Assembly (NCBI GenBank): GCA_964357605.1
Contig: CAYHLX010000001.1
Span: forward strand, 5,159 to 69,158
Origin: an uncultured Candidatus Saccharibacteria bacterium
GTDB taxonomy: Bacteria > Patescibacteriota > Minisyncoccia > Phycocordibacterales > PALSA-1337
Length of the DNA: 64,000 bases
Reading direction: 5' to 3'
Shown: positions 1-64,000 of the stretch, one piece after another
Layout: each line of letters starts with the position of its first letter
Position numbering within the stretch: the first letter of the stretch is position 1
Program-made: the position numbers and the translations under genes
Notes under the pieces: model-generated
The model's input: the letters and a program-made list of their open reading frames with translations, nothing else
Told to the model about the DNA's origin: nothing
The model's database searches: none

Positions 1-849
1 CTCATCGAACTGCTGGTGGTTATCTCTATCATCGGACTGCTTTCATCAGTCGTCATAGCTTCGGTCACAGCCGCCCGCAAGCAAGGTATGATCGCCGCTG
101 GTCAGAAGTTTGATGCTCACACCCACGCCGCTTTCTATGATGACCTGGTCTTGAGTTGGGATTTTGATAGAGATACTGCTGGTAGTGGCATAGTGCAGGA
201 TTTGAGCGGGAATGGGAATAATTTATCGCTCACAGGAGCAACACTTGATGGCCCACCAACACCAAATCCGTTCAAGACAGGGAAGGTGATCTCGATCGGA
301 CCTTCAAAAACTGCAAATTTACCTGCGCCGATGAAAAAGCCTCCAGCCGGAAAATTCTCAGTGTCTTTTTGGTTGTATCCTGTTTTGGCAGCTGGCGAAA
401 CTGCTGAAGCAACTGAGTACCTCTCGTATTTCCCATTATCGAGCACAAAAGGAAATACATGGAAGTTTTCTTATGCTGTTGGTGCGGCAGGTTTTAATTT
501 TAAATATATTCCGTTATTACCTACTAATCAAAGAACAGTATCAATTGGCCAGCTAGCTTTTAATACATGGCACCATATTGTGGCAGTATGTAATACAACA
601 AATAATAAAATCGGTGTATATGTAAATGGTAAATCTGTGGGTACACCGACCGGGGTTACAGATTGTGGTTTTAATAATACAGATTTAACTGTAGGTTTAC
701 GATTGGTAAGTGTTGGTAAGCCTTATTATCTCGATAACGTACGTATATATGGAGAATCTCTGCCCCTCTCATTTATTCAGGAGCAGTATCTAGCCGGTAA
801 GCCCAAATTTGAAGCTTTGGCAAAGAACATGAAAGATCAAAAAAATTAA
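1..849 (+). CDS. Type IV pilin-like (prepilin N-terminal helix) protein fused to a LamG/concanavalin A-like domain; 5' end cut by window edge
   Basis: The reading frame is open from position 1 and encodes ...[22 protein letters not shown], the pilin/pseudopilin N-terminal hydrophobic helix. The C-terminal 'LDNVRIYGESL' matches the Laminin_G_3-type motif seen throughout this island. The ORF track lists 16..849. Confidence 0.7.
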   Translation, partial: LIELLVVISIIGLLSSVVIASVTAARKQGMIAAGQKFDAHTHAAFYDDLVLSWDFDRDTAGSGIVQDLSGNGNNLSLTGATLDGPPTPNPFKTGKVISIGPSKTANLPAPMKKPPAGKFSVSFWLYPVLAAGETAEATEYLSYFPLSSTKGNTWKFSYAVGAAGFNFKYIPLLPTNQRTVSIGQLAFNTWHHIVAVCNTTNNKIGVYVNGKSVGTPTGVTDCGFNNTDLTVGLRLVSVGKPYYLDNVRIYGESLPLSFIQEQYLAGKPKFEALAKNMKDQKN

Positions 850-852
850 TGT

Positions 853-2367
853 ATGAAAAATAATTTTAATAAAAAAATCTGGCCAAGTCTCTTTATACTC
901 GCAGTATTCTGCTTATTTATTTTTGCCGGATATTCAGTTGTGCATGCTGGCGTTGTGATACAACCAACGCCGACAACTGGACTCCGGGCACACTGGACAT
1001 TTGATACCAAGACATTCAGTTGGGGTACAAATAAAGTCTCGGATGTTTCTGGTAATGGTCATACAGGAACATTAGTCTTTATGGATTCAGGGACCAATCA
1101 AGTTGCTGGTAAAAAAGGCCAAGCGATTTTTCTGGATGGAAATATAGATTCGATCAGTTTGGCTACAAATCCTCTAACCACTTTTTCCAATCCTAGCTCC
1201 GCGTGTACGTGGGTCAATACAAATGATGTCACTGTTTCTACAGGAGGGTTCAATCAGACCATTTTGAATATTTCCGCTGATACCAATAATGGGTTACATA
1301 TGGGCAGTGTGGTCAATTCAGGAAAGTTTTTTGCTTCGTATAAATCAGGTGGTTCCTATTATGGTTCTGAATCAGCCAGTGCAGTTTTTGCTAACAATCA
1401 GTGGGTACATGTGTGTTATGTCTGGAATGGCAATGGTGTCAATCTCTATGCCAATGGTACATCGATTGCCACAACCACCAATACAGATGCTCCAAGTCTG
1501 GTAAACACTATCGGTGCTCGAAATGATCAGATCGATGGTACCTGGTCAGGTATGATCGATGATCTGCGTGTTTACAATCGCGCCTTGTCGATCGCGGAAA
1601 TAAAGCAGATATATAACAGTGGGGCACTGGTATTGAACAGCTTGCAAGGCAACAAAACTGTGGTTCTCCAGAAAACCCCATCAAATTTTCTCACGAACGG
1701 CCTGGTGGGGTACTGGTCTTTTGATGGAAGTAAAATAAATTGGGCCAGCAACACTGTCACTGATAGTTCAGGCAATGGTAATACGGGAACGATGATCAAT
1801 ATGTCTACAACCACTAGCCCTGCGCAGGGTAAGATTGGGCAGGCACTCTCGTTTGATGGGAGTGATGATTATGTGACTGTGGGAACCACTAATTTACCTA
1901 CGACTAATGATGGCACCATTTCTGCTTGGGTGAAAATTGCTCCGTCGCCTTCAGGTACAGATATTGTTTTATCGCATTATTCAACGGTCGCTCCGGCATT
2001 AGGGTATTATAAAATAGTACTGAGTGGAGGTAATCGTCCTATATTATACAATCTCTGTAGTAATGGAGGTGATGGAATATGCACCTCTGATTCCGGAATA
2101 ACTTTGACCCCAAATATCTGGTACCATATTGTTGGTACATTCGGTGGGTTAGATGAAGCTGATTCTGGAATAATATATGTCAATGCAGTAGTTAAAGCAA
2201 CTGGTGGCTTTAATGCCTTCTATAATATACCTGCAGGGCTCGTATTTCGAATGGGTTCAGATGTTGATGGAACAAACTTTTGTAATTGCACTCTCGATGA
2301 TGTCCGTATCTACAACCGCGCGCTTTCGTCAACAGAGATTAAACAGCTTTATAATATGGGCAGATGA
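853..2367 (+). CDS. Secreted protein with two LamG (Laminin_G_3 / concanavalin A-like lectin-glucanase) domains
   Basis: N-terminal signal/TM segment. Two modules each run from 'W(T/S)FD...SGNG(H/N)TGT...G..GQA..(L/F)DG' to the C-terminal hallmark 'DDLRVYNRALSIAEIKQIYN' / 'LDDVRIYNRALSSTEIKQLYN'. The gene ends in a TGA stop. Confidence 0.75.
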   Translation: MKNNFNKKIWPSLFILAVFCLFIFAGYSVVHAGVVIQPTPTTGLRAHWTFDTKTFSWGTNKVSDVSGNGHTGTLVFMDSGTNQVAGKKGQAIFLDGNIDSISLATNPLTTFSNPSSACTWVNTNDVTVSTGGFNQTILNISADTNNGLHMGSVVNSGKFFASYKSGGSYYGSESASAVFANNQWVHVCYVWNGNGVNLYANGTSIATTTNTDAPSLVNTIGARNDQIDGTWSGMIDDLRVYNRALSIAEIKQIYNSGALVLNSLQGNKTVVLQKTPSNFLTNGLVGYWSFDGSKINWASNTVTDSSGNGNTGTMINMSTTTSPAQGKIGQALSFDGSDDYVTVGTTNLPTTNDGTISAWVKIAPSPSGTDIVLSHYSTVAPALGYYKIVLSGGNRPILYNLCSNGGDGICTSDSGITLTPNIWYHIVGTFGGLDEADSGIIYVNAVVKATGGFNAFYNIPAGLVFRMGSDVDGTNFCNCTLDDVRIYNRALSSTEIKQLYNMGR

Positions 2368-2407
2368 TAAACTTATTCGCACCATCTAATGTGATAGAAT
2401 AGTATAA

Positions 2408-5400
2408 ATGAGAAAAATATTTTCTACAAAATATAATGTAAATTTTTTCAGTACATTTTTTGTGATTTTGGCTGTACTATTCTCAAGTACAAACCTAGCC
2501 CATGCTTCCAAGATAGGTGTCCCCCCCAACTTTATTCCAGGTAATGGACTATCGAATGGCCTCGTCGGCTACTGGACGTTTGATGGCAAGGATACCACCA
2601 TTCCTGGTCCAGTTGTAACATACATAACCTCCGGTTCTACATGGGCAGTTCCTTCAGACTGGAATAGTAGCAATAATACAATTGAAGTGATTGCTGGCGG
2701 TGGTGGAGGCAATGGTTCTAACACCGCAGGTGGAGGTAATGGTGGAACAGCAGGTTCAGGAGGAGCCTATGCAAAGGTGGTTAATTTGTCATTGACTCCA
2801 AGCTCATCGGTTAATATAGGAGTTGGTACAGGTGGTGCTGGAGGTGCTCGTGATACTAAAGGAGGTGTCGGAGGAGACACATGGTTTAATGCTACATCAC
2901 TTGCCAATGCAGTAACCAACGGTTCGTCTGTGAGCGTTGCCGCAGCGGGAGCCGCACAATCAGCCCTTTTATATAGTACAGCAGGTACGGCTGGTCAAGC
3001 ATCTGCTTCCGTAGGAACAACAAAATATAGTGGAGGTACTGGTGGGGCGGCTAACATTTTCCAGGCCTTTGGTGGCGGAGGAGGAGGTGGAGCTGGACCT
3101 AATGGAGATGGAGGTGCTGGTGGTACTGCTACTGGTTCTCAAGGTGCTGGAGGTGGAGGTTCAGGTGGTGGCGCTGCTGGTAGTAGTGGTTCAGGAAACA
3201 ATGGAGGTAACGGAGGTGCGAACTATACAGCATCACAAGCAGGAGGAACAGGTGGTGCTAATGATGGTGCTCCTGGTACTGGAGATAGCAACGGTGCTTC
3301 TGGTGCCGCTGGAGGAGGTTATGGTGTCTTCGGATCACAAACAGCCAATGGAGGCGCTGGTGGTTCTGGACAGGAATGGGATAGTACACATGGCTCAGGA
3401 GGTGGAGGAGGAGGAGCTGGTAGAGGTAATGCTGGAAACGCTGATGGTGGTAACGCAGGCTCGTATGGCGCAGGTGGTGGTGGTGGTTCTGACTCTGCGT
3501 CTGATGGTGTTGGAGGTAATGGTTCTCAAGGTCTCATCGTTGTCACGTATACTCCAGCCACAGCAGCCACCGTAGATAAATCTGGCAATGGCAACACCGG
3601 CACGCCCACCAACATGTCTCAAGCCACGAGTACAGCGGCAGGCAAAATCGGCCAAGCTCTCAATTTCGATGGTGCTGATGATTATGTGAATGCCGGAGCA
3701 AGCTCTGCTCTTAATGGGGCGACGCTGGTCACCGTGAGTGCCTGGGTGAATTTTAGTGATTTGCTTGAACATGGTTCTGGTTCTGGTGTGCCAGCTTATC
3801 AAAATATTTTTCAACGTGGTTCATCAGGCGAAATCAATGGATACATCTTAAATTTTGGATTGTATTCAGATGCTAAGATCATTGTAGATGTTCAGGACAC
3901 TACCACTCTTTCACATGTGCAAGCATTTAGCGCATCCACAGTTGCGGCCAATAAGTGGTACCATGTTGCTTTTGTGGCAGCAGCAAGCACGCTTACTGTA
4001 TACGTAGATGGAGTGGCAGGAACACCAGTGAGTTACAATGGTATGGAACCTTTGGTAACAGGAGGAACACTTTTTTATAATAGGGTAAATTTGGGAGCGG
4101 CTATGTATAGCAGTGACACAGCCAGTATTTACCTAAAAGGAAAACTCGACGACGTCCGCGTCTATACTCGCGCACTTTCCACCACAGAAATCGGACAGTT
4201 GTACAATCTAGGTGCGGCAAAATTTGGTATCTCGCCAACAAAATCTATAACCTCCGGCCTCGTCGGATACTGGACTCTGGATGGTAAGGACGTACCAAAC
4301 GGCAGAGCAAATGATGTAACAGGAAATGGACATCACGCTAACTTGGTGAACATTGCCACTTCCACTTTCTATACTTCAGGCAATACTGGACAAGGGTTTA
4401 ATTTGGACGGGGTAGATGATTATGTGAATACGAACAAAGCATTGTCGACTTTTACAGACGGTAGTAATGGTACATATGCGGCTTGGGCATATCCCACTGC
4501 CGCTGGCGGAGGCGCCTGTTCTAATTTAAATGCGGCTCCAATTATTACAGATGGTACTGGTAGCGGTGGCTATACAACTCTCGGTATAACTGGAGGTAAT
4601 TGGTGTGGAGGTTGGTGGGGTACTGGAGTTGGCGGTTTAACGAGTGCCGCTACACTGAATAAATGGTCACATGTTGTCTTAACTGTGAACGCTGGGGTTG
4701 AGACTCTCTACGTGAATGGTGTGCAAGTCGGTTCACAGTCAGTAGGAGCTACCACAGCTCTAACTAGCCCCGTGTATTTCGGGCGGTCATTTGGTGATAT
4801 ATATTTCCCAGGGAAGATTGACGACGTTCGCATCTACAATCGCGCGCTTTCTGCAACAGAAATTGCTCAACTCTACAAACTCGGTATCTCCGCCAAACAA
4901 TCCGCTTCTCCTACAGTTACTAGCACTTCTTGCGCAGCGGGGCTTTCCTGTGGCCTCATCGGCTACTGGACGTTTGATGGAAAGGATACTCCATGGACGA
5001 GCTCTACAGCGGCCACGACTTTGGATAAAAGTGGCAATGGCAACACCGGCACACTCACCAATATGGCTCAAGTCACGAGTCCGATAGCGGGCAAAATCGG
5101 GCAAGGACTTAGTTTTGATGGGAGTAATGACTATGTGAGTGCACCAGTGAATCTTTCGGGGACAAATATAGCCTCTCTTTCTTTTTGGATGAAGTGGAAT
5201 GCATATGCTAATGATGATGATCTGGCATTTGAGTATACTACCAACTTTACTGGCGTGAATGCATTTATTATAGATCCAAATGACAGCACACCATCAAGGT
5301 TTTCTATTATCATGTCAGCTACGGGAGGATATTATAATGGCGGGTATATAACACGACCATCCGCAGGAGTTTGGCATCATTATGGAGTTATATTAAACAG

Positions 5401-5632
5401 GACAACCGGAACAGCAAATGGTGTAACTATTTATGTAGACGGAGTGGCCCAATCAATGACACAAACATATTCATCAGATTTTAGTTCAAGTAATTTTGAC
5501 AACTCCTCGTTGTATTTCATGTCTCGAGGGGGCTCATCTCTATTTGGTGCAGGTTCTCTCGATGATGTCCGCATTTATAACCGAGCTCTATCTGCCACGG
5601 AGATTACTCAGCTCTATAATTCAGGCCGATAA
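2408..5632 (+). CDS. Large secreted protein: glycine-rich domain (Gly_rich-family-like) followed by four LamG domains
   Basis: Signal peptide. 'TSGSTWAVPSDWNSSNNTIEVIAGGGGGNGS...GGAYAKVVNLSLTPSSSVNIGVGTGG' fits the glycine-rich domain pattern W.VP.gV..i.V...GgGG....GG.GG...v.pg..l.v.VG.gG. This is followed by a long run of GGxGG low complexity. Four repeats end in 'LDDVR(V/I)Y(T/N)RALS(T/A)TEI.QLYN'. Confidence 0.7.
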   Translation: MRKIFSTKYNVNFFSTFFVILAVLFSSTNLAHASKIGVPPNFIPGNGLSNGLVGYWTFDGKDTTIPGPVVTYITSGSTWAVPSDWNSSNNTIEVIAGGGGGNGSNTAGGGNGGTAGSGGAYAKVVNLSLTPSSSVNIGVGTGGAGGARDTKGGVGGDTWFNATSLANAVTNGSSVSVAAAGAAQSALLYSTAGTAGQASASVGTTKYSGGTGGAANIFQAFGGGGGGGAGPNGDGGAGGTATGSQGAGGGGSGGGAAGSSGSGNNGGNGGANYTASQAGGTGGANDGAPGTGDSNGASGAAGGGYGVFGSQTANGGAGGSGQEWDSTHGSGGGGGGAGRGNAGNADGGNAGSYGAGGGGGSDSASDGVGGNGSQGLIVVTYTPATAATVDKSGNGNTGTPTNMSQATSTAAGKIGQALNFDGADDYVNAGASSALNGATLVTVSAWVNFSDLLEHGSGSGVPAYQNIFQRGSSGEINGYILNFGLYSDAKIIVDVQDTTTLSHVQAFSASTVAANKWYHVAFVAAASTLTVYVDGVAGTPVSYNGMEPLVTGGTLFYNRVNLGAAMYSSDTASIYLKGKLDDVRVYTRALSTTEIGQLYNLGAAKFGISPTKSITSGLVGYWTLDGKDVPNGRANDVTGNGHHANLVNIATSTFYTSGNTGQGFNLDGVDDYVNTNKALSTFTDGSNGTYAAWAYPTAAGGGACSNLNAAPIITDGTGSGGYTTLGITGGNWCGGWWGTGVGGLTSAATLNKWSHVVLTVNAGVETLYVNGVQVGSQSVGATTALTSPVYFGRSFGDIYFPGKIDDVRIYNRALSATEIAQLYKLGISAKQSASPTVTSTSCAAGLSCGLIGYWTFDGKDTPWTSSTAATTLDKSGNGNTGTLTNMAQVTSPIAGKIGQGLSFDGSNDYVSAPVNLSGTNIASLSFWMKWNAYANDDDLAFEYTTNFTGVNAFIIDPNDSTPSRFSIIMSATGGYYNGGYITRPSAGVWHHYGVILNRTTGTANGVTIYVDGVAQSMTQTYSSDFSSSNFDNSSLYFMSRGGSSLFGAGSLDDVRIYNRALSATEITQLYNSGR

Positions 5633-5651
5633 TAATGTTACAATTACTTCT

Positions 5652-8060
5652 ATGAACTTAGCGACGAAACACTTAACCATCCCTATCCTGGCTATTGTTA
5701 TCCTCCTCACCATCCTTTTCAACCTCGGAGGAACAGAAAAAGATATCTCTACATATTTACCACCTGCTCCCACTCAAACTGCAGCTGTTTCAGATTTCAA
5801 TTCTTCCCTCGTTGCTCACTATACTTTTGATGGTAATACCAACGACTCCGCTGGTTCTAACAATGGGACAGCAGTAGGTGGGCCGACGTATACCACAGGC
5901 AAAATTGGACAAGGACTCAGCTTCGATGGGACAGATGACAAAGTTACGACCTCAGATCTCGGTACTCTAGGATCGTCAGTCTCATTGTCATATTGGTTCA
6001 AAACCACAGATGGGCCAAATTCAGCCATGGTGGGCATCGGCACAAAAAAATATTGCAGTATCGATTGGAGTCCTGCAGGATCATTTGCCTGTACTGTCCA
6101 TGGCGGAGGTGGTGCACTTTCGAGTGGCCAGGCATTCAATGATGGAACATGGCATCATGGAGTGTTTGTTATGACAGAGAATAGTCAACTTATCTATATT
6201 GATGGCGTATTGAAAAATTCATCAAACGGAGAATTACCAGCAGATACTTCGTCCGCTGTTCTTATGGGAGATCGAGCTTTTGGCGGTACACCCTATTCCG
6301 GCGCTCTTGATGATGTACGAATATATAACAAAGCTCTTTCCGCTAATGAAATTCAACAATTGTACACTTTTAATAATGAAAGTACGCCAATAGTAACTCC
6401 GACACCGGATACAAATTCAAATCCAAATCCGACACCACCTCCGACTACAAATCCCGTGCCAGCACCAACCGAACCAATTTCTGTAGACAGCAAACATTAT
6501 TATGTGCGTCCTGATGGCGGAAATTATGGCAACGAAGATGGATCAAGTTGGGCTAATGCCTTTGACGGATTCAATGATGTTGTGTGGGGAAATAATACTG
6601 GCCAGGTCGGTGCAGGAGATGTCCTGTATGTGAGTGCCGGTAACTATTATCAACCACTTATTGTCGGTATATCAGGTGTTTCTGGAAATAGAGTGACAGT
6701 TCGCGCCGCGCAAGATACATATGTTGGAATTGCAAATCTTAATTCCACATCAGCAATAAGTTATGGAGGCAATGCTTATGTAACTATTGATGGAGGTTAC
6801 AATGGAAATAACCATTTTGTAACCACTACATATATTAATGGACAGGGTACTATAGACCCAGGTTTACATTATTTTACCATTAACAAAAATCTTGCCGATT
6901 TTAGATATTCAAGCAAAGGAGAATTTTCGTATAACATTGTTAATATTGTCGATTCAACTGCAGAAACGGCATTTTACTTCACTGCGTCAAAGAATCGTGA
7001 TGCCCCCTCGTTTGGATTATCAAAGTTCCATCATAATAAAATTATAGTACCAGGGAAGATAAATGACGGTAATGGTCCTGACGGTATTCATGCCGGAACA
7101 GGATTTGACATATACAACAACATTTTTCAATCAGTATTATGGACTCCCGGTTCGCTCATAGGTCATAACCACCAGGATCTCATACAGGCTTATGGAGATG
7201 AGCATTTGAGAATTTACAACAATGAATTTATTGACTCTGGTGATTCTCAAATTGATTTCTCTAAAGCAGGAAATGTAACGCAATCTAATTTACTTGTTTA
7301 TAATAACGTCTTTCGAAGGACTATTGCTGAAATGGGTACGGTCATGTTGAGGATATATACAGAAGGCGGGGGAAGCATCTCTTCGTTTAATAATATTATG
7401 ATTGACAATAACACGTTTATAGATGGATCTAGAACAGGTCCTTCCTATGGCGGAGGTATTCGCGTTATTAATACAGACACAGCTACCGGGGCTTCTAATG
7501 CGACAATACGAAATAATATTTTCTACAATTCTGGTCGCGCGTGGCCAGTCGTGTTGATGGAGGGTATATCACCAAACTGGACTGTGTCAAATAATCTAAT
7601 CAACGCTGGATCATCTGGTAATGCAACTATACAGTGGACAGGTATAAATCCTGTAGGCACGCAAACTACCGCACCTAATTTTGTAGGTTATGTTCCATAT
7701 GCGTTAAGTATGGATTTACATTTGAGAAACATGGATAGTGCCGCTATCAATAAAGGAGTCAATCTTTCCTCCCACTTTTCCACAGACAAAGACGGCAACC
7801 ATCGCAATGTTGGCGGTGCCTGGGACATCGGCGCCTACGAATACCAAGGAAGCGGGACAACTCAACCACCAGTCACCCCACCAGTAACACCCACCACCTA
7901 CAAACCAGGCGACTTCAACAGAGATGGAGCAGTCAATGCCCTAGACTTCTCCCTATTGTCAGGTGCCTGGAATACCAATACCTCTACATATGATCTAAAC
8001 AGTGATGGTATTGTGAACTCTCTCGACTACGTGATCATGGTGCAGAATTGGACGGGGTAG
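5652..8060 (+). CDS. Secreted LamG domain - PT-rich linker - right-handed parallel beta-helix (pectate-lyase-like) - C-terminal type I dockerin protein
   Basis: Start re-set to ATG 5652 (MNLATKHLTIPILAIVILL..., a signal/TM segment). The track ORF start at 5496 overlaps the previous gene. LamG motif 'LDDVRIYNKALSANEIQQLY' is followed by a TPTPDTNSNPNPTPPPTTNPVPAPT linker. Repeated NN(I/V)F/YNN.F motifs at beta-helix spacing. The C-terminus 'DFNRDGAVNALDFSLL...DLNSDGIVNSLDYVIMVQNW' is two DxNxDGxVNxxD calcium-loop repeats, i.e. a dockerin. Confidence 0.75.
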   Translation: MNLATKHLTIPILAIVILLTILFNLGGTEKDISTYLPPAPTQTAAVSDFNSSLVAHYTFDGNTNDSAGSNNGTAVGGPTYTTGKIGQGLSFDGTDDKVTTSDLGTLGSSVSLSYWFKTTDGPNSAMVGIGTKKYCSIDWSPAGSFACTVHGGGGALSSGQAFNDGTWHHGVFVMTENSQLIYIDGVLKNSSNGELPADTSSAVLMGDRAFGGTPYSGALDDVRIYNKALSANEIQQLYTFNNESTPIVTPTPDTNSNPNPTPPPTTNPVPAPTEPISVDSKHYYVRPDGGNYGNEDGSSWANAFDGFNDVVWGNNTGQVGAGDVLYVSAGNYYQPLIVGISGVSGNRVTVRAAQDTYVGIANLNSTSAISYGGNAYVTIDGGYNGNNHFVTTTYINGQGTIDPGLHYFTINKNLADFRYSSKGEFSYNIVNIVDSTAETAFYFTASKNRDAPSFGLSKFHHNKIIVPGKINDGNGPDGIHAGTGFDIYNNIFQSVLWTPGSLIGHNHQDLIQAYGDEHLRIYNNEFIDSGDSQIDFSKAGNVTQSNLLVYNNVFRRTIAEMGTVMLRIYTEGGGSISSFNNIMIDNNTFIDGSRTGPSYGGGIRVINTDTATGASNATIRNNIFYNSGRAWPVVLMEGISPNWTVSNNLINAGSSGNATIQWTGINPVGTQTTAPNFVGYVPYALSMDLHLRNMDSAAINKGVNLSSHFSTDKDGNHRNVGGAWDIGAYEYQGSGTTQPPVTPPVTPTTYKPGDFNRDGAVNALDFSLLSGAWNTNTSTYDLNSDGIVNSLDYVIMVQNWTG

Positions 8061-8133
8061 GGGTAACTAACTCTTGCTTTTGGCCCAGGATATGCTATAT
8101 TTGGTGTACTTATTGGTTATTTATAACTAATAT

Positions 8134-8757
8134 ATGAATTATATAGATTTTCAACAAAAGTTTAAGGAGTACCCGCTTATTATGGTTTCCGATATCAAGA
8201 CAGCATTTGCTGATTATGATTCTCGGCGATTGTATGAGTGGCAGAAGGCCGGCTATATCCGCAAGGTGGCTAGGAATTTTTGGTTATTTACAGATCAGCA
8301 GGTGAGTGAAAGTCAGACGTGTTTTATTGCCAACAAGCTTCGTGAGCCATCCTATCTAAGTTTGGAATATGCTCTTGGTACATATGGACTCATTCCAGAA
8401 CAGGTTTTCGTCAAGACATGTATAACAACGAGGGGTCGTGCGACATATGAGACACCTGTCGGGAACTTTAGCTATCGTTCCATGAAAGAGGAACTTTTTT
8501 TCGGCTATCTGCTCCATGGAGAGGGGGCATATGCATATAGGATGGCTTCACCAGAAAAGGCATTGCTGGATTTTCTTTACATGCGTTCAGATATACAGGA
8601 TGAAGGCCACATCGCCGAGCTACGCATTGCCACGGATGTGTATCGTGACAAGATAGATGATGCTCGACTGGATTCATATCTCAAAATATTCAACTCGCCG
8701 ACACTAGAGAATAAGGTGCGTCTTGTTCGTGAATATATACTAGACAACCATGATTAA
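8134..8757 (+). CDS. Putative AbiEi-like antitoxin (type IV toxin-antitoxin system partner of AbiEii)
   Basis: 207-aa protein immediately upstream of, and overlapping by 8 nt, an AbiEii-family nucleotidyltransferase gene. The call rests mainly on this conserved two-gene arrangement plus size. No strong motif was recognised by eye. Confidence 0.5.
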   Translation: MNYIDFQQKFKEYPLIMVSDIKTAFADYDSRRLYEWQKAGYIRKVARNFWLFTDQQVSESQTCFIANKLREPSYLSLEYALGTYGLIPEQVFVKTCITTRGRATYETPVGNFSYRSMKEELFFGYLLHGEGAYAYRMASPEKALLDFLYMRSDIQDEGHIAELRIATDVYRDKIDDARLDSYLKIFNSPTLENKVRLVREYILDNHD

Positions 8758-9524
8758 TCTTACCGAATTACAAAAGCTCTATCCGTACCCGGCAGGGTTT
8801 GACCGTAGTGCACTACGAGAATATTTTCAATACAAGATTATGGATATTCTTTTTAGACAAGGAATTGGAAACAAGCTTTGTTTTCTAGGGGGTACAGCAA
8901 TAAAGTTCTGCTATGGTGGCAGACGGTATTCAGAGGATCTTGATTTTGACAATCGTGGTATTAGTCCTGAAGAATTTGAGGCTTTGGTGGAAACCGTTGG
9001 ACAGGAACTTGGTCGTGAAGGATATCGCGTCGATGTTAGGAATTCTTTCAAGAATGCATTTCGTTCACGAGTGGGCATCGAGGGTGTATATCATGATAAT
9101 GGTTTGAGCCCACTTCCCAATGAAAAGCTAATGATCCAGATCGATATGGCACCGCAGGATTTTGCTTTTGAGCCACAGACATATATGCTACAAAAGTACG
9201 AGGTACTCCGTACGATTGCCGTAGTTCCAGTCCAGACTATTTTATCCCAAAAGGTTGCCGCAGTTATTTATTGGACGCAAGAGAGCTAAGGGTCGTGATT
9301 TCTACGACATCGTCTATCTCCGTGGCTTTACGGAATTTGATTTCTCCTATCTCAAGGATAAGCTTGGTATTGTCGATGTAGTCGAACTCAAAAAAAAACT
9401 TCTCGAAGTCACTGCTGGATTTGATTTTGATGCATTGGCTACCGATGTTATGCCATTTCTCGTTAATCGCGAGGAGGTTGAATATGTGCGCCAGTTTAGA
9501 ACATATATTGAACAGAAATTGTGA
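8750..9524 (+). pseudogene. AbiEii/AbiGii-family nucleotidyltransferase toxin, interrupted by a +1 frameshift around 9255-9290
   Basis: The N-terminal ORF 8750..9289 contains 'LCFLGGTAIKFCYGGRRYSEDLDFD', the AbiEii nucleotidyltransferase signature GGTAL...R.S.DLDF. The conserved C-terminal part 'GRKRAKGRDFYDIVYL...' continues in the +1 frame (ORF 9255..9524, which starts at TTG). The two ORFs overlap by 35 nt. Confidence 0.6.
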
Positions 9525-9599
9525 TCATGGTCCAAAATCGAACGTAATGTTGATAAGTTATAGATACAGTTCTAGACACAATCCTGTATAATAACACCC

Positions 9600-11990
9600 A
9601 TGAACCCCAAGAAATACGTGCTACTCTCTGCACTTGTAGCTGTTATCATTCTCACCATCCTCTTCAACCTCGGAGATATTACATCCAAGGAGATTGTCCA
9701 GTATATCCCACCTATTACCTCCCAATCCCAAACAGCCGCAGTGTCTGACTTCAACTCTAGTTTAGTAGCTCACTATACATTTGATGACACTACCAACGAT
9801 TCTGCAGGATCTAACCACGGTACAGCTGTAGGTGGACCGACGTATACTACTGGCAAGATCGGGAGGGGCTTACAATTTAACAATGATGGTGCGTTTAATA
9901 GCCCGATGCATGTTGTCAGTTCATCTGTTTCCCTCAGCTCTGACTGGTCCGTGTCCTTTTGGGTTTTAAGGATTTCAAATGTCGGGGCGGCTCAATATGC
10001 CGTTTCAATGACTGATGCTACAGGTATACTTGTAAAAGATAGTAGTGGCATTAATAATTGGGGATTTTTTGATGGCACAACAGTTTTAAATGGGTCGGCA
10101 CAGATACCAATACAGAGCTGGACTTTCATAACTGTTACGAAATCGGGAACTACTTATACCCTTTATATAAATGGAGCTTCTGATACTTCTGGTACACTTA
10201 ATGATGTAGATATAAGTAGAATAATGATAGGAGTTAGGTCATCTAATTTTCTTGGGATGCACGGAACACTTGATGACGTTCGCATATATGATCGTGCATT
10301 GAGTGCTGGAGAAGTAAGTCAACTCCATACACTTGGTAGTGGAGGAACTGTCATAGCACCGGATCCAACCCCCACTTCTCAACCAATACCAGTTCCAGAT
10401 CCAGTAGTAGTCACTCCACCTCCAGTTCAACAACAAGTACCACCACCTGTAGTATCTGGTTCGCAAACATACTATATAGACTATGTCTCAGGCAACAATG
10501 CGAACAACGGTACCTCAAAGACTACTCCTTGGAAGGTTCATCCATTCATGAAAGGTTTTACTGGTAGCTATTCACACAAGGCAGGAGACAGATTCATTTT
10601 TAAAGGTGGTGTGACGTGGCCAAACTCATCATTTCAGATGAATATTACCGCCGGTGGAAGCAGTGACAGTGTGCGTGACTATTATGGTGTTGACAAGACT
10701 TGGTATGCCGGTTCCTCGTGGGCTAGACCGGTGTTTGATTTTGAGAATACCCTTATATCCGGTGGCGGTTTTAATTCGGTCGGCCTCCTGATTAATAGTG
10801 CAAACTATATCACAATTGATGAAATAGATTTTGCTAGATACAGAACACCGGCGGTAGGAGCGGGCGACTATGGTTCAGGTACATTAGTCCTCATCGGTTC
10901 ATCCAGTAATATCACCATACAAAATTGTATTGTCCGCGACTGGTCAAATGGTGGTGGTGCCGATGGTGGTTCTGGCGGAGGTATCTGGTCATTTTCAAGT
11001 GGTAGTGGAAACAAAGTCTTGCATTGCATCTTTCATGGCTTTAATACCAATATAAAAGGAGGACGTGCATTATCATTTTATGGTGAGATCGGTTTCAATG
11101 AAGCATATGATTTGAGCACTTTCCTTATGGGTGGAGGCGATGTTCATGATAATTATGTACATAATATGAAAGGTGCCACAGACCCGAATAATCATGAAAA
11201 CGCCTTTTATATAATGGGTGTCAGCAAATTGTACAATAATCTTCTACATGACATTGATCCGGGTAGCTCTTCGTATTATCTAGAACCAGGTTTCTCCAGT
11301 CCATCGGGTACAACAATGGTCTATAATAATGTCGCTTTTAATGTTGGAAATGATGCCCCGATTTCAATCGAGACTGATGGACAGTACGCAGCTTCACAGA
11401 ATATAAAAATTTTCAATAACACTGTTGAACATGGAGTAGGTAATTGTATCCGAACTGTATTGCGCGGAAGCCAACATATTGGCTCGCTTGAAGTCGCTAA
11501 TAATCATTGTATAACTACTGGACCAGCCAAGGATTTTCCTACAGCGACAGTTACAACTCTTACGGACCGGGGTACCGACATAGTTCAGACTCATGCTCAG
11601 GCCGCGTCATCTGGTGCGACTCCTACAAATCGTTACCGGCCGACGTCTGCCAGTTCTCCTGCGATCAATGTTGGGCTATCGCTTCCTAGTTACTTCACGT
11701 CTGACAAATTAGGAGTCGTCCGTCCCCAAAGTACGGTATGGGATGTAGGCGCCTACGAATACCAAGGAAGCGGAACAAATCCTCCTGTAGTCACTCCCCC
11801 CATCACCCCACCAGTAACACCCCCAACCTACAAACCCGGCGACTTCAACAGAGACGGAGCAGTCAATGCCCTAGACTTCTCACTCTTGTCAGGTGCCTGG
11901 AATACCAATACCTCTACATATGATCTAAACAGTGATGGTATTGTGAATACTCTAGACTACGTCATCATGGTGCAGAATTGGACGGGGTAG
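9600..11990 (+). CDS. Secreted LamG - PT/PV linker - beta-helix - dockerin protein (paralog of 5652..8060)
   Basis: N-terminal 'ILTILFNLGDITSKEI...QSQTAAVSDFNSSLVAHYTFDDTTNDSAGSNHGTAVGGPTYTTGKIG' is near-identical to its paralogs. Also 'LDDVRIYDRALSAGEVSQLH', a PVPDPVVVTPPPVQQQVPPPV linker, NN-rich beta-helix repeats, and a C-terminal dockerin 'YKPGDFNRDGAVNALDFSLLSGAWNTNTSTYDLNSDGIVNTLDYVIMVQNWTG'. Confidence 0.75.
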   Translation: MNPKKYVLLSALVAVIILTILFNLGDITSKEIVQYIPPITSQSQTAAVSDFNSSLVAHYTFDDTTNDSAGSNHGTAVGGPTYTTGKIGRGLQFNNDGAFNSPMHVVSSSVSLSSDWSVSFWVLRISNVGAAQYAVSMTDATGILVKDSSGINNWGFFDGTTVLNGSAQIPIQSWTFITVTKSGTTYTLYINGASDTSGTLNDVDISRIMIGVRSSNFLGMHGTLDDVRIYDRALSAGEVSQLHTLGSGGTVIAPDPTPTSQPIPVPDPVVVTPPPVQQQVPPPVVSGSQTYYIDYVSGNNANNGTSKTTPWKVHPFMKGFTGSYSHKAGDRFIFKGGVTWPNSSFQMNITAGGSSDSVRDYYGVDKTWYAGSSWARPVFDFENTLISGGGFNSVGLLINSANYITIDEIDFARYRTPAVGAGDYGSGTLVLIGSSSNITIQNCIVRDWSNGGGADGGSGGGIWSFSSGSGNKVLHCIFHGFNTNIKGGRALSFYGEIGFNEAYDLSTFLMGGGDVHDNYVHNMKGATDPNNHENAFYIMGVSKLYNNLLHDIDPGSSSYYLEPGFSSPSGTTMVYNNVAFNVGNDAPISIETDGQYAASQNIKIFNNTVEHGVGNCIRTVLRGSQHIGSLEVANNHCITTGPAKDFPTATVTTLTDRGTDIVQTHAQAASSGATPTNRYRPTSASSPAINVGLSLPSYFTSDKLGVVRPQSTVWDVGAYEYQGSGTNPPVVTPPITPPVTPPTYKPGDFNRDGAVNALDFSLLSGAWNTNTSTYDLNSDGIVNTLDYVIMVQNWTG

Positions 11991-12006
11991 ATGGGGTAAA
12001 CAGCCA

Positions 12007-12048
12007 AAATCGTGAAAATAGCTTAATTTTATCGGTTTTTCACGATTT
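12007..12048. repeat. Perfect 12-bp inverted repeat (aaatcgtgaaaa ... ttttcacgattt) with about an 18-nt spacer, downstream of the 9600..11990 stop
   Basis: Read directly: 12007-12018 aaatcgtgaaaa and 12037-12048 ttttcacgattt are reverse complements. It could be a terminator/attenuator stem or a protein-binding palindrome. Confidence 0.6.
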
Positions 12049-12052
12049 ACTT

Positions 12053-12074
12053 CATCATGGTGCAGAATTGGACT
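12053..12074 (+). repeat. Orphan copy of the dockerin-gene 3' end (tcatcatggtgcagaattggac) about 60 nt downstream of the intact gene end
   Basis: 22/22 match to the last codons (VIMVQNW) of the dockerin genes ending at 8060, 11990 and 16401, but here it is followed by taactaa rather than ggggtag. Confidence 0.6.
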
Positions 12075-12120
12075 AACTAATGTTGATAAGTTACAGATGG
12101 AATAGTGTATAATAACACCC

Positions 12121-15100
12121 ATGGCCCACCCAAAGACACTTCACAGCATCATCGCACTCATAGCCTGTGCAGGTATCATATTAGCAATTATATTTAGCAC
12201 TAACTCATCACCTGACTCTGTCTCTCTCACCCTCTCACCAGAGAGTAGATCAACTCCAGTCGGAGAAACATTCACTATAGACATAGTCCTCAATACCGCC
12301 AAACAAACAGTATACGGAGTAGACATCAATCGACTACGCTTTGATCCTCGTATTCTAGAGGTAGTTGATATAGATACAGCTACACCAGGAACACAAATAA
12401 CAGCTGGCTCCCTCATGGACGCTACAGTCTTCAACTCTGCTGACAATACTCTCGGTACTATACAGTTCTCTCAAGTCATGACTCCAGGTACCAGTGGAAC
12501 TAACTCATTTACTGGCTCTGGTACTCTCGCTACCGTCACCTTCAAGGTAGTAGCTGAAGGTAAATCAGACATATTCATTGACTTTACCCCTGGCTCAAGT
12601 ACAGCTTCAAATGTCGCTGGACAATCAGGCAATCTCCTATCAGTAGTCAATGGTGGATCATACAAGGGTACACGATCACTTCTCTCAACTATCACTTCTC
12701 AATCTCAAATGGCTGCTGTGGCTGACTTTAACTCTAGTCTCGTTGCTCACTATACTTTTGATGGTAATACCAATGACGGAGCTGGTTCTAACAATGGGAC
12801 TGCAAGTGGTGGACCGACGTATACTACAGGCAAAATTGGACAAGGGCTCAGTCTTGACGGTAGCGATGACAAGATAACTTTTACCGCATTCAATGTACCT
12901 TCAAGCTTTACCATATCAACATGGGTCAACCCTGGGTCAAGTCAATCAAGAGATTGGTCGCAGATTCTAGGGGAAGTTAATACGGGCAGTGGGTTACATT
13001 ATAAAAGAGGGGCAAATAAAATTTCCTATTATTTTTCTGGAGGTGATCATTTGACTAACGGATCTCTAAATGCGGGTCAGTGGCACCATGTTGCTTTGGT
13101 TCAAAACTCTGGTAATTATACGTTTTATATAAATGGTTCTGCTGATGCGAGTGGTACAGGAGGTGTGAGTTTCAATCCTTACATCATAGGTCACAATCAC
13201 TGGGGCGAAACATTTGCCGGTTCACTGGATGACATGCGCATCTACAATCGCGCGCTTGACTCGAGTGAAGTGAGTCAACTCTACGCTCTCGGCAGTGGAG
13301 GTGGTACACCCGCGCCAACACCGGATCCTACGCCTACTCCGATACCAGATCCGACACCAACGCCCAGTCCGACAACCTGTTCTTCCTTTACTTACTCCAG
13401 TTGGGGTACGTGCACAAATAGTACCCAAAGTCGTACCGTGACTTCTTCTTCACCTACTGGTTGTACTGGCGGATCACCGATAACTACTCAGTCTTGTGTG
13501 GTTACAACACCTACTCCGACACCACCTGTAGTAACACCAACACCTTCGCCAATTCCTGGAAACACGACATGTCAGGCAATCAATGGTCATAAGTGCTGGT
13601 ATGTAAATTCTTCAGCGACAGGGTTAAATAATGGTACATCTTGGCAAGATGCATGGAGAAGCTTTGCAGATGTTCAGTTAAAAAATCCCTACCGTGCGTG
13701 CGGCGCGCCTACAGGATGCCTCAATTCTGGGGATACACTCTATATTTCGGGCGGCCCTAGCGGATCCAGCAGAACTTATTCAGGTATTTCTTATACATCC
13801 CCTCAGGGAGTAGGATTTGTTTTTGATGTTGGCCATGAGGAAACTGCAAGGTATGCTACAACTCGTGCAGATGGGATTAAAATAAGGCCAGGACAAGATG
13901 CCGGGCACAATGGCAAAGTGATAATTGATGCCGGAGGGCAGGTAGGAATTGGAGCAAATAATTCTCAATATGTCACAATTGATGGGGAATATAATGGTCA
14001 GAGAAATATCGTTATCAGAAATTCATCTGCCGGAATTACCGTCGTTTCAAGTAATGATGCAATAATTCGCTACGTTGAGATTGATAACGTCTCTTCTATA
14101 GCCATATCGGCAGGACAAACACAAAGAGGAGGTGAAATAGCATACAATTATATCCATCAAGTTCGTGGCGAAGCGGCGATCAACTGCAATGGCACAAACA
14201 ATGAACAAGGAAGTCCCAATCATGGCTATGATAAGATGTTGATTCATCACAATGAAATTCAGCTCAATCGCTGGGATCCCAGTCTGGAACCTTCCAGGAA
14301 TGCTGCAGCTGATGGAATTGGTCCTGATGGAATACAGGGTTGCTATGGCCTGAGCTTCTATAACAATTACATTTATCACAAGCCGGGAATGCTCGCGCCA
14401 CGTTCACAGCATCCGGACATGATCCAATCCGGTGGGGCATACTTGAAAGTATATAATAACGTTTTTGAGAATATGACAGATTCTGCAGTGGATTTTGACT
14501 CACCTTTTGTTGGAAAGGTTAGAATATTCAACAACATATTTAAGTCAACACTCTATACAGGTATACCAAGCGGCATTCGCATGTATTCTTCTGGCACATG
14601 GGGTCCTTTTACAAGCCTAGATGATGTTTATATTCTCAACAATCTTTTTGTTGATACTGGTTATTCTGAACGGGGAGGAAGTCCGATAGGTTTTGGCGCA
14701 GGTTCTGTAACGGCATCAAATATTCACATACTCAACAATATATTCTACAACTCAGGGCATAGTAATTATGGGTCACTCATTAATTCGGCAGCTTCTTCTG
14801 GATTTACTCATTCTGATTTTGATATAGGATACAATCTTGTTGATGCTGGATTGCATGGCACGACTAATATCATTCTTGATGGCACTGCCTTTACACAGCA
14901 TCATCCTCTGAGCGGAAAACCTGCTTGGGTTTCGTATAGTGAAGCTTCACCATCTAATAATTTTAAATTAACGGGATCTGATACATTTGCAATCGATAAG
15001 GGAACAAACTTAACAAACTTGTGCAGTGTGATTGGTCTATCTGAGCTTTGCGCTGACGCAGAAAATAAACCGAGACCTTCTGTCGGAGCATGGGAAATAG

Positions 15101-16401
15101 GAACATACGAATACAACGGCTCTGGCGGAACGCCGACTCCACCTCCAGTAACGCCACCGCCACCGCCACCGCCTTCACCTTTATCCACTTACTACGTTTC
15201 TCCTTCAGGCAATGATTCAAACGCGGGAACATCAGCATCACCATTCCGTACTATCCAAAAAGCCGCTAACATAGTTATTCCTGGAGATACAGTCGTCGTT
15301 AGAAATGGAACATATACTGATACGGATGGAAATAATATCATAGCAACCATCGGTAGGGGCGGTGCGGCTGGAGCACCAGTAACTTTCCGTTCGGAAAATC
15401 CTTTCGGTGCCATATTGAGTGGAAACAATACTGCCGGATTCGGATTTATTTTTGGAAATAATATCAACTATGTCAACATAGAAGGATTTGAAATTAAAGA
15501 TATTGTTGAGGCAGGGATCAACATCAACGAATCAAATTCATATATTACTATTAAGGATAATCGTATTCACCACATTGGTCACATTCAGACACACACACTA
15601 TACGGCATGAGTTGTATTGATGTGGGAAGTAGGGCTCATCATATTACTGTTGCAGGCAATACTATTTATTCCTGCGGAAGGCTGAACCCAAATAATACAA
15701 ACCTTGAAATTCTGGACTCAACCTGTATTACGCCGGTTGGCTATGTCTTTCCTGGAAATGGCATCACATATTCAAAGGAAAACACTTGCTACAACCATGA
15801 TCATGGCATATATGTAAGAGGTGATGATATCAATATTACTAACAATACATTCTACGATATGAAATCTGGTTGGGGAGTGCATGTATATGATGATGCGGCT
15901 CTAAAAGAGCGTATTACTATCACTGGCAACACATTTGCAGATGCCAATCCACAAAGAAACGGCCAGATCATTATCGGTCCACAGACAAGCAATCTGCGTA
16001 TCGAAAGTAATATTTTCTACAATCCATCAGTCTCTGCCATCAGGCTCGGAGACACTTGTGCTGCAGCCGGTCTCACCAGTATCACTATACAGAACAACTC
16101 AACCAACATCGGAGATCTCATCTCAGGAGCCGACGTATCATGCGGGTATACTATCTCCGGCAATCTTCTCAATCAAAATTTCCAATTTGCAAATGAAGCA
16201 GGAAGAGATTATCGTCTCATATCCGGCCAACCTATCGTCAACAAACCAGGCGACTTCAACAGAGACGGAGCAGTCAATGCCCTAGACTTCTCACTCTTGT
16301 CAGGTGCCTGGAATACCAATACCTCTACATATGATCTAAACAGTGATGGTATTGTGAATACTCTAGACTATGTGATCATGGTGCAAAATTGGACGGGGTA
16401 G
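12121..16401 (+). CDS. Giant surface protein: N-terminal cohesin-like domain, LamG domain, PT linkers, Cys-containing module, two right-handed beta-helix regions, C-terminal dockerin
   Basis: Residues about 30-180 ('VSLTLSPESRSTPVGETFTIDIVLNTAKQTVYGVDINRLRFDP...GTIQFSQV...GSGTLATVTFKVVAEGKSDIFIDF') have cohesin-like beta-sandwich features. They are homologous to the N-terminal domains of 21969..23327, 23367..25040 and 25101..25808. LamG 'LDDMRIYNRALDSSEVSQLY'. 'SPFRTIQKAANIVIPGDTVVVRNGTY' is a typical beta-helix cap. The dockerin tail is identical to that of 9600..11990. Confidence 0.7.
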   Translation: MAHPKTLHSIIALIACAGIILAIIFSTNSSPDSVSLTLSPESRSTPVGETFTIDIVLNTAKQTVYGVDINRLRFDPRILEVVDIDTATPGTQITAGSLMDATVFNSADNTLGTIQFSQVMTPGTSGTNSFTGSGTLATVTFKVVAEGKSDIFIDFTPGSSTASNVAGQSGNLLSVVNGGSYKGTRSLLSTITSQSQMAAVADFNSSLVAHYTFDGNTNDGAGSNNGTASGGPTYTTGKIGQGLSLDGSDDKITFTAFNVPSSFTISTWVNPGSSQSRDWSQILGEVNTGSGLHYKRGANKISYYFSGGDHLTNGSLNAGQWHHVALVQNSGNYTFYINGSADASGTGGVSFNPYIIGHNHWGETFAGSLDDMRIYNRALDSSEVSQLYALGSGGGTPAPTPDPTPTPIPDPTPTPSPTTCSSFTYSSWGTCTNSTQSRTVTSSSPTGCTGGSPITTQSCVVTTPTPTPPVVTPTPSPIPGNTTCQAINGHKCWYVNSSATGLNNGTSWQDAWRSFADVQLKNPYRACGAPTGCLNSGDTLYISGGPSGSSRTYSGISYTSPQGVGFVFDVGHEETARYATTRADGIKIRPGQDAGHNGKVIIDAGGQVGIGANNSQYVTIDGEYNGQRNIVIRNSSAGITVVSSNDAIIRYVEIDNVSSIAISAGQTQRGGEIAYNYIHQVRGEAAINCNGTNNEQGSPNHGYDKMLIHHNEIQLNRWDPSLEPSRNAAADGIGPDGIQGCYGLSFYNNYIYHKPGMLAPRSQHPDMIQSGGAYLKVYNNVFENMTDSAVDFDSPFVGKVRIFNNIFKSTLYTGIPSGIRMYSSGTWGPFTSLDDVYILNNLFVDTGYSERGGSPIGFGAGSVTASNIHILNNIFYNSGHSNYGSLINSAASSGFTHSDFDIGYNLVDAGLHGTTNIILDGTAFTQHHPLSGKPAWVSYSEASPSNNFKLTGSDTFAIDKGTNLTNLCSVIGLSELCADAENKPRPSVGAWEIGTYEYNGSGGTPTPPPVTPPPPPPPSPLSTYYVSPSGNDSNAGTSASPFRTIQKAANIVIPGDTVVVRNGTYTDTDGNNIIATIGRGGAAGAPVTFRSENPFGAILSGNNTAGFGFIFGNNINYVNIEGFEIKDIVEAGININESNSYITIKDNRIHHIGHIQTHTLYGMSCIDVGSRAHHITVAGNTIYSCGRLNPNNTNLEILDSTCITPVGYVFPGNGITYSKENTCYNHDHGIYVRGDDINITNNTFYDMKSGWGVHVYDDAALKERITITGNTFADANPQRNGQIIIGPQTSNLRIESNIFYNPSVSAIRLGDTCAAAGLTSITIQNNSTNIGDLISGADVSCGYTISGNLLNQNFQFANEAGRDYRLISGQPIVNKPGDFNRDGAVNALDFSLLSGAWNTNTSTYDLNSDGIVNTLDYVIMVQNWTG
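16377..16401 (+). repeat. Direct repeat copy 1 (the dockerin-gene 3' end catggtgcaaaattggacggggtag) flanking the ATPase gene
   Basis: 24/25 identical to 17743..17767. The two copies bracket the AAA ATPase gene 16532..17725. Confidence 0.7.
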
Positions 16402-16531
16402 GGGTGAAAGTAACTCAAGATGGTAAAAATAGTATTGTAAATTATGTTCAAGAATAAGGGTATTTTAGGTCTTTTTCCTAGATATAAAATTGCACTTTAC
16501 ATCTAGTCAAGATTAATGTAAACTACCATTT

Positions 16532-17725
16532 ATGAATAAAGTATTTTATCCGAGAAAAATATATCCTGAATTAAAGGAACATTTGGAGAGTGATGATGTC
16601 ATGATTATTACTGGCATGCGTCGTACCGGAAAGACTACATTGGTAGAACATATTCTTTCGGAAATAAATTCAAGTAACAAGATATTTTTAGATTTGGAGA
16701 AAATAAGTAATCAGGAAATATTTGGTGATAAAAATTATGATAATGTCATTATTAGTTTAGAACAACAGGGTTTATCTCAGAAGGAAAGAATGTATGTGGC
16801 CTTGGATGAAATCCAGACTATGCCGAACATACCGAGTGTAATCAAATATCTTCATGATCACTATAATATAAAGTTCATTCTTACCGGATCTAGTTCTTAC
16901 TATCTAAAAAATTTATTTACTGAGTCTCTCTCTGGAAGAAAGAAACTTTTTGAACTACATCCTCTGGATTTTGGAGAATTTTTGACTTTCAAAAATGTCT
17001 CATATAAACGACTTGATAGTATAGATTCAGTAGAAACTTTTAATATGCATGAGTATGAAAGACTGAAAGCTTACTATGAAGAATATATTGAGTATGGTGG
17101 TTTTCCAAAAGTTGTACTTGCTCCGTCTGTCAAAGATAAAAAAGATATTCTTGATGATATAATCAGCTCGTACATCAATGTTGATATAAAAAGTATCGCT
17201 GATTTCAAAGATGCTTCAGCAGTTCTCAATATAGCAAAAATGCTGGCGGCCAGGATAGGGGGTAAGCTCGATTATTCCAAATTATCTAGACTGACAGGGC
17301 TCACTCGACCAACGATCGTCAATTATATGTATCTATTTGAACGGACGTATCTCATTTCTCTCATTCCTGTTCATACCAAAAATCCTGATAGAGAAATAGT
17401 TAAGGCTCAAAAAATATATTTTTCGGATAGCGGGCTTGCTGGAATACTTGCTGGTATAGACAGTGGTTCAAAATTTGAAAATACTATTTTCAATCAGCTT
17501 AGACATAAGAGAGAATTAAAGTATTATTCCCTAAAGACTGGCAATGAAATTGATTTTATTGTTGACAAAAAACTAGCATTAGAAGTGAAGGAAACCCCTA
17601 CAGAATTTGACATAAAAAATCTTGCATATTTAGCGGACAAAGCAGGGGTTGTATCTTATAAATTAGTAGGTAGACATCACACTCCCAATTTTTCTAATTA
17701 TATATGGGGTGGAAGTATTTTATGA
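16532..17725 (+). CDS. AAA-family ATPase (AAA_14 + DUF4143-type architecture)
   Basis: Walker A 'ITGMRRTGKTTL'. Overall length and layout are typical of the widespread AAA+DUF4143 'ATP-binding protein' family. It is flanked by direct repeats of the dockerin 3' end. Confidence 0.8.
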   Translation: MNKVFYPRKIYPELKEHLESDDVMIITGMRRTGKTTLVEHILSEINSSNKIFLDLEKISNQEIFGDKNYDNVIISLEQQGLSQKERMYVALDEIQTMPNIPSVIKYLHDHYNIKFILTGSSSYYLKNLFTESLSGRKKLFELHPLDFGEFLTFKNVSYKRLDSIDSVETFNMHEYERLKAYYEEYIEYGGFPKVVLAPSVKDKKDILDDIISSYINVDIKSIADFKDASAVLNIAKMLAARIGGKLDYSKLSRLTGLTRPTIVNYMYLFERTYLISLIPVHTKNPDREIVKAQKIYFSDSGLAGILAGIDSGSKFENTIFNQLRHKRELKYYSLKTGNEIDFIVDKKLALEVKETPTEFDIKNLAYLADKAGVVSYKLVGRHHTPNFSNYIWGGSIL

Positions 17726-17742
17726 CACCAAGACTAGCGTCT

Positions 17743-17767
17743 CATGGTGCAGAATTGGACGGGGTAG
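17743..17767 (+). repeat. Direct repeat copy 2 (catggtgcagaattggacggggtag), an orphan dockerin 3' end with no gene attached
   Basis: Read directly. It encodes ...MVQNWTG* but is not preceded by a dockerin ORF, because it lies 18 nt after the ATPase stop. Confidence 0.7.
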
Positions 17768-17837
17768 AATGGCATCTACACCCTAGGTTATTAACAGAGT
17801 AAACTCCCTGAATTGCATTTTGTGATATCATTAACCC

Positions 17838-20420
17838 ATGAATCTCACCAAAAAACATCTCATAGTAGCGGGGCTTACTATTATTATCATCCTTACCATC
17901 CTCTTTAATCTTGGAGATATTACATCCAAGGAGATTGCACAGTATATCCCACCAAGTAGCTCACAATCCCAGACTGCCGCCGTTTCTGACTTCATCGTCC
18001 ACAATACATTTGATACAGGGACTGTGACCGGTGCTATCGGCCAGGCCACAACATTTGATGGGATTGATGATTATGTGACACTGAGTTCGAGTGGTGTGCC
18101 AGTGGGCAAACAGCCGGTGACTGTGTCGGCTTGGGTCAAGCTTGCTGGTTCTCCTTCTGCTGATAGCAGGATTGTTTTTCGCGGAGAGAGGTATTCGTCA
18201 TCAGATTTTATATTTTTTGATCTAGCTCTCGAAGGGGCAGGACACAATGTGCCGACATTTACCATGATGGGTACCGGAGGAGGAGGTTCACACTACAAGG
18301 CAACTTCAGGAACAGGACTTTCAGCCGGACAGTGGTACCACCTGGTTGGCGTTTCCGATGGAGGAGGCGCAGTGACTGTATATGTAAACAATACTCCTAC
18401 TACCGGAAGCCATATTGATTTCGATGGTCACGATGGAACACCATACGCACCGTCCGTAGGCGCACGGTTGCAAGGCTCCGCGGATTCTTTCTTTGCCGGT
18501 TCGATCGACGACGTTCGTATTTACAACCGCGCACTTGACTCGAGTGAAGTGAGCCAACTCTACGCGCTCGGCAGTGGAGGTGGTACGCCCGCGCCAACGC
18601 CGGATCCTACACCAACCCCGACACCGGATCCAACACCGACACCTTCTGCAGTCAACGGTCAATGTGGTGTAACTGAGAATATTTGTATTCAAGGTACTCT
18701 CAATAATACTGCTGACTCTACTACCAATTATCTTTGGCAATGTACCGGTGCAAATGGTGGCGCAACGGGTTCATGTTCTATTGCAAAACCAGTAAACACC
18801 ATAGTGACCCCACCATCCACTCCAGATCCAGTTACCTTTACAGCACCACCTGTAGTATCCGGTTCGCAAACATACTATATAGACTATGTCTCAGGTAACA
18901 ATGCCAACAACGGCACTTCAAAAAACACCCCATGGAAGGTTCATCCATACATGAAAGGTTTTACCGGAAGCTATTCACACAAGGCTGGAGACAGATTTAT
19001 TTTCAAGGGAGGTGTAACGTGGCCACACTCTGCATTTCAGATGAATATTGCCGCTGGCGGAAGCAGTGACAGTGCGCGTGACTATTATGGTGCTGACAAA
19101 ACTTGGTATGCCGGTTCATCTTGGACCAGACCAGTTTTTGATTTTGAAAACAAAGTCGTAGCACCGGATGCATGGGGTGGAGCAGAGTCAGCAGGGTTGC
19201 TTCTCAGGGATGTTCACTACATCACTCTCGACAATCTGGAGCTGATCCGTTTCCGTCAAAGATTGTTTGAAAAGAATTCCGGCAAGGCTGACCCCGGATT
19301 TGCGGTGGATAATATCACTATACAAGGATCCGCATCCAATATTACACTGCAAAACAGCATTGTGCGTGATTGGACTATACCTACACCCATACCGGCGGGC
19401 TATATAGATGGCGGGGCATCAGGAGGGGTTATCGTTAATGCTTGGTCTGGCGGAGGCACGGGTATAAAAATCCTTAACAATGAATTTCATCAGCAGAATA
19501 CAGGAATCAGATCTGGGGTAGCACTCTATTTGGGTGGAGAGATTGCCTATAACACTATCCACCATGTGTCAGATGCTATCGTCGGTGGTGGTAACGTTCA
19601 TGACAATCTGATCTACAACGTCGAGGATGCCACCTGTCCGGAATTACACGAAGATGTGATCTATATCACATCACCTTCAACGGTTTACAACAACGTTGTC
19701 TATGAAGCTACTGCCGCCGCTCCCGTCTATTACCTTGAACCGAGTCGTTCCGCATCCACTGGAACAACATTGGTGTATAACAATATTTCCTATAATACCG
19801 GGTATGCACCTCTCAGTATAGACATTAGTCAGCCTGAAGGTGTCAATCACGTGATAAAAGTTTACAACAACAGTTTTCATTCCGAAAGTTCTTCGGTGGT
19901 ACGCGTGGTGGATCGTGTCGGTTTACCATTGGGTGTATTGGATATGAAGAATAATCACTTTATTTTCAATGGACAATTCCTCAATATTCCTGCTGGCACA
20001 GTCCTAGACTTTAAGAATACAAATAATATTTTCCACACAGAGTCCGAAGCTGCCCAGTTCGGGGCAACAAGGGCCAACCTATTCAAATTTACTTCGTCTA
20101 ATGCACCAATGATAAACGCCGGTGTAAGTTTGTCGACATTTTTTGCGACTGACAGGCTCGGTGTTGCTCGTCCACAAGGCGGAGCTTGGGATATTGGCGC
20201 CTACGAATATGGTGGAAGCGGAGGATCTGTATGGTCACCACCGCCACCAGCACCAGTTTACAAGCAAGGTGATTTCAACAGGGATGGGCTAGTCAATTCT
20301 CTAGATCTTTCTCTGCTCACATCTGTTTGGAATCAAAATAGTGCCTCATACGATCTGAATTCTGATGGTATCGTAAATAGCTTGGATTATGTGGTTATGA
20401 TTCAGAACTGGACATCGTAA
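17838..20420 (+). CDS. Secreted LamG-like - PT linker - Cys module - beta-helix - dockerin protein (divergent paralog)
   Basis: Same N-terminal leader ('IIILTILFNLGDITSKEIAQYIPPSSSQSQTAAVSDF'). 'IDDVRIYNRALDSSEVSQLYALGSGGGTPAPTPDPTPTPTPDPTPTPS' is near-identical to 12121..16401. The beta-helix core is homologous to 9600..11990 ('SGSQTYYIDYVSGNNANNGTSK.TPWKVHP(F/Y)MKGFTGSYSHKAGDRFIFKGGVTWP'). The dockerin is a variant: 'DFNRDGLVNSLDLSLL...DLNSDGIVNSLDYVVMIQNWTS'. Confidence 0.7.
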   Translation: MNLTKKHLIVAGLTIIIILTILFNLGDITSKEIAQYIPPSSSQSQTAAVSDFIVHNTFDTGTVTGAIGQATTFDGIDDYVTLSSSGVPVGKQPVTVSAWVKLAGSPSADSRIVFRGERYSSSDFIFFDLALEGAGHNVPTFTMMGTGGGGSHYKATSGTGLSAGQWYHLVGVSDGGGAVTVYVNNTPTTGSHIDFDGHDGTPYAPSVGARLQGSADSFFAGSIDDVRIYNRALDSSEVSQLYALGSGGGTPAPTPDPTPTPTPDPTPTPSAVNGQCGVTENICIQGTLNNTADSTTNYLWQCTGANGGATGSCSIAKPVNTIVTPPSTPDPVTFTAPPVVSGSQTYYIDYVSGNNANNGTSKNTPWKVHPYMKGFTGSYSHKAGDRFIFKGGVTWPHSAFQMNIAAGGSSDSARDYYGADKTWYAGSSWTRPVFDFENKVVAPDAWGGAESAGLLLRDVHYITLDNLELIRFRQRLFEKNSGKADPGFAVDNITIQGSASNITLQNSIVRDWTIPTPIPAGYIDGGASGGVIVNAWSGGGTGIKILNNEFHQQNTGIRSGVALYLGGEIAYNTIHHVSDAIVGGGNVHDNLIYNVEDATCPELHEDVIYITSPSTVYNNVVYEATAAAPVYYLEPSRSASTGTTLVYNNISYNTGYAPLSIDISQPEGVNHVIKVYNNSFHSESSSVVRVVDRVGLPLGVLDMKNNHFIFNGQFLNIPAGTVLDFKNTNNIFHTESEAAQFGATRANLFKFTSSNAPMINAGVSLSTFFATDRLGVARPQGGAWDIGAYEYGGSGGSVWSPPPPAPVYKQGDFNRDGLVNSLDLSLLTSVWNQNSASYDLNSDGIVNSLDYVVMIQNWTS

Positions 20421-20432
20421 TACTGACTGTTA

Positions 20433-20981
20433 ATGAAAAAGCTACTCGTTATAATTGTATCGCTAATTATTATAGGTTTGATTGTATTTTTTGCGCTCAA
20501 TAAGGACGATGGTTCTTTGTCGCCAGATGTTGCTGATCAAAAGAATGCACCTGCTTCTGTCCTATCCCAACCGCTCACAGAGACATATAAAAATGACAAA
20601 TACAGATTCTCTCTCAAACACCCAGTTGATCTTACGGCTTCTTCTTTCACCGACGAGACTGTTGGTGGGGAAGTTGTAACAGTGGCAGATGAATCTACGG
20701 GTATGGGGATGCAGATCGTGATCACTCCATTTGATGAAGAACTCGTTGTGCTCACTCCTGACAGGATCAAGAAGGACCAACCAGAGCTGGTGATCCGTGG
20801 AGCGCAAGAGGTGATCCTTGGTGCGCATGGCAAAGGGGTAGCGTTTCTTGATGCAGAGAAGGACGAAGAGTCTCATCGACAGATCTGGTTCATCGCCTCA
20901 AAGCATCTGTATCAGATCACAGCACCATTTCCCTCCGATACTCTAGTGCAAAACATGCTCAACACCTGGGAGTTTTTTTAG
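20433..20981 (+). CDS. Hypothetical membrane-anchored protein
   Basis: N-terminal TM 'LLVIIVSLIIIGLIVFFAL'. No recognisable domain. Confidence 0.45.
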   Translation: MKKLLVIIVSLIIIGLIVFFALNKDDGSLSPDVADQKNAPASVLSQPLTETYKNDKYRFSLKHPVDLTASSFTDETVGGEVVTVADESTGMGMQIVITPFDEELVVLTPDRIKKDQPELVIRGAQEVILGAHGKGVAFLDAEKDEESHRQIWFIASKHLYQITAPFPSDTLVQNMLNTWEFF

Positions 20982-21004
20982 GAGATTCGTAGTACAATAT
21001 TCAG

Positions 21005-21907
21005 ATGATTGTTATGAGACATAAAAACTATGCTCAAGCTTTTACCCTAATAGAGATATTGGTGGTTATATCTATCTTGGGATTATTAGCATCTATAGTT
21101 TTTGCTGTGATCAGACAGGCTCGTGAAAGAGGAGTGATAGCCGGGGGAATTATTTTTGCAACTCATACACAACATACCGTCGGTGATCAAGGGGCGATAT
21201 ATTTTGATTTTGGTGCACCATCTGACTTGGATGCAGATCCCGACACAGAAGAAGTGGCAGATACGTCCGGCAACAGTCTTCACGGTACTCTGATGGGTAA
21301 TTCTCCGAGTAATCCGATGGTAAGTCCTACATCGTATTCTCCAGAGGCAGGTAGTTCTCTCAGTCTTAATACCCAATCTGGGATACCGACTCAGTATGTA
21401 AGCGTCGGGTCAAGTCCTGCTCTTGAAAGTGAGAAGCTGATTCTTTCGGCGTGGGTAAAGTCTCCGCCAGTACCTCATCTTTCACAGTTTATAAAAACAG
21501 TTGTTTCATACCATCCAGTGTATATTCTTTTTTTGGACTTGCGTCGCCATAGGGTGAGCGTTTGCACTACTCCTCATAGATTATATAGCGGTCCTCCCGG
21601 ATCATGTCTGTCGTCAGAAATAATATCTATTGATCCAGTTGATGATAAATGGCACAACATAATAGTATCAATTGATTCAGGGGTGCCAAATGGCTCGAAG
21701 ATATATTATGACGGACGTTTGATCGCACAGGGGCTATTTAATATGGCGGCAGTTCCTTCTGGTTGTGAACCCATATTGAGTATTGGTAAGGTAGAGGCGG
21801 CATGTGGTATTCCGTCTTTTGCATATCCAGATAATACTTACCCTAATATGTTTACAGGTCAACTAGATGACGTTCGAGTATACACCACTTCCTTGCCTGT
21901 AAACTGA
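21005..21907 (+). CDS. Type IV pilin-like protein with C-terminal LamG-type domain
   Basis: 'AFTLIEILVVISILGLLASIVFAVIRQARERG' is a prepilin-type N-terminal helix (Ala instead of Gly at -1). C-terminal 'LDDVRVYTTSLPVN'. Confidence 0.6.
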   Translation: MIVMRHKNYAQAFTLIEILVVISILGLLASIVFAVIRQARERGVIAGGIIFATHTQHTVGDQGAIYFDFGAPSDLDADPDTEEVADTSGNSLHGTLMGNSPSNPMVSPTSYSPEAGSSLSLNTQSGIPTQYVSVGSSPALESEKLILSAWVKSPPVPHLSQFIKTVVSYHPVYILFLDLRRHRVSVCTTPHRLYSGPPGSCLSSEIISIDPVDDKWHNIIVSIDSGVPNGSKIYYDGRLIAQGLFNMAAVPSGCEPILSIGKVEAACGIPSFAYPDNTYPNMFTGQLDDVRVYTTSLPVN

Positions 21908-21968
21908 TCCTAATGTTATGGGAGGTATGTGTGTGCCGAAGTGAAAGGAATAGAGTATAATACTATTT

Positions 21969-23327
21969 ATGAAATCCAAAATAATAAAAGCAGTGTATGT
22001 CTTCGCTCTGCTCTATGCTCTACCATCTTTAGTTTCGGCGGCGACACTATCTATTTCGCCTGCGACGAGCTCTGTTGTTGTCGGTAGTGATTTTTCTGTT
22101 GACATCTTGCTCGATACCGAAGGTGTACCAGTAGATGGAGTCGATATTATATATCTCAACTATAACCCTTCACAAATCCAGATACAGGATGCCAATACTT
22201 CTCTTGCTGGGATCCAGATCACTCCTGGCACGCTCATGTCATCAACGTTGGTGAATACTACCAATGAAAGTTCGGGCAGAGTAACTTTTTCTCAAGTATC
22301 AACGGGTGGTACTCGGTATAATGGTTCAGGTACCCTGGCTTCAATTTCTTTTAAAGCACTGACTACTGGTACGGCTAGTCTTGTTTTCAACTTCACTCCA
22401 GGACTCACCACAGATTCCAATGTCGCTTCAAATCAGATCGATATATTGGATACTGTCACCAATGGTTCTTATGTAATAAATTCCCCCCCACCTCCACCTC
22501 CTTCATCTCCACCACCTAGTACACCACCAGCATCTTCTGGTGGTGGCGGTGGTGGTGGTTCTTCAAGTTCTGGTGGCGGCGGAGGAAGTCCAGCACCAGT
22601 TATAGTACCAGCAACGAGTATTACTACAGTCAGTAATTCTGGTGGAGTAAATCAGGTGACTATATATGTCCCGCTAAATATCACACGTTGGCTCACTGTT
22701 GGATCAACCGGTCAGGATGTCCTTCAACTTCACAAAGCCCTCAATCAAAACGGTTTTGCTGTTGCGACAAATGGTGCCGAATCGCTCAATAAGGAAACAA
22801 CTTATTTTGGGCCAGCGACGGCCGCCGCGATCAGAAAATTTCAATGTGCCAAATTGCAGGTCTGCCAGGGCACACCTGAAACAACTGGATATGGTGGTGT
22901 CGGACCGAGAACGCGTCAGGCCCTGTCTCTTTTGAAAATTGCCTCAGTTTCTTCTGTTACGGTCTCAACTGCATCAACAACGGCGCTTACTTCAGTTCCG
23001 GGTTGTCCAGCCGGTTTTATTTGTAGATTGGCTAGTGCCACATCAACTTCGTCATTGCCAACAATACAATATTATTCAACCACCACTCTTCCGGTATTTA
23101 CACGCAACCTCACTTTGGGAGCCGTCGGCGCAGATGTCAAATCTCTGCAGATATATCTCAATTCACGTGGATTCACCATCGCCACGTCTGGTGGTGGATC
23201 CCCAGGCTATGAGACCATGTATTTTGGTCAAGCTACTCAGTCAGCCTTGGTTCGTTTCCAAAGATCAAATGGCATTGTTCCAGCGTCCGGTTTCTTCGGA
23301 CCTTTGACCAGGGGATATATCAAGTAA
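21969..23327 (+). CDS. Cohesin-like domain protein with Pro/Gly-rich linker and two peptidoglycan-binding (PG_binding_1-like) domains; putative cell-wall-anchoring scaffoldin
   Basis: Signal peptide. Cohesin-like module 'LSISPATSSVVVGSDFSVDILLDTEGVPVDGVDIIYLNYNPSQIQI...GRVTFSQVSTGG..GSGTLASISFKAL'. A PPPPPPSSPPPSTPPASSGGGGGGGSSSSGGGGG linker. Two modules 'LTVGSTGQDVLQLHKALNQNGF...YFGPATAAAIRKFQ' and 'LTLGAVGADVKSLQIYLNSRGF...YFGQATQSALVRFQRSNGIVPASGFFGPLTRGYI' fit the PG-binding three-helix domain pattern. Confidence 0.65.
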   Translation: MKSKIIKAVYVFALLYALPSLVSAATLSISPATSSVVVGSDFSVDILLDTEGVPVDGVDIIYLNYNPSQIQIQDANTSLAGIQITPGTLMSSTLVNTTNESSGRVTFSQVSTGGTRYNGSGTLASISFKALTTGTASLVFNFTPGLTTDSNVASNQIDILDTVTNGSYVINSPPPPPPSSPPPSTPPASSGGGGGGGSSSSGGGGGSPAPVIVPATSITTVSNSGGVNQVTIYVPLNITRWLTVGSTGQDVLQLHKALNQNGFAVATNGAESLNKETTYFGPATAAAIRKFQCAKLQVCQGTPETTGYGGVGPRTRQALSLLKIASVSSVTVSTASTTALTSVPGCPAGFICRLASATSTSSLPTIQYYSTTTLPVFTRNLTLGAVGADVKSLQIYLNSRGFTIATSGGGSPGYETMYFGQATQSALVRFQRSNGIVPASGFFGPLTRGYIK

Positions 23328-23366
23328 TACGTTTTTGTTTATTAGAAAAGAAGGTATAATGATCTC

Positions 23367-25040
23367 ATGAATCAAACATTAAAAACTTCACACGGTATTG
23401 CGATCCTTGCAATATTATTGATTGTTTCCATAATCTACATCGTAAAAACGGGTAATCAAACTGATGGTATCGCCAAATTTGTTCAACCACAAAGTCAGTT
23501 GGCGCAGGTGACCTCCGCCACGACCCTGTCACTCACCACCGCATCTCCCACTACAGTTGGGAGTACATTTACCGTAAATATTACCCTCAATACCGGTGGG
23601 CGAGCTGTATATGGTGTTGACATCAATCGTTTTCGATTTAACCCTGCCATGCTCCAGGTTGTAGATGCCAACACGGGGACAGCTGGTGTACAGGTTGCCC
23701 CAGGATCTCTCATGGCTATTAGTATCATAAATACTGTAGATAACAGTGCCGGCACAGTCCAATTTTCACAAGTTGCAAATCCAGGGTCTACATTCACTGG
23801 TATAGGTACGGTGGCTTCTGTTACTTTCCGTGTTTTGGCCGTAGGTACGTCAAACGTGACCATTGATTTTAGTCAAGGTAGCGGTACGGATTCTAACGTG
23901 GCCGGACTGGGAGGAGATATACTCACTTCGGTGACAGGAGGTTCATATACGGGTACAGCTGTAGTGGTTGTGCCACCTACACCTCCAGCAGACACAACCG
24001 CCCCTACTATTTCCAACGTTACTTTTTCGGGACTTTCGACTACTGGTATCACCATCGCCTGGACTACTGCCAATGAAAATTCCAATACCCAAGTAGAATA
24101 TGGATTGACAAGTAGTTACGGATCACAGACGGCATTGAATGCATCACTCACATCCGCACATACAGCCACTCTCTCCGGCCTCTCACCAGGCACAGCCCAT
24201 CACTATCGTGTCAGATCTCGCGATGCGGCTGGAAATCTGGCTGTATCTACAGATAATATTTTTACAACCTTGGCGGCGGCTGATAGTACAGCACCTACAG
24301 TGCCTTCCGGTGTTACGGCTACAGCCACAGGGGAGACACAGATCCAATTGTCCTGGACAGCTTCTACTGATCCTGCTGGTACTGGACAAAACGTTTCTGG
24401 TGTCGCAAGATACCAAGTTTTTCGTGGGGGAACACTTCTAGGTACTGCGCCATCGACTGCGTATCTAGATACGGGATTGACTGCGGCGACGGCGTATAGC
24501 TATAGAATAAGTGCTGTTGATACGGCTGGCAATATATCTGGACAATCTACAGCGGTGAGTGCTACGACACGATCAGCTTCTGTTGTAGATATTCCGCTTC
24601 AACGCAAAATAATTTTGTCACTAGAGGGAGCTACAAATACTGGCAAGGCTGTTTCTGGAGTCATCGAGTTTCTAGATCCTGTCACGAGGGCCAAAATATA
24701 TCAGGCAAATATTGTCACCGATGCTTCTGGTCAGTACGTCATGAATATTCCGGCAGGGCTTGTGGCAACTGTTGTGCTACGCCCAAAGATCCCTGGCTAT
24801 ATCTCAAAACTGATCACGGATGTAGATCTGAGAAATACTGCCATACTCGAGGTCAATTCGCCGGTATTACGAGCGGGTGATTTCAATGGTGATCAGATCG
24901 TCAATTCTCTAGACTTCTCATATATGAATAGCAAATGGGGTGCGGCGGCTGATGCCCTGGCTGATATAAACAGGGATGGAGGCGTGAACTCCATAGACTT
25001 TTCATATTTGTCTAGCAACTGGTTAGCGACAGGAGAGTAA
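23367..25040 (+). CDS. Cohesin-like domain - two fibronectin type III domains - C-terminal dockerin; putative adaptor scaffoldin
   Basis: The N-terminal module is homologous to the N-terminus of 12121..16401 ('YGVDINRFRFNPAMLQVVDANTGTAG...GTVQFSQVANPGSTFTGIGTVASVTFRV'). Two FN3-like repeats ('APTISNVTFSGLSTTGITIAWTT...HHYRVRSRDAAGN'; 'APTVPSGVTATATGETQIQLSWTAS...YSYRISAVDTAGN'). C-terminal 'GDFNGDQIVNSLDFSYM...DINRDGGVNSIDFSYLSSNW' is two dockerin calcium-binding repeats. Confidence 0.65.
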   Translation: MNQTLKTSHGIAILAILLIVSIIYIVKTGNQTDGIAKFVQPQSQLAQVTSATTLSLTTASPTTVGSTFTVNITLNTGGRAVYGVDINRFRFNPAMLQVVDANTGTAGVQVAPGSLMAISIINTVDNSAGTVQFSQVANPGSTFTGIGTVASVTFRVLAVGTSNVTIDFSQGSGTDSNVAGLGGDILTSVTGGSYTGTAVVVVPPTPPADTTAPTISNVTFSGLSTTGITIAWTTANENSNTQVEYGLTSSYGSQTALNASLTSAHTATLSGLSPGTAHHYRVRSRDAAGNLAVSTDNIFTTLAAADSTAPTVPSGVTATATGETQIQLSWTASTDPAGTGQNVSGVARYQVFRGGTLLGTAPSTAYLDTGLTAATAYSYRISAVDTAGNISGQSTAVSATTRSASVVDIPLQRKIILSLEGATNTGKAVSGVIEFLDPVTRAKIYQANIVTDASGQYVMNIPAGLVATVVLRPKIPGYISKLITDVDLRNTAILEVNSPVLRAGDFNGDQIVNSLDFSYMNSKWGAAADALADINRDGGVNSIDFSYLSSNWLATGE

Positions 25041-25100
25041 AAGGATGTTAAAATTATTCAACATAATAGCAATAAATTTAAAAGCGCACATTATCAATTT

Positions 25101-25808
25101 ATGAAATCAACATCGATGAAAAATTTTATCCCAGTGCTTGTAGCAGTATTTGTTATACCTTCGCTCGCATCCGCGGCGACATTGTCGGTCTCGCCCTCAT
25201 CTCACACAGTCAAGGCGGGGGATACATTCTCTGTATCTGTGCGTCTTGATACCCAAGGTGATTCTATTGACGGCGTAGATTTGAGATATCTCAATTACAA
25301 TTCTAGTTTGTTACAGGTTTTGGATGCGGATGTAGCCAAGTCGGGCACACAGATCACTCCTGGCACTCTGATGCCCATGACTCTTTTGAATAATGTGGAT
25401 CAGGCTTCTGGTAAAATTTCTTTTTCACAGGTTAGTGCTGGAGGAACAAAATATAAGGGTTCAGGTACCCTGGCGACGATTTCGTTCAAGGCCCTGGCTT
25501 CTGGCAGTACACAACTCACATTCAACCATACACCGAGCAACACCACTGACTCCAATGTGGCCATGGCTGGAAAAGATACACTGAGTGCAGTCATAAACGG
25601 ATCAATTACTATTGGTGGGGTGGGGGTGGTGGCACCAACTTCAATATCGTCAGAATCACGAAACTCAGATGGTTCTTTTGTGCCTTTACCAGAAGGAGAT
25701 TCTGATGAATCAATTGAAAGCCCTAAGTCACAGGGATCTTTTTGGAATGCGATAGATTATGTATTTGGTCGCATTGCAAAGGGTTTTATGAGAATTTTCG
25801 GAAGATAA
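25101..25808 (+). CDS. Secreted cohesin-like domain protein
   Basis: Signal peptide. 'LSVSPSSHTVKAGDTFSVSVRLDTQGDSIDGVDLRYLNYNSSLLQVLDAD...GKISFSQVSAGGTKYKGSGTLATISFKAL' is homologous to the cohesin-like module of 21969..23327. Confidence 0.6.
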   Translation: MKSTSMKNFIPVLVAVFVIPSLASAATLSVSPSSHTVKAGDTFSVSVRLDTQGDSIDGVDLRYLNYNSSLLQVLDADVAKSGTQITPGTLMPMTLLNNVDQASGKISFSQVSAGGTKYKGSGTLATISFKALASGSTQLTFNHTPSNTTDSNVAMAGKDTLSAVINGSITIGGVGVVAPTSISSESRNSDGSFVPLPEGDSDESIESPKSQGSFWNAIDYVFGRIAKGFMRIFGR

Positions 25809-25927
25809 AAATTTACATCCTCCTAATCACCCTCAATCCTTGACAATTTTAAGTATTCCTGTATCATTATCTGGGTAAGTTTCTCGTGCGCTTACGTTTA
25901 TATTTAAAGACGAGGTATATAAGAAAA

Positions 25928-26224
25928 ATGGCAAAGAAGTTATATGTAGGAGGTATTTCTTACGGTACTAGTGAAGATACGCTTAAGGCGCATTTCGCTC
26001 AGGCCGGAGCAGTTGAGTCAGCATCAATTATTATGGACAAGATGACAGGCCGATCAAAAGGTTTTGGATTCGTCCAGATGAGTTCAGATGCTGAAGCAGA
26101 CAATGCTGTTAACATGTTTAATGGCAAAGAGCTTGAAGGAAGAACTCTTACTGTGAACGAGGCACGCCCTATGGAGCCTAGAGCACCTAGAGCACCTCGA
26201 GGTGAAGGACGCGGAAACTGGTAA
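25928..26224 (+). CDS. RRM-domain RNA-binding protein
   Basis: 'KLYVGGISYGTSEDTLKAHF' (RNP-2-like), 'KGFGFVQM' (RNP-1) and a C-terminal RG-rich tail. Start set at ATG 25928 ('MAKKLYVGG'); the track ORF starts 42 nt upstream. Confidence 0.85.
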   Translation: MAKKLYVGGISYGTSEDTLKAHFAQAGAVESASIIMDKMTGRSKGFGFVQMSSDAEADNAVNMFNGKELEGRTLTVNEARPMEPRAPRAPRGEGRGNW

Positions 26225-26243
26225 CAGGACTCGTCTCTTAAAA

Positions 26244-26276
26244 CAAAAAACGCCCCTCTCGGGGTGTTTTTTGTTT
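26244..26276. terminator. Bidirectional rho-independent terminator between convergent genes
   Basis: acgcccctctcggggtgt hairpin flanked by an A-run (aaaacaaaaaa) and a T-run (ttttttgtttt). Confidence 0.6.
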
Positions 26277-26278
26277 TC

Positions 26279-26962
26279 TTAATCCATATCTTTCCACCAT
26301 TCAGAAATGGGGGCTTTTTTTATTATTTCTATCACCTTATTTAGGTCATCTGTGATCATAAAGAGATCCAAATCACTTTTATCGATCGATTGTACTTTAC
26401 CAAGCATTTTAGATACCATAAAATCTTTTAAGTCATTCCAGAAGTCTTGGCCAATCAAAATTATTGGTACCCTTGGAATTTTTTTGTTTTGAATGAGGGT
26501 TAGGACACTAAATAATTCGTCAAAAGTGCCATATCCTCCAGGAAAACAGATAAAAGCTTCTGCCGAAAAAGTAAGCATGGCCTTTCGAGAAAGAAAATAT
26601 TTGAATTCCATTGCCGAAGTGACATAAGGATTTATTTTCTGCTCTCTGGGAAGGTTTATAGCAAAACCTATGGAATTTCCACCCGCTTCTTTTGCACCGA
26701 AGTTTGCCCCAGCCATGATACCTGGTCCTCCTCCGCTTATGACTGAGTATCCAAGTTCCTTGACGATAAGACCAGCCAATTCTTGTGCTTGTTTGTAATA
26801 AGGATCTACGGGGCTTAATCTGGATGAACCAAAGATCGTCACTGATTTTGGATATTTTTTTAATATTTCAAAACCATCTCTAAATTCTTTGGTGATTTCT
26901 GCTATATGATCATCCATATTGTTTTCATTATTCATGTATTTGATTATAACATAGCAATACAT
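26279..26962 (-). CDS. LOG family protein (TIGR00730 Rossmann-fold, cytokinin riboside 5'-monophosphate phosphoribohydrolase-like)
   Basis: 'VTIFGSSR...GYSVISGGGPGIMAGANFGAKEAGGNSIGF...PGGYGTFDELFSVLTLIQ' carries the LOG-family motifs PGGxGTxxE and GGGxGxM. Confidence 0.8.
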   Translation of the reverse strand: MYCYVIIKYMNNENNMDDHIAEITKEFRDGFEILKKYPKSVTIFGSSRLSPVDPYYKQAQELAGLIVKELGYSVISGGGPGIMAGANFGAKEAGGNSIGFAINLPREQKINPYVTSAMEFKYFLSRKAMLTFSAEAFICFPGGYGTFDELFSVLTLIQNKKIPRVPIILIGQDFWNDLKDFMVSKMLGKVQSIDKSDLDLFMITDDLNKVIEIIKKAPISEWWKDMD

Positions 26963-26974
26963 TAGTATGGGAGG

Positions 26975-28177
26975 ATGAGTTTAAAATTTACCATAGAAAA
27001 AGAACTGACTAATGGAAGGGGTAGAGTGGGGAAGATTGAAACTACTCATGGGGTAATAAATACCCCGGCTTTTATTGTGGTTGGTACCAAAGGAACAGTT
27101 AAAGCACTGACATCAGAACAAGTCTTCTCTCTTGGTACAGAAGCAGTTTTGGCCAATACTTATCATCTTTACTTGCAACCAGGAGAGGGGATCGTGAGAC
27201 AAGCCGGGGGATTACATAAAATGATGAATTGGTCAGGTCCAACCTTTACAGATTCTGGGGGTTTTCAGGCTTTTTCATTGGGAGTAGCTTTTAATAACAA
27301 GGTGGGGAAAATCCAGGAAAGTTCTGATGGGGAAGTTTTTACTCCAGCGAACTTGCCGAATTTTGCGAAAGTGGATGAGGATGGTGTAATATTTAAATCA
27401 ATCATCGACGGCAGTTCTCATCGGTTTACCCCAGAACGCTCAATAGAAATACAGCAGAATATTGGTGCTGATATTATTTTTGCTTTTGATGAATGTACTT
27501 CACCTCATGCCCCATATGTATATCAAAAAGAAGCGATGGAACGTACTCATAGGTGGGCACAGAGGTCTCTAAGTTATCACCGAGCTAATGTAAAAAATTC
27601 CATCAATCCAACCCAGTCAATTTTCGGCATTGTTCAAGGAGGACGCCATGAAGATTTGAGAAAAGAGAGTGCAAAAATAATCGGAAAGATGGATTTTGAT
27701 GGCTTCGGTATCGGGGGTTCTTTTGACAAGGAAGATATCTATACAGCTGTTGGTTGGGTGAATGATATTTTGCCAAAACAAAAACCGAGACATCTTCTCG
27801 GGATTGGTGAGCCCGCGGATATCTTTGGAGGAATAGAGAGTGGTGTAGATACTTTTGATTGTGTTTCGCCTACCCGCATAGCTCGCAACGGCGGTTTGTA
27901 TACGAGAGATGGCCAGATAAATATTCTTAATGCAAAATTTAAGAATGATTTTGAAAAAATAGATGCTCAATGCTTTTGCTACACCTGTTCTCACTATTCT
28001 CATGCCTACCTTTCACATTTATTTAGAGCTAAAGAAATATTGGGATCAACATTGGCGTCAATTCACAACCTTTATTTTATTGTAAATCTAGTCAAAGAAA
28101 TCCGTGTTTCTATGTTGGAGGGAAAGTTTGAGGAATTCAGAAAGAGTTTTTTGGAGAGGTACTATAAAAATAATTAA
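26975..28177 (+). CDS. tgt: Queuine tRNA-ribosyltransferase (tRNA-guanine transglycosylase)
   Basis: 'GRVGKIETTHGVINTPAFIVVGTKGTVKALT', 'DFDGFGIGG', and a zinc site CxCxxC...H ('CFCYTCSHYSHAYLSHL'). Confidence 0.9.
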   Translation: MSLKFTIEKELTNGRGRVGKIETTHGVINTPAFIVVGTKGTVKALTSEQVFSLGTEAVLANTYHLYLQPGEGIVRQAGGLHKMMNWSGPTFTDSGGFQAFSLGVAFNNKVGKIQESSDGEVFTPANLPNFAKVDEDGVIFKSIIDGSSHRFTPERSIEIQQNIGADIIFAFDECTSPHAPYVYQKEAMERTHRWAQRSLSYHRANVKNSINPTQSIFGIVQGGRHEDLRKESAKIIGKMDFDGFGIGGSFDKEDIYTAVGWVNDILPKQKPRHLLGIGEPADIFGGIESGVDTFDCVSPTRIARNGGLYTRDGQINILNAKFKNDFEKIDAQCFCYTCSHYSHAYLSHLFRAKEILGSTLASIHNLYFIVNLVKEIRVSMLEGKFEEFRKSFLERYYKNN

Positions 28178-29172
28178 ATCTCCCTGACCTTATAGTCTCC
28201 TGGCGCTCTAGAAAGCCACCATTCTACTTGTTCTTTGGTTAGAAGCCCTTCTTGTGCGCCGACATATTGAATTACTGACATGGGATTTACTGGTGCCCAA
28301 ACAAAGGCTTCTAGTGGCGATTTTCCCATAATGAGGGCCGAGACGAAAGTAGCTGCAAAAGAGTCTCCACAACCAGTTCTCTCTACTGGAGGTTTGGGGT
28401 CTGGATAGATAGGCATGAAATAGAAGTGTTCACCATCAAGCATGTATGATCCTTTTGGGCCATCAGTAATAATAACGATCTTTGGTCCATAAGCGTGAAG
28501 CTCAGCTAATAACTCTTTTATGTCACTAGATTTTGTATTCAGAATTCTCTGAGCTTCTTCAACATTTACGAAAAATACTTCGGTCCGGATATAAATATCT
28601 TTTAGTTTATTTATACCTAATTTCATTTGGAATGTTCCCGGTTGGAAAGCTAATTTGATTTCTGGATTTATTTTTAACCATTCTGCTATCCTTCCATGAT
28701 AAGCTTCGGTGTTTGAGGCCAGGGAACTCAAATAGACCCACTTGGGAGTTGGAGAAATAGTTGGTAGATGATATTCATACTCCACGTGATTTACGAGAAT
28801 TGTTCTGTCCACATCGTACCAAAGTACAAAGTGATAGTTGGTTGGTTTTTGATCATGTTTTTTTATATAGGTCGTTTTAACATTTTCTTCCTTAAGCTTG
28901 GCTAGGCAATCTGATCCATTTTGGTCATCACCGATATTAGCTACTAAGGAGGATCTTAAGCCTAATCGAGCGGCTACTACAGATGCGTTGGCAGAATTTC
29001 CCACAGCTTTGATAATCTTTACATATTCGAAAGGTACTTTGTCTCCAAATCTCATGCACAGTTCGCATCTTTCTGTATTTAAAATACAATGAACACTAGC
29101 ATCTTCAATCCTAATAAAAGCATCAGTGGTGATATCTCCTATGGCTAGGAAGTCTATAGATTTTTGAAACAT
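28174..29172 (-). CDS. PfkB-family carbohydrate kinase (ribokinase-like)
   Basis: N-terminal 'LAIGDITTDAFI'. C-terminal 'TGCGDSFAATFVSALIMG' is the PfkB anion-hole/GG and DTxGAGD-like signature. Confidence 0.8.
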   Translation of the reverse strand: MFQKSIDFLAIGDITTDAFIRIEDASVHCILNTERCELCMRFGDKVPFEYVKIIKAVGNSANASVVAARLGLRSSLVANIGDDQNGSDCLAKLKEENVKTTYIKKHDQKPTNYHFVLWYDVDRTILVNHVEYEYHLPTISPTPKWVYLSSLASNTEAYHGRIAEWLKINPEIKLAFQPGTFQMKLGINKLKDIYIRTEVFFVNVEEAQRILNTKSSDIKELLAELHAYGPKIVIITDGPKGSYMLDGEHFYFMPIYPDPKPPVERTGCGDSFAATFVSALIMGKSPLEAFVWAPVNPMSVIQYVGAQEGLLTKEQVEWWLSRAPGDYKVREI

Positions 29173-29188
29173 ATGGTAGAATTATAAC

Positions 29189-30055
29189 ATGATTAGAGCT
29201 ATACAAACTTTACAAGAGTGTATAAAGAGTGCCCAAGATAGAAAAGTCGCGATTGGACATTTTAATATTTCAAATATTGAAGGTTTTTGGGCGGTGGTAC
29301 AAGCGGCGAAGGAATTAAAGTTGCCTGTAATCATCGGAGTGTCTGAAGGCGAAAGAGATTTTATGGGAGTACGTGAGATAGCCGCAATGGTTAAGACCTA
29401 TAGAGAATCTACTGGACAATTAGTCTTTCTAAATGCTGATCACACCTACTCTTTTGAAAGGGTTGTGGAAGTAGTAGATGCTGGATATGACTCTGTCATT
29501 TTCGATGGTACAGAGCTTCCTTTGGAAAAAAATATCCAAACAACTAAAAAAAGTCTAGAGTATGCCAAATCAAAAAATCCATCCATTCTCTTTGAGGCAG
29601 AAATAGGTTTCATTGGTAAATCATCAAAAATACTCGATGCTATTCCTGAGGGTGTCGGCCGACTAACTTCTTTAGAAGAAGCTGTAGATTTTGTGAAAGA
29701 GACGGGTGTTGATATGTTGGCTCCAGCTGTTGGAAATGTCCATGGTATAGTCAGGGGCGGAGAGCCAGCTCTCAATATTTCGCTTATAAAAGAAATAAGT
29801 CAAACAGTGGGAATACCACTGGTCTTGCATGGTGCTTCTGGTAATTCAAATGAGGAAGTGATGGCGGCAATAAATGCTGGAATTACTATTGTTCATGTTA
29901 ATACCGAATTACGTGTAGCGTACCGAGCTGGTTTAATAAAATCTCTTCAGGAAAACCCAGACGAAGTAGCTCCTTACAAATATCTGAAAGGTGCCCGTAA
30001 CGCAATGCAAAAAGTGGTGGAAGAAAAATTAAAAGTTTTTAATAAAATGATTTAA
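29189..30055 (+). CDS. fba: Class II fructose/tagatose-bisphosphate aldolase
   Basis: 'VAIGHFNISNIEGFWAVVQAA', 'LNADHTYSFE', 'VIFDGTELPLEKNI', 'EAEIGFIG' and 'LHGASG' are class II aldolase metal-site motifs. Confidence 0.85.
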   Translation: MIRAIQTLQECIKSAQDRKVAIGHFNISNIEGFWAVVQAAKELKLPVIIGVSEGERDFMGVREIAAMVKTYRESTGQLVFLNADHTYSFERVVEVVDAGYDSVIFDGTELPLEKNIQTTKKSLEYAKSKNPSILFEAEIGFIGKSSKILDAIPEGVGRLTSLEEAVDFVKETGVDMLAPAVGNVHGIVRGGEPALNISLIKEISQTVGIPLVLHGASGNSNEEVMAAINAGITIVHVNTELRVAYRAGLIKSLQENPDEVAPYKYLKGARNAMQKVVEEKLKVFNKMI

Positions 30056-30067
30056 AGAAAGTAAATT

Positions 30068-31036
30068 ATGAAAAATGTTTTTGTCACGAGAAGAATTCCG
30101 GCCATAGGCATCAAAATGCTTATTGATAAGGGGTATTCAGTTTATATTGGTACGAAAGATCGCCCCATGAACAAAAAAGAGTTGATCCGAGCTTTACAGA
30201 AGAGACCGTACGAGGCAGTTCTTACTTTGTTAACTGATATTATCGATAAAGATGTGATGAATTCTGCTCCAAGTGTAAAGATTTATGCAAATTATGCAAT
30301 CGGTTTCAATAATATTGACATAGCAGAAGCTCAGAAAAGGAATATTTTTGTAACCAACACTCCTGGTGGTGGTGCCGATAGAGTGGCTGAGCATGCTTGG
30401 GCACTAATCTTGGCTTTGAGTTGTAGAGTTGTAGAGGGTGATGTGTATGTAAAAAAAGGTAAATATAAGGGTTGGGATCCAATGCTACTGCACGGTACAA
30501 AGTTAGCTGGAAAGACACTCGGGATAATTGGTACTGGCAAAATTGGTTCGGATGTGGCCCATCGTGGCAAGAATGGTTTTGGTATGAATATCGTTTATTA
30601 TGATATAAAAAGAAATGAACAGTTAGAAAAGGATTTTGGGGCCGTATTTTATGAAAATCTTGAAGAAGTTCTAAAAATTTCTGACGTTGTTTCTCTACAT
30701 GTACCACTTCTTGAATCTACTCATCACCTGATAAATTGGGAAAGGTTAAAAATGATGAAACCATCAGCGTATCTTATAAATACCTCCAGAGGCCCTGTTG
30801 TGGATGAGAAGGCTCTAGTCGAAGCTTTAAAGCACGATCTTATAAAAGGTGCTGGACTTGATGTTTTTGAGTTTGAACCAAAGCTTGCAAAGGGCTTAGC
30901 TAAGCTCTCAAATGTTGTTTTGACTCCACACATAGCTTCTGGAACAGATGAAGCTCGTCACGAAATGGCCGTACTTTCTGCTACTAATGTTATTGACACC
31001 CTTGAGGGTAGACAGCCAAAAAACATGGTATACTAA
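30068..31036 (+). CDS. D-isomer-specific 2-hydroxyacid dehydrogenase (glyoxylate/hydroxypyruvate reductase or PGDH-like)
   Basis: NAD-binding 'LGIIGTGKIGSDVA', 'LINTSRGPVVDEKAL' and a catalytic 'HIASGT' region. Confidence 0.85.
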   Translation: MKNVFVTRRIPAIGIKMLIDKGYSVYIGTKDRPMNKKELIRALQKRPYEAVLTLLTDIIDKDVMNSAPSVKIYANYAIGFNNIDIAEAQKRNIFVTNTPGGGADRVAEHAWALILALSCRVVEGDVYVKKGKYKGWDPMLLHGTKLAGKTLGIIGTGKIGSDVAHRGKNGFGMNIVYYDIKRNEQLEKDFGAVFYENLEEVLKISDVVSLHVPLLESTHHLINWERLKMMKPSAYLINTSRGPVVDEKALVEALKHDLIKGAGLDVFEFEPKLAKGLAKLSNVVLTPHIASGTDEARHEMAVLSATNVIDTLEGRQPKNMVY

Positions 31037-31044
31037 ATATATAT

Positions 31045-31281
31045 ATGAGTAACGGAGTAGAATTTGAAGAAGATAAGTATGGTCTGGGTGGACAAATGAA
31101 TGCCCAACAGCGTTTTGTGCCAGGTCAGTCTGGAGGTACGTCTGCATCGAGTTCTAAAATGGCTCGATGGTTGATAAATAAAGGTATTGTCAAATCAGAC
31201 TCCGGTGCACAGATTATACTAATCATTGTTGTAATTATTAACATAATCGTCACTTTTTTCGTGATAAAATATTTTATATGA
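31045..31281 (+). CDS. Small protein with C-terminal transmembrane segment
   Basis: 78 aa ending 'IILIIVVIINIIVTFFVIKYFI'. No homology recognised. Confidence 0.4.
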   Translation: MSNGVEFEEDKYGLGGQMNAQQRFVPGQSGGTSASSSKMARWLINKGIVKSDSGAQIILIIVVIINIIVTFFVIKYFI

Positions 31282-31298
31282 AAGGACAAGTTCAGAAA

Positions 31299-31385
31299 AT
31301 GTCAAAATCCGTCTACTTTCTTCTGGTTGTTGTGATCATTATTAATATCGTTGTCACTTATGTGATGATTCGTTATTTTGTCTAA
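31299..31385 (+). CDS. Tiny 28-aa hydrophobic peptide, paralogous to the C-terminal TM of 31045..31281
   Basis: Manual translation gives MSKSVYFLLVVVIIINIVVTYVMIRYFV*, compared with ...IILIIVVIINIIVTFFVIKYFI* for the upstream gene. It is not in the ORF track because it is under 60 aa. Confidence 0.3.
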   Translation: MSKSVYFLLVVVIIINIVVTYVMIRYFV

Positions 31386-31395
31386 ATCTATACCC

Positions 31396-32283
31396 ATGAA
31401 AAAAAACTTAAAAACAAGAGGCTTTACTTTGATTGAGCTTCTAGTAGTGATTTCAATCATCGGCATGATGTCCTCTGTGGTACTCGCAGCCGTTAATAAC
31501 GCTCGAAAAAGTGGCAGTGTTGCCGCTGGTCTCAGTTTTAGTGGGTATAATTATAGAACAATGGGAGATTTAGCCTTTGGTTTTTGGGATTTCAATGAAC
31601 CAAATGGAACCACTGCCTATGATTTGTCAGAAAATAGATTCAATGCAACCTTCGCTGTTCCTGGGCCAACTAGAGATACAGCAGAAAAACCATCAAAGAG
31701 AGGTGCTTCGATGAATTTTACTGGAACAAACAATAACTTGGTAGCCACTATTAGTTCACAAAAGAATCTCTGTAATAATATAAATACTGTGGATGGTTGC
31801 AATTCTTCTACTGTGAGTGCTTGGGTCTGGCCTACTAGTGTCAGTAATCAAGGAACTATAATTGATACGGGTACCCCTGCAATTAGAAGTGTAAGGATGT
31901 TATTTTCTGCTACTGCTGGATCTGTGGTTTGTGGATATGGTAACGTCTTAGTCACTTTTTCTGAAGCCCTTGTCAAGGTAGGAGAATGGCAACATCTCAC
32001 TTGTTCGTATACTGGAAATGGCACGACAGGTAAGATGACATTCTATCTAAATGGAAAAATGATTATTTCAAAAACATTAAACGTATCATTAGCTGATCTT
32101 TCTAGGTTAATACCGTCTGTGACAATAGGAAATTATCCTGGTGGTGGTGCGGCAAACCTCCCCTTCATCTTTAATGGTAAAATGGATGATGTAGCTATAT
32201 ATGGTAAAGTTCTCACTGCTCTAGAGATTAGACACATCTATGCTAGAGGTTTAGCTGAACACTCTATTGCTAGGGCTGAATAA
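31396..32283 (+). CDS. Type IV pilin-like protein with LamG-type C-terminal domain
   Basis: '[35 protein letters not shown]' is a canonical prepilin (G-1/F+1, E+5). C-terminal 'GKMDDVAIYGKVLTALEIRHIY'. ATG 31396 is preferred over the track's TTG at 31378. Confidence 0.65.
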   Translation: MKKNLKTRGFTLIELLVVISIIGMMSSVVLAAVNNARKSGSVAAGLSFSGYNYRTMGDLAFGFWDFNEPNGTTAYDLSENRFNATFAVPGPTRDTAEKPSKRGASMNFTGTNNNLVATISSQKNLCNNINTVDGCNSSTVSAWVWPTSVSNQGTIIDTGTPAIRSVRMLFSATAGSVVCGYGNVLVTFSEALVKVGEWQHLTCSYTGNGTTGKMTFYLNGKMIISKTLNVSLADLSRLIPSVTIGNYPGGGAANLPFIFNGKMDDVAIYGKVLTALEIRHIYARGLAEHSIARAE

Positions 32284-32341
32284 TCATTCCCCCTCTACAT
32301 CTACTTGATTTTTAAACCACCCTATAGTAAAGTATGCTCCT

Positions 32342-33001
32342 ATGATTAGTTTAACTGTAGAAAAGAGAGACTCAAAGGTTAAAGTAGATGTCCTGAGAAA
32401 ACAAGGCAAAGTGCCTGCTGTTTTCTATGGACCAAAACAGAAGTCCTCTTCTGTTTATGTCTCCATGAAAGATTTCGTCAAAGTCTGGAAAAAGGCCGGT
32501 GAATCTTCAGTTATTATCCTTAAAGACGGAGAAACAGAACACGAAGCTCTAATACACGAAATAGACATTCATCCTATAACCGGAGTTCCGCGCCACGCCG
32601 ATTTTTATGTGATAGAAAAAGGAAAAAAAGTAAGAGTCCATGTACCACTTATTTTTGATGGAGTTTCTTCAGCTGTAAAGGATCAAGGAGGAATACTTAT
32701 CAAGGTGATGCGTGAGCTTGAGATTGAAGCCACACCCAAAGACTTACCATATGAGTTAAAAGTAGATCTTTCTCTACTTATAGATATCTCTAGTGTGATC
32801 ACAGCGAAGGAGATAAAAATCCCTGCCAATGTCACACTCATTGCCAAACCAGATGAAATCGTCGCATCTATTGCATTGGCCAAAGAAGAAGTAGAAGAAG
32901 TCAAACCAGTAGATATGTCTGCTATCGAAGTAGAAAAGAAGGGTAAAGAAGCTAAAGAGGGAGAAGAGGTAGTAGCTCCAGAAGCAGAAGCAAAAAAATA
33001 G
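32342..33001 (+). CDS. rplY: 50S ribosomal protein L25 (general stress protein Ctc form)
   Basis: 'LTVEKRDSKVKVDVLRKQGKVPAVFYG' plus a beta-barrel and an acidic/K-rich C-terminal tail. Confidence 0.85.
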   Translation: MISLTVEKRDSKVKVDVLRKQGKVPAVFYGPKQKSSSVYVSMKDFVKVWKKAGESSVIILKDGETEHEALIHEIDIHPITGVPRHADFYVIEKGKKVRVHVPLIFDGVSSAVKDQGGILIKVMRELEIEATPKDLPYELKVDLSLLIDISSVITAKEIKIPANVTLIAKPDEIVASIALAKEEVEEVKPVDMSAIEVEKKGKEAKEGEEVVAPEAEAKK

Positions 33002-33018
33002 TGATAGAATAAGGAGAC

Positions 33019-34380
33019 ATGCTGACTAAGCATTCAATCCAGAAGTTTTTCATTTTGCTTATATTTTCAAGTATAGTTTTTTCGCCTTTTATGGCTCATG
33101 GTCAAATTACTGAGACTCCAGATCAAAAACAGACTAGATTGGAAGCAGAATTAGCGCAGGTAGAGGCAGAACAGAGAGAAACTCAAAAAGTTCTTTCCGC
33201 TGCCCAAAACCAGTCGTCCTCACTTAAAAGAGATATTCTCATCCTAGATACCAAGATCAAAGCGGCTGAGCTCAATATAAGGGCAAAGAACCTACTCATA
33301 GAGAGTTTAGGAAAAGATATTAATAAAAAGCAGGAGACCATAGAAGGTCTATTGGAAAGAATTGAAAAAGGCCAGGAGACTTTAGCTCAGATTATGAGAA
33401 AGACTAATGAAGTAGACACAGTGACTCTACCAGAGATTATCTTGTCTAATGAAAATTTGACCCATGTATTTTATGATCTTGATTCTTTTGAATCAGTCCA
33501 GCTATCATTACAGAAGACTTTTGAAGAGATACGTACAGTAAAATCACAAACAGAAACAGAGAAAGATGCTCTTGATAAAAGAAAAGGCCAAGAACAAGAT
33601 GCTAGGTTGACTATTCAGCAAGAAAAGAGAAATATTGCTAATGATCAGATTGAAAAACAACGCTTACTTAATATTAGTAAAAATAATGAGCAGACATATT
33701 CTCAAGTCTTAGAAGAAAAACAGAGGAAGGCTGCTCAAATTAGGGCCGCGCTATTTGCCTTGAGGGATACGGCCGCAATTCCTTTCGGTGATGCTTTGAA
33801 ATATGCCAATGAGGCGGCTAAGATGACTGGTATTCGTCCGGCTTTTCTCTTGGCTATTTTGACTCAAGAATCGTCTCTGGGGGCAAATGTTGGCTCGTGC
33901 TATTTGGTTGATACGAAGACTGGTACTGGTTCTGGAGTAAAGACTGGAAATACGATCAAAAAGGTTATGAATCCAACACGCGATGTACCGCCTTTTCTAA
34001 CTATTACCAAGGAACTAGGATTAGATCATACAAAGACACTCGTTTCCTGTCCTCAGTCTGTTGGTTGGGGTGGCGCAATGGGTCCAGCACAGTTCATTCC
34101 TTCTACCTGGATGCTTTTTAAAGAGAGGATTGCTAAAGCGGTAGGCACAAGTATTCCAAATCCATGGTCGCCAAAAGATGCTTTCATGGCTTCGGCTATC
34201 TACCTTACTGATCTAGGAGCGATAAATGGTAGTTATAATGGTGAACAAAATGCTGCCTGTCGATATTATTCAGGAAGATCTTGTAGTTCATCATCTCTAA
34301 TCAAGTCTTATGGTACATCAGTCATGACAAAAGCAAACAATATTCAAAAGAACATGATTGATCCATTACAAGGATTATGA
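33019..34380 (+). CDS. Secreted coiled-coil protein with C-terminal lytic transglycosylase (lysozyme-like/SLT) domain
   Basis: Signal peptide, about 230 aa of heptad-rich coiled coil, then 'AFLLAILTQESSLGANVG...GAMGPAQFIPSTW' (E-S-S catalytic motif and the GxMQ-like motif of family-1 lytic transglycosylases). Confidence 0.55.
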   Translation: MLTKHSIQKFFILLIFSSIVFSPFMAHGQITETPDQKQTRLEAELAQVEAEQRETQKVLSAAQNQSSSLKRDILILDTKIKAAELNIRAKNLLIESLGKDINKKQETIEGLLERIEKGQETLAQIMRKTNEVDTVTLPEIILSNENLTHVFYDLDSFESVQLSLQKTFEEIRTVKSQTETEKDALDKRKGQEQDARLTIQQEKRNIANDQIEKQRLLNISKNNEQTYSQVLEEKQRKAAQIRAALFALRDTAAIPFGDALKYANEAAKMTGIRPAFLLAILTQESSLGANVGSCYLVDTKTGTGSGVKTGNTIKKVMNPTRDVPPFLTITKELGLDHTKTLVSCPQSVGWGGAMGPAQFIPSTWMLFKERIAKAVGTSIPNPWSPKDAFMASAIYLTDLGAINGSYNGEQNAACRYYSGRSCSSSSLIKSYGTSVMTKANNIQKNMIDPLQGL

Positions 34381-34387
34381 TAGATGA

Positions 34388-34987
34388 TTAGGGATTTTGA
34401 AAACAACCCTTTGGTTTTGTTACATCATATGACAATCCTACACCATAGGTATAACCAGATGCTTCACTGGATCCAGAACTACCCACACAAAAATAACCAT
34501 TTTTACCAGGAAGATAAGCACCGATGGATAAATGATTTTTACCACCACCAGGACTATTGAGGGGTGCACCTATAACTAGCTGGTTTGAAATTGTGTTGTT
34601 ACCGATAGTGCTGATGATTTTTTCGCATATCCTAGAAGCTTCTGGGTTTGCGACCCTAATTGCCGAGGTGAATACTTCAGAACATGAAGTACCATCATTA
34701 TCTATGTAACAATAAAAACTAAAGTTATCACCAGAACCAGAATAGGAGCATCCATTTAAATATGGTGGTGGAGGTCTCATTTGCCAATTTTCATAATTTC
34801 CTTTTTCTGCATAGGTGCCCTGAAAGAGTAATCTCAATTGCAACATACTGGTTTTGATCGCGGCATCTTTTGATTTTAATCTTGCGGTATTTACTGAGGC
34901 GAGAACAACACTAGACATCATGCCAATGATTGAGATGACGACGAGAAGTTCTATAAGAGTAAAACCTTTTTTGTCTGACCACTTCAT
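34388..34987 (-). CDS. Type IV pilin-like protein
   Basis: '[46 protein letters not shown]'. Confidence 0.7.
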
Positions 34988-35049
34988 AGTTTAATGGTAC
35001 CATAGATCTTTTGTTGCAAAAATAGGTCTTATTTGTTATATTTCCATCT

Positions 35050-35313
35050 ATGAAGAAAGATATCCACCCAAAGGAATATAGACCAGTAGTTTTCGTTGAT
35101 AACTCAAACGGAGCGCAGTTTCTCATTTCCTCAACTATCAAATCAACCGAAAAAATAAAATGGACAGATGGCAAAGAATACCCGGCTGTGCATGTTGAAA
35201 TTTCTAGCGCTTCTCACCCTTTTTATACCAACCAGGAGAAGACTCTAGATAGTGCCGGTAGAGTAGAAAAATTCAAGTCTCGCCAAGCCAAAGCCACCAA
35301 GAAAAAGGCTTAG
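35050..35313 (+). CDS. rpmE: 50S ribosomal protein L31
   Basis: '[17 protein letters not shown]...HPFYTNQEK' plus a K-rich tail. Confidence 0.85.
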
Positions 35314-36243
35314 ATGAATCTAGAAGAACTAAAGAAAAACCACACCACCGCTTATTTGGCGGAGCAGTACGAATCACTTTTGAAACAAGAAAAGGATCTT
35401 TTGGCTATGGCCGAGAAGGACCCATCCATGAAAGAGCTTATTCAATCAGAAATTCTAACTCTGGCAGATCAGAAGAAGTCAATTGAAGCTCAAGCTCAAG
35501 CCTTCCTAGATTCACAAAAAGAAGAATTAGAGTATCCGACAGAATTGATTTTGGAAATTAGGGCGGGTGCTGGTGGAGATGAGGCCGCTCTGTTTGCTGA
35601 AGAGATTTTGCAGATGTACAAGAGATATGCCGAGACACGTGGCTGGTCAGCCAAGATTATTGAAGACTTAACCTTGGAAATAAAAGGAAAAGAAGCCTAC
35701 ACCGCCTTAAAATATGAAACTGGGGTTCATCGGGTCCAGAGAATACCTGAAACAGAGAAAATGGGACGAGTCCATACTTCTACAGTAACTGTAGCTATTT
35801 TGCCTATTAGGAAAAAAATTACCCTGGATGTTCCTCCAACCGATCTTCATATTGAAACTTCACGAGCGGGCGGAAAAGGAGGTCAGAACGTCAATAAAGT
35901 AGAAACTGCGGTTAGGATCGTGCATATCCCAACCGGTCTTGATGTGAGAGCGACCAACGAGAGAAGTCAGTCAGCCAATAAGGAAAGAGCCATGACTATC
36001 CTTATGGCCAAATTACAAGCTTTAAAGGAGGAGGAAGAGGCCAAGAAATTTAATGCTGATAAGAAAGGACAGATTGGCACAGGGGATAGATCAGAGAAGA
36101 TTCGTACCTACAACTTTCCCCAGGATCGTATCACAGACCATCGGGTAAAGGAGTCTTGGAGTAATATCCACAATATTCTTCTGGGGAAGCTTGACCCTAT
36201 CATTGACCATTTGGCCGAGTTTGAGAAGAATTTGCAAAAATAA
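35314..36243 (+). CDS. prfA: Peptide chain release factor 1 (short N-terminus)
   Basis: GGQ motif '[26 protein letters not shown]'. The codon-recognition tripeptide region '[25 protein letters not shown]' is of P-x-T (RF1) type. Confidence 0.8.
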
Positions 36244-36276
36244 GCCTTATTTGTTACACTCCTCTTTACCTTAATT

Positions 36277-36984
36277 ATGTCATCAATAACCCCCAAAACA
36301 GCGAACAAACCTCAAATTGACAGTATGTTCAACGCCGGAGCTCACTTCGCTTTCTCTCGTTCACGCAGACATCCTACCGTTTCCCCATATATCTTCGGGG
36401 TAAAAAATAAAGTAGAAATATTTGATTTAGAAAAAACAGAATCTTTGCTCGGTATTGCAAAGGATTTTATAAAGTCTATGGCCAAGGAAGGGAAAGTCAT
36501 TCTTCTTGTCGGAGGAAAGAGTGAAGCGAGAAATGCTGTTAAAAACGGGGCTATGTCCATAAATATGCCTTTTGTAGATGGAAGATGGATAGGAGGAACT
36601 CTAACCAACTTTGGTCAGATCAGAAAAAGAGTGGAAAAGATGGAAAAACTAGTTTCCGAGAAGGAAAAAGGTGAACTATCAAAGTACACAAAGAAGGAGA
36701 GACTTCTTATTGACCGAGAAATCGCTAACCTAGAAAGATTTTTCTCTGGAATCGTTTCTATGAAAGAACTACCAAAAGCTTTGTTTGTGATAGATTCCAA
36801 GAAAGAGAAAAATGCCGTAAAAGAGGCTCAAGATATGGGTATTCCTGTCATTGCCCTTACCGGTTCCGATTGCAATCTTAAAGAGGTAACCTACCCTATT
36901 GTCGGAAATGATGCCTCCCAGACTAGTATTCAATTCTTTGTTAATGAGATCACCAAGGCCTATTCAGAAGGCAAGAAAGTGTAG
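36277..36984 (+). CDS. rpsB: 30S ribosomal protein S2
   Basis: 'MFNAGAHFAFSRSRRHPTVSPYIFG', 'ILLVGGKSEARNAV' and 'VDGRWIGGTLTNF'. Confidence 0.9.
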   Translation: MSSITPKTANKPQIDSMFNAGAHFAFSRSRRHPTVSPYIFGVKNKVEIFDLEKTESLLGIAKDFIKSMAKEGKVILLVGGKSEARNAVKNGAMSINMPFVDGRWIGGTLTNFGQIRKRVEKMEKLVSEKEKGELSKYTKKERLLIDREIANLERFFSGIVSMKELPKALFVIDSKKEKNAVKEAQDMGIPVIALTGSDCNLKEVTYPIVGNDASQTSIQFFVNEITKAYSEGKKV

Positions 36985-36998
36985 TATAATGTGAGTCT

Positions 36999-37586
36999 AT
37001 GATTACCACAGAACAAATCAAAGATTTGCGTGATCAGACAGGCGTGTCGATCATGCAGTGTAAGAAGGCTCTAGAAGAAGCCAAGGGCGATATTGAGAAA
37101 GCTTTAGTCATACTTAGAAAAAAGAGCGGGGAACTAGCTGCCAAGAAGACAGACAGGACTTTTGGCGCTGGGACTGTGCAAGCATATATTCACTCTACAG
37201 GTAATGTCGGAAGTATGGTCGTCCTGATGTGCGAAACAGACTTTGTCTCAGGGAATGATGAGTTCAAGGCTCTCGCTCGCGATATTGCGATGCATATTAC
37301 CGCGACCAATCCTAAATTTTTGAGAAAGGAAGATATAAATGAGGCAGCTCGCGCTACTGCCAAGGAAGTCTTTGCCAATGAGGTCAAGGATAAGCCAAAG
37401 GACATGCAAGAAAAGATTCTGGAGGGTAAACTCTCCACTTATTTCAGCGAGATGGTGCTCTTGGACCAACCTTTCATCAAAAACCCAGAAATGACCATCC
37501 AGAACCTTATTGATAATGCTGTACTGAAATTTGGAGAAAAAATTGCTATAGATCGCTTCAATAGATTTGCTACTCTAGAAAAATAA
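36999..37586 (+). CDS. tsf: Elongation factor Ts
   Basis: 'IKDLRDQTGVSIMQCKKALEEAKGDIEKAL' (UBA-like N-terminus), 'GKLSTYFSEMVLLDQPFIK'. It directly follows rpsB. Confidence 0.9.
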   Translation: MITTEQIKDLRDQTGVSIMQCKKALEEAKGDIEKALVILRKKSGELAAKKTDRTFGAGTVQAYIHSTGNVGSMVVLMCETDFVSGNDEFKALARDIAMHITATNPKFLRKEDINEAARATAKEVFANEVKDKPKDMQEKILEGKLSTYFSEMVLLDQPFIKNPEMTIQNLIDNAVLKFGEKIAIDRFNRFATLEK

Positions 37587-37603
37587 TTTTTTCTAACTAT
37601 TTT

Positions 37604-37984
37604 ATGACAACATCAACACTATCTTTTTTTATCGCCCTTGTAGGTATTGTGGGCATGATCAGTCTCAAAGCTTTTGAGATCAAAAGAGGTAAGAAGCTCA
37701 TCTTCTCCAGATTAGCAGAAAAAACTGACCACTTTGTCCAGAGAATCTATAATGCTGTTAGAGTTTTTATTTCTCATCTAAACAAACACAATGCTATTGC
37801 TTTGGTTCAGTGGATTGCTTATCATATTCTTTCTTGGCTTAGAAAAATCTACATACATCTCCATACCAAGGCTCATGCCCATCCTCATTCAAAGAAGGTT
37901 ATTGATATGGTGAGGGGCAAAGGCGAATTACCTAGAAGTGGAGGGGCATCCTTTTATCTCAAGAGGATTTCAGAAGAAAATTAG
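37604..37984 (+). CDS. Hypothetical membrane protein
   Basis: N-terminal TM 'LSFFIALVGIVGMISL'. No recognisable domain. Confidence 0.4.
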   Translation: MTTSTLSFFIALVGIVGMISLKAFEIKRGKKLIFSRLAEKTDHFVQRIYNAVRVFISHLNKHNAIALVQWIAYHILSWLRKIYIHLHTKAHAHPHSKKVIDMVRGKGELPRSGGASFYLKRISEEN

Positions 37985-38020
37985 ACAGGAAAGTAAAATA
38001 TTGCTAGTATTTTTGTTACC

Positions 38021-38093
38021 GCCACCTTAGCTCAGTTGGTAGAGCATCCGATTTGTAATCGGACGGTCGTCAGTTCAAGTCTGACAGGTGGCT
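38021..38093 (+). tRNA. tRNA-Thr (anticodon TGT)
   Basis: Manual cloverleaf: acceptor gccacct/aggtggc, D stem gctc/gagc, anticodon stem tccga/tcgga with loop ttTGTaa, T stem gtcag/ctgac with loop ttcaagt, 5-nt variable loop. No encoded CCA. Confidence 0.8.
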
Positions 38094-38152
38094 CAAGAAT
38101 GAGGGTTGTTGTGTAGCAAACACCCTGTGACTTTTAAGGAAGTTTTGTATAT

Positions 38153-38584
38153 ATGAGTTTTGTAACAAATAGAAAATGCATAGGCTGTAATAAGTCTCTT
38201 TTAACACGGAGCCAGCTTAAGTATTGTTCCCAACAATGCCAAGCTACAACAAAATATTATAAATCCATAGAAGAATGGAAATTCGGAATAAAAAATGGAT
38301 CACTTGGAATACAGACGAGAATAATATCCTCTTTTTTACGTAGATACTTATTTGAAAAGTATAAAAACAAGTGTTCCCAGTGCGGCTGGAATGAAAAGAA
38401 TCTAGTTTCAGGAAAAATTCCCCTAGAAGTTGATCATATTGATGGTAATTCTGAGAATAATTCGGAGGAAAATCTAAGACTCCTTTGTCCAAACTGCCAT
38501 TCCTTGACCCCGTATTTCAGAAATTTAAATAAAGGAAAAGGAAGACGATGGAGGATGAAAAATATTCAGAAGAGGATTAATTAA
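38153..38584 (+). CDS. HNH endonuclease
   Basis: N-terminal Cys4 'CIGCNKSL...CSQQC'. HNH core 'CSQCGWN...LEVDHIDGNSENNSEENLRLLCPNCH'. It lies immediately 3' of the tRNA gene. Confidence 0.8.
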   Translation: MSFVTNRKCIGCNKSLLTRSQLKYCSQQCQATTKYYKSIEEWKFGIKNGSLGIQTRIISSFLRRYLFEKYKNKCSQCGWNEKNLVSGKIPLEVDHIDGNSENNSEENLRLLCPNCHSLTPYFRNLNKGKGRRWRMKNIQKRIN

Positions 38585-38627
38585 AATTATAACTTTTTTT
38601 AAATGTATTTTAGTGTAAAATGTAAGT

Positions 38628-39068
38628 ATGGACTACAAAATTGGAAAGGATTTGACACAAGAAGCCCCACGAAGCCCAAAAGTGATGCTCGGAGGTTATG
38701 TTATCCTTGCACGCACACTCGATAAATGCCGTGCCTCTATATGGGGCAAGCTCGGAGAGTATGAATTTGATTGCGAACTTGATAACTATCTTTTTAATTT
38801 TAAAGGTTTAAAAGGAGAAGATTTTAAGAAGTTTGTTTCAGAAGGGTACCTTGATGAAGAGATATTAGACTGGGTTAATAAAAATGGAATTAAAAGAACA
38901 GATAAGGAAATTTCAGAATGGACTAAAAAACAGATGAAGCATAATTATGCTGATGATAAAGAAGGTAAAGAATGGTTGCGAGGTAAAAATAAAAAATTAG
39001 GTCTCCCTTTAGATGGAACTTTATTTGATTATCTAGAAGCAGATGACAAAGCTAGTTTTACTAGGTAG
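38628..39068 (+). CDS. Hypothetical protein (conserved DUF-type)
   Basis: 146 aa, 'LGGYVILARTLDKCRASIWGKLGEYEFDCELDNYLFNF'. No function recognised. Confidence 0.4.
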   Translation: MDYKIGKDLTQEAPRSPKVMLGGYVILARTLDKCRASIWGKLGEYEFDCELDNYLFNFKGLKGEDFKKFVSEGYLDEEILDWVNKNGIKRTDKEISEWTKKQMKHNYADDKEGKEWLRGKNKKLGLPLDGTLFDYLEADDKASFTR

Positions 39069-39079
39069 TTTTCTACTGT

Positions 39080-40213
39080 TTATCTTATTGTAGCCCTGAA
39101 GTTTTTTGTCGTAGCTTTTTCTATCTTCTTATGTAAGGCGTTTGTTTCGTCGTTTGTAAGCGTTCTATCCAGTGATCTATATGTAATGCGGTATGCATAG
39201 CTAACATTACCTTTGCCGAGCTTATTTTCATTTTCATACTTATCAATGAGATGAACCTCTTCGATGAGATCCGGTACTAATTCACGCACGAGATCAAAAT
39301 AGTCATTTGGGATAAAGGTATTTGGCACGATGAAAGAGATATCTCTTACTACTGCTGGATACTTACTGACTTCTACAAATTTTTGGCCAAGCTTGAGTTG
39401 TTTGGTAACTCGTGGGTCTTCTGACCACAATAGGCGGATGTCAGGAAGTTGCATGCTGATAATAGCCAGTCTTTCTAAACCAAAGCCGAAAGCCCAGCCA
39501 TTGTAGCCTTCCACTCCAAAATCTTTTAGAACTATCGGACGGGGTAGGCCACCTCCGAGGATTTCGATCCACTGACCACTGATTTCTACTTCTACCTCAA
39601 GGGATGGATCTGTGTAGGGGAAGGTGTCAACATTGAATCTAAATTTAGTCTCTTTGCCGAAAATACTCTGCACGATTTCAGAAAGGACAGCTTTGAGATC
39701 ATCTAAGACAACGGCTTTCTTATCATTTGGTACGAGGTAAAGCCCTCCCATTTGGTGGAAGATGTTCATATGATGACGATCGATCTCATCTTTTCGGTAA
39801 ACTTTTCCATAACACATCACTCCAACAGATTCTCTCTTGGCGATTTTCTTTTTTATTTCTGGAAGGTTGAGAAAGTAGTACCACATCACGGTATCGTGGG
39901 TACGAAGCACATTTTTGGAATCGATATAGTAAGTATCAGATTTACTGCGAGCGGGATGATCTGTAGCAAAGTTGAAAAGGTCAAAAAGAATATCGGTTCC
40001 AATTACTTCAGGAATATCAATATCATCAAAATCCTTAAGCAGAGGAAGAGAAGTGACTCTCTTCATAATCTCATTTAATGGACTACCAGGGGTTCTAGAG
40101 AGGTCTGGCATAGCCAGGTATCGTTTGATACGTTGGGCCTCTATATCCTCGCGTTTATTGAATTCAGTAAGAAGAGCTTTTTCTTCATCACGTGGAATAA
40201 TATAGTTTTTCAT
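39080..40213 (-). CDS. pheS: Single-chain (mitochondrial-type) phenylalanine--tRNA ligase: PheS-like class II catalytic core fused to a C-terminal FDX-ACB anticodon-binding domain
   Basis: 'FNFATDHPARSKSDTYYI' (motif 2 / HPAR) and 'GWAFGFGLERLAIISMQLPDIRLLWSEDPR' (motif 3). The C-terminus 'KYPAVVRDISFIVP...NDYFDLVRELVPDLIEEVHLIDKY...YRITYRSLDRTLTNDETNALHKKIE' closely resembles the FDX-ACB domain of mitochondrial PheRS. Start set to ATG 40213; the track ORF start at 40501 would overlap gyrB. Confidence 0.8.
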   Translation of the reverse strand: MKNYIIPRDEEKALLTEFNKREDIEAQRIKRYLAMPDLSRTPGSPLNEIMKRVTSLPLLKDFDDIDIPEVIGTDILFDLFNFATDHPARSKSDTYYIDSKNVLRTHDTVMWYYFLNLPEIKKKIAKRESVGVMCYGKVYRKDEIDRHHMNIFHQMGGLYLVPNDKKAVVLDDLKAVLSEIVQSIFGKETKFRFNVDTFPYTDPSLEVEVEISGQWIEILGGGLPRPIVLKDFGVEGYNGWAFGFGLERLAIISMQLPDIRLLWSEDPRVTKQLKLGQKFVEVSKYPAVVRDISFIVPNTFIPNDYFDLVRELVPDLIEEVHLIDKYENENKLGKGNVSYAYRITYRSLDRTLTNDETNALHKKIEKATTKNFRATIR

Positions 40214-40321
40214 GGATGTAAGTGTAGATAAAAAGTGGATAAAAGGCAAGAAATCAGGTCGTTTTTGGGGTGTGCAATTTGTCTTTCTTTTTGATATAAT
40301 ACCTCTACAAAACACAACAAA

Positions 40322-42427
40322 ATGGCTAAAGAAAAAGACAATTACGGTGCCGATTCCATCCAAGTTCTCGAAGGCCTTGAGCCAGTGCGAAAGCGTCCTG
40401 GTATGTACATCGGTACCACTGGTCCCGATGGTCTTCATCATTTGATTACTGAGGTTTTTGACAACTCTCGTGATGAAGCTATGGGAGGTTTTGCTGATCA
40501 CATAGAAGTAGCTCTACTTCCTCATAATCGGGTGAGGGTGGTGGACAACGGGCGAGGTATACCTGTGGATATCCACAAGACAACTAAAGTCTCTGCTCTA
40601 GAGACTATTATGACCGTTCTTCATGCTGGAGGAAAGTTTGGAGGAGAAGGAAGTGGATACAAAGTTTCCGGAGGTCTTCATGGGGTGGGAGCTTCAGTCG
40701 TTAATGCTTTGTCCGTTTATACTCAAGTTTGGGTTTATAAAGATGGAGATATCTATACCCAAGAATACTCTCAAGGAAAGAAAAAAGCCGCTGTCAAAAA
40801 AATCGGAAAAACTAAAGCCAAAGGGACAATTGTTACTTTTGAACCAGATGAGATTATTTTTAAGGAAATTAAATTTGATTTTAATAAGGTGGTGCATTCT
40901 TTGCGTCAGCAGGCTTATCTAGTTAAAGCCTTACGCATTACCGTCATAGATGCCAGGGATTATGTAGGAGAGGAAATTCCTTTTGCTAAAGACGGCTCTC
41001 TAGATATAGAAGCGGAAATAACTTATTTAAGCCAACTCAATCTCCAAGTTCCTTCCCAAACTTTCTATTTCGAAAATGGACTAACTTCGTTGGTAAAATT
41101 TAATAATCAAATACTTAAACCAATACATAAAAATATCTTTTATGTCGAAAAGAAAGTGGAGGGAGTTGAGTCAGTTGAAATAGCCTTACAATATGCTGAT
41201 GACATTTCTGCTCGTATTTTGCCTTTTGCCAACAATATCTATAATCCCGAAGGAGGTACACATATCACTGGTTTCAAAACAGCTCTTACGAGAACACTTA
41301 ATACCTATGCTAAAAATAATAACCTAGCGAAAAACGGTGATGAGACATTTACCGGAGACGATGTGCTAGAAGGCCTCACTGCAGTTATTTCTGTCAAACT
41401 TCGTGAAATACAATTTGAAGGACAAACTAAAGCTAAATTGGGGTCAGTGGAAGCTCAAAGCGCGGTGGCCACAGTTTTTGGAGAAACCTTTGCGGCTTTT
41501 CTAGAAGAAAATCCAGATGATGCCAAAGCCATCATCACCAAAGTCGTTTTGGCGATGAAGGCGCGTAAAGCGGCCAAAGCGGCCAAGGACAGTGTTTTGA
41601 GAAAAGGGGCTCTCGAAGGTATGACTTTGCCAGGAAAGTTGGCGGATTGCCAATCAAACGATGCTTCAGAGTCTGAACTATTTATTGTGGAGGGAGATTC
41701 TGCGGGTGGTACCGCCAAAACTGGACGTGATCGACGTACTCAGGCCATCCTGCCATTGCGAGGAAAGATTTTGAATATTGAAAGAGCGAGACTTGACCGT
41801 ATGTTGGGTTCGGAGCAGATTAAAAATCTCGTTTTGGCTTTTGGTACGGCGATTGGAGATACTTTTGATATTTCCAAACTCCGTTACCACAAGATTATTC
41901 TAGCGACAGATGCTGACGTGGACGGAGCACACATTCGTACCTTGATTCTTACTTTGCTCTACAGATATTTTAAACCGCTGGTAGAAGGAGGATTTGTTTA
42001 TATTGCTCAACCACCACTTTATAAAGTGAAGAGAGGGAAGGAAGTGTTGTATTTTTATAACGAAGAAGAAAAAGTCAAAGCTCTTGGTAAGGATATTGGA
42101 AATGAAGAGGAGATTATTAATGACAATGAGGCGAGAGAACAACTTTTAGAGGCGGCGGAAGCTCCGGCTGATGAAGAAGAGGTGGAAGCTGAAACAAAAG
42201 GGAAGAAAGCTAAAATCGTCATACAGAGATATAAGGGTCTGGGAGAGATGAATGCCGAAGAGTTGTGGGAAACAACCATGGATCCGGAAAAGAGGATCTT
42301 AAAGCAGGTAAATATTGATGATGCTCAAGAGGCCGATAAGGTATTTGATATGCTCATGGGTACGGATGTGCCATCTAGAAAGATGTTCATCCAATCCAAC
42401 GCCAAGAAGGCCAATATTGACCTATAG
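40322..42427 (+). CDS. gyrB: DNA gyrase subunit B (or topoisomerase IV subunit B)
   Basis: 'YGADSIQVLEGLEPVRKRPGMYIGTTGPDGLHHLITEVFDNSRDEAMGG', 'LHGVGASVVNALS', Toprim 'LFIVEGDSAGGTAK' and 'ILATDADVDGAHIRTLILT'. Confidence 0.9.
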   Translation: MAKEKDNYGADSIQVLEGLEPVRKRPGMYIGTTGPDGLHHLITEVFDNSRDEAMGGFADHIEVALLPHNRVRVVDNGRGIPVDIHKTTKVSALETIMTVLHAGGKFGGEGSGYKVSGGLHGVGASVVNALSVYTQVWVYKDGDIYTQEYSQGKKKAAVKKIGKTKAKGTIVTFEPDEIIFKEIKFDFNKVVHSLRQQAYLVKALRITVIDARDYVGEEIPFAKDGSLDIEAEITYLSQLNLQVPSQTFYFENGLTSLVKFNNQILKPIHKNIFYVEKKVEGVESVEIALQYADDISARILPFANNIYNPEGGTHITGFKTALTRTLNTYAKNNNLAKNGDETFTGDDVLEGLTAVISVKLREIQFEGQTKAKLGSVEAQSAVATVFGETFAAFLEENPDDAKAIITKVVLAMKARKAAKAAKDSVLRKGALEGMTLPGKLADCQSNDASESELFIVEGDSAGGTAKTGRDRRTQAILPLRGKILNIERARLDRMLGSEQIKNLVLAFGTAIGDTFDISKLRYHKIILATDADVDGAHIRTLILTLLYRYFKPLVEGGFVYIAQPPLYKVKRGKEVLYFYNEEEKVKALGKDIGNEEEIINDNEAREQLLEAAEAPADEEEVEAETKGKKAKIVIQRYKGLGEMNAEELWETTMDPEKRILKQVNIDDAQEADKVFDMLMGTDVPSRKMFIQSNAKKANIDL

Positions 42428-42475
42428 GGCTCACCCCTTGACTTTTCTCTCAAAGTAGTATAGAATAGTGACATT

Positions 42476-43516
42476 ATGAATAAAAATAATGTTGCGATAA
42501 TAATTGTTGTAGTGGCTCTATTGAGCTCTATCTTTACGTTCTTTCCTGCAGAAGCCAAGGCTGACTACAGAGACTTCTATTCTACCTATAACTACAGTCA
42601 GTCTGGTTATCCTAACTATTCTTATGGATATTCTGGAACCAACTATTACGGAACAAGTTACAATTCCTATAACAGTGGGTATTATGGTGGTTATCCTACT
42701 CAGAGTAACTATCCTCTAATTGTCTCATGTTCTGCCAACCAGACCTTTGTCTCTACAGGTGCCAATATCACTTGGGTAGCCAATGTCTCTGGTGGTAACG
42801 GAGTTTACTCATTTAGTTGGAGTGGTACAGATGGTCTATACGGATCTCAAAGTACGGCTATCGCCAACTATCATGCTCCTGGGGTTAAAACTGCCAGTGT
42901 CTATGTAACATCTCTAGGTCAACAGAGAAGTGTTCAGTGTTCAAACACTGTGACAGTAGGGATTCCAAGTAATCTTGTCTATCCACCTCCTCCAATCTAT
43001 CAACAGACATTTATCAATAATCCAGTTCCAAATCAGCCTGTAGCTTCAAACAATATTCAAATCGCTTGTTTTGCAGATACCACAACTGCTAAAGTTGGTG
43101 TACCTGTGACTTGGGGTGTTGAAGCAACTGGTTCTGGTGAAAACTTCACTTATGCTTGGACTGGTTCCGACGGTTTGTCTGGAAATCAAGCCTCTCTAAT
43201 TACGACTTACGTTACTACTGGTAGAAAGAGTGCTGTAGTTACAGTTACCTCTGCCAATGGTAAGAGTCAGTCAAAGGCTTGCGGAAATACAGTCAATGTC
43301 ACGGGTGCTTACAAAGCAACTACTGTGACCAAGACTCCTGCAAAGCCTGCTGCTCCAGCCGTGCCAGTTGTTACTCCTCCAGCTCCGGATAATAGTCTTT
43401 CGGCCGCTACTCTCTTCTCACTTGAATATGTGCCATGGGGACTTGTCGCGGTACTTGTCATCCTCATCTTGTTTATCACCGTACTTTATCTTCTCTTCAA
43501 TAAGAAGAAGATATAA
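42476..43516 (+). CDS. Secreted protein with two Ig/PKD-like repeats and a C-terminal TM anchor
   Basis: Signal peptide and a Tyr/Ser/Asn-rich low-complexity stretch. Two about 90-aa repeats ('SCSANQTFVSTGANITWVANVSGGNGVYSFSWSGTDGL...' / 'IACFADTTTAKVGVPVTWGVEATGSGENFTYAWTGSDGL...'). C-terminal 'GLVAVLVILILFITVLYLLFNKKKI'. Confidence 0.5.
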   Translation: MNKNNVAIIIVVVALLSSIFTFFPAEAKADYRDFYSTYNYSQSGYPNYSYGYSGTNYYGTSYNSYNSGYYGGYPTQSNYPLIVSCSANQTFVSTGANITWVANVSGGNGVYSFSWSGTDGLYGSQSTAIANYHAPGVKTASVYVTSLGQQRSVQCSNTVTVGIPSNLVYPPPPIYQQTFINNPVPNQPVASNNIQIACFADTTTAKVGVPVTWGVEATGSGENFTYAWTGSDGLSGNQASLITTYVTTGRKSAVVTVTSANGKSQSKACGNTVNVTGAYKATTVTKTPAKPAAPAVPVVTPPAPDNSLSAATLFSLEYVPWGLVAVLVILILFITVLYLLFNKKKI

Positions 43517-43570
43517 GGTAAGAGTGTGACGGGTGTTGGCTCCAAATAAAAAGTCTAAATAAAATAATAG

Positions 43571-43601
43571 AAAAACTCCGGATCAAACCGGAGTTTTTCT
43601 T
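43571..43601. terminator. Bidirectional rho-independent terminator between convergent genes
   Basis: aaaaactccggatcaaaccggagtttttc: a 6-bp stem ctccgg/ccggag with an A-run 5' and a T-run 3'. Confidence 0.6.
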
Positions 43602-45342
43602 ATTTCTTTTCCTTTATTTCCTTAACCAACTTTTCTAGAACTTCTTCATTACTTAATTGACCGATCTGTCCGTGATCACGACTCTCTAGAGTGACCTTGC
43701 CAGCGTCGATGTCTTTATCTCCGATGATGATGAAGTAGGGAATATGTTCATTTTTTGCTTCTCTTACTTTTTTACCAAAATTATTTGGAGATAGATCGAT
43801 ATCCACTCTTATATCTATTTCTCTCATCTTTTCAAGAAGAGCAAAAGCCTTTTCATGATGAGTATCTCCAATAGGGATGATACGCGCTTGGACTGGTGAA
43901 AGCCAAAGAGGGAATTTTCCAGCAAAATGTTCTACGAGAATACCAATAAATCTTTCTAAAGATCCGTAAATTACTCGATGTATCACTACGGGCATTTTTC
44001 TCAAACCATCTTTGTCTGTATAGTGGAGATCAAATCGTTGTGGAAGTTGAAAATCGAGTTGCATCGTACCCATTTGCCAGTCTCGTCCTAGAGAATCCTT
44101 CATGACAATATCTATCTTAGGACCGTAGAAAGCTCCATCACCTTCCGCGATAACATAATCTTTTCCAGACTTAGCCAAAATTTCTTTCAACACCTTCTCT
44201 GCTCTATCCCAAGTCTCTATCTCTCCCAGAAAGCTTTTTGGTCGAGTTCCGAGTCTGAATTTGTATTCTAAATTAAATATTCCGTAAAATCTTTTACAAA
44301 TAGTCATGATATGCTCGTATTCGGAAGCAATCATGTCTTCAGAAATAAAATTATGAGAATCATCTTGCTGAAATGATCGACAACGTAAAAGTCCATTTAA
44401 AGTACCCGATCTCTCGTAGCGATGGAGGCGGTCTGTATCTGAGAGTCTGAGCGGAAGATCTCTATAGCTAATTTGCATCGAATCAAACACTACCATGGCA
44501 TTAGGACAATTCATGGGTTTTATTCCATACACTTCATTCTCTCCCATATTAGCAATAAACATATCTTCCTTGTAGTGGTCCCAGTGGCCTGATTTTTTCC
44601 ATAGCTCTGCTTTGTTTACTAGGGGGCTGCAGATTTCTTTATATCCCATCACCGCATGCTCCTTGCGCCAGTACTCCTCGAGTTCTTTGTAAAGAACCAA
44701 ACCTTTTGGTAGCCAATAGGGCATTCCAGGAGAAGTCTCGTGGAACATGAACAGTCCCAACTCCCTGCCTAGTTTTTTATGATCCCTTTTTTCGGCCTCG
44801 ATTCTCATGGCCTCATAATCATCCAACTCAAGCTTTGATCCAAAGGCTAGTCCATAGATGCGAGTGAGCATTTTATTCTCCTCACTGCCTCGCCAGTAGG
44901 CTCCAGCTACTCGGGAAAGTTTAAAGGAGTCATGAGGAATTTCTTTGGCGGGATTTTCGGCATGACCTCCGCGACAGAGGTCGGTGAAATTTCCACAGGT
45001 ATAGAGAGTAATTTTTTCTCCTTTGGCCACGATCTCTCCTATGAGTTCAAGTTTGTAAGGATTACCTTTAAAATGTTCCTTGGCTTCTTTCTCGCTCACT
45101 TCTTTGTGAGTAAATTTGGTCCAGGACTTGAGATGACTTTTCATTTTCTTTTCGATGGCAGGGAGGTCTTTGTCAGAAATTTTTACGTCGGCAGGGAATT
45201 CGAAATCATAATAGAAACCATCATCAATAGCCGGTCCGATGGTGTTTTTGGTTTCAGGATGCAATTCTAGAACCGCTGAAGCGAGTAAGTGGGCTAGAGT
45301 GTGGCGGATGTGGGAAAGTTGTTCTGGGGGTTGGGGGTTCAT
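43600..45342 (-). CDS. thrS: Threonine--tRNA ligase
   Basis: 'HIRHTLAHLLASAVLELHP' (second-additional/editing domain), class II core 'RVAGAYWRG' ... 'FYGPKIDI', and a C-terminal anticodon-binding domain. Start set to ATG 45342 ('MNPQPPEQ'); the track ORF begins at an upstream TTG. Confidence 0.9.
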   Translation of the reverse strand: MNPQPPEQLSHIRHTLAHLLASAVLELHPETKNTIGPAIDDGFYYDFEFPADVKISDKDLPAIEKKMKSHLKSWTKFTHKEVSEKEAKEHFKGNPYKLELIGEIVAKGEKITLYTCGNFTDLCRGGHAENPAKEIPHDSFKLSRVAGAYWRGSEENKMLTRIYGLAFGSKLELDDYEAMRIEAEKRDHKKLGRELGLFMFHETSPGMPYWLPKGLVLYKELEEYWRKEHAVMGYKEICSPLVNKAELWKKSGHWDHYKEDMFIANMGENEVYGIKPMNCPNAMVVFDSMQISYRDLPLRLSDTDRLHRYERSGTLNGLLRCRSFQQDDSHNFISEDMIASEYEHIMTICKRFYGIFNLEYKFRLGTRPKSFLGEIETWDRAEKVLKEILAKSGKDYVIAEGDGAFYGPKIDIVMKDSLGRDWQMGTMQLDFQLPQRFDLHYTDKDGLRKMPVVIHRVIYGSLERFIGILVEHFAGKFPLWLSPVQARIIPIGDTHHEKAFALLEKMREIDIRVDIDLSPNNFGKKVREAKNEHIPYFIIIGDKDIDAGKVTLESRDHGQIGQLSNEEVLEKLVKEIKEKK

Positions 45343-45471
45343 GGGTACTACTATATCATTGCTAAAATAAATAATAAAGAACGTAAATAACTTAAACAAT
45401 TTCTCTAAGATTGATTGCCACCACCAAAAGAAGTACAATTAAGCCAAATTAACATAACTTCCATAATAAAT

Positions 45472-46827
45472 ATGAGCAAATCAATATTCAAAGTTGGGGC
45501 AATAATTTTTTTCTTAATTTTTGTTTTAACAAGTAATCCAGGATCTGTACAAGCTTGCAGTCCAATTAACCTGACTTCTCAACAACAATTTGAAACAGCC
45601 GATGCTGTTTTTGTAGGACGAGTCTCATCTGTCACTACAAGTTCTGAAGGAGACACCAATATAGTCAAAGGATCAGTCGAAGTGGATAAATATTGGAAAG
45701 GTAGTCTGGATAGAAACGTAAGAATCACATCTTCTGGTATATATACATGTGCCCCTGGTTTTAGTGTAGGAGCTAATGGTGGTTACTATTTGATTTATGC
45801 AAATCGCAATGCTCAATCTGGAGATTACTATATTGGCATGATGGGAATGAAATTGGTTTCTAATGCCACTAACGAAATAGCTGCTCTAGGAATTGGCAGG
45901 GAAATTACTGTATCTACAGACTCATCTAAATTTAATAGAGATTTATCAGTAGGGGTGTCTGGATCCGATGTTTCCTCTCTCCAATCCTGGCTTATTGAAA
46001 ATGGATACGATATTCCATCTATCAGTTCTGGAGCTGCAGTACGTGGCTACTTTGGCTCACAGACGAGAGCTGCGGTGATAAGATACCAGGCAACAAACGG
46101 CATTCCAAATACGGGTTTTGTAGGACCTCTCACAAGGGGAAGATTGAATGAAAGGCGGCCAATCGACTCTCGTTCCCCAGTTATAAACGGAATTGATGCC
46201 CCCACGACCTTGAATGTAAATCAGACTGGAACCTGGACAGTGCGTGCAACTGATCCTCAAAACGGGACATTGAGCTATTCTGTTGACTGGGGAGAGATGC
46301 CATCATCTCAGGTGACTTGTCCGGCTGGTTACATTTGTACATCTAACGCTACCCCTCCTCCAGTTCAGCAAGGATCCACTTTCACTCACTCGTATTCTAT
46401 TCCAGGAACTCACATAGTCTGGTTTACCGTTAAAAATAGTGCCGGTCTAATAACTAGATCCAGTGTCACCGTGGTAGTAGGTGATACCAATGCTAATCCA
46501 CTAAGAGTTACTTCTCCGAATGGTGGAGAGACATGGCAGAGTAATGCAGTACGTCAGATTGCTTGGTCTGCTAATGCCAATACTTCTCTCGATCTTTACC
46601 TCGACCAGGCCGATATCTACTGCATCACCACTCCTTGTGGAAGTACGTATCTTCTTGATAGAAATATTGGAGTATCAACAATTTACAATTGGATAGTGGC
46701 TACCGACATAAGTAATGTGAGGATCCCAGATGGATCTTACCGAGTCCGTGTTTGTACGGCTGGTTCAACAACAAATTGCGACTCGAGCGATGCTTCTTTT
46801 AGGATTACTTCCACACTAACATACTAA
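45472..46827 (+). CDS. Secreted protein with a peptidoglycan-binding-like domain and Ig-like modules
   Basis: Signal peptide 'MSKSIFKVGAIIFFLIFVLTSNPGSVQA'. 'LSVGVSGSDVSSLQSWLIENGYDIP...YFGSQTRAAVIRYQATNGIPNTGFVGPLTRGRL' fits the PG_binding_1 pattern; compare 21969..23327. Start set to ATG 45472. Confidence 0.55.
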   Translation: MSKSIFKVGAIIFFLIFVLTSNPGSVQACSPINLTSQQQFETADAVFVGRVSSVTTSSEGDTNIVKGSVEVDKYWKGSLDRNVRITSSGIYTCAPGFSVGANGGYYLIYANRNAQSGDYYIGMMGMKLVSNATNEIAALGIGREITVSTDSSKFNRDLSVGVSGSDVSSLQSWLIENGYDIPSISSGAAVRGYFGSQTRAAVIRYQATNGIPNTGFVGPLTRGRLNERRPIDSRSPVINGIDAPTTLNVNQTGTWTVRATDPQNGTLSYSVDWGEMPSSQVTCPAGYICTSNATPPPVQQGSTFTHSYSIPGTHIVWFTVKNSAGLITRSSVTVVVGDTNANPLRVTSPNGGETWQSNAVRQIAWSANANTSLDLYLDQADIYCITTPCGSTYLLDRNIGVSTIYNWIVATDISNVRIPDGSYRVRVCTAGSTTNCDSSDASFRITSTLTY

Positions 46828-46940
46828 AAAATCATTTACATTTTCTAACTTCTATTTCTAAATAAAAAATCTTACAAAATATTTCCTAAAACAGCCCTTG
46901 AAAACTTACGTATTTTGTAGATAAAGGCGAAATAAAATTT

Positions 46941-47510
46941 TTGTATGTTTTGCTATTGCTAAAATTAATTATAGTAATCTATACTGTACCTAACATGGAT
47001 GAAACAGAACCACTATATTTTACAAAATTCAGAGAACATATTGATCACAAACTTGAAACACATGTTCCGAAGTATTTTAAAGATTTTCAAATGCACATTG
47101 ATCAAAAGTTTGAAACACACGTTCCAAAGTACTTTAGGGATTTCCAAATGCACATTGATCAAAGGTTTGAAACATATATACCGAAATACTTCAGAGATTT
47201 TCAAGTACATATCGATAAGAAGATTGAATCAGAGATTAATAGTCTTGCTGTAATGATAAAGGACAACTTTGCTACTAAGGACGATCTAGAAGAAATGAAA
47301 AAAGATATGGTAACTAAAGAAGACATAAAAGATATGGTTACTACATACGATATAAAAGATATGGCAACAAAGGAAGATGTCAGAGAGGCTGTGGCTCCAA
47401 TCTTGAAACACATCGGATCTTATGAAATGCGGGCAAAAAATATAGAAGATATTTTACTTAAAGATCATAAACCCAGGATTGTTGATCTAGAAAAGAAGGT
47501 TTTTGCTTGA
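46941..47510 (+). CDS. Hypothetical protein built from in-frame tandem repeats (20-aa and 9-aa units)
   Basis: 'HIDHKLETHVPKYFKDFQM / HIDQKFETHVPKYFRDFQM / HIDQRFETYIPKYFRDFQV / HIDKKIESE', then 'TKEDIKDMV / TTYDIKDMA / TKEDVREAV'. The start could instead be ATG 46996 (MDETEPLYF). Confidence 0.45.
   Translation: MYVLLLLKLIIVIYTVPNMDETEPLYFTKFREHIDHKLETHVPKYFKDFQMHIDQKFETHVPKYFRDFQMHIDQRFETYIPKYFRDFQVHIDKKIESEINSLAVMIKDNFATKDDLEEMKKDMVTKEDIKDMVTTYDIKDMATKEDVREAVAPILKHIGSYEMRAKNIEDILLKDHKPRIVDLEKKVFA
47035..47240 (+). repeat. About 3.5 tandem copies of a 60-nt coding repeat
   Basis: Read directly: ...cacattgatcaaaagtttgaaacacacgttccaaagtactttagggatttccaaatg... repeated with few substitutions. 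It is inside the CDS and in frame. Confidence 0.7.
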
Positions 47511-47514
47511 GGTA

Positions 47515-50751
<3,237 letters not shown>

Positions 50752-50802
50752 AGGGAAAGTATAGCAAAAAATGGCTCAAGAATGTGGTCAAAATTTTGCT
50801 TG

Positions 50803-50838
50803 ACTTTTGGTTATATTATGTTGTATAATTGAAGTGGT
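50803..50838 (+). promoter_or_regulatory. Candidate sigma70-type promoter of the DGR target gene (TTGACT - 18 nt - TATAAT), followed by about a 140-nt leader
   Basis: ttgacttttggttatattatgttgtataattg, read directly. The long untranslated leader before the GTG 50975 / ATG 50984 start has no recognised motif. Confidence 0.4.
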
Positions 50839-50974
50839 TTTAAAGAGCACTTTTACAAGAGAAGAGACGATCCGCTACAGCGTTGAGAGGCTTAAAACAG
50901 ATAAAACTAGGCAATTCAAAGCTGTGGCGGACCATGTCGGTACGTCATACGGCACATAACAAACACGATGAAAG

Positions 50975-51736
50975 GTGATAACGATGAACACATCGATTAC
51001 ATCGAACCAGACAGAACAAGTAGCAACCTTCACTGCAGATGCCGCCCGCTCCGGCGCCCGAAACGTCATGGAACGAGTCGCGAAGATTGAAGGTGTCTCC
51101 CGAGACAGCCTTCAGGCAAGAGTCATCGAAAAAGGCAACGAGCTGACCAAGTTCGTAAGTCGGGAAGTTGAAGCTCTTCTGGAGAGCAAGCTTCTCGCAA
51201 TGCTGATGATCATGCTCGACCACCTCAAGGTGATCATGGTAGGATCAGTGAAAATTGCGACTATGCCCCGCATGAAAGTTGTTGATTGCCTCAAGCAAGA
51301 CGGCGTGATCATCGGCTGGCGTGATGACGATCTGGATGGCTGGCTCTCGGAATATGTTTCAGCGATGCCTACAGGGACAATCAACTGCATGGAACTTACG
51401 AAGCCCGAAGGCACAACTTTCCGCCAGATGGCTGAAGCGGCCCTAGGCATGGCCGGGGCTAACGACGCAGAGCTGAAAAAAGCTCTTCGTGAACGTGGAA
51501 TGACCTTCCACCTTGAACAAGTTCGGGATCTCATCACGAGAACCGAAGCTAAAGAGGAGACAGGCTTCCATAAGGACGGCAAAGCCAACCTCCTTTTTAT
51601 CGAGGATGAGAATGGGGAAGTCTTTGGGCTCCGCGTCCGTCGGGATGACTGCTGGGGGGTGCGCGTCGACTCCTTTGGCAACGACCGCGAGTGGCTTCAG
51701 GGCCGTCGTTTCTTCTCTCGCAACATGCCTGCGTAA
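50975..51736 (+). CDS. DGR target (variable) protein; C-terminal about 36 aa encoded by the VR
   Basis: The VR occupies the last about 106 nt before the stop. The VR-encoded tail 'VFGLRVRRDDCWGVRVDSFGNDREWLQGRRFFSRN' corresponds to the TR-encoded 'IFGLNVNRNDYWKVNVNSFDNDNEWNQGNRFFSRN' (AAC/Asn-rich, as is usual for DGR templates). GC content is visibly higher than in flanking genes. No signal peptide is evident. An alternative start at ATG 50984 has a GGTG Shine-Dalgarno. Confidence 0.75.
   Translation: MITMNTSITSNQTEQVATFTADAARSGARNVMERVAKIEGVSRDSLQARVIEKGNELTKFVSREVEALLESKLLAMLMIMLDHLKVIMVGSVKIATMPRMKVVDCLKQDGVIIGWRDDDLDGWLSEYVSAMPTGTINCMELTKPEGTTFRQMAEAALGMAGANDAELKKALRERGMTFHLEQVRDLITRTEAKEETGFHKDGKANLLFIEDENGEVFGLRVRRDDCWGVRVDSFGNDREWLQGRRFFSRNMPA
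51619..51724 (+). repeat. DGR variable region (VR)
   Basis: Manual alignment to 52014..52119 gives 85/106 identical. Every one of the 21 differences is VR G/C/T opposite a TR A (g/a, cg/aa, cg/aa, g/a, g/a, g/a, gg/aa, cg/aa, g/a, g/a, cg/aa, ct/aa, cg/aa, c/a). Confidence 0.85.
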
Positions 51737-51742
51737 GCAGGC
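51727..51742 (+). promoter_or_regulatory. GC-rich hairpin immediately 3' of VR (gcctgc GTAA gcaggc), with the TAA stop codon inside the tetraloop
   Basis: Read directly. A 6-bp perfect stem with a 4-nt loop in this position matches the hairpin/cruciform element known to flank VR in DGRs and to promote target recognition. Confidence 0.5.
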
Positions 51743-51779
51743 AAGGTTTAGATCCTTGGGTCTTTGGACACTTGGATTC

Positions 51780-51812
51780 AAAGGGGCGTTCGCAAGAATG
51801 CCCCTTTCTGCT
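51780..51812 (+). terminator. Rho-independent terminator of the target gene
   Basis: aaggggcgttcgcaagaatgcccctttctgc: stem aggggc/gcccct followed by a T-rich tract. Confidence 0.5.
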
Positions 51813-52013
51813 ATACTCAAAAAGGCTTTGTTGACATTTCCGTTCACTAAATAGTGGATTGAGGTGACAAAGTCTTTTTCAATCGTTTTATTTTGTTGAA
51901 AAATAAAAAAAGAAAAAAGTTGGTACATGAAACTGGTGAGTGATAGGACTCAAAATAATATACAATCTGGAGACAACCTCAACAGACAGTGACATGGAAG
52001 GTTTTGTGTACAT

Positions 52014-52119
52014 AATCTTTGGGCTCAACGTCAATCGGAATGACTACTGGAAGGTGAACGTCAACTCCTTTGACAACGACAACGAGTGGAATCAGGGCAA
52101 TCGTTTCTTCTCTCGAAAC
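52014..52119 (+). repeat. DGR template region (TR)
   Basis: Adenine-rich cognate of the VR (see the VR feature). It lies in non-coding context between the target gene and the avd/RT genes. Confidence 0.85.
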
Positions 52120-52128
52120 TGTTTCTTT

Positions 52129-52148
52129 CTCCCGCATCAGAGCGGGAG
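52129..52148 (+). promoter_or_regulatory. Hairpin 10 nt downstream of TR (ctcccgc atcaga gcgggag) followed by ttttctttc
   Basis: Perfect 7-bp stem, read directly. It is a plus-strand terminator-like or structured 'spacer' element of the TR RNA, and it overlaps the 3' end of the antisense avd ORF. Confidence 0.4.
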
Positions 52149-52436
52149 TTTTCTTTCTAGAGGAAGGTTTTGTAGTTCCTTATGCCATCCACCGATCATT
52201 TTTCCTGGTTCAATTAAAGTCTTTGAAAGAGCTATGTATCTTTTGTCATCAAGTACTTTTATTTCCCAAGCTACATTTAGGAAAATTTTTAAACAATCTA
52301 GTTTGGTTACTGCTTTCTTTAAATGCGGCATTTTTTCCGTTCTGGGGCTCAAGGCACTCAGACTCAGATTTTCTATAAGTTCTATGAAAAGTGAGTCTAT
52401 TTTTCCGGCAATGGTGTGTCTTTTGGATTTTGGCAT
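52137..52436 (-). CDS. avd: Avd-like accessory variability determinant (four-helix-bundle protein); true start probably upstream at 52524 but out of frame because of a G10 tract
   Basis: The C-terminal 'KLDCLKIFLNVAWEIKVLDDKRYIALSKTLIEPGKMIGGWHKEL' matches the conserved ...L...lgyl.eeey..l...ieeigkmLngli of Avd / 23S-IVS four-helix-bundle proteins. 'MPKSKRHTIAGKIDSLFIELIENL' aligns to the FPKEEKYgLtsQlRRAavSIpaNIAEG helix. The in-frame upstream sequence 'AHSLPVLLKLISSYKLWQQYFDS' supplies helix 1 but has no start codon. An ATG-ATG (52524/52521) sits in the -1 frame just across a G10 run. Confidence 0.6.
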   Translation of the reverse strand: MPKSKRHTIAGKIDSLFIELIENLSLSALSPRTEKMPHLKKAVTKLDCLKIFLNVAWEIKVLDDKRYIALSKTLIEPGKMIGGWHKELQNLPLERKLPL

Positions 52437-52505
52437 GCTATCAAAATACTGTTGCCAAAGTTTATAACTTGAGATTAACTTTAATAAAACTGGTAAGCTG
52501 TGTGC

Positions 52506-52515
52506 GGGGGGGGGG
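52506..52515. repeat. G10 (C10 on the avd strand) homopolymer in the 31-nt divergent intergenic/5' region between avd and the RT
   Basis: Read directly: tgtgc gggggggggg tgaca. This is an exceptional run in a roughly 40% GC genome. With 9 G the avd ORF would start MMSPPPAHSLPV... and be 128 aa. Confidence 0.9.
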
Positions 52516-52555
52516 TGACATCATAGGTTTTAGGTTATCATAATAAGGTTTATAT

Positions 52556-53548
52556 ATGAAGACATATGTTGATATTATTTCTACAAACAATTTACTCAAA
52601 GTTTGGAAAGAATTTTTACGTGGAAAGAAAAAACGTAAGGATGTGAATGTATTTTCACTGCATCTTATGGACAATATCTTTAGGCTTCATAAAGATATGA
52701 AAAATAAAGAATATAAACATGATGAATATGAAGCATTTGGTATTTCTGATCCAAAGCCTCGCAAGATTCACAAGGCTACAGTCAGAGATCGCCTAGTTCA
52801 CCATGTCTTGTATGAAGCCTTATCCCCACAGTTCAATCAAAGATTTATTTCTGATTCATATTCTTGTCGTCTCAATAAAGGGATGCACCGCGCCCTCGCA
52901 AGATTTAAAATATATTCAGGAAAGGTGAGTAAAAACAATACCAAAACATGCTGGATTTTGAAATGTGATATTAGAAAATTCTTTGCTTCTATTGATCAAT
53001 CTATTCTCACATCCATTCTTGAAAAATATATTTCTGATAAAGACATTCTTTGGCTGCTGTCTAATGTCATACATAGTTTCCATAGTACTGCTCCAGGAAA
53101 AGGACTACCTCTGGGTAATCTGACCTCACAATTGTTGGTCAATATTTACATGAACGAATTTGATCAATTTGTAAAACATAAACTCAAAATAAAATGCTAT
53201 ATTCGTTATGCCGATGATTTTGTTGTTTTTGATTCTTGCAAAAGTAATTTGGAAAATCTTATAATTATTTTCAGGGAATTTCTAAAAGAAAATCTAAAGC
53301 TTGACCTGCATCCCAATAAAGTTTTCATAAAAACTCTAGCATCAGGTGTTGATTTTCTCGGCTGGGTTCATTTTCCTAACCACCGAGTGTTGCGTACAGT
53401 TACAAAAAAGAGAATGATGAAGAAAATAAAATCAGGTTTTCGGCCAGAAGTCATAGCTTCGTATATTGGTATGCTTGAACATGGAGATGCTTATACCTTG
53501 CGAAAGAATATAGAAAATCTTCCAGAAATCGAGATAAAGCCGAAATAA
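52556..53548 (+). CDS. DGR-type reverse transcriptase
   Basis: 'GLPLGNLTSQLLVNIYMNEFD' is the DGR-specific motif 4 (I/LGxxxSQ). 'IRYADDFVVF' is YxDD motif 5. 'ISDPKPRKIHKATVRDRLVHHVLYEAL' covers motifs 1-2. The compact 330-aa size and the absence of maturase/endonuclease or intron RNA features fit a DGR RT. Confidence 0.85.
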   Translation: MKTYVDIISTNNLLKVWKEFLRGKKKRKDVNVFSLHLMDNIFRLHKDMKNKEYKHDEYEAFGISDPKPRKIHKATVRDRLVHHVLYEALSPQFNQRFISDSYSCRLNKGMHRALARFKIYSGKVSKNNTKTCWILKCDIRKFFASIDQSILTSILEKYISDKDILWLLSNVIHSFHSTAPGKGLPLGNLTSQLLVNIYMNEFDQFVKHKLKIKCYIRYADDFVVFDSCKSNLENLIIIFREFLKENLKLDLHPNKVFIKTLASGVDFLGWVHFPNHRVLRTVTKKRMMKKIKSGFRPEVIASYIGMLEHGDAYTLRKNIENLPEIEIKPK

Positions 53549-53602
53549 AGTTTTTGTGAAATTGGCTATTGCTTTTAACGGGGTAGTTGGGATAATTGGG
53601 GG

Positions 53603-54427
53603 ATGGGAAATGAAAGTATCAAACTAGCACTCTTTCAGAAGAAGGGGATAAGAAGGACAATTCATGAGAATGAGTGGTATTTTGTTATTGCGGATGTTAT
53701 TGAGGTTCTTACAGATTCCATCAATCCAAAACAATACTTAAAAAATCTTCTGAACAGAGATGAGGAACTTGTAAAAGGGTGGGTTCAAATTGAACACCCC
53801 CTTTCAATAGATACTGCAGGAGGGCCACAGAAAATGCTTTGTGCTAACACCGAAGGTATTTTTCGCATAGTCCAATCAATTCCTTCTCCCAAAGCAGAAC
53901 CATTTAAAAGATGGTTGGCAAAAGTAGGTTATGAAAGAATACAGGAAATAGAAAATCCAGAGCTAGCTACTAAACGAACGAGAATATTATATAAATTGAA
54001 AGGATATCCTGATGATTGGATTGAAAAAAGAATGCGAGGTATTGCTATCAGAGAAGAATTAACTGATGAATGGAAAAATAGAGGGGCGAGGGAGAAAAAA
54101 GATTATGAAATACTGACGACAGAAATTTCAAAAGCGACTTTTGGTGTTACTCCAGAAGAATATAAAAAGTTAAAGGGTTTAGAAAGAGAAAATCTAAGGG
54201 ATCATATGAATGATTTTGAACTTATCTTTACTATGCTTGGAGAACGTTCAACGACCGAAATTCACAGAACCGAAAATTCAAAAGGAGTATCAAAACTAAA
54301 ATCAGATGCAAAAGTTGGTGGTGAAATAGCGGGAGACGCTAGAAAGAGACTTGAAAAGAGGCTCAAGAAATCTCTGGTCTCAGAAAAGAATTTCAAAGAT
54401 CTTAATGAAAAAAGACTTAAAAAATAA
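53603..54427 (+). CDS. DinD-like DNA-damage-inducible protein (Bro-N domain + DinD C-terminal region)
   Basis: N-terminal 'IRRTIHENEWYFVIADVIEVL...NPKQYLKNL' follows the Bro-N pattern (..ir....ge.wFva.Dva..L). The central/C-terminal 'EELTDEWKNRGA...FGVTPEEYKKLKGLERENLRDHMNDFELIFTMLGERSTTEI' resembles E. coli DinD. It overlaps the rnhB start by 23 nt. Confidence 0.6.
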   Translation: MGNESIKLALFQKKGIRRTIHENEWYFVIADVIEVLTDSINPKQYLKNLLNRDEELVKGWVQIEHPLSIDTAGGPQKMLCANTEGIFRIVQSIPSPKAEPFKRWLAKVGYERIQEIENPELATKRTRILYKLKGYPDDWIEKRMRGIAIREELTDEWKNRGAREKKDYEILTTEISKATFGVTPEEYKKLKGLERENLRDHMNDFELIFTMLGERSTTEIHRTENSKGVSKLKSDAKVGGEIAGDARKRLEKRLKKSLVSEKNFKDLNEKRLKK

Positions 54428-55010
54428 GTATTTAATCGGCATCGACGAAGTTGGCCGAGGGCCGATTGCTGGACCTGTTGCTGTTTGTGCTTTTGTATTT
54501 CTTAAGCTGGAATCTAGAAAGCTTTTTCGAGGTGTGAAAGAGTCGAAGCAATTAACGGAAGAAAAAAGGGAAGAGTGGTTTGTTAAAATCCTTGAAGCTC
54601 GAAAGAAACGCCTCATAAATTTTTGCGTGTCATTCCAAAGTGAAAAAGTCATAGATAAAAAAGGAATTTCTTTCGCCATTAAAAAATGTTTAGAGACTTC
54701 CTTAAAAAAGTTGGCCATTAATCCTTCCTCAGCTCTCATTTTACTCGATGGTAGTCTCAAAGCTCCTTCACAATACAAAAATCAAAAAACCATCATCAAG
54801 GGTGATGTCAAAGAGCAGGTTATTGCCCTAGCTTCTATTTGTGCCAAGGTACTTCGTGATAGGAAGATGCGAAAACTGGCCAAAAAGTATCCAAAATACG
54901 GTTTTGATGTCCATAAAGGTTATGGCACGAAGAGGCATTATCAAGCCATTGAGCTAACTGGTCTTTGTCTGCTCCATAGAAGGAGTTTCTTGCAAAAAAG
55001 ACCTGTATAA
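54405..55010 (+). CDS. rnhB: Ribonuclease HII
   Basis: 'LIGIDEVGRGPIAGPVAVCAFVF', 'LLDGSLKAP' and 'SIAKVLRDRKM'. Start set to ATG 54405. Confidence 0.9.
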   Translation: MKKDLKNKYLIGIDEVGRGPIAGPVAVCAFVFLKLESRKLFRGVKESKQLTEEKREEWFVKILEARKKRLINFCVSFQSEKVIDKKGISFAIKKCLETSLKKLAINPSSALILLDGSLKAPSQYKNQKTIIKGDVKEQVIALASICAKVLRDRKMRKLAKKYPKYGFDVHKGYGTKRHYQAIELTGLCLLHRRSFLQKRPV

Positions 55011-55026
55011 GCTAAGATAGCCCTAT

Positions 55027-55260
55027 ATGGTAAATCGAATGAGAGCTACTCGGGCTCACCGAGATAATAGACGCTCACATCACGCCCTGGATGATGTGCG
55101 TCTTTCTAAGTGTTCAAACTGCAGTGCGATGCATCTCCGTCACACTCTTTGTACTTCCTGCGGATTTTATAGAGGAAAGAAAATCTTAGACATGACCGCT
55201 TTGGTGGCCAAAAAGGCAGCCAAGACCAAGGCCCGGCAAGCAGAAGCCTCAAAAAAATAA
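55027..55260 (+). CDS. rpmF: 50S ribosomal protein L32
   Basis: 'RATRAHRDNRRSHHAL' and a Cys4 zinc ribbon 'CSNCSAMHLRHTLCTSCGFYRGKKI'. Confidence 0.8.
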   Translation: MVNRMRATRAHRDNRRSHHALDDVRLSKCSNCSAMHLRHTLCTSCGFYRGKKILDMTALVAKKAAKTKARQAEASKK

Positions 55261-55305
55261 TCTCAAAAGTTTCCAAGTTAGAACCAGCTCCTTTACAAAA
55301 AACAT

Positions 55306-56202
55306 ATGGCCAATAGACACCTCTCAAGATCAGTCGTCCTCCAATCACTCTTTGAGTGGGACTTTCGTGGACAGAAGGATAAAGAGGCCAAAGACATTAT
55401 TATTCGTAATGCTAAAGAGTTTGCTACGGGCATGGGAGATATTTCTTTTATAGAAGATCTCATGCTCAATGTTTTATCTAAAAAACCGGAACTAGACAAA
55501 ATTATTACCAAAGCGGCCCCAGATTGGCCCTTAGAAAAGATCTCTGTTATAGACAGAAATGTTTTGCGTATGGGCTTATATGAGCTTCTTTTTGCTGATC
55601 GAGAAGAAGTACCAGCTAAGGTGGCGATAAATGAGGCGATAGAGCTAGCCAAGGCTTTTGGTGGAGAGAATAGCGGTAAGTTTGTAAACGGCGTTCTAGG
55701 CTCTGTTTACAAGGAATTGGGTGAGCCTGGCAAAGACTCTTCCCCAAAAAAGAAGAAGAAAATTGAGGATATTCCATACGAGGACATGCCTATTCAGAAT
55801 CTCGGTGGGGCGGTGGTTTATGCAAAAAAAGAAAAAGAGATTTATCTAGCTTTTGTTCATGATATTTTTGGACACTGGACTCTTTCCAAAGGCAAACTTG
55901 AGGGTACGGAAGATGTGAGAAGTGGAACGGTTCGAGAGATCAAAGAAGAGATGGGTTTGGATATAGAGATAGAGCAGGATCTAGGGATGAATGAATATAT
56001 TGCTAATGATCCGGAGAAGGGTAAGATCAGAAAACAAGTCCACTATTTTCTGGCTCAGGCAAAATTTGACACCATCAAGCTCGGTCCGAGCGGAGGTTTG
56101 GATGATGCTAAATGGTTTAAGTTAGCAGACATTCTTGAACTTAATTTTTATAATGATATAGTGCCGATTGTGACGAAGTCGGTTATGCTTTTGAGTAAAT
56201 AA
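55306..56202 (+). CDS. nusB: NusB antitermination factor fused to a C-terminal NUDIX hydrolase domain
   Basis: N-terminal about 140 aa 'RSVVLQSLFEWDF...RNVLRMGLYELLFADREEVPAKVAINEAIELAKAFGGENSGKFVNGVLGSV' is NusB. C-terminal 'GKLEGTEDVRSGTVREIKEEMGL' is a complete Nudix box GX5EX7REUXEEXGU. Confidence 0.8.
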   Translation: MANRHLSRSVVLQSLFEWDFRGQKDKEAKDIIIRNAKEFATGMGDISFIEDLMLNVLSKKPELDKIITKAAPDWPLEKISVIDRNVLRMGLYELLFADREEVPAKVAINEAIELAKAFGGENSGKFVNGVLGSVYKELGEPGKDSSPKKKKKIEDIPYEDMPIQNLGGAVVYAKKEKEIYLAFVHDIFGHWTLSKGKLEGTEDVRSGTVREIKEEMGLDIEIEQDLGMNEYIANDPEKGKIRKQVHYFLAQAKFDTIKLGPSGGLDDAKWFKLADILELNFYNDIVPIVTKSVMLLSK

Positions 56203-56211
56203 TTTTTTAAT

Positions 56212-56907
56212 ATGCCAGATTTTTTAAAATTTTCAGAAAAGATGGGGATAGAGTTCAATGATCTCAATCTTCTAAAAAAAGCTTGTACCCACAGGTCTTT
56301 TCTCAATGAGAACAAAGGGGCGGGATTGGAGCATAATGAACGTTTGGAATTTCTCGGTGATGCCGTTCTGGAGCTGGTGGTAACTAGCTATCTTTTTAGA
56401 AAATATTCTGACAAAAATGAAGGGGATCTGACTTCGTACAGATCGGCTCTAGTGAATACTCATAGTCTAGCGCGAGTAGCCACTGTTCTCGGTGTAAACG
56501 ACTACTTGCTTTTGTCAAAAGGTGAATCAAAAGATACTGGTCGGGCCCGATCTATCATCATGGCTGATTCTATAGAAGCTATCATCGGGGCCGTTTACCT
56601 TGATCAAGGATACAACGCCGCCGCCAATTTTATTTCCAAAAATCTTCTGGAGGTGATTGATATCGATGAGATCGTGGAGAAAAAACTTTGGTTGGATGCT
56701 AAAAGTCGTTTTCAAGAACGGGCTCAAGAGGAGACAGGTCAGACTCCCTCATACAAAACTCTCAAAGAAGTTGGGCCAGATCACAGCAAAGAATTTACTC
56801 TAGGGGTTTTTATTGGCGATACCCAAGTCGCTCTAGGTACGGGTTTATCTAAACAAGAAGCGGAACAAAAAGCTGCAGAAAAAGCTCTAGAGGTGAAGGG
56901 CTGGTAG
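56212..56907 (+). CDS. rnc: Ribonuclease III
   Basis: 'ERLEFLGDAVLELVVTSYLF' is the RNase III signature. 'ADSIEAIIGAVYLD'. C-terminal dsRBD 'PSYKTLKEVGPDHSKEFTLGVFIGDTQVALGTGLSKQEAEQKAAEKALE'. Confidence 0.9.
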   Translation: MPDFLKFSEKMGIEFNDLNLLKKACTHRSFLNENKGAGLEHNERLEFLGDAVLELVVTSYLFRKYSDKNEGDLTSYRSALVNTHSLARVATVLGVNDYLLLSKGESKDTGRARSIIMADSIEAIIGAVYLDQGYNAAANFISKNLLEVIDIDEIVEKKLWLDAKSRFQERAQEETGQTPSYKTLKEVGPDHSKEFTLGVFIGDTQVALGTGLSKQEAEQKAAEKALEVKGW

Positions 56908-56949
56908 TTGTTTGACTAAGTGTTGTTTGGGGAGTAGTATTTATTTTGA

Positions 56950-57363
56950 ATGAATACTGCTCTTCTCGGTCGAAGGCTTGTTGAAAGACAGCCTTCCTTA
57001 ACTCGTCCGATCGATCCACCTCGCTCCAGTCGTGAGTGTGGATGTCAGGGCAACTGTCACGAAAGTTGTCATCACGCTCCAAGCGAAGCAGATCCAAATG
57101 TTACTGATGCGCAGTTGGAACTCATTGCCACTGAAGCCTTTCTTCAGGAAGGACTTATCGAAGGTCACGGTGGGTGTTGTGGAGACGATCCAGACATCTG
57201 CCACTGTCAATGCAGTTTCCATGTCCCGGGATCAATGATGGAGCACGTTAGCCCTTGCTGCGAGAGGTCTCCTTGCGGTTTGGACATCAAGGTTCACGCG
57301 TTGGAAATGCACATCGCTGGTTGCAATCGCTGCAAAGAAATCGCCCAGGAAAATGCGAGGTAA
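56950..57363 (+). CDS. Hypothetical Cys/His-rich protein in a GC-rich islet
   Basis: 'CGCQGNCHESCHH', 'GGCCGDDPDICHCQCSFH', 'CCERSPCG' and 'CNRC'. Local GC is clearly above the flanking genes. No homology recognised. Confidence 0.35.
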   Translation: MNTALLGRRLVERQPSLTRPIDPPRSSRECGCQGNCHESCHHAPSEADPNVTDAQLELIATEAFLQEGLIEGHGGCCGDDPDICHCQCSFHVPGSMMEHVSPCCERSPCGLDIKVHALEMHIAGCNRCKEIAQENAR

Positions 57364-57367
57364 GTTT

Positions 57368-57601
57368 ATGGCCACATTTGACAACATGAGCTTGGCGCTC
57401 CAAATGTCTGCTACAGCCAGATCGCACCTCAATTCCGTTTACCATGGCGGAATGTGGTTTACCCAAGCGTCTAACAGCTTTCCACAAGTTCCTTGTGGAG
57501 CTACAGTGGCGCTAACCGAGGTGGAAGCCCACCTCAGAAAATGTAAACTCTGCCAACTCAAACTTTCTGCGGAGGTCATGCAGAAATTCAAGAAAATTTA
57601 A
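57368..57601 (+). CDS. Hypothetical small protein (second gene of the GC-rich islet)
   Basis: ATG 57368 is preceded by gcgagg (Shine-Dalgarno). 'MATFDNMSLALQ...CGATVALTEVEAHLRKCKLCQLK'. The ORF track gives 57353 as the start. Confidence 0.3.
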   Translation: MATFDNMSLALQMSATARSHLNSVYHGGMWFTQASNSFPQVPCGATVALTEVEAHLRKCKLCQLKLSAEVMQKFKKI

Positions 57602-57627
57602 CCCCTAAGTTTTGGGGTCACGCGAAC

Positions 57628-57662
57628 GAGCCCAGCTCCACAGCTGGCTCTTTCTTTTTTAT
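57628..57662 (+). terminator. Rho-independent terminator
   Basis: gagcccagctccacagctggctc followed by tttcttttttat. It is preceded by a second small hairpin, acccctaagttttggggt. Confidence 0.55.
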
Positions 57663-57676
57663 GGTAAAATATTCCC

Positions 57677-59896
57677 ATGTATCTCAAATCACTGGAGATT
57701 GGAGGATTCAAGTCATTCGCCAAGAAAGCGACACTCAACTTCACCTCACCCATATCAGCCATCGTCGGTCCCAACGGATCGGGCAAATCCAACGTGGCCG
57801 AAGGATTTAGATTTGTCCTTGGCGAGCAGTCTATAAAAAGTATGAGAGGAAAGAGGGGAGAAGATCTCATTTTTAATGGAGGAGGGGAAGGATCTAGGGT
57901 AAATAGAGCCAGTGTCAAAGTTATTTTTGATAATAGCAAAAGGATGCTCAATGTAGACTTTGATGAAGTGACTCTGGAACGTGTCGTGCATCGCGACAAC
58001 AGCAACGAATACTTTATCAACGGCTCACCAGTGAGGCTCAAAGACATTGTGGAGTTACTCGCCGGAGCTCATATCGGGGCTTCCGGACACCATATTATTT
58101 CACAGGGAGAGGCCGACAGAATTCTCAATGCCAATATCAAAGAAAGAAGAGAAATGATAGAAGATGCTCTGGGACTTAAAATCTATCAATACAAAAAAAT
58201 AGAGAGTCAAAGAAAATTGGAAAAGACGGAGGAAAATATGAAATCCGTAGAGTCCTTAAGAAGAGAGATTGCCCCACACCTAAAATTTCTAAAAAAACAG
58301 GTAGAGAAGGTGGAAAAAGTTCAAGAGCTTCGCGAGGAACTTAGAAAGTTATATAAAGAATATTTAAAACGTGAAGAAAATCATGTTCTTTTGGAAAGAA
58401 AAAATATCAATGATGAAAAGGAGCCAATTTTAAAAGAACTTTCAGAACTTGATCGGGACATCGCCGAGGCCAGAAAAATCCTAGAAGGCTCAAAGAATAG
58501 AGATGCCAAAAGTGATGAGCTCATAAATCTAGAATCAGCCTTGCAGGAAATTCGTACCAAAAAGGATGCCCTGATGAGAGAATTGGGAAAAATAGAAGGG
58601 GAGATTTCGGCGGGGTTACGGGTTATTTTCAAAGAAAAAGAGAAACAGACTAAAGATGAGTTCAAGACGGTCTATCTCAAAGATGTTGAAGAAATAGCGC
58701 ACAAGATTGATCTCATTGAGACGATTTCGGAAATTAAGAAATTACTTTTTAGTTTCATTTCTCTTCATAAAAATAAGGAAAATTCTGTTTTAGTGGCAGA
58801 AACAGAAAAGGATTTGGCTAGTCTCAAAACAAAAAAATCAGATCTTGAATTATCTCTTAAAAAATCAGAAGGACAAGAAGGGAGCATTACTCTTGAATAC
58901 AATCAACTCCGGGTTAGAATTGAAAAAGAGAAAGATTCTGATCGGGATGCCGAAAAGAATGTCTTTCGTATTATTGCCAGACAAAATGAATTGAGAGGTA
59001 TCTTGAATGGGGTCAAGACCAGAGAAGATAAACTGATCATTGATGAACAGGCTTTGAAACACGAGATAGATGAGGCCTATTCCATGGTGGGGAGAGAGAT
59101 TATGGAATACAAGGATCTAGTCATAACTCACGAGGGAGATTCTCGTTATGATCAAATAGATAGGTATAAGGCCATCGAGAAGATCAAGATTAGAATAGAA
59201 GATTCAGGAGCGGGAAATGGTAGTGAAATCTTGAAAGAATATAAAGAGGTTGAGGAAAGGGATGGTTTTCTTGGTCGTGAACTAACAGATCTAGAAAATT
59301 CTAAAAAGTCTTTGAGCGATTTGATCGCTGATTTGGAAGCGCGGATTGATGTAGAGTTTAAGGAAGGAATTCTCAAAATCAATGCTCAATTCCAAGAATT
59401 TTTCTCGCTCATGTTTGGTGGTGGTTCGGCCTCTTTGAATGTCATTCGGGAAAAGAAAAGAAAGAAGAGATTGGATACTGATCTACCGACAGAGGATGAT
59501 GAAGAGCTTATGAATACAAAAGAAGAAGAGGAGGAAGGAGAAGAGGGTATAGAAATCAATGTGAACTTACCACGTAAAAAGGTAAAAGGTTTGATGATGC
59601 TTTCTGGTGGAGAAAGAGCGCTGACATCCATTGCTCTCCTTTTTGCCATTTCTCAAGTCAATCCTCCTCCTTTTATCATTCTTGATGAAACAGATGCGGC
59701 TCTAGATGAAGCTAACTCTCGCAAGTATGGCGACATGATTGCCAATCTTTCAAAGTATTCCCAACTAATTCTCATTACTCATAATCGGGAAACCATGTCA
59801 CGAGCGGGAGTGCTTTATGGAGTGACCATGGGTTCCGATGGGGCTTCCAAACTGCTTTCTATCCAGTTTGATGATGCAGTGAAGGTAGCGAAGTAA
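57677..59896 (+). CDS. SMC-family ATPase, short (739 aa) form without an obvious hinge domain
   Basis: N-terminal 'LEIGGFKSFAKKATLNFTSPISAIVGPNGSGKSNV' (Walker A). C-terminal 'LSGGERALTSIALLFAISQVNPPPFIILDETDAALD' (signature + Walker B/D-loop). About 450 aa of coiled coil lies between them, but there is no GGx-rich hinge. Confidence 0.8.
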   Translation: MYLKSLEIGGFKSFAKKATLNFTSPISAIVGPNGSGKSNVAEGFRFVLGEQSIKSMRGKRGEDLIFNGGGEGSRVNRASVKVIFDNSKRMLNVDFDEVTLERVVHRDNSNEYFINGSPVRLKDIVELLAGAHIGASGHHIISQGEADRILNANIKERREMIEDALGLKIYQYKKIESQRKLEKTEENMKSVESLRREIAPHLKFLKKQVEKVEKVQELREELRKLYKEYLKREENHVLLERKNINDEKEPILKELSELDRDIAEARKILEGSKNRDAKSDELINLESALQEIRTKKDALMRELGKIEGEISAGLRVIFKEKEKQTKDEFKTVYLKDVEEIAHKIDLIETISEIKKLLFSFISLHKNKENSVLVAETEKDLASLKTKKSDLELSLKKSEGQEGSITLEYNQLRVRIEKEKDSDRDAEKNVFRIIARQNELRGILNGVKTREDKLIIDEQALKHEIDEAYSMVGREIMEYKDLVITHEGDSRYDQIDRYKAIEKIKIRIEDSGAGNGSEILKEYKEVEERDGFLGRELTDLENSKKSLSDLIADLEARIDVEFKEGILKINAQFQEFFSLMFGGGSASLNVIREKKRKKRLDTDLPTEDDEELMNTKEEEEEGEEGIEINVNLPRKKVKGLMMLSGGERALTSIALLFAISQVNPPPFIILDETDAALDEANSRKYGDMIANLSKYSQLILITHNRETMSRAGVLYGVTMGSDGASKLLSIQFDDAVKVAK

Positions 59897-59899
59897 GAC

Positions 59900-61837
59900 T
59901 TAGGCCAAAGAATAGTCCAAAGTTTTTCTATCTAGATCGGCTCCGACTACTTTAAACTTGATGCTATCCCCAAGGGTAAACTTTTGTTTGGTTTTTTGCC
60001 CGATGATGGAGTAAGTCTTTTTGTTAAATTCGTAAAAGTCATTGCCAAGATCTCTGATTTTGATCATCCCTTCTGATCTAGTTTCTTTTTCTTCCACATA
60101 GAGACCCCATTCGGTGACGCCAGAGATAGATCCTTCAAATATTTGACCGACTTTATCTGACATGTATTCTACTTGTTTGAGCTTCTTTGATTCACGTTCA
60201 GCACCAGCCGCATCTATTTCTCTAGCGGTGGACTGTTCCGCAACTTTCTGGAACTGGTTGATCTCGGTATCTCTAAAAGGTTCGTGATGCAAATGTCTCT
60301 GGAGAATTCTCTGCACTAGTAGATCGGGATAACGTCTGATAGGGGAAGTAAAGTGAGTGTAGTAGTCAAAAGCTAGGCCAAAGTGCCCAACATTTTTTGT
60401 AGAGTAAACGGCTTTTTGCATGGAGCGTATCACCGCCGTACTAATGAGCGTTTCGTGAGGTGTGCCCTCTATCTGTCTAAGGAGACTTTTGATTTCATGA
60501 GCGGTCACGGTACCTTCCTTGGTTTTTAGACTATAACCAAGAGCTTTGACGAAGGTAGAGAGATCAGACATCCTCTCTTTGTCCGGTAGGTCATGGATAC
60601 GGTAGATTGAACCGGTATCTTTCTTACCTTTTTTCTGGATGGAATCATAGATGAACTTGGCCACCTCTCTGTTGGCGAGAAGCATGTATTCCTCTACTAG
60701 TTTGTGGGTGTCTAAGCGCTCTTTTTTATAAACTCCGATTGGCTTACCATTTTCATCTAGTTTGAATTTTATTTCATCTTGTTCAAACTCTATCGCTCCT
60801 TTGCTAAACTTATCCTTCTGTAGAATTTTGGCAATCTTGTTGAGAATATTTAATTCTTGGTAATATGATCCAGACTTTGTATCGAGAGACTCCTGAGCAT
60901 TTTCATAGGTGAATCGGTGAGAGGAGTTGATAATGCTTTTTCCGAACCATCTGTCAGAAATATGACCTTTCTCATTTATGACAAAAACGGCGGAGAAGGA
61001 AAGTTTGTCTTCATTGGGATTGAGACTACAGACATCGTTGGAGAGGACTTCTGGAAGCATGGGAATAGTTCGGTCTACGAGGTAGATGGAACAACCTCTT
61101 TTTAAGGCTTCTTTGTCTAGAGAGGTTCCTTCTTTGACATAGTGAGAGACATCGGCAATGTGGACGCCGATTTCATAGGTGCCATTGTTTAAATCTTTAA
61201 AAGAGATGGCGTCGTCAAAGTCTTTGGCATCAAAAGGGTCAATGGTGAGAGTTAGAGTTTCTCTAAAATCTTTTCTTTTGGGGATTTCCGCTTCTATATC
61301 CGTAATTTTGTTTTCCTCTATCTCATCAGCTTCTTTTTCCACTTCAGGAGGGAAGCGAGTATCAAAACCTCTTTCTAGAACGATAGATTCCATTTCGGCA
61401 TTATTGTTGCCTTTTTTACCAATCACTCGGAGAATAGTTCCTTCTGGATTTTTGTTGGCGTCGGTCCAGGTGGCTATTTTGAACTGTACTTTGTCCCCAG
61501 CACTGATTTTTGAAGATTCAGAAGAGGGAAGCATCACATCAACGTACATTTTTTTGTCATCAGGAATAATGCCAAATTTTCCATCTCTCTCTTCTACGGT
61601 TCCCACAAATGTTTCTCGGGCACGTTTGACGACGGTGAGGACCTCCCCCCTTTTTTCTTTTCCGTCATGCACTAGTATTTCCACCTCGTCTCCATTCAAG
61701 GCAAAGTTGAGTTTATCTGACTCTATGACGATATCGTTCTCTTCATCCTTAGGATCAGCGACAAAGCCCATCCCTTTGCGAATGGTCGTGATGGTGCCTA
61801 TGATTTTCCGGTTTTTCACTCGAATACTATACCTCAT
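59900..61837 (-). CDS. rnr: Ribonuclease R / RNase II-family exoribonuclease
   Basis: Cold-shock/OB N-terminus 'GTITTIRKGMGFVADP'. RNB domain 'DFDDAISF...GVHIADVSHYV' and 'SPIRRYPDLLVQRIL'. C-terminal S1 domain. Start set to ATG 61837; the track ORF uses a GTG at 61876. Confidence 0.85.
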   Translation of the reverse strand: MRYSIRVKNRKIIGTITTIRKGMGFVADPKDEENDIVIESDKLNFALNGDEVEILVHDGKEKRGEVLTVVKRARETFVGTVEERDGKFGIIPDDKKMYVDVMLPSSESSKISAGDKVQFKIATWTDANKNPEGTILRVIGKKGNNNAEMESIVLERGFDTRFPPEVEKEADEIEENKITDIEAEIPKRKDFRETLTLTIDPFDAKDFDDAISFKDLNNGTYEIGVHIADVSHYVKEGTSLDKEALKRGCSIYLVDRTIPMLPEVLSNDVCSLNPNEDKLSFSAVFVINEKGHISDRWFGKSIINSSHRFTYENAQESLDTKSGSYYQELNILNKIAKILQKDKFSKGAIEFEQDEIKFKLDENGKPIGVYKKERLDTHKLVEEYMLLANREVAKFIYDSIQKKGKKDTGSIYRIHDLPDKERMSDLSTFVKALGYSLKTKEGTVTAHEIKSLLRQIEGTPHETLISTAVIRSMQKAVYSTKNVGHFGLAFDYYTHFTSPIRRYPDLLVQRILQRHLHHEPFRDTEINQFQKVAEQSTAREIDAAGAERESKKLKQVEYMSDKVGQIFEGSISGVTEWGLYVEEKETRSEGMIKIRDLGNDFYEFNKKTYSIIGQKTKQKFTLGDSIKFKVVGADLDRKTLDYSLA

Positions 61838-61876
61838 ATTGCCTTTTTTTGACAAGTCTGGTACTATGTCCCCCAC

Positions 61877-62227
61877 ATGTTAATGATTAGATTACAACGA
61901 GTAGGCAGGAAGCACGAACCGGTTTTTCGCCTGGTTTTGACTGATTCAAAGAACGGACCTAAGAGTGGAAAATATCTTGAAGTTCTAGGATCCTATGATC
62001 CTCGCCGAGAGAATAAAATCGAGCAATTTAAAGTTGAAGAAATAAAGCATTGGATAAGTAAGGGAGCTAAACTCTCTGACACCGTCCACAATTTTCTCCT
62101 GACCAAGAAGGTGATTGCGGGAAAGAAGATCAATGCTCTACCAAAGAAAAAACCTATCGTCAAACCAGCAGATCCCACAGTGGCTCCAAAAGCAGAAGTG
62201 AAAGCTGAACCAGCTCCAGCGGCCTAA
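61877..62227 (+). CDS. rpsP: 30S ribosomal protein S16
   Basis: 'MLMIRLQRVGRKHEPVFRLVLTDSKNGPKSGKYLEVLGSYDP'. Confidence 0.9.
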   Translation: MLMIRLQRVGRKHEPVFRLVLTDSKNGPKSGKYLEVLGSYDPRRENKIEQFKVEEIKHWISKGAKLSDTVHNFLLTKKVIAGKKINALPKKKPIVKPADPTVAPKAEVKAEPAPAA

Positions 62228-62315
62228 ACTCTACTGTGTACAACCTCGTTTGACGCTATCTTACTGTAAGTTACAATTATACCGTACCCCGTTATCAGAT
62301 TAAACGAATGAAAAT

Positions 62316-62627
62316 ATGAATCAAGACCAGCAATTTTTGGAATACGTTATCAAAGCCCTTGTTGACAATCCTAACGATGTAAAAATCTCTAGAACTGTTG
62401 ATGAAATGGGTGTGCTCATGACCCTTGAGGTCCATGCTTTGGATATGGGAAAGGTGATCGGTCGTTCAGGAAACACCGCCAAAGCGATCCGCACTCTGCT
62501 CCGTGTTGTTGGGATGAAGAATAACTCTCGAGTGAATTTGAAGATCAATGAACCAGAAGGAGGTATGAAGCCAGTAGAGAAAGCTTCAAAGACGGTAGAT
62601 GAAGCCATGGCGGATTTGAAGATATAG
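62316..62627 (+). CDS. KH-domain RNA-binding protein (YlqC/KhpA-like)
   Basis: 'VIGRSGNTAKAIRTLL' is a KH GXXG loop (GRSG). It has the conserved position between rpsP and trmD. Confidence 0.8.
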   Translation: MNQDQQFLEYVIKALVDNPNDVKISRTVDEMGVLMTLEVHALDMGKVIGRSGNTAKAIRTLLRVVGMKNNSRVNLKINEPEGGMKPVEKASKTVDEAMADLKI

Positions 62628-62685
62628 AACATAGTCTAGCTAAGATTGAAAAAGTGTGGTAATGTAATGCCACCCTTTTTCATTT

Positions 62686-63330
62686 ATGACCTACCACATC
62701 ATCAGTCTTTTTCCCCAGTCTCTGGATTCATACCTCAATGAGTCTATTTTAAAGCGTGCTATAGAAGACAAGAAGATCAAAGTTAAGTTCTACAACCCGC
62801 GAGATTTCACTAAGGGCACAAGTTATGCTGAACGTAGAGTTGACGATAAGCCTTATGGTGGAGGTCCGGGAATGGTGATAGAAGCCTTACCAGTAATGAA
62901 GGCGATTGCCAAGGCCAAAGGAAAGAAGAATGCCAAAATCATTTGGCTCGTTCCATCTGGAAAACAGTTTGATACGGCGTATGCCAAAGATCTAGCCAAG
63001 AAACACAAAGATATTATTATCGTTTGTGGAAGATATGAGGGAATAGACGCGCGGGTCAAAAAAGCTTTTAAGGTAGAAGAAATCTCTGTTGGACCATTTG
63101 TTTTGACTGGAGGAGAACTGCCGGCGATGATGATGATTGATGTAATTTCTCGTCAAATAGAGGGAGTCCTTGGTGACCACGCTTCTCTAGAAGAAAACAG
63201 AATCGCCTCTCCCGATGTCTATACTCGTCCAGAAGTAGTAGAATATAAGGGAAAGAAATATAAAGTACCCAAAGTACTCCTTTCAGGTAATCACAAACTT
63301 ATTGATGAGTGGAAAAAGCAACAGCGGTAA
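62686..63330 (+). CDS. trmD: tRNA (guanine37-N1)-methyltransferase
   Basis: 'ISLFPQ...YLNESILKRA', 'DDKPYGGGPGMV', 'IIVCGRYEGIDARV' and 'SVGPFVLTGGELPAMMMIDV'. Confidence 0.9.
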   Translation: MTYHIISLFPQSLDSYLNESILKRAIEDKKIKVKFYNPRDFTKGTSYAERRVDDKPYGGGPGMVIEALPVMKAIAKAKGKKNAKIIWLVPSGKQFDTAYAKDLAKKHKDIIIVCGRYEGIDARVKKAFKVEEISVGPFVLTGGELPAMMMIDVISRQIEGVLGDHASLEENRIASPDVYTRPEVVEYKGKKYKVPKVLLSGNHKLIDEWKKQQR

Positions 63331-64000
63331 GATTTTAGTAATAAGCTTAGCGATTCTGTTCGCTATCGCTGTTTATTACTCCTCCACCACAATCTCTTCT
63401 AATACAGATTTTTCTTCGCCATTCTCCTTTACCAAATCTACAGATAAATTATCTATCTTAGTTGTAGGAGACATGATGCTTGATAGGAATGTGAGAAATC
63501 TCATAAATAAAAATGGCTTTGAAGAATTTTTCTCTGGGGTTAAAGAACTGGTGAGTGGAGCAGATATAGCGGTAGCTAATCTAGAAGGACCTTTTACCCC
63601 GTATCCTTCTTTAACCGCCAGTCTGGTAAATAAAACTTTAACCTTTACCTTTGATCCCGCTCTCGCTCCGAAACTTTCTGATCTCGGTTTTGATATTCTT
63701 GGTCTAGCGAACAATCACACTTTGAATTTTGGTAGGGAAGGATTGGAAATGACTCGGGAATATGTTCGAGAAGCAGGAATGTTCTATTATGGTGATCCAA
63801 ACAATGCCACCGAACTAAGTATCATCACGGCTGAAAATGGCATCAGTGTGGGTTTTGTGGGTTTTCATGAATTTACTTATGTAAATTTTACAAAAGTGCT
63901 GGAGGAGATTGACTACCTCCGGGCTCAAGTGGATGTCGTCATCGTGACGCCGCATTGGGGAGAAGAATATCAAAGAGAACCGACAGAAAATATGAAAAAG
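63305..64000 (+). CDS. CapA-family (PGA_cap / metallophosphatase-like) protein, 3' end beyond the window
   Basis: Manual translation from ATG 63305 is open to the window end: 'MSGKSNSGKILVISLAILFAIAVYY...LSILVVGDMMLDRNV...ADIAVANLEGPF...FDILGLANNHTLNFG...VDVVIVTPHWGEEY'. Motifs DxxxDR, NLE, ANNH and HWG are typical of CapA. It overlaps the trmD 3' end by 26 nt. It is absent from the ORF track, presumably because no stop lies in the window. Confidence 0.55.
   Translation, partial: MSGKSNSGKILVISLAILFAIAVYYSSTTISSNTDFSSPFSFTKSTDKLSILVVGDMMLDRNVRNLINKNGFEEFFSGVKELVSGADIAVANLEGPFTPYPSLTASLVNKTLTFTFDPALAPKLSDLGFDILGLANNHTLNFGREGLEMTREYVREAGMFYYGDPNNATELSIITAENGISVGFVGFHEFTYVNFTKVLEEIDYLRAQVDVVIVTPHWGEEYQREPTENMKK

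Follow-up and report, generated by a model that had tools for sequence, protein, structure and literature searches.

The gene at 50984-51736 (plus strand) of the 64,000-nucleotide stretch of DNA analysed here (the window) is the target, or variable-protein, gene of a CPR-type (Patescibacteria) diversity-generating retroelement (DGR) in an ultra-small groundwater bacterium. Its GC-richness is a host-independent excess of G and C at synonymous sites, which is confined to the coding sequence and is typical of variable-protein genes across this class of DGRs. The cause is most likely selection acting at these synonymous sites, in the gene or in its mRNA, as would be expected if a stable and highly expressed target transcript were favoured. 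Taking these points jointly, we consider it reasonably probable that the locus is a CPR-type DGR variable-protein transcription unit whose GC-richness reflects this synonymous-site excess rather than an un-ameliorated foreign origin.

Composition of the target gene

The target CDS, which has an alternative start at 50975, encodes 250 aa with a GC content of 0.54 (0.537) and a GC3 of 0.61 (0.606), against means of 0.41 (sd 0.044) and 0.36 (sd 0.066), respectively, for the 53 ORFs of the window. Its GC3 is the highest of these ORFs, the runner-up standing at 0.477, and its total GC is reached by 0.5% of 753-nt windows; the composition is thus atypical for the host. The sole other comparably GC-rich stretch (2814-3803) is enriched at codon positions 1 and 2 and has a GC3 of 0.33. 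The first-pass annotation of this DNA had described the target as more GC-rich than its neighbours and the RT and avd genes as AT-rich like the host, and both observations hold, with GC contents of 0.33 for RT and 0.37 for avd lying a little under the window mean. A sliding-window GC profile, which it had proposed as a check, departs from the window average and places the GC-rich zone at ~51000-51750, matching the CDS, with a maximum of 0.72 in the variable repeat (VR). The leader has a GC content of 0.40-0.50, so that position 50870, where the GC island had been taken to begin, marks the leader hairpin and not the start of the rise at ~51000. Enrichment extends to each third of the CDS, the lineage-specific N terminus included, and is absent from the flanks. 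The target CDS showed no mRNA structure beyond that of same-composition shuffles (z -1.3).

Across 16 related cassettes, a small sample that is not phylogenetically independent and for which host GC3 is taken from flanking ORFs alone (from 1-2 ORFs for L005, L012 and L015), host GC3 ranges from 0.26 to 0.74 and target GC3 from 0.54 to 0.83, with the target exceeding its host in 15 of the 16 (mean +0.21; Wilcoxon p 6e-5). The slope on host GC3 is 0.32 for the target and 0.77 for RT (r 0.87), and target GC3 minus RT GC3 is at least +0.09 in every cassette. Target, avd and RT co-diverge. Target dS is lower than RT dS in four of five pairs, the gap being modest and reversed in one pair. Between the sisters L007 and L019, at a target dS of 1.2, GC/AT differences are symmetric in the target (19 vs 19) and stand at 34 vs 61 in RT, and the GC3 excess persists at saturated synonymous divergence between subfamilies without drift towards the host. 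Phage DGR targets behave differently from that of the window: an RT-profile scan of viral contigs yielded five loci, of which two were usable as controls, and neither of these (L027 and L028) has a GC3 excess.

Organisation of the cassette

The cassette is ordered target, template repeat (TR), avd (accessory variability determinant; minus strand) and then the reverse transcriptase gene (RT), and this target(+)-TR-avd(-)-RT(+) arrangement is common to every related locus. The C-terminal VR (51621-51724, plus strand) covers target residues ~213-247 of 250 and pairs with the TR (52016-52119, plus strand); over the 104 nt of the repeat pair there are 19 differences, every one of them at a TR adenine, and no non-A mismatches. 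Read in the target frame, the TR presents AAC/AAT codons, and the span of TR/VR homology is 100-125 nt in all cassettes. About 10 variable codons differ between the VRs of the window and its relative L023, and a single variable codon differs in the VR among three assemblies of one population.

Abutting the VR/IMH is a hairpin (UGCCUGC-GUAA-GCAGGCA; 51726-51743, plus strand) that holds the stop codon inside its loop, and the surrounding segment, 51720-51765, has a fold energy of -17.2 kcal/mol. At its 3′ side the VR finishes in an invariant stretch which, by its sequence and together with the hairpin that follows, would represent an IMH with its GC-rich inverted repeat. The hairpin is an 18-nt insertion particular to the lineage of the window. 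The L023 version has GCAA in its loop and hence no stop codon at this point; the L023 protein has 256 aa vs 250, with the KV terminus that is typical of the family. On the 5′ side of the TR lies a conserved non-coding block (AAAAAAGAAAAAAGTTGGTACATGAAACT...; 51893-52015, plus strand) with a promoter-like GTGACA-16-CATAAT at 51989-52016, which is kept among the window, L023 and L005 despite saturated synonymous sites. Directly 3′ of the TR, a second hairpin with a U-run (CUCCCGC-AUCAGA-GCGGGAG; 52129-52158, plus strand; z -3.5) is likewise kept in L023 and L005 and is probably the 3′ end or a spacer structure of the TR RNA. The RT (52556-53548, plus strand; 330 aa) carries the LGNLTSQ and YADD motifs, matches PF00078 (5e-23) and phrog_1423 (6e-102), and has at least 8000 CPR relatives.

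As judged from genome comparison, the whole cassette reads as an insertion, since the housekeeping (core) genes on either side of it vary from one CPR genome to another, although these genomes are partly syntenic. The block is flanked by an imperfect 16-nt direct repeat (50767 and 54354), which could be chance, and a Bro-N domain gene (53603-54427, plus strand; PF02498; PADLOC PDC-S13, E 4.5e-107) stands at its right end.

Promoter, leader hairpin and terminator

A near-consensus sigma-70 promoter, TTGACT-18-TATAAT (50800-50829, plus strand; 11 of 12 matches), has a predicted transcription start at ~50836-50838, and TTGACA or TGTATAAT-like promoters occupy the equivalent position upstream of target homologues. 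From this start to ATG 50984 runs a leader of ~147 nt, in which a CA-rich linker precedes a Shine-Dalgarno-like AAAGGTGA (50971-50978, plus strand) read from the sequence. Downstream of the gene is an intrinsic terminator, GGGGCGUUC-GCAA-GAAUGCCCC followed by UUUCU (51783-51809, plus strand; -20.1 kcal/mol, z -6.3), with compensatory changes in L023 and L005. The strong promoter, the ~140-nt leader and the gene's own hairpin terminator, all of which the first-pass annotation had assigned to the target, are thus present, the promoter lying upstream of the 50870-51780 interval that it had delimited.

Within the leader lies a conserved hairpin of ~23 bp (50867-50936, plus strand), built of an outer stem, CCGCUACAGC/GCUGUGGCGG, and an inner stem, GGCUU/AGGC. 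It folds at -28.9 kcal/mol with a z of -6.4, against -3.98 for the entire leader. Double changes are seen at 16 of its 23 pairs, and 87% of cells are paired vs 72% in shuffles (0 of 500 reaching the observed value) and 35-44% in slid controls. A covariance model of the hairpin matches solely upstream of DGR targets, both homologous and non-homologous (three protein families), at ~55-110 nt from the target start except in L007, the start of which is unclear; plus-strand scores exceed minus-strand scores by 10-38 bits, and 682 kb of decoy loci gave no match. A scan of viral contigs for the outer-stem pattern returned 95 matching stretches; the covariance model found no match in the 80 of those viral loci that were scored, and the pattern matches were accordingly taken as chance. 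Rfam 15, searched over 50400-52700 with E up to 10, returned no family match and chance-level hits only. These comparisons suggest that the leader is likely functional, in keeping with an earlier suggestion that it may be regulatory, since a covarying hairpin recurs upstream of DGR targets. The hairpin could serve as an mRNA stabiliser, an RNase III site or a protein-binding site.

We propose that the cassette would work as follows. The target would be expressed from the near-consensus promoter, its transcript ending at its own terminator. From the TR RNA (52016-52119), RT and Avd would make a cDNA that carries errors where the template has adenines, and the cDNA would replace the last ~35 target codons, those of the VR, re-randomising about a dozen AAY-templated codons that would sit on a putative, divergent C-type-lectin-like C-terminal domain.

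Origin of the GC excess

The first-pass annotation had read the GC-richness of the target as a sign that the target, or the whole cassette, was acquired horizontally, and a recent, un-ameliorated transfer from a donor of ~53% GC would account for its atypical composition in the window. Wu et al. 2018 take atypical GC as evidence for horizontal transfer of DGRs (PMC5758913), the third-position base composition of the window target resembles that of host genes in relatives of ~50% GC (L002 and L004), and the insertion sites of the cassette differ between genomes. However, 15 of 16 cassettes have the excess irrespective of host GC, and the avd and RT genes co-diverged with the target and yet are host-like or lower in GC. 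This pattern is poorly explained as the scar of a recent transfer; nor is it the host-specific composition common to co-transferred genes that would characterise a recently acquired genomic island. The high GC3 of targets whose synonymous sites are saturated between subfamilies, and of the L007 and L019 pair, with no drift to the host, argues in the same direction. Part of the earlier reading stands, in that the cassette appears to be an insertion, but target GC is not supported as a mark of its transfer, and recent acquisition is decidedly unlikely as the source of the excess. Translational selection, by which a very highly expressed gene would favour optimal C-ending codons, seems to us rather unlikely. 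Consensus promoters and a strong Shine-Dalgarno sequence are kept upstream of the family, and the shift in the window target is mainly one of NNC over NNT (0.67 vs 0.30), that of G over A being small (0.41 vs 0.36). Against this, genes of the translation machinery (EF-Ts, RF, L32, L19, L25, L31, S2, S6 and EF-P) lie within ~0.1 of host GC3 while targets lie +0.2 to +0.37 above it, and across cassettes the G-over-A shift (+0.17) matches the C-over-T shift (+0.19), which is not the usual optimal-codon signature.

The excess could also arise at the DNA level, through a GC-biased process specific to this gene. Retrohoming might entail biased repair or biased gene conversion, or the variable gene might be a hot spot of recombination, as is plausible for a DGR target. 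The VR is indeed the GC peak of the gene, and all but one of the 18 A substitutions scored in the window VR lead to G or C. The pooled A-to-N spectrum (C 49, G 111, T 71) nevertheless shows no strong GC bias, on which ground a general GC bias of A-to-N outcomes was discarded; moreover, the excess is even over the 750-nt CDS and ends at its ends, although the homology available to retrohoming covers just the TR/VR span, and the bias is the opposite in the avd and RT genes, which lie within 1 kb of the target. Such a process is therefore unlikely. Off-target adenine mutagenesis, in which RT would occasionally copy the whole target mRNA and deplete adenines gene-wide, is very improbable: it agrees with a third-position A of 0.08 in the targets of L007, L018 and L008 vs 0.22-0.29 in their hosts, but third-position T is depleted too. 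At the window locus an adenine-only depletion is rejected outright, because T3 falls further (0.34 in the host to 0.19) than A3 (0.29 to 0.23) and the AT skew along the target gene is positive. We attach next to no credence to an overlapping antisense gene constraining third positions. The target is overlapped by antisense ORFs (189 and 161 aa), but synonymous-codon shuffles give antisense open runs that are at least as long, no frame is consistent across 15 targets, and this reading was rejected. Under selection on the synonymous sites of the target, which we prefer, avd and RT would drift with the host genome while those sites stay constrained.

It follows that the GC island of the target is no evidence of horizontal transfer, and that composition tests on DGRs can mislead if target and RT are pooled. 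The synonymous-site signature and the leader hairpin could serve to find and classify CPR DGR targets, and their presence points to RNA-level control.

The avd tract and a possible layer of control

The avd gene (bAvd; 52137-52524, minus strand; PF22296; phrog_3206) has the N-terminal motif PPPAHSLPVLLK..., and its open frame reaches a poly-C tract. This tract, a G10 homopolymer at 52506-52515 that reads C10 in the avd sense, lies at the avd 5′ end and directly precedes the RT promoter's -35 element, and the sole upstream ATGs (52524-52519) are in a different frame from the conserved avd body. In 11 of 15 cassettes, a G8-G11 tract comes between the start codon and the gene body, which are not in the same frame. 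In this placement the tract resembles the poly-G contingency loci that underlie phase variation in Neisseria and Campylobacter, as well as programmed frameshift sites. Unlike contingency loci, it displays no length polymorphism among the window, L009 and L023, in all of which it is G10. Both phase variation and programmed slippage are candidates for what the tract may do, and its presence suggests that DGR activity in CPR bacteria may be switchable. Rfam and the literature searched gave no description of this tract, of the leader hairpin or of a host-independent GC3 excess in DGR targets.

Speculatively, CPR DGRs might possess an extra layer of control, made up of a target that is GC-rich at synonymous sites in any host, a structured leader common to unrelated target families and an Avd gated by slippery poly-C. 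We regard this as a doubtful, if conceivable, extension of the data. If it were true, mutagenesis would be switched on stochastically, and the target transcript would be specially protected or would even participate in retrohoming.

The variable protein and known DGR systems

In the 250-aa target protein, three helices make up the N-terminal segment (residues 7-77) and are followed by a conserved domain at the C terminus (80-250), and 629 clusters match its family in an exhaustive HMM search. It had been described as having an N-terminal region of ~215 aa that could not be annotated; the region does lack a Pfam match, but a conserved domain of ~170 aa begins near residue 80. Searches of the target against Pfam, PHROG and PADLOC gave no match, none of 105 family members matched Pfam, and a sequence profile search of the PDB returned nothing. 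An AF2 model built with 105 sequences (pLDDT 89; with 10 sequences the pLDDT was 52 and the model unusable) had no significant Foldseek match in PDB or BFVD.

Among characterised DGR variable proteins, TvpA of Treponema denticola and Mtd of Bordetella phage have a C-type lectin fold. The window target shares with TvpA (PDB 2Y3C) and Mtd a VR at the extreme C terminus and AAY-templated codons, but has neither sequence similarity nor a Foldseek match to them. Moreover, the window target lacks both an export signal and a phage context; TvpA, by contrast, is a lipoprotein, and Mtd belongs to the tail fibre.

The first survey of CPR DGRs is reportedly that of Paul et al. 2017. CPR bacteria account for much of the known DGR diversity by number (PMC8144416), and for the targets of CPR 'clade 2' DGRs Roux et al. 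2021 (PMC8144416) report neither a recognisable TM or signal nor a conserved domain. The window cassette is like these in that its RT falls within a very large CPR clade, its target is small and without TM, signal or domain, and its source is groundwater; membership of 'clade 2' is uncontradicted. A heuristic scan of the target for a signal peptide, a lipobox or a twin-arginine motif came back negative. The absence of a signal peptide had been noted at the outset and called unusual, which is true just of the few characterised DGRs, being the reported norm for CPR DGR targets (PMC8144416). According to the abstracts of two reports, the DGR targets of cyanobacteria and multicellular bacteria are intracellular and without secretion signals (Vallota-Eastman et al. 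2020, PMC7517822; PNAS 2024, PMC10907252), which would mean that DGRs can diversify cytoplasmic binders. Those targets are large multidomain signalling or conflict proteins, in contrast to the window target with its 250 aa, two parts and no recognisable effector domain. The composition signature, the leader hairpin and the avd tract offer three handles on the role of such small, signal-less CPR variable proteins.

The first 35 residues of the target are hydrophilic, and its sole hydrophobic stretch (71-89) holds D, H and K. The protein is probably a soluble cytoplasmic binder, or else exported by a non-classical route. Some family members have N-terminal TM-like helices, and localisation may therefore differ within the family.

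Organisation of the DGR cassette

The variable-protein gene of the window (the target; 50984-51736 (+), 250 aa) belongs to a CPR-type diversity-generating retroelement (DGR) and is typical of that known class. Its variable repeat (VR, 51621-51724) differs from the template repeat (TR, 52016-52119) at 19 positions, all 19 of them adenine in the TR, and the TR adenines sit in AAC/AAT codons when read in the target frame. A bAvd gene (-) and a reverse transcriptase (RT) gene with LGNLTSQ and YADD motifs follow downstream, and the order target(+), TR, avd(-), RT(+) is common to all homologous loci fetched (L-numbers below). The RT has at least 8000 relatives, those named being from Parcubacteria-type CPR lineages, and Hainich groundwater contigs from the 0.1-um filter fraction are 100% identical to the window.

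The first-pass annotation described this gene accurately overall, although the promoter lies outside the interval it assigned and the part it called unannotatable is shorter than 215 aa. Sequence and folding confirm the TTGACT-18-TATAAT promoter (50800-50829, 11/12 consensus matches), the gene's own terminator (hairpin 51783-51804 plus U-run; -20.1 kcal/mol, z -6.3; compensatory changes in L023 and L005) and a leader of about 147 nt, given that the ATG at 50984 is preceded by AAAGGTGA.

Other features of the cassette are also of note. Compared with L005 (2826-2840), both the window (51725-51742) and L023 have an inserted palindrome of 18 nt, ATGCCTGCG[T/C]AAGCAGGC, at the point where the ...SRN codons typical of the family would meet the KV* codons. 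It produces the post-VR hairpin, whose loop in the window also holds a new stop codon; in L023, translation passes the insertion and ends at the ancestral KV stop. The non-coding sequence around the TR (51893-52158) is strongly conserved between the window, L023 and L005. It includes an A-rich block, a GTGACA-16-CATAAT that resembles a promoter and ends where the TR begins, and, directly 3' of the TR, a hairpin with U-run. This arrangement suggests that the TR is made as a discrete small RNA, antisense to avd at its 3' end. An AT-rich Bro-N gene (53603-54427, GC3 0.25) follows the likewise AT-rich RT. Its full length aligns with PDC-S13, a candidate defence family of PADLOC (E 4.5e-107), and it also matches phrog_15286.

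GC-richness is a property of the gene class

The target ORF (50975/50984-51736 (+)) was correctly singled out as GC-rich: its GC content is 0.537 and its third-codon-position GC (GC3) 0.606, against means of 0.41 (sd 0.044) and 0.36 (sd 0.066) for the 53 long window ORFs, among which its GC3 is the highest. Just 0.5% of 753-nt windows reach its GC, and the sole other equally GC-rich segment, 2814-3803 within a Laminin_G_3 gene, owes this to codon positions 1 and 2, its GC3 being 0.33. In the fine profile the rise matches the extent of the CDS and is maximal in the VR, the leader (GC 0.40-0.50) and downstream spacer being unremarkable.

For each related locus we compared target, avd, RT and flanking host ORFs. 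GC3 in the window is 0.37 for host, 0.61 for target and 0.28 for RT; across 16 cassettes, host GC3 spans 0.26-0.74 and target GC3 0.54-0.83, and RT GC3 tracks the host. Target exceeds host in 15 of the 16 (mean +0.21, Wilcoxon p 6e-5). Regressed on host GC3, the target has a shallow slope of 0.32, compared with 0.77 for RT (r 0.87), which itself lies slightly under the host (-0.06); the target-minus-RT difference is never below +0.09. Targets of a different protein family (L031, L130) show the same excess, which is present in every third of the CDS, the lineage-specific N-terminal third included, and absent from the 150 nt on each side. In two phage DGR controls of classical architecture, target GC3 is 0.33 and 0.36 against a background of 0.33-0.40. 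GC-richness is therefore a property of the gene class and not of this one insertion, and as a signature of these variable-protein genes the host-independent GC3 excess is, as far as we could check, new.

Origin of the GC3 excess

Recent horizontal transfer, which the GC island had been taken to mark, is not supported. The excess recurs in nearly all cassettes, and no drift is seen between the sister cassettes L007 (host GC3 0.40) and L019 (host GC3 0.64): despite a target dS of 1.2, synonymous GC/AT differences are symmetric in the target (19 vs 19), whereas RT has diverged compositionally (34 vs 61). Foreign composition should have decayed over such divergence, as it has in RT, and between target subfamilies synonymous sites are saturated. 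As regards codon bias linked to expression, ribosomal-protein, EF-Ts, RF and EF-P genes of these genomes differ from host GC3 by no more than about 0.1. Biased repair linked to retrohoming has difficulty with extent, since TR/VR homology covers just 100-125 nt whereas the excess spans the whole CDS, and with the pooled A-to-N spectrum (C 49, G 111, T 71).

Across cassettes, C-over-T and G-over-A are both raised at target third positions; the C-over-T shift predominates in the window target (0.67 vs 0.30). Adenine depletion by off-target mutagenesis was rejected because third-position T is depleted too, and an overlapping antisense gene because synonymous shuffles have antisense open runs at least as long. 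Relative to same-composition shuffles the target CDS shows no surplus of folding (z -1.3); per nucleotide, its absolute folding energy lies far above the RT value. The best remaining explanation is selection on the synonymous sites of this gene class. Of 5 unsaturated pairs, 4 have a lower dS in the target than in RT (for example 0.49 vs 0.85 between the window and L023), which lends modest support to synonymous constraint.

Mobility of the cassette

The insertion site differs from genome to genome: between dnaE and rnhB in the window, between nusG and rplK in L002, adjoining recJ in L005, between ileS and recO in L029, and between a tRNA synthetase gene and a peptidase M16 gene in L129, whose remaining backbone is syntenic with L029. 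Target, avd and RT yield matching similarity groups, which implies that the three are inherited together as one cassette; judged from its neighbourhoods, it also appears to be mobile as one over evolutionary time. Of the transfer idea, this backs the weaker half, acquisition of the whole cassette, and not target GC as its mark.

In the Vogelbacteria-type genome of L031 / L128 (5350-9943), the cassette separates N- and C-terminal transketolase half-genes that are neighbours in L030, with an overlap between the RT stop and the start of the half-gene downstream. In the window, the stretch running from the target promoter through the Bro-N gene is flanked by an imperfect direct repeat of 16 nt (14/16 matching; 50767-50782 and 54354-54369), which may reflect an insertion scar or chance.

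A covarying hairpin in the target leader

The 147-nt leader is predicted to fold more stably than its shuffles (z -3.98), mostly owing to one hairpin at 50871-50931 (-28.9 kcal/mol, z -6.4). The hairpin also lies 5' of the target in L023, L010, L012, L018, L008, L021, L007 and L019, and in L005 with a completely different outer-stem sequence. Aligning 10 sequences reveals double compensatory changes at 16 of 23 pairs, and 87% of cells are paired vs 72% in shuffles (0/500 reach the observed values) and 35-44% with slid partners. Beyond these leader hairpins, a covariance model has no match in 224 kb of loci plus the window. It also recovers the motif 5' of targets from two other protein families (L031, L130, L024), with no match in 682 kb of decoy viral loci carrying outer-stem words. 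Sense scores exceed antisense by 10-38 bits, as expected from conserved G-U pairs. An analogous hairpin is discernible by eye in L127 at a sub-threshold score; L002/L014 retain the 3' half only, and L004, L015, L022, L029, L030 and L129 have no such motif.

With no Rfam match, the hairpin is a putative cis-acting RNA element whose stem of about 23 bp could serve as an RNase III site, a stabiliser or a protein-binding site; on CPR variable-protein genes it is new as far as our searches reached. Consensus promoters and strong ribosome-binding sites are conserved 5' of target genes, suggesting that these are strongly expressed.

A second hairpin copy lies at a contig end across recJ (L005 33-94 (-)), equal in score and GC to the L010 hairpin, whose downstream gene is a second target homologue (P0004). 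One DGR probably serves two targets in that genome.

The target protein

A word-indexed search with the target protein found just 10-13 relatives. The exhaustive profile search was far more productive (629 clusters at E <= 1e-3, 176 at E <= 1e-10), its relatives being mostly 200-250 aa and aligned over the C-terminal ~165 residues; none of 105 family members matched Pfam, and no PDB sequence matched. An AlphaFold model from a 105-sequence alignment (pLDDT 89 overall, >95 for residues 80-250) predicts an N-terminal part of three helices (7-77) and, after it, an alpha/beta domain with the VR on its final strands.

By heuristic scan the protein indeed has no signal peptide, and neither lipobox nor twin-arginine motif; its lone hydrophobic stretch (71-89) includes D, H and K, and N-terminal TM-like helices occur in a few distant family members. 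This absence is not unusual, as had been thought, nor is it new: in CPR clade-2 DGR targets, neither TM nor other conserved domains can typically be recognised, their genuine non-membrane nature being left open (Roux et al. 2021, PMC8144416). One family homologue, in a Minisyncoccia MAG (L016 / L006 10001-10498), lacks RT, avd and a TR/VR pair within 10 kb and may represent an orphan or a remote target.

A slippery tract in avd

Nearly all CPR cassettes, and neither phage control, carry a G8-G11 tract at the avd 5' end (window 52506-52515, L004, L005, L007, L008, L015, L018, L019, L022, L023, L024, L030, L031, L129, L130); L029 has a (GT)n repeat there. The tract codes for PPP ahead of LPVLL..SYKLW, a conserved motif of Avd. 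Upstream of the tract, 11 of 15 cassettes, the window included, have no in-frame start codon, and the sole ATG there, 6-38 nt away (window region 52519-52524 (-)), is out of frame with the Avd body, so that Avd can be made at full length only through a frameshift in the tract, whether phase variation or programmed slippage provides it. A hypothetical C9 tract would give the window a 128-aa Avd beginning MMSPPPAHSLPVLLK; the actual C10 leaves open only a 99-aa, N-terminally truncated ORF, in agreement with a Pfam match that begins at profile position 21. The tract is uniformly G10 in the window, L009 and L023, which does not distinguish the two mechanisms. In the library searched, no paper connected homopolymer tracts with DGRs and Avd, and an avd interrupted by a slippery tract is, within that search, new. 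A G18 homopolymer elsewhere on the L018 contig (18101-18118) suggests that long G-tracts may be a wider feature of that genome.

Other genes in the window

A very AT-rich ORF at 46941-47510 (GC 0.31) codes for tandem repeats of a ~19-aa unit (HIDQKFETHVPKYFKDFQM...) and has no family match. The product of 8750-9289 contains an AbiEii-type nucleotidyltransferase toxin domain (PF08843), which suggests that it forms a candidate type IV toxin-antitoxin pair with the preceding ORF.

Follow-up and report, generated by a model that had tools for sequence, protein, structure and literature searches.

The DGR locus

The window, by which we mean the whole stretch of 64,000 nucleotides that was analysed, carries a diversity-generating retroelement (DGR). 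Its parts and the inverted repeats that accompany them are listed here in order of position.

50975..51736, plus strand: DGR target gene, whose product is an orphan protein (250-253 aa) containing the VR in its C-terminus (ORF, alignment)
51620..51724, plus strand: variable region (VR), aligned to the TR without gaps and with 19 mismatches, all at TR adenines
51706..51724, plus strand: IMH-like invariant 3' end of the VR, TCGTTTCTTCTCTCGCAAC (CGCAAC in the VR, CGAAAC in the TR)
51726..51743, no strand assigned: VR-adjacent hairpin T-GCCTGC / GTAA / GCAGGC-A (inverted-repeat search, DNA and RNA folds)
51734..51736, plus strand: stop codon (TAA) of the target gene, occupying positions 2-4 of the loop (ORF end; not conserved, CAA in L001)
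51752..51777, plus strand: weak copy of a clade-wide interrupted hairpin, ATCC-tt-G.GTC-tttg-GAC.C-tt-GGAT (DNA fold)
51780..51807, plus strand: terminator-like 12-bp hairpin with a GCAA loop, about 40 nt downstream of the VR hairpin (inverted repeat)
52016..52120, plus strand: template region (TR) (alignment to the VR)
52129..52157, plus strand: TR-flank hairpin CTCCCGC-ATCAGA-GCGGGAG followed by TTTTCTTTC, terminator-like (inverted repeat, terminator scan)
52137..~52525, minus strand: avd, bAvd family (Pfam PF22296), between the TR and the RT gene on the opposite strand
52506..52515, no strand assigned: G10 tract, read as C10 on the avd strand and lying some 40 nt before the RT start codon
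52556..53548, plus strand: DGR reverse transcriptase (RT; Pfam RVT_1)

The element beside the hairpin is a genuine DGR. It possesses an RT, an A-specific TR/VR pair and the accessory gene avd, the last with its frame broken at the C10 tract. Changes in the VR affect 19 of the 29 TR adenines, and all 19 mismatches are A-specific. The order TR-(avd)-RT corresponds to architecture/class B3 of Wu et al. 2018 (PMC5758913). Thousands of relatives of the RT were found at 60-67% identity, and those that carry a name belong to the Patescibacteria/CPR. The target protein matched no Pfam family and is represented by only two clusters among the 5.8 billion representatives of the protein collection searched. 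Its gene is richer in GC (50-57%) than the window (41.6%) and the RT gene (about 33%). Since GC skew is positive in 13 of the 16 4-kb bins of the window, the target gene is co-directional with the inferred direction of replication.

The invariant 3' end of the VR is pyrimidine-rich and has 47% GC, and thus does not correspond to the GC-rich IMH that an earlier reading of this DNA, made from the sequence alone, had described. Position 51722 of the VR, opposite 52118 of the TR, was considered as the last mutagenised adenine (CGAAAC to CGCAAC); this idea was dropped, the C being found in 16 of 17 loci. Where the TR has CGAAA(C), the VR of these 16 has CGCAA, and the exception, L001, has CGTAA; all three codons specify Arg. 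Because of this recurrence of C, the difference between CGCAA and CGAAA looks like a fixed IMH/IMH* difference rather than the outcome of random adenine mutagenesis.

A stem-loop directly downstream of the VR

The sequence-only reading had placed a hairpin, gcctgc-GTAA-gcaggc, at 51727..51742 and had identified loop positions 2-4 as the TAA stop of the target gene; this description is accurate to the base. The stem core is a perfect 6-bp helix with five G-C pairs, closed over a loop of exactly 4 nt (GTAA, 51733..51736). Pairing of T51726 with A51743 adds a seventh pair, giving a 7-bp stem in which five G-C pairs are counted. The interval 51720..51749 can be written gcaac-a-t-GCCTGC-GTAA-GCAGGC-a-aggttt; the 5' context of the hairpin is ctcgcaac-a and the sequence following the closing A is aggtttagatcc. 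The last base shared by VR and TR is C51724, so the hairpin is separated from the VR by A51725 alone if the stem is taken as 7 bp, or by A51725 and T51726 if it is taken as 6 bp. The hairpin sequence is absent 3' of the TR.

The stop codon falls in the loop because the VR occupies the last codons of the target ORF; across the clade the stop usually lies within about 10 nt of the VR end. The sequence-only reading had seen a meaningful compression of the recognition element onto the stop codon. In the relative L001 the loop is GCAA and the ORF is extended (...NMPAQAGKV) up to a TAG located 9 nt further on, which places the hairpin wholly inside coding sequence, and in phage BPP-1 the mtd stop lies in the spacer. 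As L001 has no stop in its loop, a function for the loop stop codon was rejected and, judging from these alignments, the presence of a stop codon inside the loop is a coincidence.

The hairpin was also considered as a terminator of the target gene. The tail that follows the stem, AAGGTTTAGATCC, provides no T/U tract directly after it, and the terminator scan did not flag this hairpin. A separate terminator-like hairpin lies downstream at 51780..51807, and its stem shows compensatory changes in L001 and L002 (GGGGCG/CGCCCC-type to GGAGCG or GGGACA, with matching partners). The terminator assignment was therefore rejected for the VR-adjacent hairpin. An Rfam scan of 50500..53000 at a permissive E-value returned only chance-level matches to unrelated families.

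Comparison with characterised DGR hairpins

Stem-loops flanking the VR are established enhancers of DGR retrohoming. The reference case is BPP-1, in which an 8-bp GC-rich inverted repeat with a GAAA loop, located 4 bp after the VR, is needed for efficient homing (PMC3240598). The structure of its stem matters while the stem sequence does not, and both the size and the sequence of the loop matter (PMC3240598). Shifting the hairpin alters the efficiency of homing without changing the cDNA integration site, and deletion of the 4-bp spacer, which contains the mtd stop, impaired homing (PMC3240598). In a 2026 study, deletion of the repeat impaired a reconstituted BPP-1 system severely but not completely; the same study proposed a lagging-strand-template model in which a co-directional target has the favoured orientation (PMC12875486). 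Phage DGRs share stems of 7-10 bp, GRNA loops and distances of 4-34 bp from the VR (Guo et al. 2011, PMC3240598), and of the 372 DGRs surveyed by Wu et al. 2018 (PMC5758913), 34% had GC-rich inverted repeats after the IMH.

The window hairpin resembles that of BPP-1 in being a GC-rich inverted repeat directly 3' of the VR, with a 4-nt G..A loop and a stop codon beside or within it, and in that its sequence is absent after the TR. In position and general nature it also agrees with the repeats that Wu et al. 2018 (PMC5758913) found after the IMH. It differs from the 8-bp stem, GAAA loop and 4-bp spacer of BPP-1 in having a stem of 6-7 bp, a GTAA loop and a spacer of 1-2 nt; its stop lies in the loop instead of the spacer, and a pyrimidine-rich sequence of 47% GC takes the place of the (GC)14 IMH. 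Measured against the features common to phage DGRs, it follows the VR of a bona fide DGR target as expected; its stem enters the 7-10 bp range, at the lower border, only if the T51726-A51743 pair is counted; its loop has a pyrimidine at position 2 and is not GRNA; and its spacer, 1 nt with the 7-bp stem or 2 nt with the 6-bp stem, falls short of 4-34 bp.

The claim that the hairpin has exactly the geometry of known elements is thus contradicted by the stem (6-7 bp), the loops (GTAA, GCAA or TTAA in the window and its relatives) and the distance (1-2 nt). What stands of the sequence-only reading is that a VR-proximal, VR-specific stem-loop, of a kind known to enhance retrohoming (PMC3240598), accompanies a bona fide DGR; the specifics had been overstated. 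The hairpin had also been said to mark the 3' boundary of homing, which disagrees with the relocation experiments in BPP-1, where the cDNA integration site did not move. Nor does the hairpin itself argue for a functional element: such an argument comes from the A-only differences between VR and TR and from the intact RT, with avd out of frame. Unlike the hairpins captured by the MyDGR rule (PMC6602519), the window hairpin has neither a GRNA loop nor a distance of 4-34 bp, and the MyDGR rule would probably miss it; rule-based detectors of this type probably do so in general because of the non-GRNA loop, the tiny spacer and the want of a GC-rich IMH.

Folding and expectation by chance

The VR-adjacent hairpin is the sole one of its class (perfect stem of at least 6 bp, at least five G-C pairs, loop of 3 or 4 nt) in the 64-kb window. 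Mononucleotide shuffles yielded 0.53 +/- 0.67 hairpins of the 4-nt-loop class per 64 kb. By arithmetic estimate, the odds that a hairpin of this kind begins no more than 35 nt from a given point are about 3e-4 at the composition of the window, about 2e-3 at the local GC content of 55% and about 1e-2 when loops of 3-6 nt are allowed. The 25-nt hairpin core folds as DNA at -8.8 kcal/mol (z = -5.3, none of 200 shuffles as stable), its complementary strand folds equally well as DNA, and as RNA it reaches -13.5 kcal/mol (z = -4.6). All four sequence variants are predicted to form the hairpin in both DNA and RNA folds. Over the 61-nt stretch for which the sequence-only reading had proposed a fold, z is only -1.7, and 9 of 200 shuffles were as stable. 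The hairpin is real and its position is unlikely to be due to chance; the statistics are not overwhelming.

Conservation among close relatives

Relatives were searched in proteins, genomes, metagenomes and viral contigs, and three independent lineages only were found: the population of the window itself (L083, L084/L085), L001 and L002. A search of metagenome contigs with the flank pattern, without requirement for the hairpin, returned only a contig of the same population, and pattern scans of viral contigs gave chance matches or nothing, the sole double match (L091) being an unrelated duplicated gene. The closest contigs are of Hainich groundwater origin. L083 is identical to the window, and the RT of L001 and L002 is 88% and 80% identical, respectively, to that of the window.

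The hairpin is kept in all three lineages. In L002 the stem reads GCCTGT/GCAGGC around the same GTAA loop; the C to T change produces a T.G closing pair, the seventh pair is lost, and DNA stability is lowered to -5.5 kcal/mol. This C-G to T.G change is the only one in the stem, and no compensatory double change was found among the three lineages. The test of conservation by which the sequence-only reading had proposed to be judged gave a mixed answer, the closest relatives retaining the stem and showing no compensatory changes in it, and most of the wider clade having a different stem-loop a little further downstream.

Across the three lineages, identity is 90-93% in the VR-to-TR spacer and 79-85% in the RT gene. 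At the level of these alignments, constraint appears to act on the whole spacer without singling out the hairpin. Given the divergence of the RT gene, about 4.4 substitutions were expected in the stem and one was observed (Poisson p ~0.07, an arithmetic estimate).

L084/L085 represent one ERZ1292625 contig of 2x coverage which differs from the window at two places in the region. One is a VR codon at a TR-adenine position, CTT against GTT (Leu to Val), and the other is in the hairpin loop, GTAA against TTAA. The VR-codon change fits ongoing DGR mutagenesis; at 2x coverage, both differences could be sequencing errors.

Structures after the VR in the wider clade

Using an alignment of 36 RTs, 80 Patescibacteria loci were fetched, and A-specific TR/VR pairs were detected in 58 of them, with the same layout throughout. 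Of 59 independent loci, only 3 have a GC-rich short-loop hairpin within 45 nt after the VR, where 0.31 would be expected (Poisson p ~0.004): the window (loop GTAA), L017 (GGA) and L069 (GAA). Such hairpins are therefore enriched about 10-fold after the VR yet far from universal, which fits the 34% figure of Wu et al. (PMC5758913). The comparison with other DGRs of this kind, as suggested by the sequence-only reading, thus shows about 95% of the related loci to be without this hairpin; a different conserved stem-loop occurs slightly further downstream.

This second structure was recognised from 5-mers of the CTTGG/CTTAG/CTTTG type, which are 10-21 times enriched in the 70 nt after the VR, with a spacing of 7-8 nt. 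In about 1.18 Mb, both strands considered, 36 of the 51 clusters of at least three CTTGG-type motifs lie in the 95 nt after a VR. In many loci these regions fold, as DNA, into a hairpin of about 45 nt in which helices of 4-6 bp alternate with T-rich or pyrimidine-rich internal loops, the apex often being near +30 nt from the VR. Mirror-complementarity about an apex at +22 to +41 reaches at least 12 paired positions out of 19 in 23% of VR flanks and in 3% of controls (Mann-Whitney p = 4e-5 for the enrichment in VR flanks). Unpaired positions on the sense strand are predominantly pyrimidine-pyrimidine (91, against 16 purine-purine), and a clade-wide test of strand asymmetry was uninformative (G.T 22, A.C 17). 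The helix sequences vary between loci and pairing is kept.

In the window, where the corresponding region is 51745..51780, the CTTGG-type repeat cluster spans 51755..51775, and the copy of the interrupted hairpin at 51752..51777 is weak, with a G.A mismatch where L001 and L002 have G.T. An interrupted VR-flank hairpin is absent from the DGR papers used here for comparison; an interrupted fold-back after the VR in most relatives is apparently so far undescribed.

Inverted repeats around the TR

Unlike BPP-1, the window also has a GC-rich inverted repeat of its own at the TR. The TR-flank repeat is 7 bp long, starts 8 nt past the TR end and is followed by a T-run; in its stem (52129..52148) L002 carries a compensatory change from C-G to T-A. 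It suggests that the TR is made as a short RNA ending at this hairpin, or that the hairpin corresponds, in this clade, to the Sp region. Because the TR also has a GC-rich inverted repeat, the presence of a hairpin alone cannot tell recipient from donor.

Equivalents of the TR-flank hairpin (a CTC...GAG base followed by TTTT(G)TTT) form a perfect stem in 47 of 61 entries and an imperfect one in most others. In L003-L082 they lie 5-20 nt after the TR and the inner stem is variable. Between the terminator-like hairpin of the target and the TR, the spacer (51813..52015) is non-coding. It includes a small hairpin at about 51843..51858 with a compensatory change (TTCACT-AAAT-AGTGGA versus TTCTCT-AAAT/AAAC-AGAGGA). 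Sigma-70-like matches of the form GTGACA-N16/18-CATAAT precede both the TR (51989..52016) and the RT gene (52515..52544); the -35 match before the TR is not conserved in L001 or L002.

Possible roles of the hairpin

By analogy with BPP-1, the hairpin may be a lineage-specific variant of the known DGR target stem-loop that enhances retrohoming, an explanation which we prefer and to which we give about even credence. A single-stranded sense strand, or negative supercoiling, would allow the inverted repeat to fold, and single-strandedness of the sense strand would be expected on the lagging-strand template, the target being co-directional with replication as inferred from GC skew. With the repeat folded, the VR would be kept open at its 3' end, such that the adenine-mutagenised cDNA could pair and integrate, and the repeat would in this way raise the efficiency of mutagenic retrohoming. 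In support of this explanation are the complete DGR (target-VR / TR / (avd) / RT) and a stable GC repeat that is found at the VR only and is kept in relatives. Counting against it are a stem without compensatory change, a loop that is not GRNA, a spacer of 1-2 nt and a conservation that is not hairpin-specific; moreover, most related loci carry a different structure, and avd is out of frame.

Part of the same evidence can be read at the level of RNA, the hairpin being then a cGNRAg-capped structure at the mRNA 3' end that protects the transcript or modulates transcriptional or translational termination and takes no part in retrohoming. Intrinsic terminators, and the terminator stem-loops targeted by group IIC introns, share with the window hairpin a GC-rich stem capped by a GNRA-type tetraloop and a place at the 3' end of a gene. 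The loops GUAA (window and L002) and GCAA (L001) belong to the GNRA tetraloops, the sole change in the stem is G.U-compatible on the sense strand, the RNA fold is very stable, and the hairpin 40 nt downstream has a cGCAAg loop as well. The window hairpin is unlike intrinsic terminators, however, in having no T/U tract, and a separate terminator-like hairpin is already present at 51780..51807. Ribosomes would unfold the hairpin of L001, which lies wholly within coding sequence; the loop of the low-coverage variant L084, UUAA, is not of the GNRA type; and in the hairpins of L017 and L069 a C-G pair closes a triloop, GGA and GAA respectively. Such C-G-closed triloops are classic stable DNA mini-hairpin loops and are not favoured RNA loops. 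An RNA-level role is on this balance unlikely. The hairpin could also be a functionless palindrome that arose by chance, or hitch-hiked, and has persisted through recent divergence and the conservation of the whole spacer. The only three lineages available show a single change in the loop, another in the closing pair and no covariation; relative to RT divergence, the shortage of substitutions in the stem is marginal (Poisson p ~0.07), the flanking spacer is equally conserved, the 61-nt fold has a z of just -1.7, and most of the clade has no such hairpin. The positional coincidence that this would demand is itself improbable (about 1e-3 to 1e-2), similar GC hairpins are enriched about 10-fold after VRs in the clade, and the geometry is near that of an experimentally validated element, that of BPP-1, and we do not consider absence of function a likely explanation.

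The interrupted hairpin introduces a further alternative, in which the fold at 51752..51777 is the real target-recognition structure and the GC hairpin is accessory to it, or a compensating addition where it has decayed. The CTTGG-type 5-mer enrichment, the concentration of clusters after VRs (36/51), the nested helices and the mirror-complementarity all agree with a conserved structure there, and the window copy has a G.A mismatch in place of the G.T of L001 and L002. This alternative and a role for the GC hairpin could both hold. The lineage of the window still has the interrupted hairpin, whose own DGR role is putative and which could instead belong to the target 3' UTR or terminator region; we hold this alternative to be very improbable. 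A broader proposal, possible but doubtful, is that the canonical GC hairpin has been largely replaced in the clade by the interrupted hairpin of about 45 nt (helices of 4-6 bp, T.T or C.T internal loops, apex often near +30 nt), and that the GC hairpin of the window, which abuts the VR and is accompanied by a partly decayed copy of the interrupted one, is a compensating, interchangeable module. Were this correct, DGR target recognition would read a stable fold-back next to the IMH and not one particular hairpin, and new targets could be recruited by gaining any such fold-back structure.

As one more putative instance of an established class of retrohoming enhancers, the hairpin adds little on its own. 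It documents a boundary case, a functional-looking hairpin whose loop is not GRNA, whose spacer is almost nil and which has no GC-rich IMH beside it; detectors such as MyDGR would probably pass over it. This case and the different fold-back of most relatives both bear on DGR target recognition and on the engineering and prediction of targets in uncultivated Patescibacteria. The clade-level items (the interrupted VR-flank hairpin, the TR-flank hairpin and the poly-G/C tract) may outweigh the hairpin itself in interest.

The avd frame and the poly-G/C tract

Relative to the upstream ATGATG, the avd frame of the window is broken at the C10 tract, so that this genome may carry an inactive element. 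The displacement is by one nucleotide in the window and in L001, while L002 has avd in frame, coding for a 129-aa Avd. Of 61 related entries, 54 have a G8-G12 tract at the same place, ahead of the RT gene and separated from its start by a few to about 40 nt. On the avd strand the tract encodes PPP, and the frame of the avd body is open across it in every case. An in-frame ATG, GTG or TTG occurs upstream of the tract in only 20 of the 54, about one third being expected at random, and avd has no in-frame start in about two thirds of the loci.

High-frequency length switching at the poly-C tract was considered and rejected: there is no length polymorphism, and among ten assemblies with identical RT, nine have G10 and one is a substitution variant. 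High-frequency phase variation is thus not evident; expression of avd may involve transcriptional slippage, +1 frameshifting on CCC-C or another start. A literature search for this conserved avd-tract arrangement found no description of it.

A different arrangement was observed in one relative, the element carrying RT P0023 (L106-L115). There the ATG of avd and the ATG of the RT gene abut back-to-back on opposite strands with no intergenic space, so each gene's promoter must lie inside the other gene. The G tract of this element is only G5, and its Avd (124 aa) is in frame.

Follow-up and report, generated by a model that had tools for sequence, protein, structure and literature searches.

In the DGR of Bordetella phage BPP-1, avd lies upstream of TR in the same orientation (avd-TR-brt), and its 3′ end forms part of the DGR RNA; that system is not known to carry a repeat at a start codon. 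Simple-sequence contingency loci include the poly-G/C tracts of Campylobacter jejuni and Neisseria, the tetranucleotide repeats of Haemophilus influenzae lic and mod, and the poly-C tract of Bordetella fim promoters. Changes of register also occur during expression, either by programmed +1 frameshifting (prfB, and CCC_N slippage of tRNA-Pro) or by transcriptional slippage (Thermus dnaX, IS elements, and Shigella mxiE). Among CPR DGRs, the architecture termed B3, TR-(avd)-RT, accounts for 90% of elements according to Wu et al. (2018, NAR, PMC5758913). The sole DGR regulation that we found described acts at the transcriptional level, in Bacteroides (bioRxiv 10.1101/2024.11.15.621889).

The stretch of DNA analysed here, 64,000 nt in length (the window), carried an element with the order and orientation that the same text gives for B3, specifically a target gene with its VR, then TR, a reverse-strand avd, and RT (Table 1; PMC5758913). 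We assign it by its sequence to the B3-type TR-(avd)-RT DGRs, in a groundwater Patescibacteria (CPR) genome. The closest relatives of its RT were thousands of Patescibacteria DGR-type RTs adjoining avd, and RT homologues numbered roughly 8000 in all. The initial annotation had treated the reverse placement of avd between TR and RT as unusual; the orientation was confirmed, but the arrangement proved to be ordinary, being the published B3 and recurring in 159 of the 160 related loci with an avd match. The element resembled that of BPP-1 in the A-specific TR-to-VR signature, in an Avd that folds into four helices and in an RT belonging to one superfamily with its own, and differed from it in that avd was antisense between TR and RT and TR had a terminator-like hairpin of its own.

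All 19 mismatches between VR and TR fell at TR adenines across the 104 nt, as did all 20 in L008, a different strain, and A-site diversification of VR had occurred independently in the two. The VR of L001, from a second assembly, was identical to that of the window. The target-gene stop codon came 12 nt after the VR end, placing VR at the 3′ end of the gene, and the family search returned no Pfam or other family match for the target protein.

Table 1. Features of the DGR and of the avd 5′ region in the window.
Feature	Coordinates	Strand	Details
DGR target gene, 253-aa ORF	50975..51736	+	ORF call; VR at C-terminal end
Variable repeat (VR)	51621..51724	+	104-nt repeat with TR
Promoter-like site directly 5′ of TR	51989..52016	+	GTGACA-16-CATAAT; consensus scan, putative function
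Template repeat (TR)	52016..52119	+	29 adenines
GC hairpin, then T-run	52129..52158	+	CTCCCGC-ATCAGA-GCGGGAG; terminator-like match, predicted fold
avd, part callable as ORF	52137..52436	-	99 aa, helices 2-4; Pfam bAvd PF22296, NCBIfam DivGenRetAVD
avd helix-1 coding segment AHSLPVLLKLISSYKLWQQYFDS	52437..52505	-	In frame with the 99-aa ORF, without start codon; Avd profile positions 4-20
20-codon ORF from ATG-ATG, tract as written	52462..52524	-	MMSPPPRTQLTSFIKVNLKL, then stop
G10 (C10 on avd strand), putative slippage tract	52506..52515		
ATG-ATG-TCA, putative avd starts	52516..52524	-	ATGs 52524-52522 and 52521-52519; 1 nt out of register with Avd frame
Promoter-like site for RT	52515..52544	+	GTGACA-18-CATAAT; consensus scan, putative function
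DGR reverse transcriptase (RT)	52556..53548	+	330 aa; RVT_1 E=5e-23

The part of avd that could be called as an ORF matched Pfam bAvd (E=4e-10) and positions 21-104 of the DivGenRetAVD profile, corresponding to residues 30-129 of the homologue P0001. Replacing G10 with G9 in silico gave a 128-aa four-helix Avd beginning MMSPPPAHSLPV, and the match of this repaired protein extended over profile positions 4-104. The initial annotation stood in its identification of Avd, in the lack of helix 1 from the called ORF, and in its reading of ATG-ATG as out of frame across G10 with a 128-aa product at G9. The minus strand read ATG ATG TCA C10 GCA CAC AGC TTA CCA and onward, giving the 5′ layout ATGATGTCA-C(n)-GCACACAGC. 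The Avd frame was open from 52520, with an in-frame TGA at 52523..52521, and contained no ATG, GTG or TTG between 52520 and 52436; as written, helix 1 was not encodable from any canonical start.

In the AF2 model of P0001, an intact homologue with 84% identity, helices spanned residues 9-27, 32-58, 61-87 and 93-125. A fold search superposed this model on the Bordetella phage Avd (4dwl) and the DGR ribonucleoprotein (8ub7) with TM values of 0.73-0.89, while a PDB sequence search for Avd gave no matches. Judging from the model, Avd requires helix 1. Between the window and L008, the helix-1 segment differed by four synonymous changes and one conservative change in the avd frame (none synonymous and three non-synonymous in the other frame), and the remainder of avd by 30 synonymous and six non-synonymous changes, a pattern indicating that helix 1 is still under purifying selection. 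Two alternative starts were considered. M30 was rejected as the true avd start because the corresponding residue of homologues is I or L and because of the conservation of helix 1. A TTG or GTG start in the LPVL motif 3′ of the tract was rejected as a general explanation, being uncorrelated with frame state and absent from the window; among related loci, the Leu codon of this motif was TTG in 32% and the non-start TTA in 28%.

The G10 tract was the sole G/C homopolymer of at least 8 nt in the window. It lay 3 nt downstream (in avd sense) of the second ATG, or 6 nt from the first base of that codon. The initial annotation had placed it in the 31-nt gap between the avd and RT starts, and had proposed that it could affect RT promoter spacing. 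The placement does not fit the coordinates: the gap is 52525..52555, and the tract falls outside it and within the putative avd coding region. Nor is an effect on RT promoter spacing indicated in the window, where the tract does not lie between the two RT promoter-like hexamers but is abutted at its 3′ end by the -35-like GTGACA (52515..52520). Two C7 runs were also present in the window, at 2521 and 22483.

Copies of this lineage in the collections comprised the source contig, L001, L008 and L002, with no others found. L001 differed from the window by two mismatches in 7 kb, and L008 came from an independent SRA run (SRR12404957) and had 87% nucleotide identity. Both also carried G10, so that no tract-length variation was seen among the three copies (3/3). 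L002 (run SRR17549183) had the same ATGATGTCA in frame, with C11 and a 129-aa Avd.

Comparison with related DGRs, a check that the initial annotation had proposed, covered 157 divergent avd-RT loci of ultra-small groundwater bacteria. Of these, 147 (about 90%) had a simple sequence repeat where the window has G10, at the 5′ end of avd. The repeat was poly-C in 129 of the 157 loci (C7-C14, mode 9-10); in another 17 it measured 13-41 nt and was (CT)n, (CA)n, (GA)n or (GCCA)n. The unit was never a multiple of three, with no triplet-unit repeat at the avd start among the 157. The flanking background, 688 kb in total, held three G/C runs of at least 8 nt and no dinucleotide repeats of at least 12 nt.

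Frame state was defined as the register of the nearest open upstream ATG, with starts assigned by this rule. After dereplication (n=136), the upstream ATG was in frame in 37 loci, displaced by +1 nt in 62 and by +2 nt in 37. The one-extra-nucleotide register, which is the state of the window, was over-represented (chi-square p=0.01), and an in-frame upstream ATG was found in seven of nine repeat-free loci versus 44 of 138 repeat-bearing ones (Fisher p=0.009); both p values are rough, as the loci are not phylogenetically independent. Four loci (L059, L047, L111, L075) shared the ATG and downstream sequence and had C8, C9, C10 and C14, respectively, in differing frames. Repeat-free or interrupted versions (L010-L012) were in frame, which would fit a locked-ON state.

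Tract length also differed between some near-identical sequences. L191 had G10, while L193, L194 and L027 had G11, with no mismatches in 2 kb; the G10 and G11 alleles of L191 and L193 were both out of frame, and their length difference could be Illumina or assembly noise. G10 and G11 consensus sequences occur side by side in the Rifle population carrying P0029 (ERZ27254752 versus ERZ27254763, ERZ27254845, ERZ27254743 and GCA_001794455.1). L077 and L133 differed by one GCCA unit, the former being in frame and the latter out of frame. L074 (C8) and L142 (C11), with 99.8% flank identity, were exactly 3 nt apart and kept the same register. Together with the excess of the one-extra-nucleotide register, this 3-nt difference could point to decoding of that register, with a +1 frameshift as one possible route. 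No variation across samples was found in the P0062 group (G10, six places), P0006 (C9, four) or P0056 (G9, three). Clustering of contig ends at the tract was considered as a sign of heterogeneity and dropped; L045, L091 and L137 were suggestive, and too few.

We consider it somewhat probable that the tract acts as a slipped-strand ON/OFF switch on avd, with the window in the OFF state. Translation of avd would start at ATG-ATG-TCA, enter C10, and have to exit in the register of helix 1 and the rest of the protein. With C10 it would meet a stop after 20 codons (OFF), and with C9 or C12 it would yield a 128- or 129-aa Avd (ON). Slipped-strand mispairing during replication would change tract length frequently, such that only a subpopulation would make Avd. 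If RT needs Avd for cDNA synthesis, as in the Bordetella phage system, mutagenic retrohoming would come under heritable, reversible ON/OFF control. The frame switch proposed in the initial annotation thereby gained comparative backing, from the non-triplet repeats at 147 of 157 loci, the scattered frames, the in-frame starts where the repeat is lacking, and one G10/G11 polymorphism; against it, all three copies at the present locus were G10.

Like contingency loci, avd carries just after its start codon either a G/C run of 8-11 nt or a repeat of 2- or 4-nt units, with a unit that is not a multiple of three, in an ORF that is otherwise intact and that stands in different frames among relatives. 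Unlike the genes at those loci, avd specifies neither a surface antigen nor a methyltransferase but a cofactor for targeted hypermutation; the hosts, moreover, are uncultivated CPR bacteria, for which we infer from sequence that switching occurs, how fast, and with what consequence for DGR activity. For the family as a whole, we see about an even chance that avd starts with an inbuilt hypermutable repeat across a large clade of Patescibacteria DGRs (poly-C most commonly; (CT)n, (CA)n, (GA)n or (GCCA)n in some lineages) and that this repeat renders targeted hypermutation phase variable. Contingency would then operate on two tiers, with a stochastic, heritable and reversible switch picking the cells that diversify the DGR target protein.

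Alternatively, the tract might be stable and full-length Avd made from C10, by +1 ribosomal slippage of peptidyl-tRNA-Pro on CCC_C (with poly-proline stalling before CGC), by RNA polymerase slippage to some C9 mRNAs, or by both, giving constitutive low-level Avd. We regard such recoding as rather unlikely. C10 does stand in one common register in the window, L001 and L008 (87% identical), with helix 1 under purifying selection; the P0062 population has G10 in the window's register in six assemblies, no other register is as frequent (62 of 136), and register is preserved between L074 and L142 despite their 3-nt difference. On a C run, tRNA-Pro re-pairs perfectly in any frame, and CCC CCC CCC CGC permits such re-pairing. 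Transcriptional slippage, on the other hand, has been documented as efficient chiefly at A/T runs. The likeness to prfB and the slippage systems extends to the one-nucleotide register change that would be needed at a homopolymer and to a register common to diverged strains, but unlike them the avd family has no fixed direction of shift and has non-homopolymer repeats at the same site. A programmed +1 frameshift is further countered by L002, which is in frame and so does not have the site and direction that are common to L008, and by the family registers (37/62/37). All three registers are common, and 37 loci would have to shift the other way. Ribosomal re-pairing is impossible in the 17 loci whose repeat at this site has 2- or 4-nt units, and repeat-free loci are simply in frame.

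The repeat might instead be a regulatory or structural element, in DNA or RNA, of the divergent avd/RT control region (a promoter spacer, a 5′-UTR element or non-B DNA), with Avd starting elsewhere and the ATG frames incidental. In many relatives the tract does precede the start codon of RT by only some 13-20 nt, where it could be an RT promoter spacer or leader, an ATG, GTG or TTG occurs in the avd frame between tract and helix 1 in 89 of 146 loci, and the G10 and G11 alleles are both out of frame. The window, however, has none of these codons from the tract to residue 30, yet helix 1 is conserved, and its tract is upstream of the -35-like hexamer, outside the spacer. Among relatives, the presence of a start-capable codon in the LP motif does not track frame state, with TTA nearly as common as TTG, and upstream ATGs are in frame in repeat-free loci; we judge this explanation distinctly unlikely. 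The recurrence of G10 in both L001 and L008, together with purifying selection on helix 1, makes both a pseudogene and an assembly error less likely still. A decaying DGR copy, in which avd is either a pseudogene with a frameshift or the gene of a shortened 99-aa protein from M30, is very unlikely. Full-length Avd is indeed untranslatable as written and the VRs of the window and L001 are identical, but the excess of synonymous changes relative to L008, which has the same frameshift, covers helix 1 and the rest of avd alike, avd has no further stop or indel, VR diversification at A sites has run independently in the window and in L008, and residue 30 is not conserved as Met. Pseudogenes would also be implied in two thirds of 138 related loci. 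A homopolymer sequencing or assembly error, with a true G9 (or G12) and an intact avd, was the alternative offered by the initial annotation, and we hold it to be highly unlikely. Homopolymers are error-prone, and L001 is covered just 3x, perhaps in part by the same reads as the source of the window; however, L008 is a different strain from an independent run, and about two thirds of loci are out of frame across many studies, chemistries and assemblers.

A simple repeat at the avd 5′ end of CPR DGRs appears to be unreported so far: neither a repeat tract nor a frame problem at the avd start is mentioned in the available text of DGR surveys including PMC5758913, with Paul et al. 2017 (Nat Microbiol) outside this scope. 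If a repeat switch does act on Avd, it would explain how genome-reduced CPR bacteria confine a costly mutator to a subpopulation, as well as why avd is often mis-called, truncated or absent in CPR DGR annotations. The fraction of ON-length tracts within a population should then correlate with VR diversity in existing metagenomes. DGR-finding pipelines should tolerate a frame break at the avd tract.

At the TR promoter-like site, the -10 side and the GGAAGGTTTT motif were kept in L008 and L002, and the -35 was not. The RT promoter-like site was kept in L008 and took the form GTGACA-17-TATAAT in L002. No Rfam families matched over 50500..54000, and the TR RNA had no special fold (z-score -0.19), with the terminal hairpin alone standing out. 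GC content was 50-56% in the target gene versus 31-35% in avd and RT. The hairpin at 52129..52158 looks like a terminator of the TR transcript; it contained the avd stop codon within its loop and was conserved in L002, with a compensatory change from C-G to T-A.

The element around the tract is clearly a diversity-generating retroelement (DGR), comprising variable repeat (VR), template repeat (TR), accessory gene avd and reverse transcriptase (RT), and across the 64-kb window no G/C homopolymer besides its run of ten G reached 8 nt, two C7 runs coming next in length. The initial annotation had described this tract, a start-less Avd frame and its repair in a G9 version, and the sequence, when re-read and translated, matched that description. 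Specifically, the minus strand reads ATG ATG TCA C10 GCA CAC AGC TTA CCA; translation from the ATGs with C10 gave MMSPPPRTQLTSFIKVNLKL, with a stop at 52462, and the Avd frame was open from 52520, had an in-frame TGA at 52523..52521, and held no ATG, GTG or TTG ahead of 52436 when ORFs and frames of this strand were read. Deletion of one G in silico produced a 128-aa protein with the N-terminus MMSPPPAHSLPV. The tract had been placed in the 31-nt gap between the avd and RT starts, but this gap spans 52525..52555, and C10 begins 3 nt past the second ATG codon, within the putative avd coding region. A suggested role in RT promoter spacing is likewise not indicated, as the −35-like GTGACA (52515..52520) of the promoter-like site abuts the tract, which does not separate it from the −10.

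Features of the DGR and its surroundings in the window
Feature	Position	Strand	Remarks
Putative DnaE-type DNA polymerase III alpha subunit ORF	47515..50751	-	1078 aa; directly upstream of target gene; named by eye from translation
VR	51621..51724	+	at end of 253-aa target ORF
Promoter-like site	51989..52016	+	5' of TR
TR	52016..52119	+	19 differences from VR, all at TR adenines
GC hairpin and T-run	52129..52158	+	9 nt past TR end; avd stop codon in loop; conserved
G10 tract	52506..52515	+	C10 on avd strand
Promoter-like site	52515..52544	+	5' of RT
RT	52556..53548	+	330-aa reverse transcriptase
Bro-N domain ORF	53603..54427	+	274 aa; directly 3' of RT, then RNase HII

The 99-aa ORF called in the window matched Pfam bAvd (E=4e-10), and its alignment to NCBIfam DivGenRetAVD began no earlier than profile position 21, whereas that of the repaired protein began at position 4. 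Its closest intact homologue, P0001 (84% identical, 129 aa, N-terminus MMSPPPPHTLPV), yielded an AlphaFold2 model (mean pLDDT 87.6) with four helices at residues 9-27, 32-58, 61-87 and 93-125, which superposed, with TM 0.73-0.89 over ~110 columns, on both the Avd of Bordetella phage (4dwl) and the Avd subunits within the DGR ribonucleoprotein structure 8ub7. The window ORF begins at the equivalent of residue 30 and therefore lacks helix 1, as initially proposed; Met30 is not conserved, being Ile or Leu in homologues. The one-G deletion also restores a 128-aa Avd, again as proposed.

We then compared 160 further loci gathered by RT alignment (metagenomes and GTDB genomes contributing 80 each, with avd placed by HMM), in which the named genome records were mostly Patescibacteria, a few having other or no taxonomic label. 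The gene was directly upstream of RT and divergent in 159 loci and co-oriented in one. The antisense avd, previously regarded as a departure from the canonical layout, corresponds to the published Architecture B3, TR-(avd)-RT, which Wu et al. (PMC5758913) assign to 90% of CPR DGRs and describe as hardly found elsewhere; the element belongs to a DGR family and an architecture that are both already known. In most relatives (L078 and most of L013-L172), the divergent ORFs of avd and RT share ~21 nt in a head-to-head overlap. The shared stretch is a near-palindrome, ATG-N15-CAT with the centre CAATTG, in which the complement of the RT His7 codon forms the Met1 codon of avd, and the converse holds as well. 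The window lineage is without this overlap (52525..52556), and its RT N-terminus is MKTYVDIIS.

The initial annotation had proposed comparison with related DGRs, and a survey of the ~100 nt that separate helix 1 of avd from the RT start exposed a repeat at the avd start in 147 of the 157 loci with both ends placeable, although the loci are mutually related, making these counts and the p-value below rough. On the avd strand, 129 carried poly-C (C7 in 4, C8 in 20, C9 in 39, C10 in 41, C11 in 20, C13 in 3 and C14 in 2), nine (CT)n of 13-34 nt, three (CA)n, two (GA)n, and three (GCCA)n or (AGCC)n of 33-41 nt; one locus (L137), left out of later counts, had a G-run adjoining an assembly gap. The repeat was absent or the tract interrupted in ten, for example as CCCTCCCCCC in L010-L012, and a tri- or hexanucleotide was the main repeat in none of the 157. 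Within 688 kb flanking the surveyed junctions, there were only three G/C runs of at least 8 nt and no dinucleotide repeat of at least 12 nt. The encoded peptides were unrelated (PPP, LSLSLS, HTHTHT, RERERE, ASQPASQP), indicating that the conserved trait is the presence of a repeat whose unit shifts the frame, as opposed to any protein motif. At the sequence level, the tract resembles the contingency repeats known from Campylobacter, Neisseria and Haemophilus, which are poly-G/C or tetranucleotide tracts. Some contigs end in or near the repeat: L045 (1..38) starts with (TG)19, L091 (1..14) starts 3 nt before the G-run, and L137 has an N-gap beside the tract near 2453; such ends are expected if assemblers break at length-heterogeneous repeats, but these cases are too few.

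With avd start codons assigned by rule, 146 of 147 repeat-bearing loci had one or more ATGs ahead of the repeat with an open frame up to it; in most relatives, this ATG lies on the opposite strand within the near-palindrome, ~18-21 nt into the RT gene. The nearest such ATG, after removal of duplicates, was in frame with Avd in 37 loci, offset by one extra nucleotide in 62, as in the window, and by two extra nucleotides in 37. An in-frame open ATG occurred in 7/9 repeat-free loci versus 44/138 repeat-bearing ones (Fisher p=0.009, approximate because the loci are related), supporting both the upstream ATG as the true start and the repeat itself as the cause of the scrambled frames. One further population (L173-L178), with only G5, had a 124-aa in-frame avd abutting RT. 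The L010-L012 avd is also in frame with the upstream ATG, and both groups look like locked-ON versions of the putative switch. Initiation at the LPVL leucine was rejected, since TTG made up 32% and TTA, which is not a start codon, 28% of the codons at this position, and the presence of a start-capable one was unrelated to frame state. We consider it improbable that Avd starts elsewhere with the repeat acting as a promoter, leader or structural element.

The initial annotation's alternative, a homopolymer assembly error, now seems extremely unlikely, because G10 recurs in L001, a contig in ENA that derives from groundwater sampled at Hainich and differs from the window at 2/7014 positions, and in L008, a Logan contig of another run that represents a distinct strain (87% nucleotide identity in flanks, 88% in RT) and has C10 in the window's register (ATA ATG TCA C10 GCA CAC ACC). 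The relative L002 reads ATG ATG TCA C11 T CAT ACC, in frame, and encodes P0001. Between the window and L008, the 23-codon helix-1 segment had four synonymous changes and one conservative change in the Avd frame, versus zero synonymous and three non-synonymous in the upstream-ATG frame (remainder of avd: 30 synonymous, six non-synonymous). This synonymous excess indicates that helix 1 is still selected as protein in lineages with the frame break; moreover, the two VRs depart from their own TRs at different A positions, implying DGR activity in both lineages after their split. Both observations argue against avd being a pseudogene, which we judge very unlikely.

The best-supported reading, and in our estimation a somewhat probable one, is a contingency-type ON/OFF switch of mutagenic retrohoming. 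Slipped-strand mispairing would alter repeat number, so that the start codon of avd would gain or lose register with the frame of the four-helix Avd, turning retrohoming ON or OFF, heritably and reversibly; the window copy would be in the OFF register, and C9 or C12 would be ON. That retrohoming depends on Avd is carried over from work on the Bordetella phage system (PMC5758913). The switch, as initially proposed, gains from the repeat and mixed frames in relatives and from an aquifer population in which L191 had G10 and L193, L194 and L027, from different samples, had G11 with 0 mismatches in the 2-kb flank, a difference that could be sequencing noise. Additionally, L074 (C8) and L142 (C11) have 99.8% identical flanks, a single GCCA unit distinguishes L077 from L133 and leaves one in frame and the other out, and one subclade in which the ATG and the downstream sequence are the same had C8, C9, C10 and C14. 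Against frequent switching are constant consensus lengths in the P0062 (G10 in 6/6 assemblies), P0006 (C9 in 4/4 contigs) and P0056 (G9 in 3/3 contigs) populations, and in the window, L001 and L008 (all G10); however, since minority variants are invisible in consensus sequences, such constancy neither proves nor excludes switching.

The main rival, which we regard as rather unlikely, is that a stable C10 is decoded, through either a +1 slip of tRNA-Pro at CCC_C or slippage of RNA polymerase. The excess of exactly the window's register, its retention in strains that have diverged and in separate samples, and the fact that L074 and L142 differ by 3 nt all favour this, but as a general explanation it is countered by the frequency of the other two registers, the di- and tetranucleotide repeats at the same site and the in-frame repeat-free loci. 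Decoding and DNA switching may coexist. A literature search, not covering Paul et al. 2017, found no paper in which homopolymers, simple sequence repeats or slipped-strand mispairing were connected with DGRs or Avd, and a repeat switch on the cofactor of a targeted hypermutator, kept throughout a large CPR clade, seems not to have been described before.

Finally, in L002 a C-G pair of the hairpin stem is replaced by T-A, a compensatory change, and the position of the hairpin directly after TR, with a T-run, suggests that TR RNA may be terminated before becoming antisense to avd; alternatively, the hairpin may be a structural element of the DGR RNA. The two promoter-like sites are similar (GTGACAT..AGGTTTT..CATAAT), suggesting separate, similarly controlled TR and RT transcripts. 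The putative DnaE neighbour would place the DGR amid chromosomal housekeeping genes and not in an obvious prophage. GC content is 50-56% throughout the target gene (50850..51750), extending beyond VR, and 31-35% in avd and RT (window mean 41.6%). The 80%-identical L002 has the same neighbours, a Bro-N ORF (932..1756) and RNase HII.
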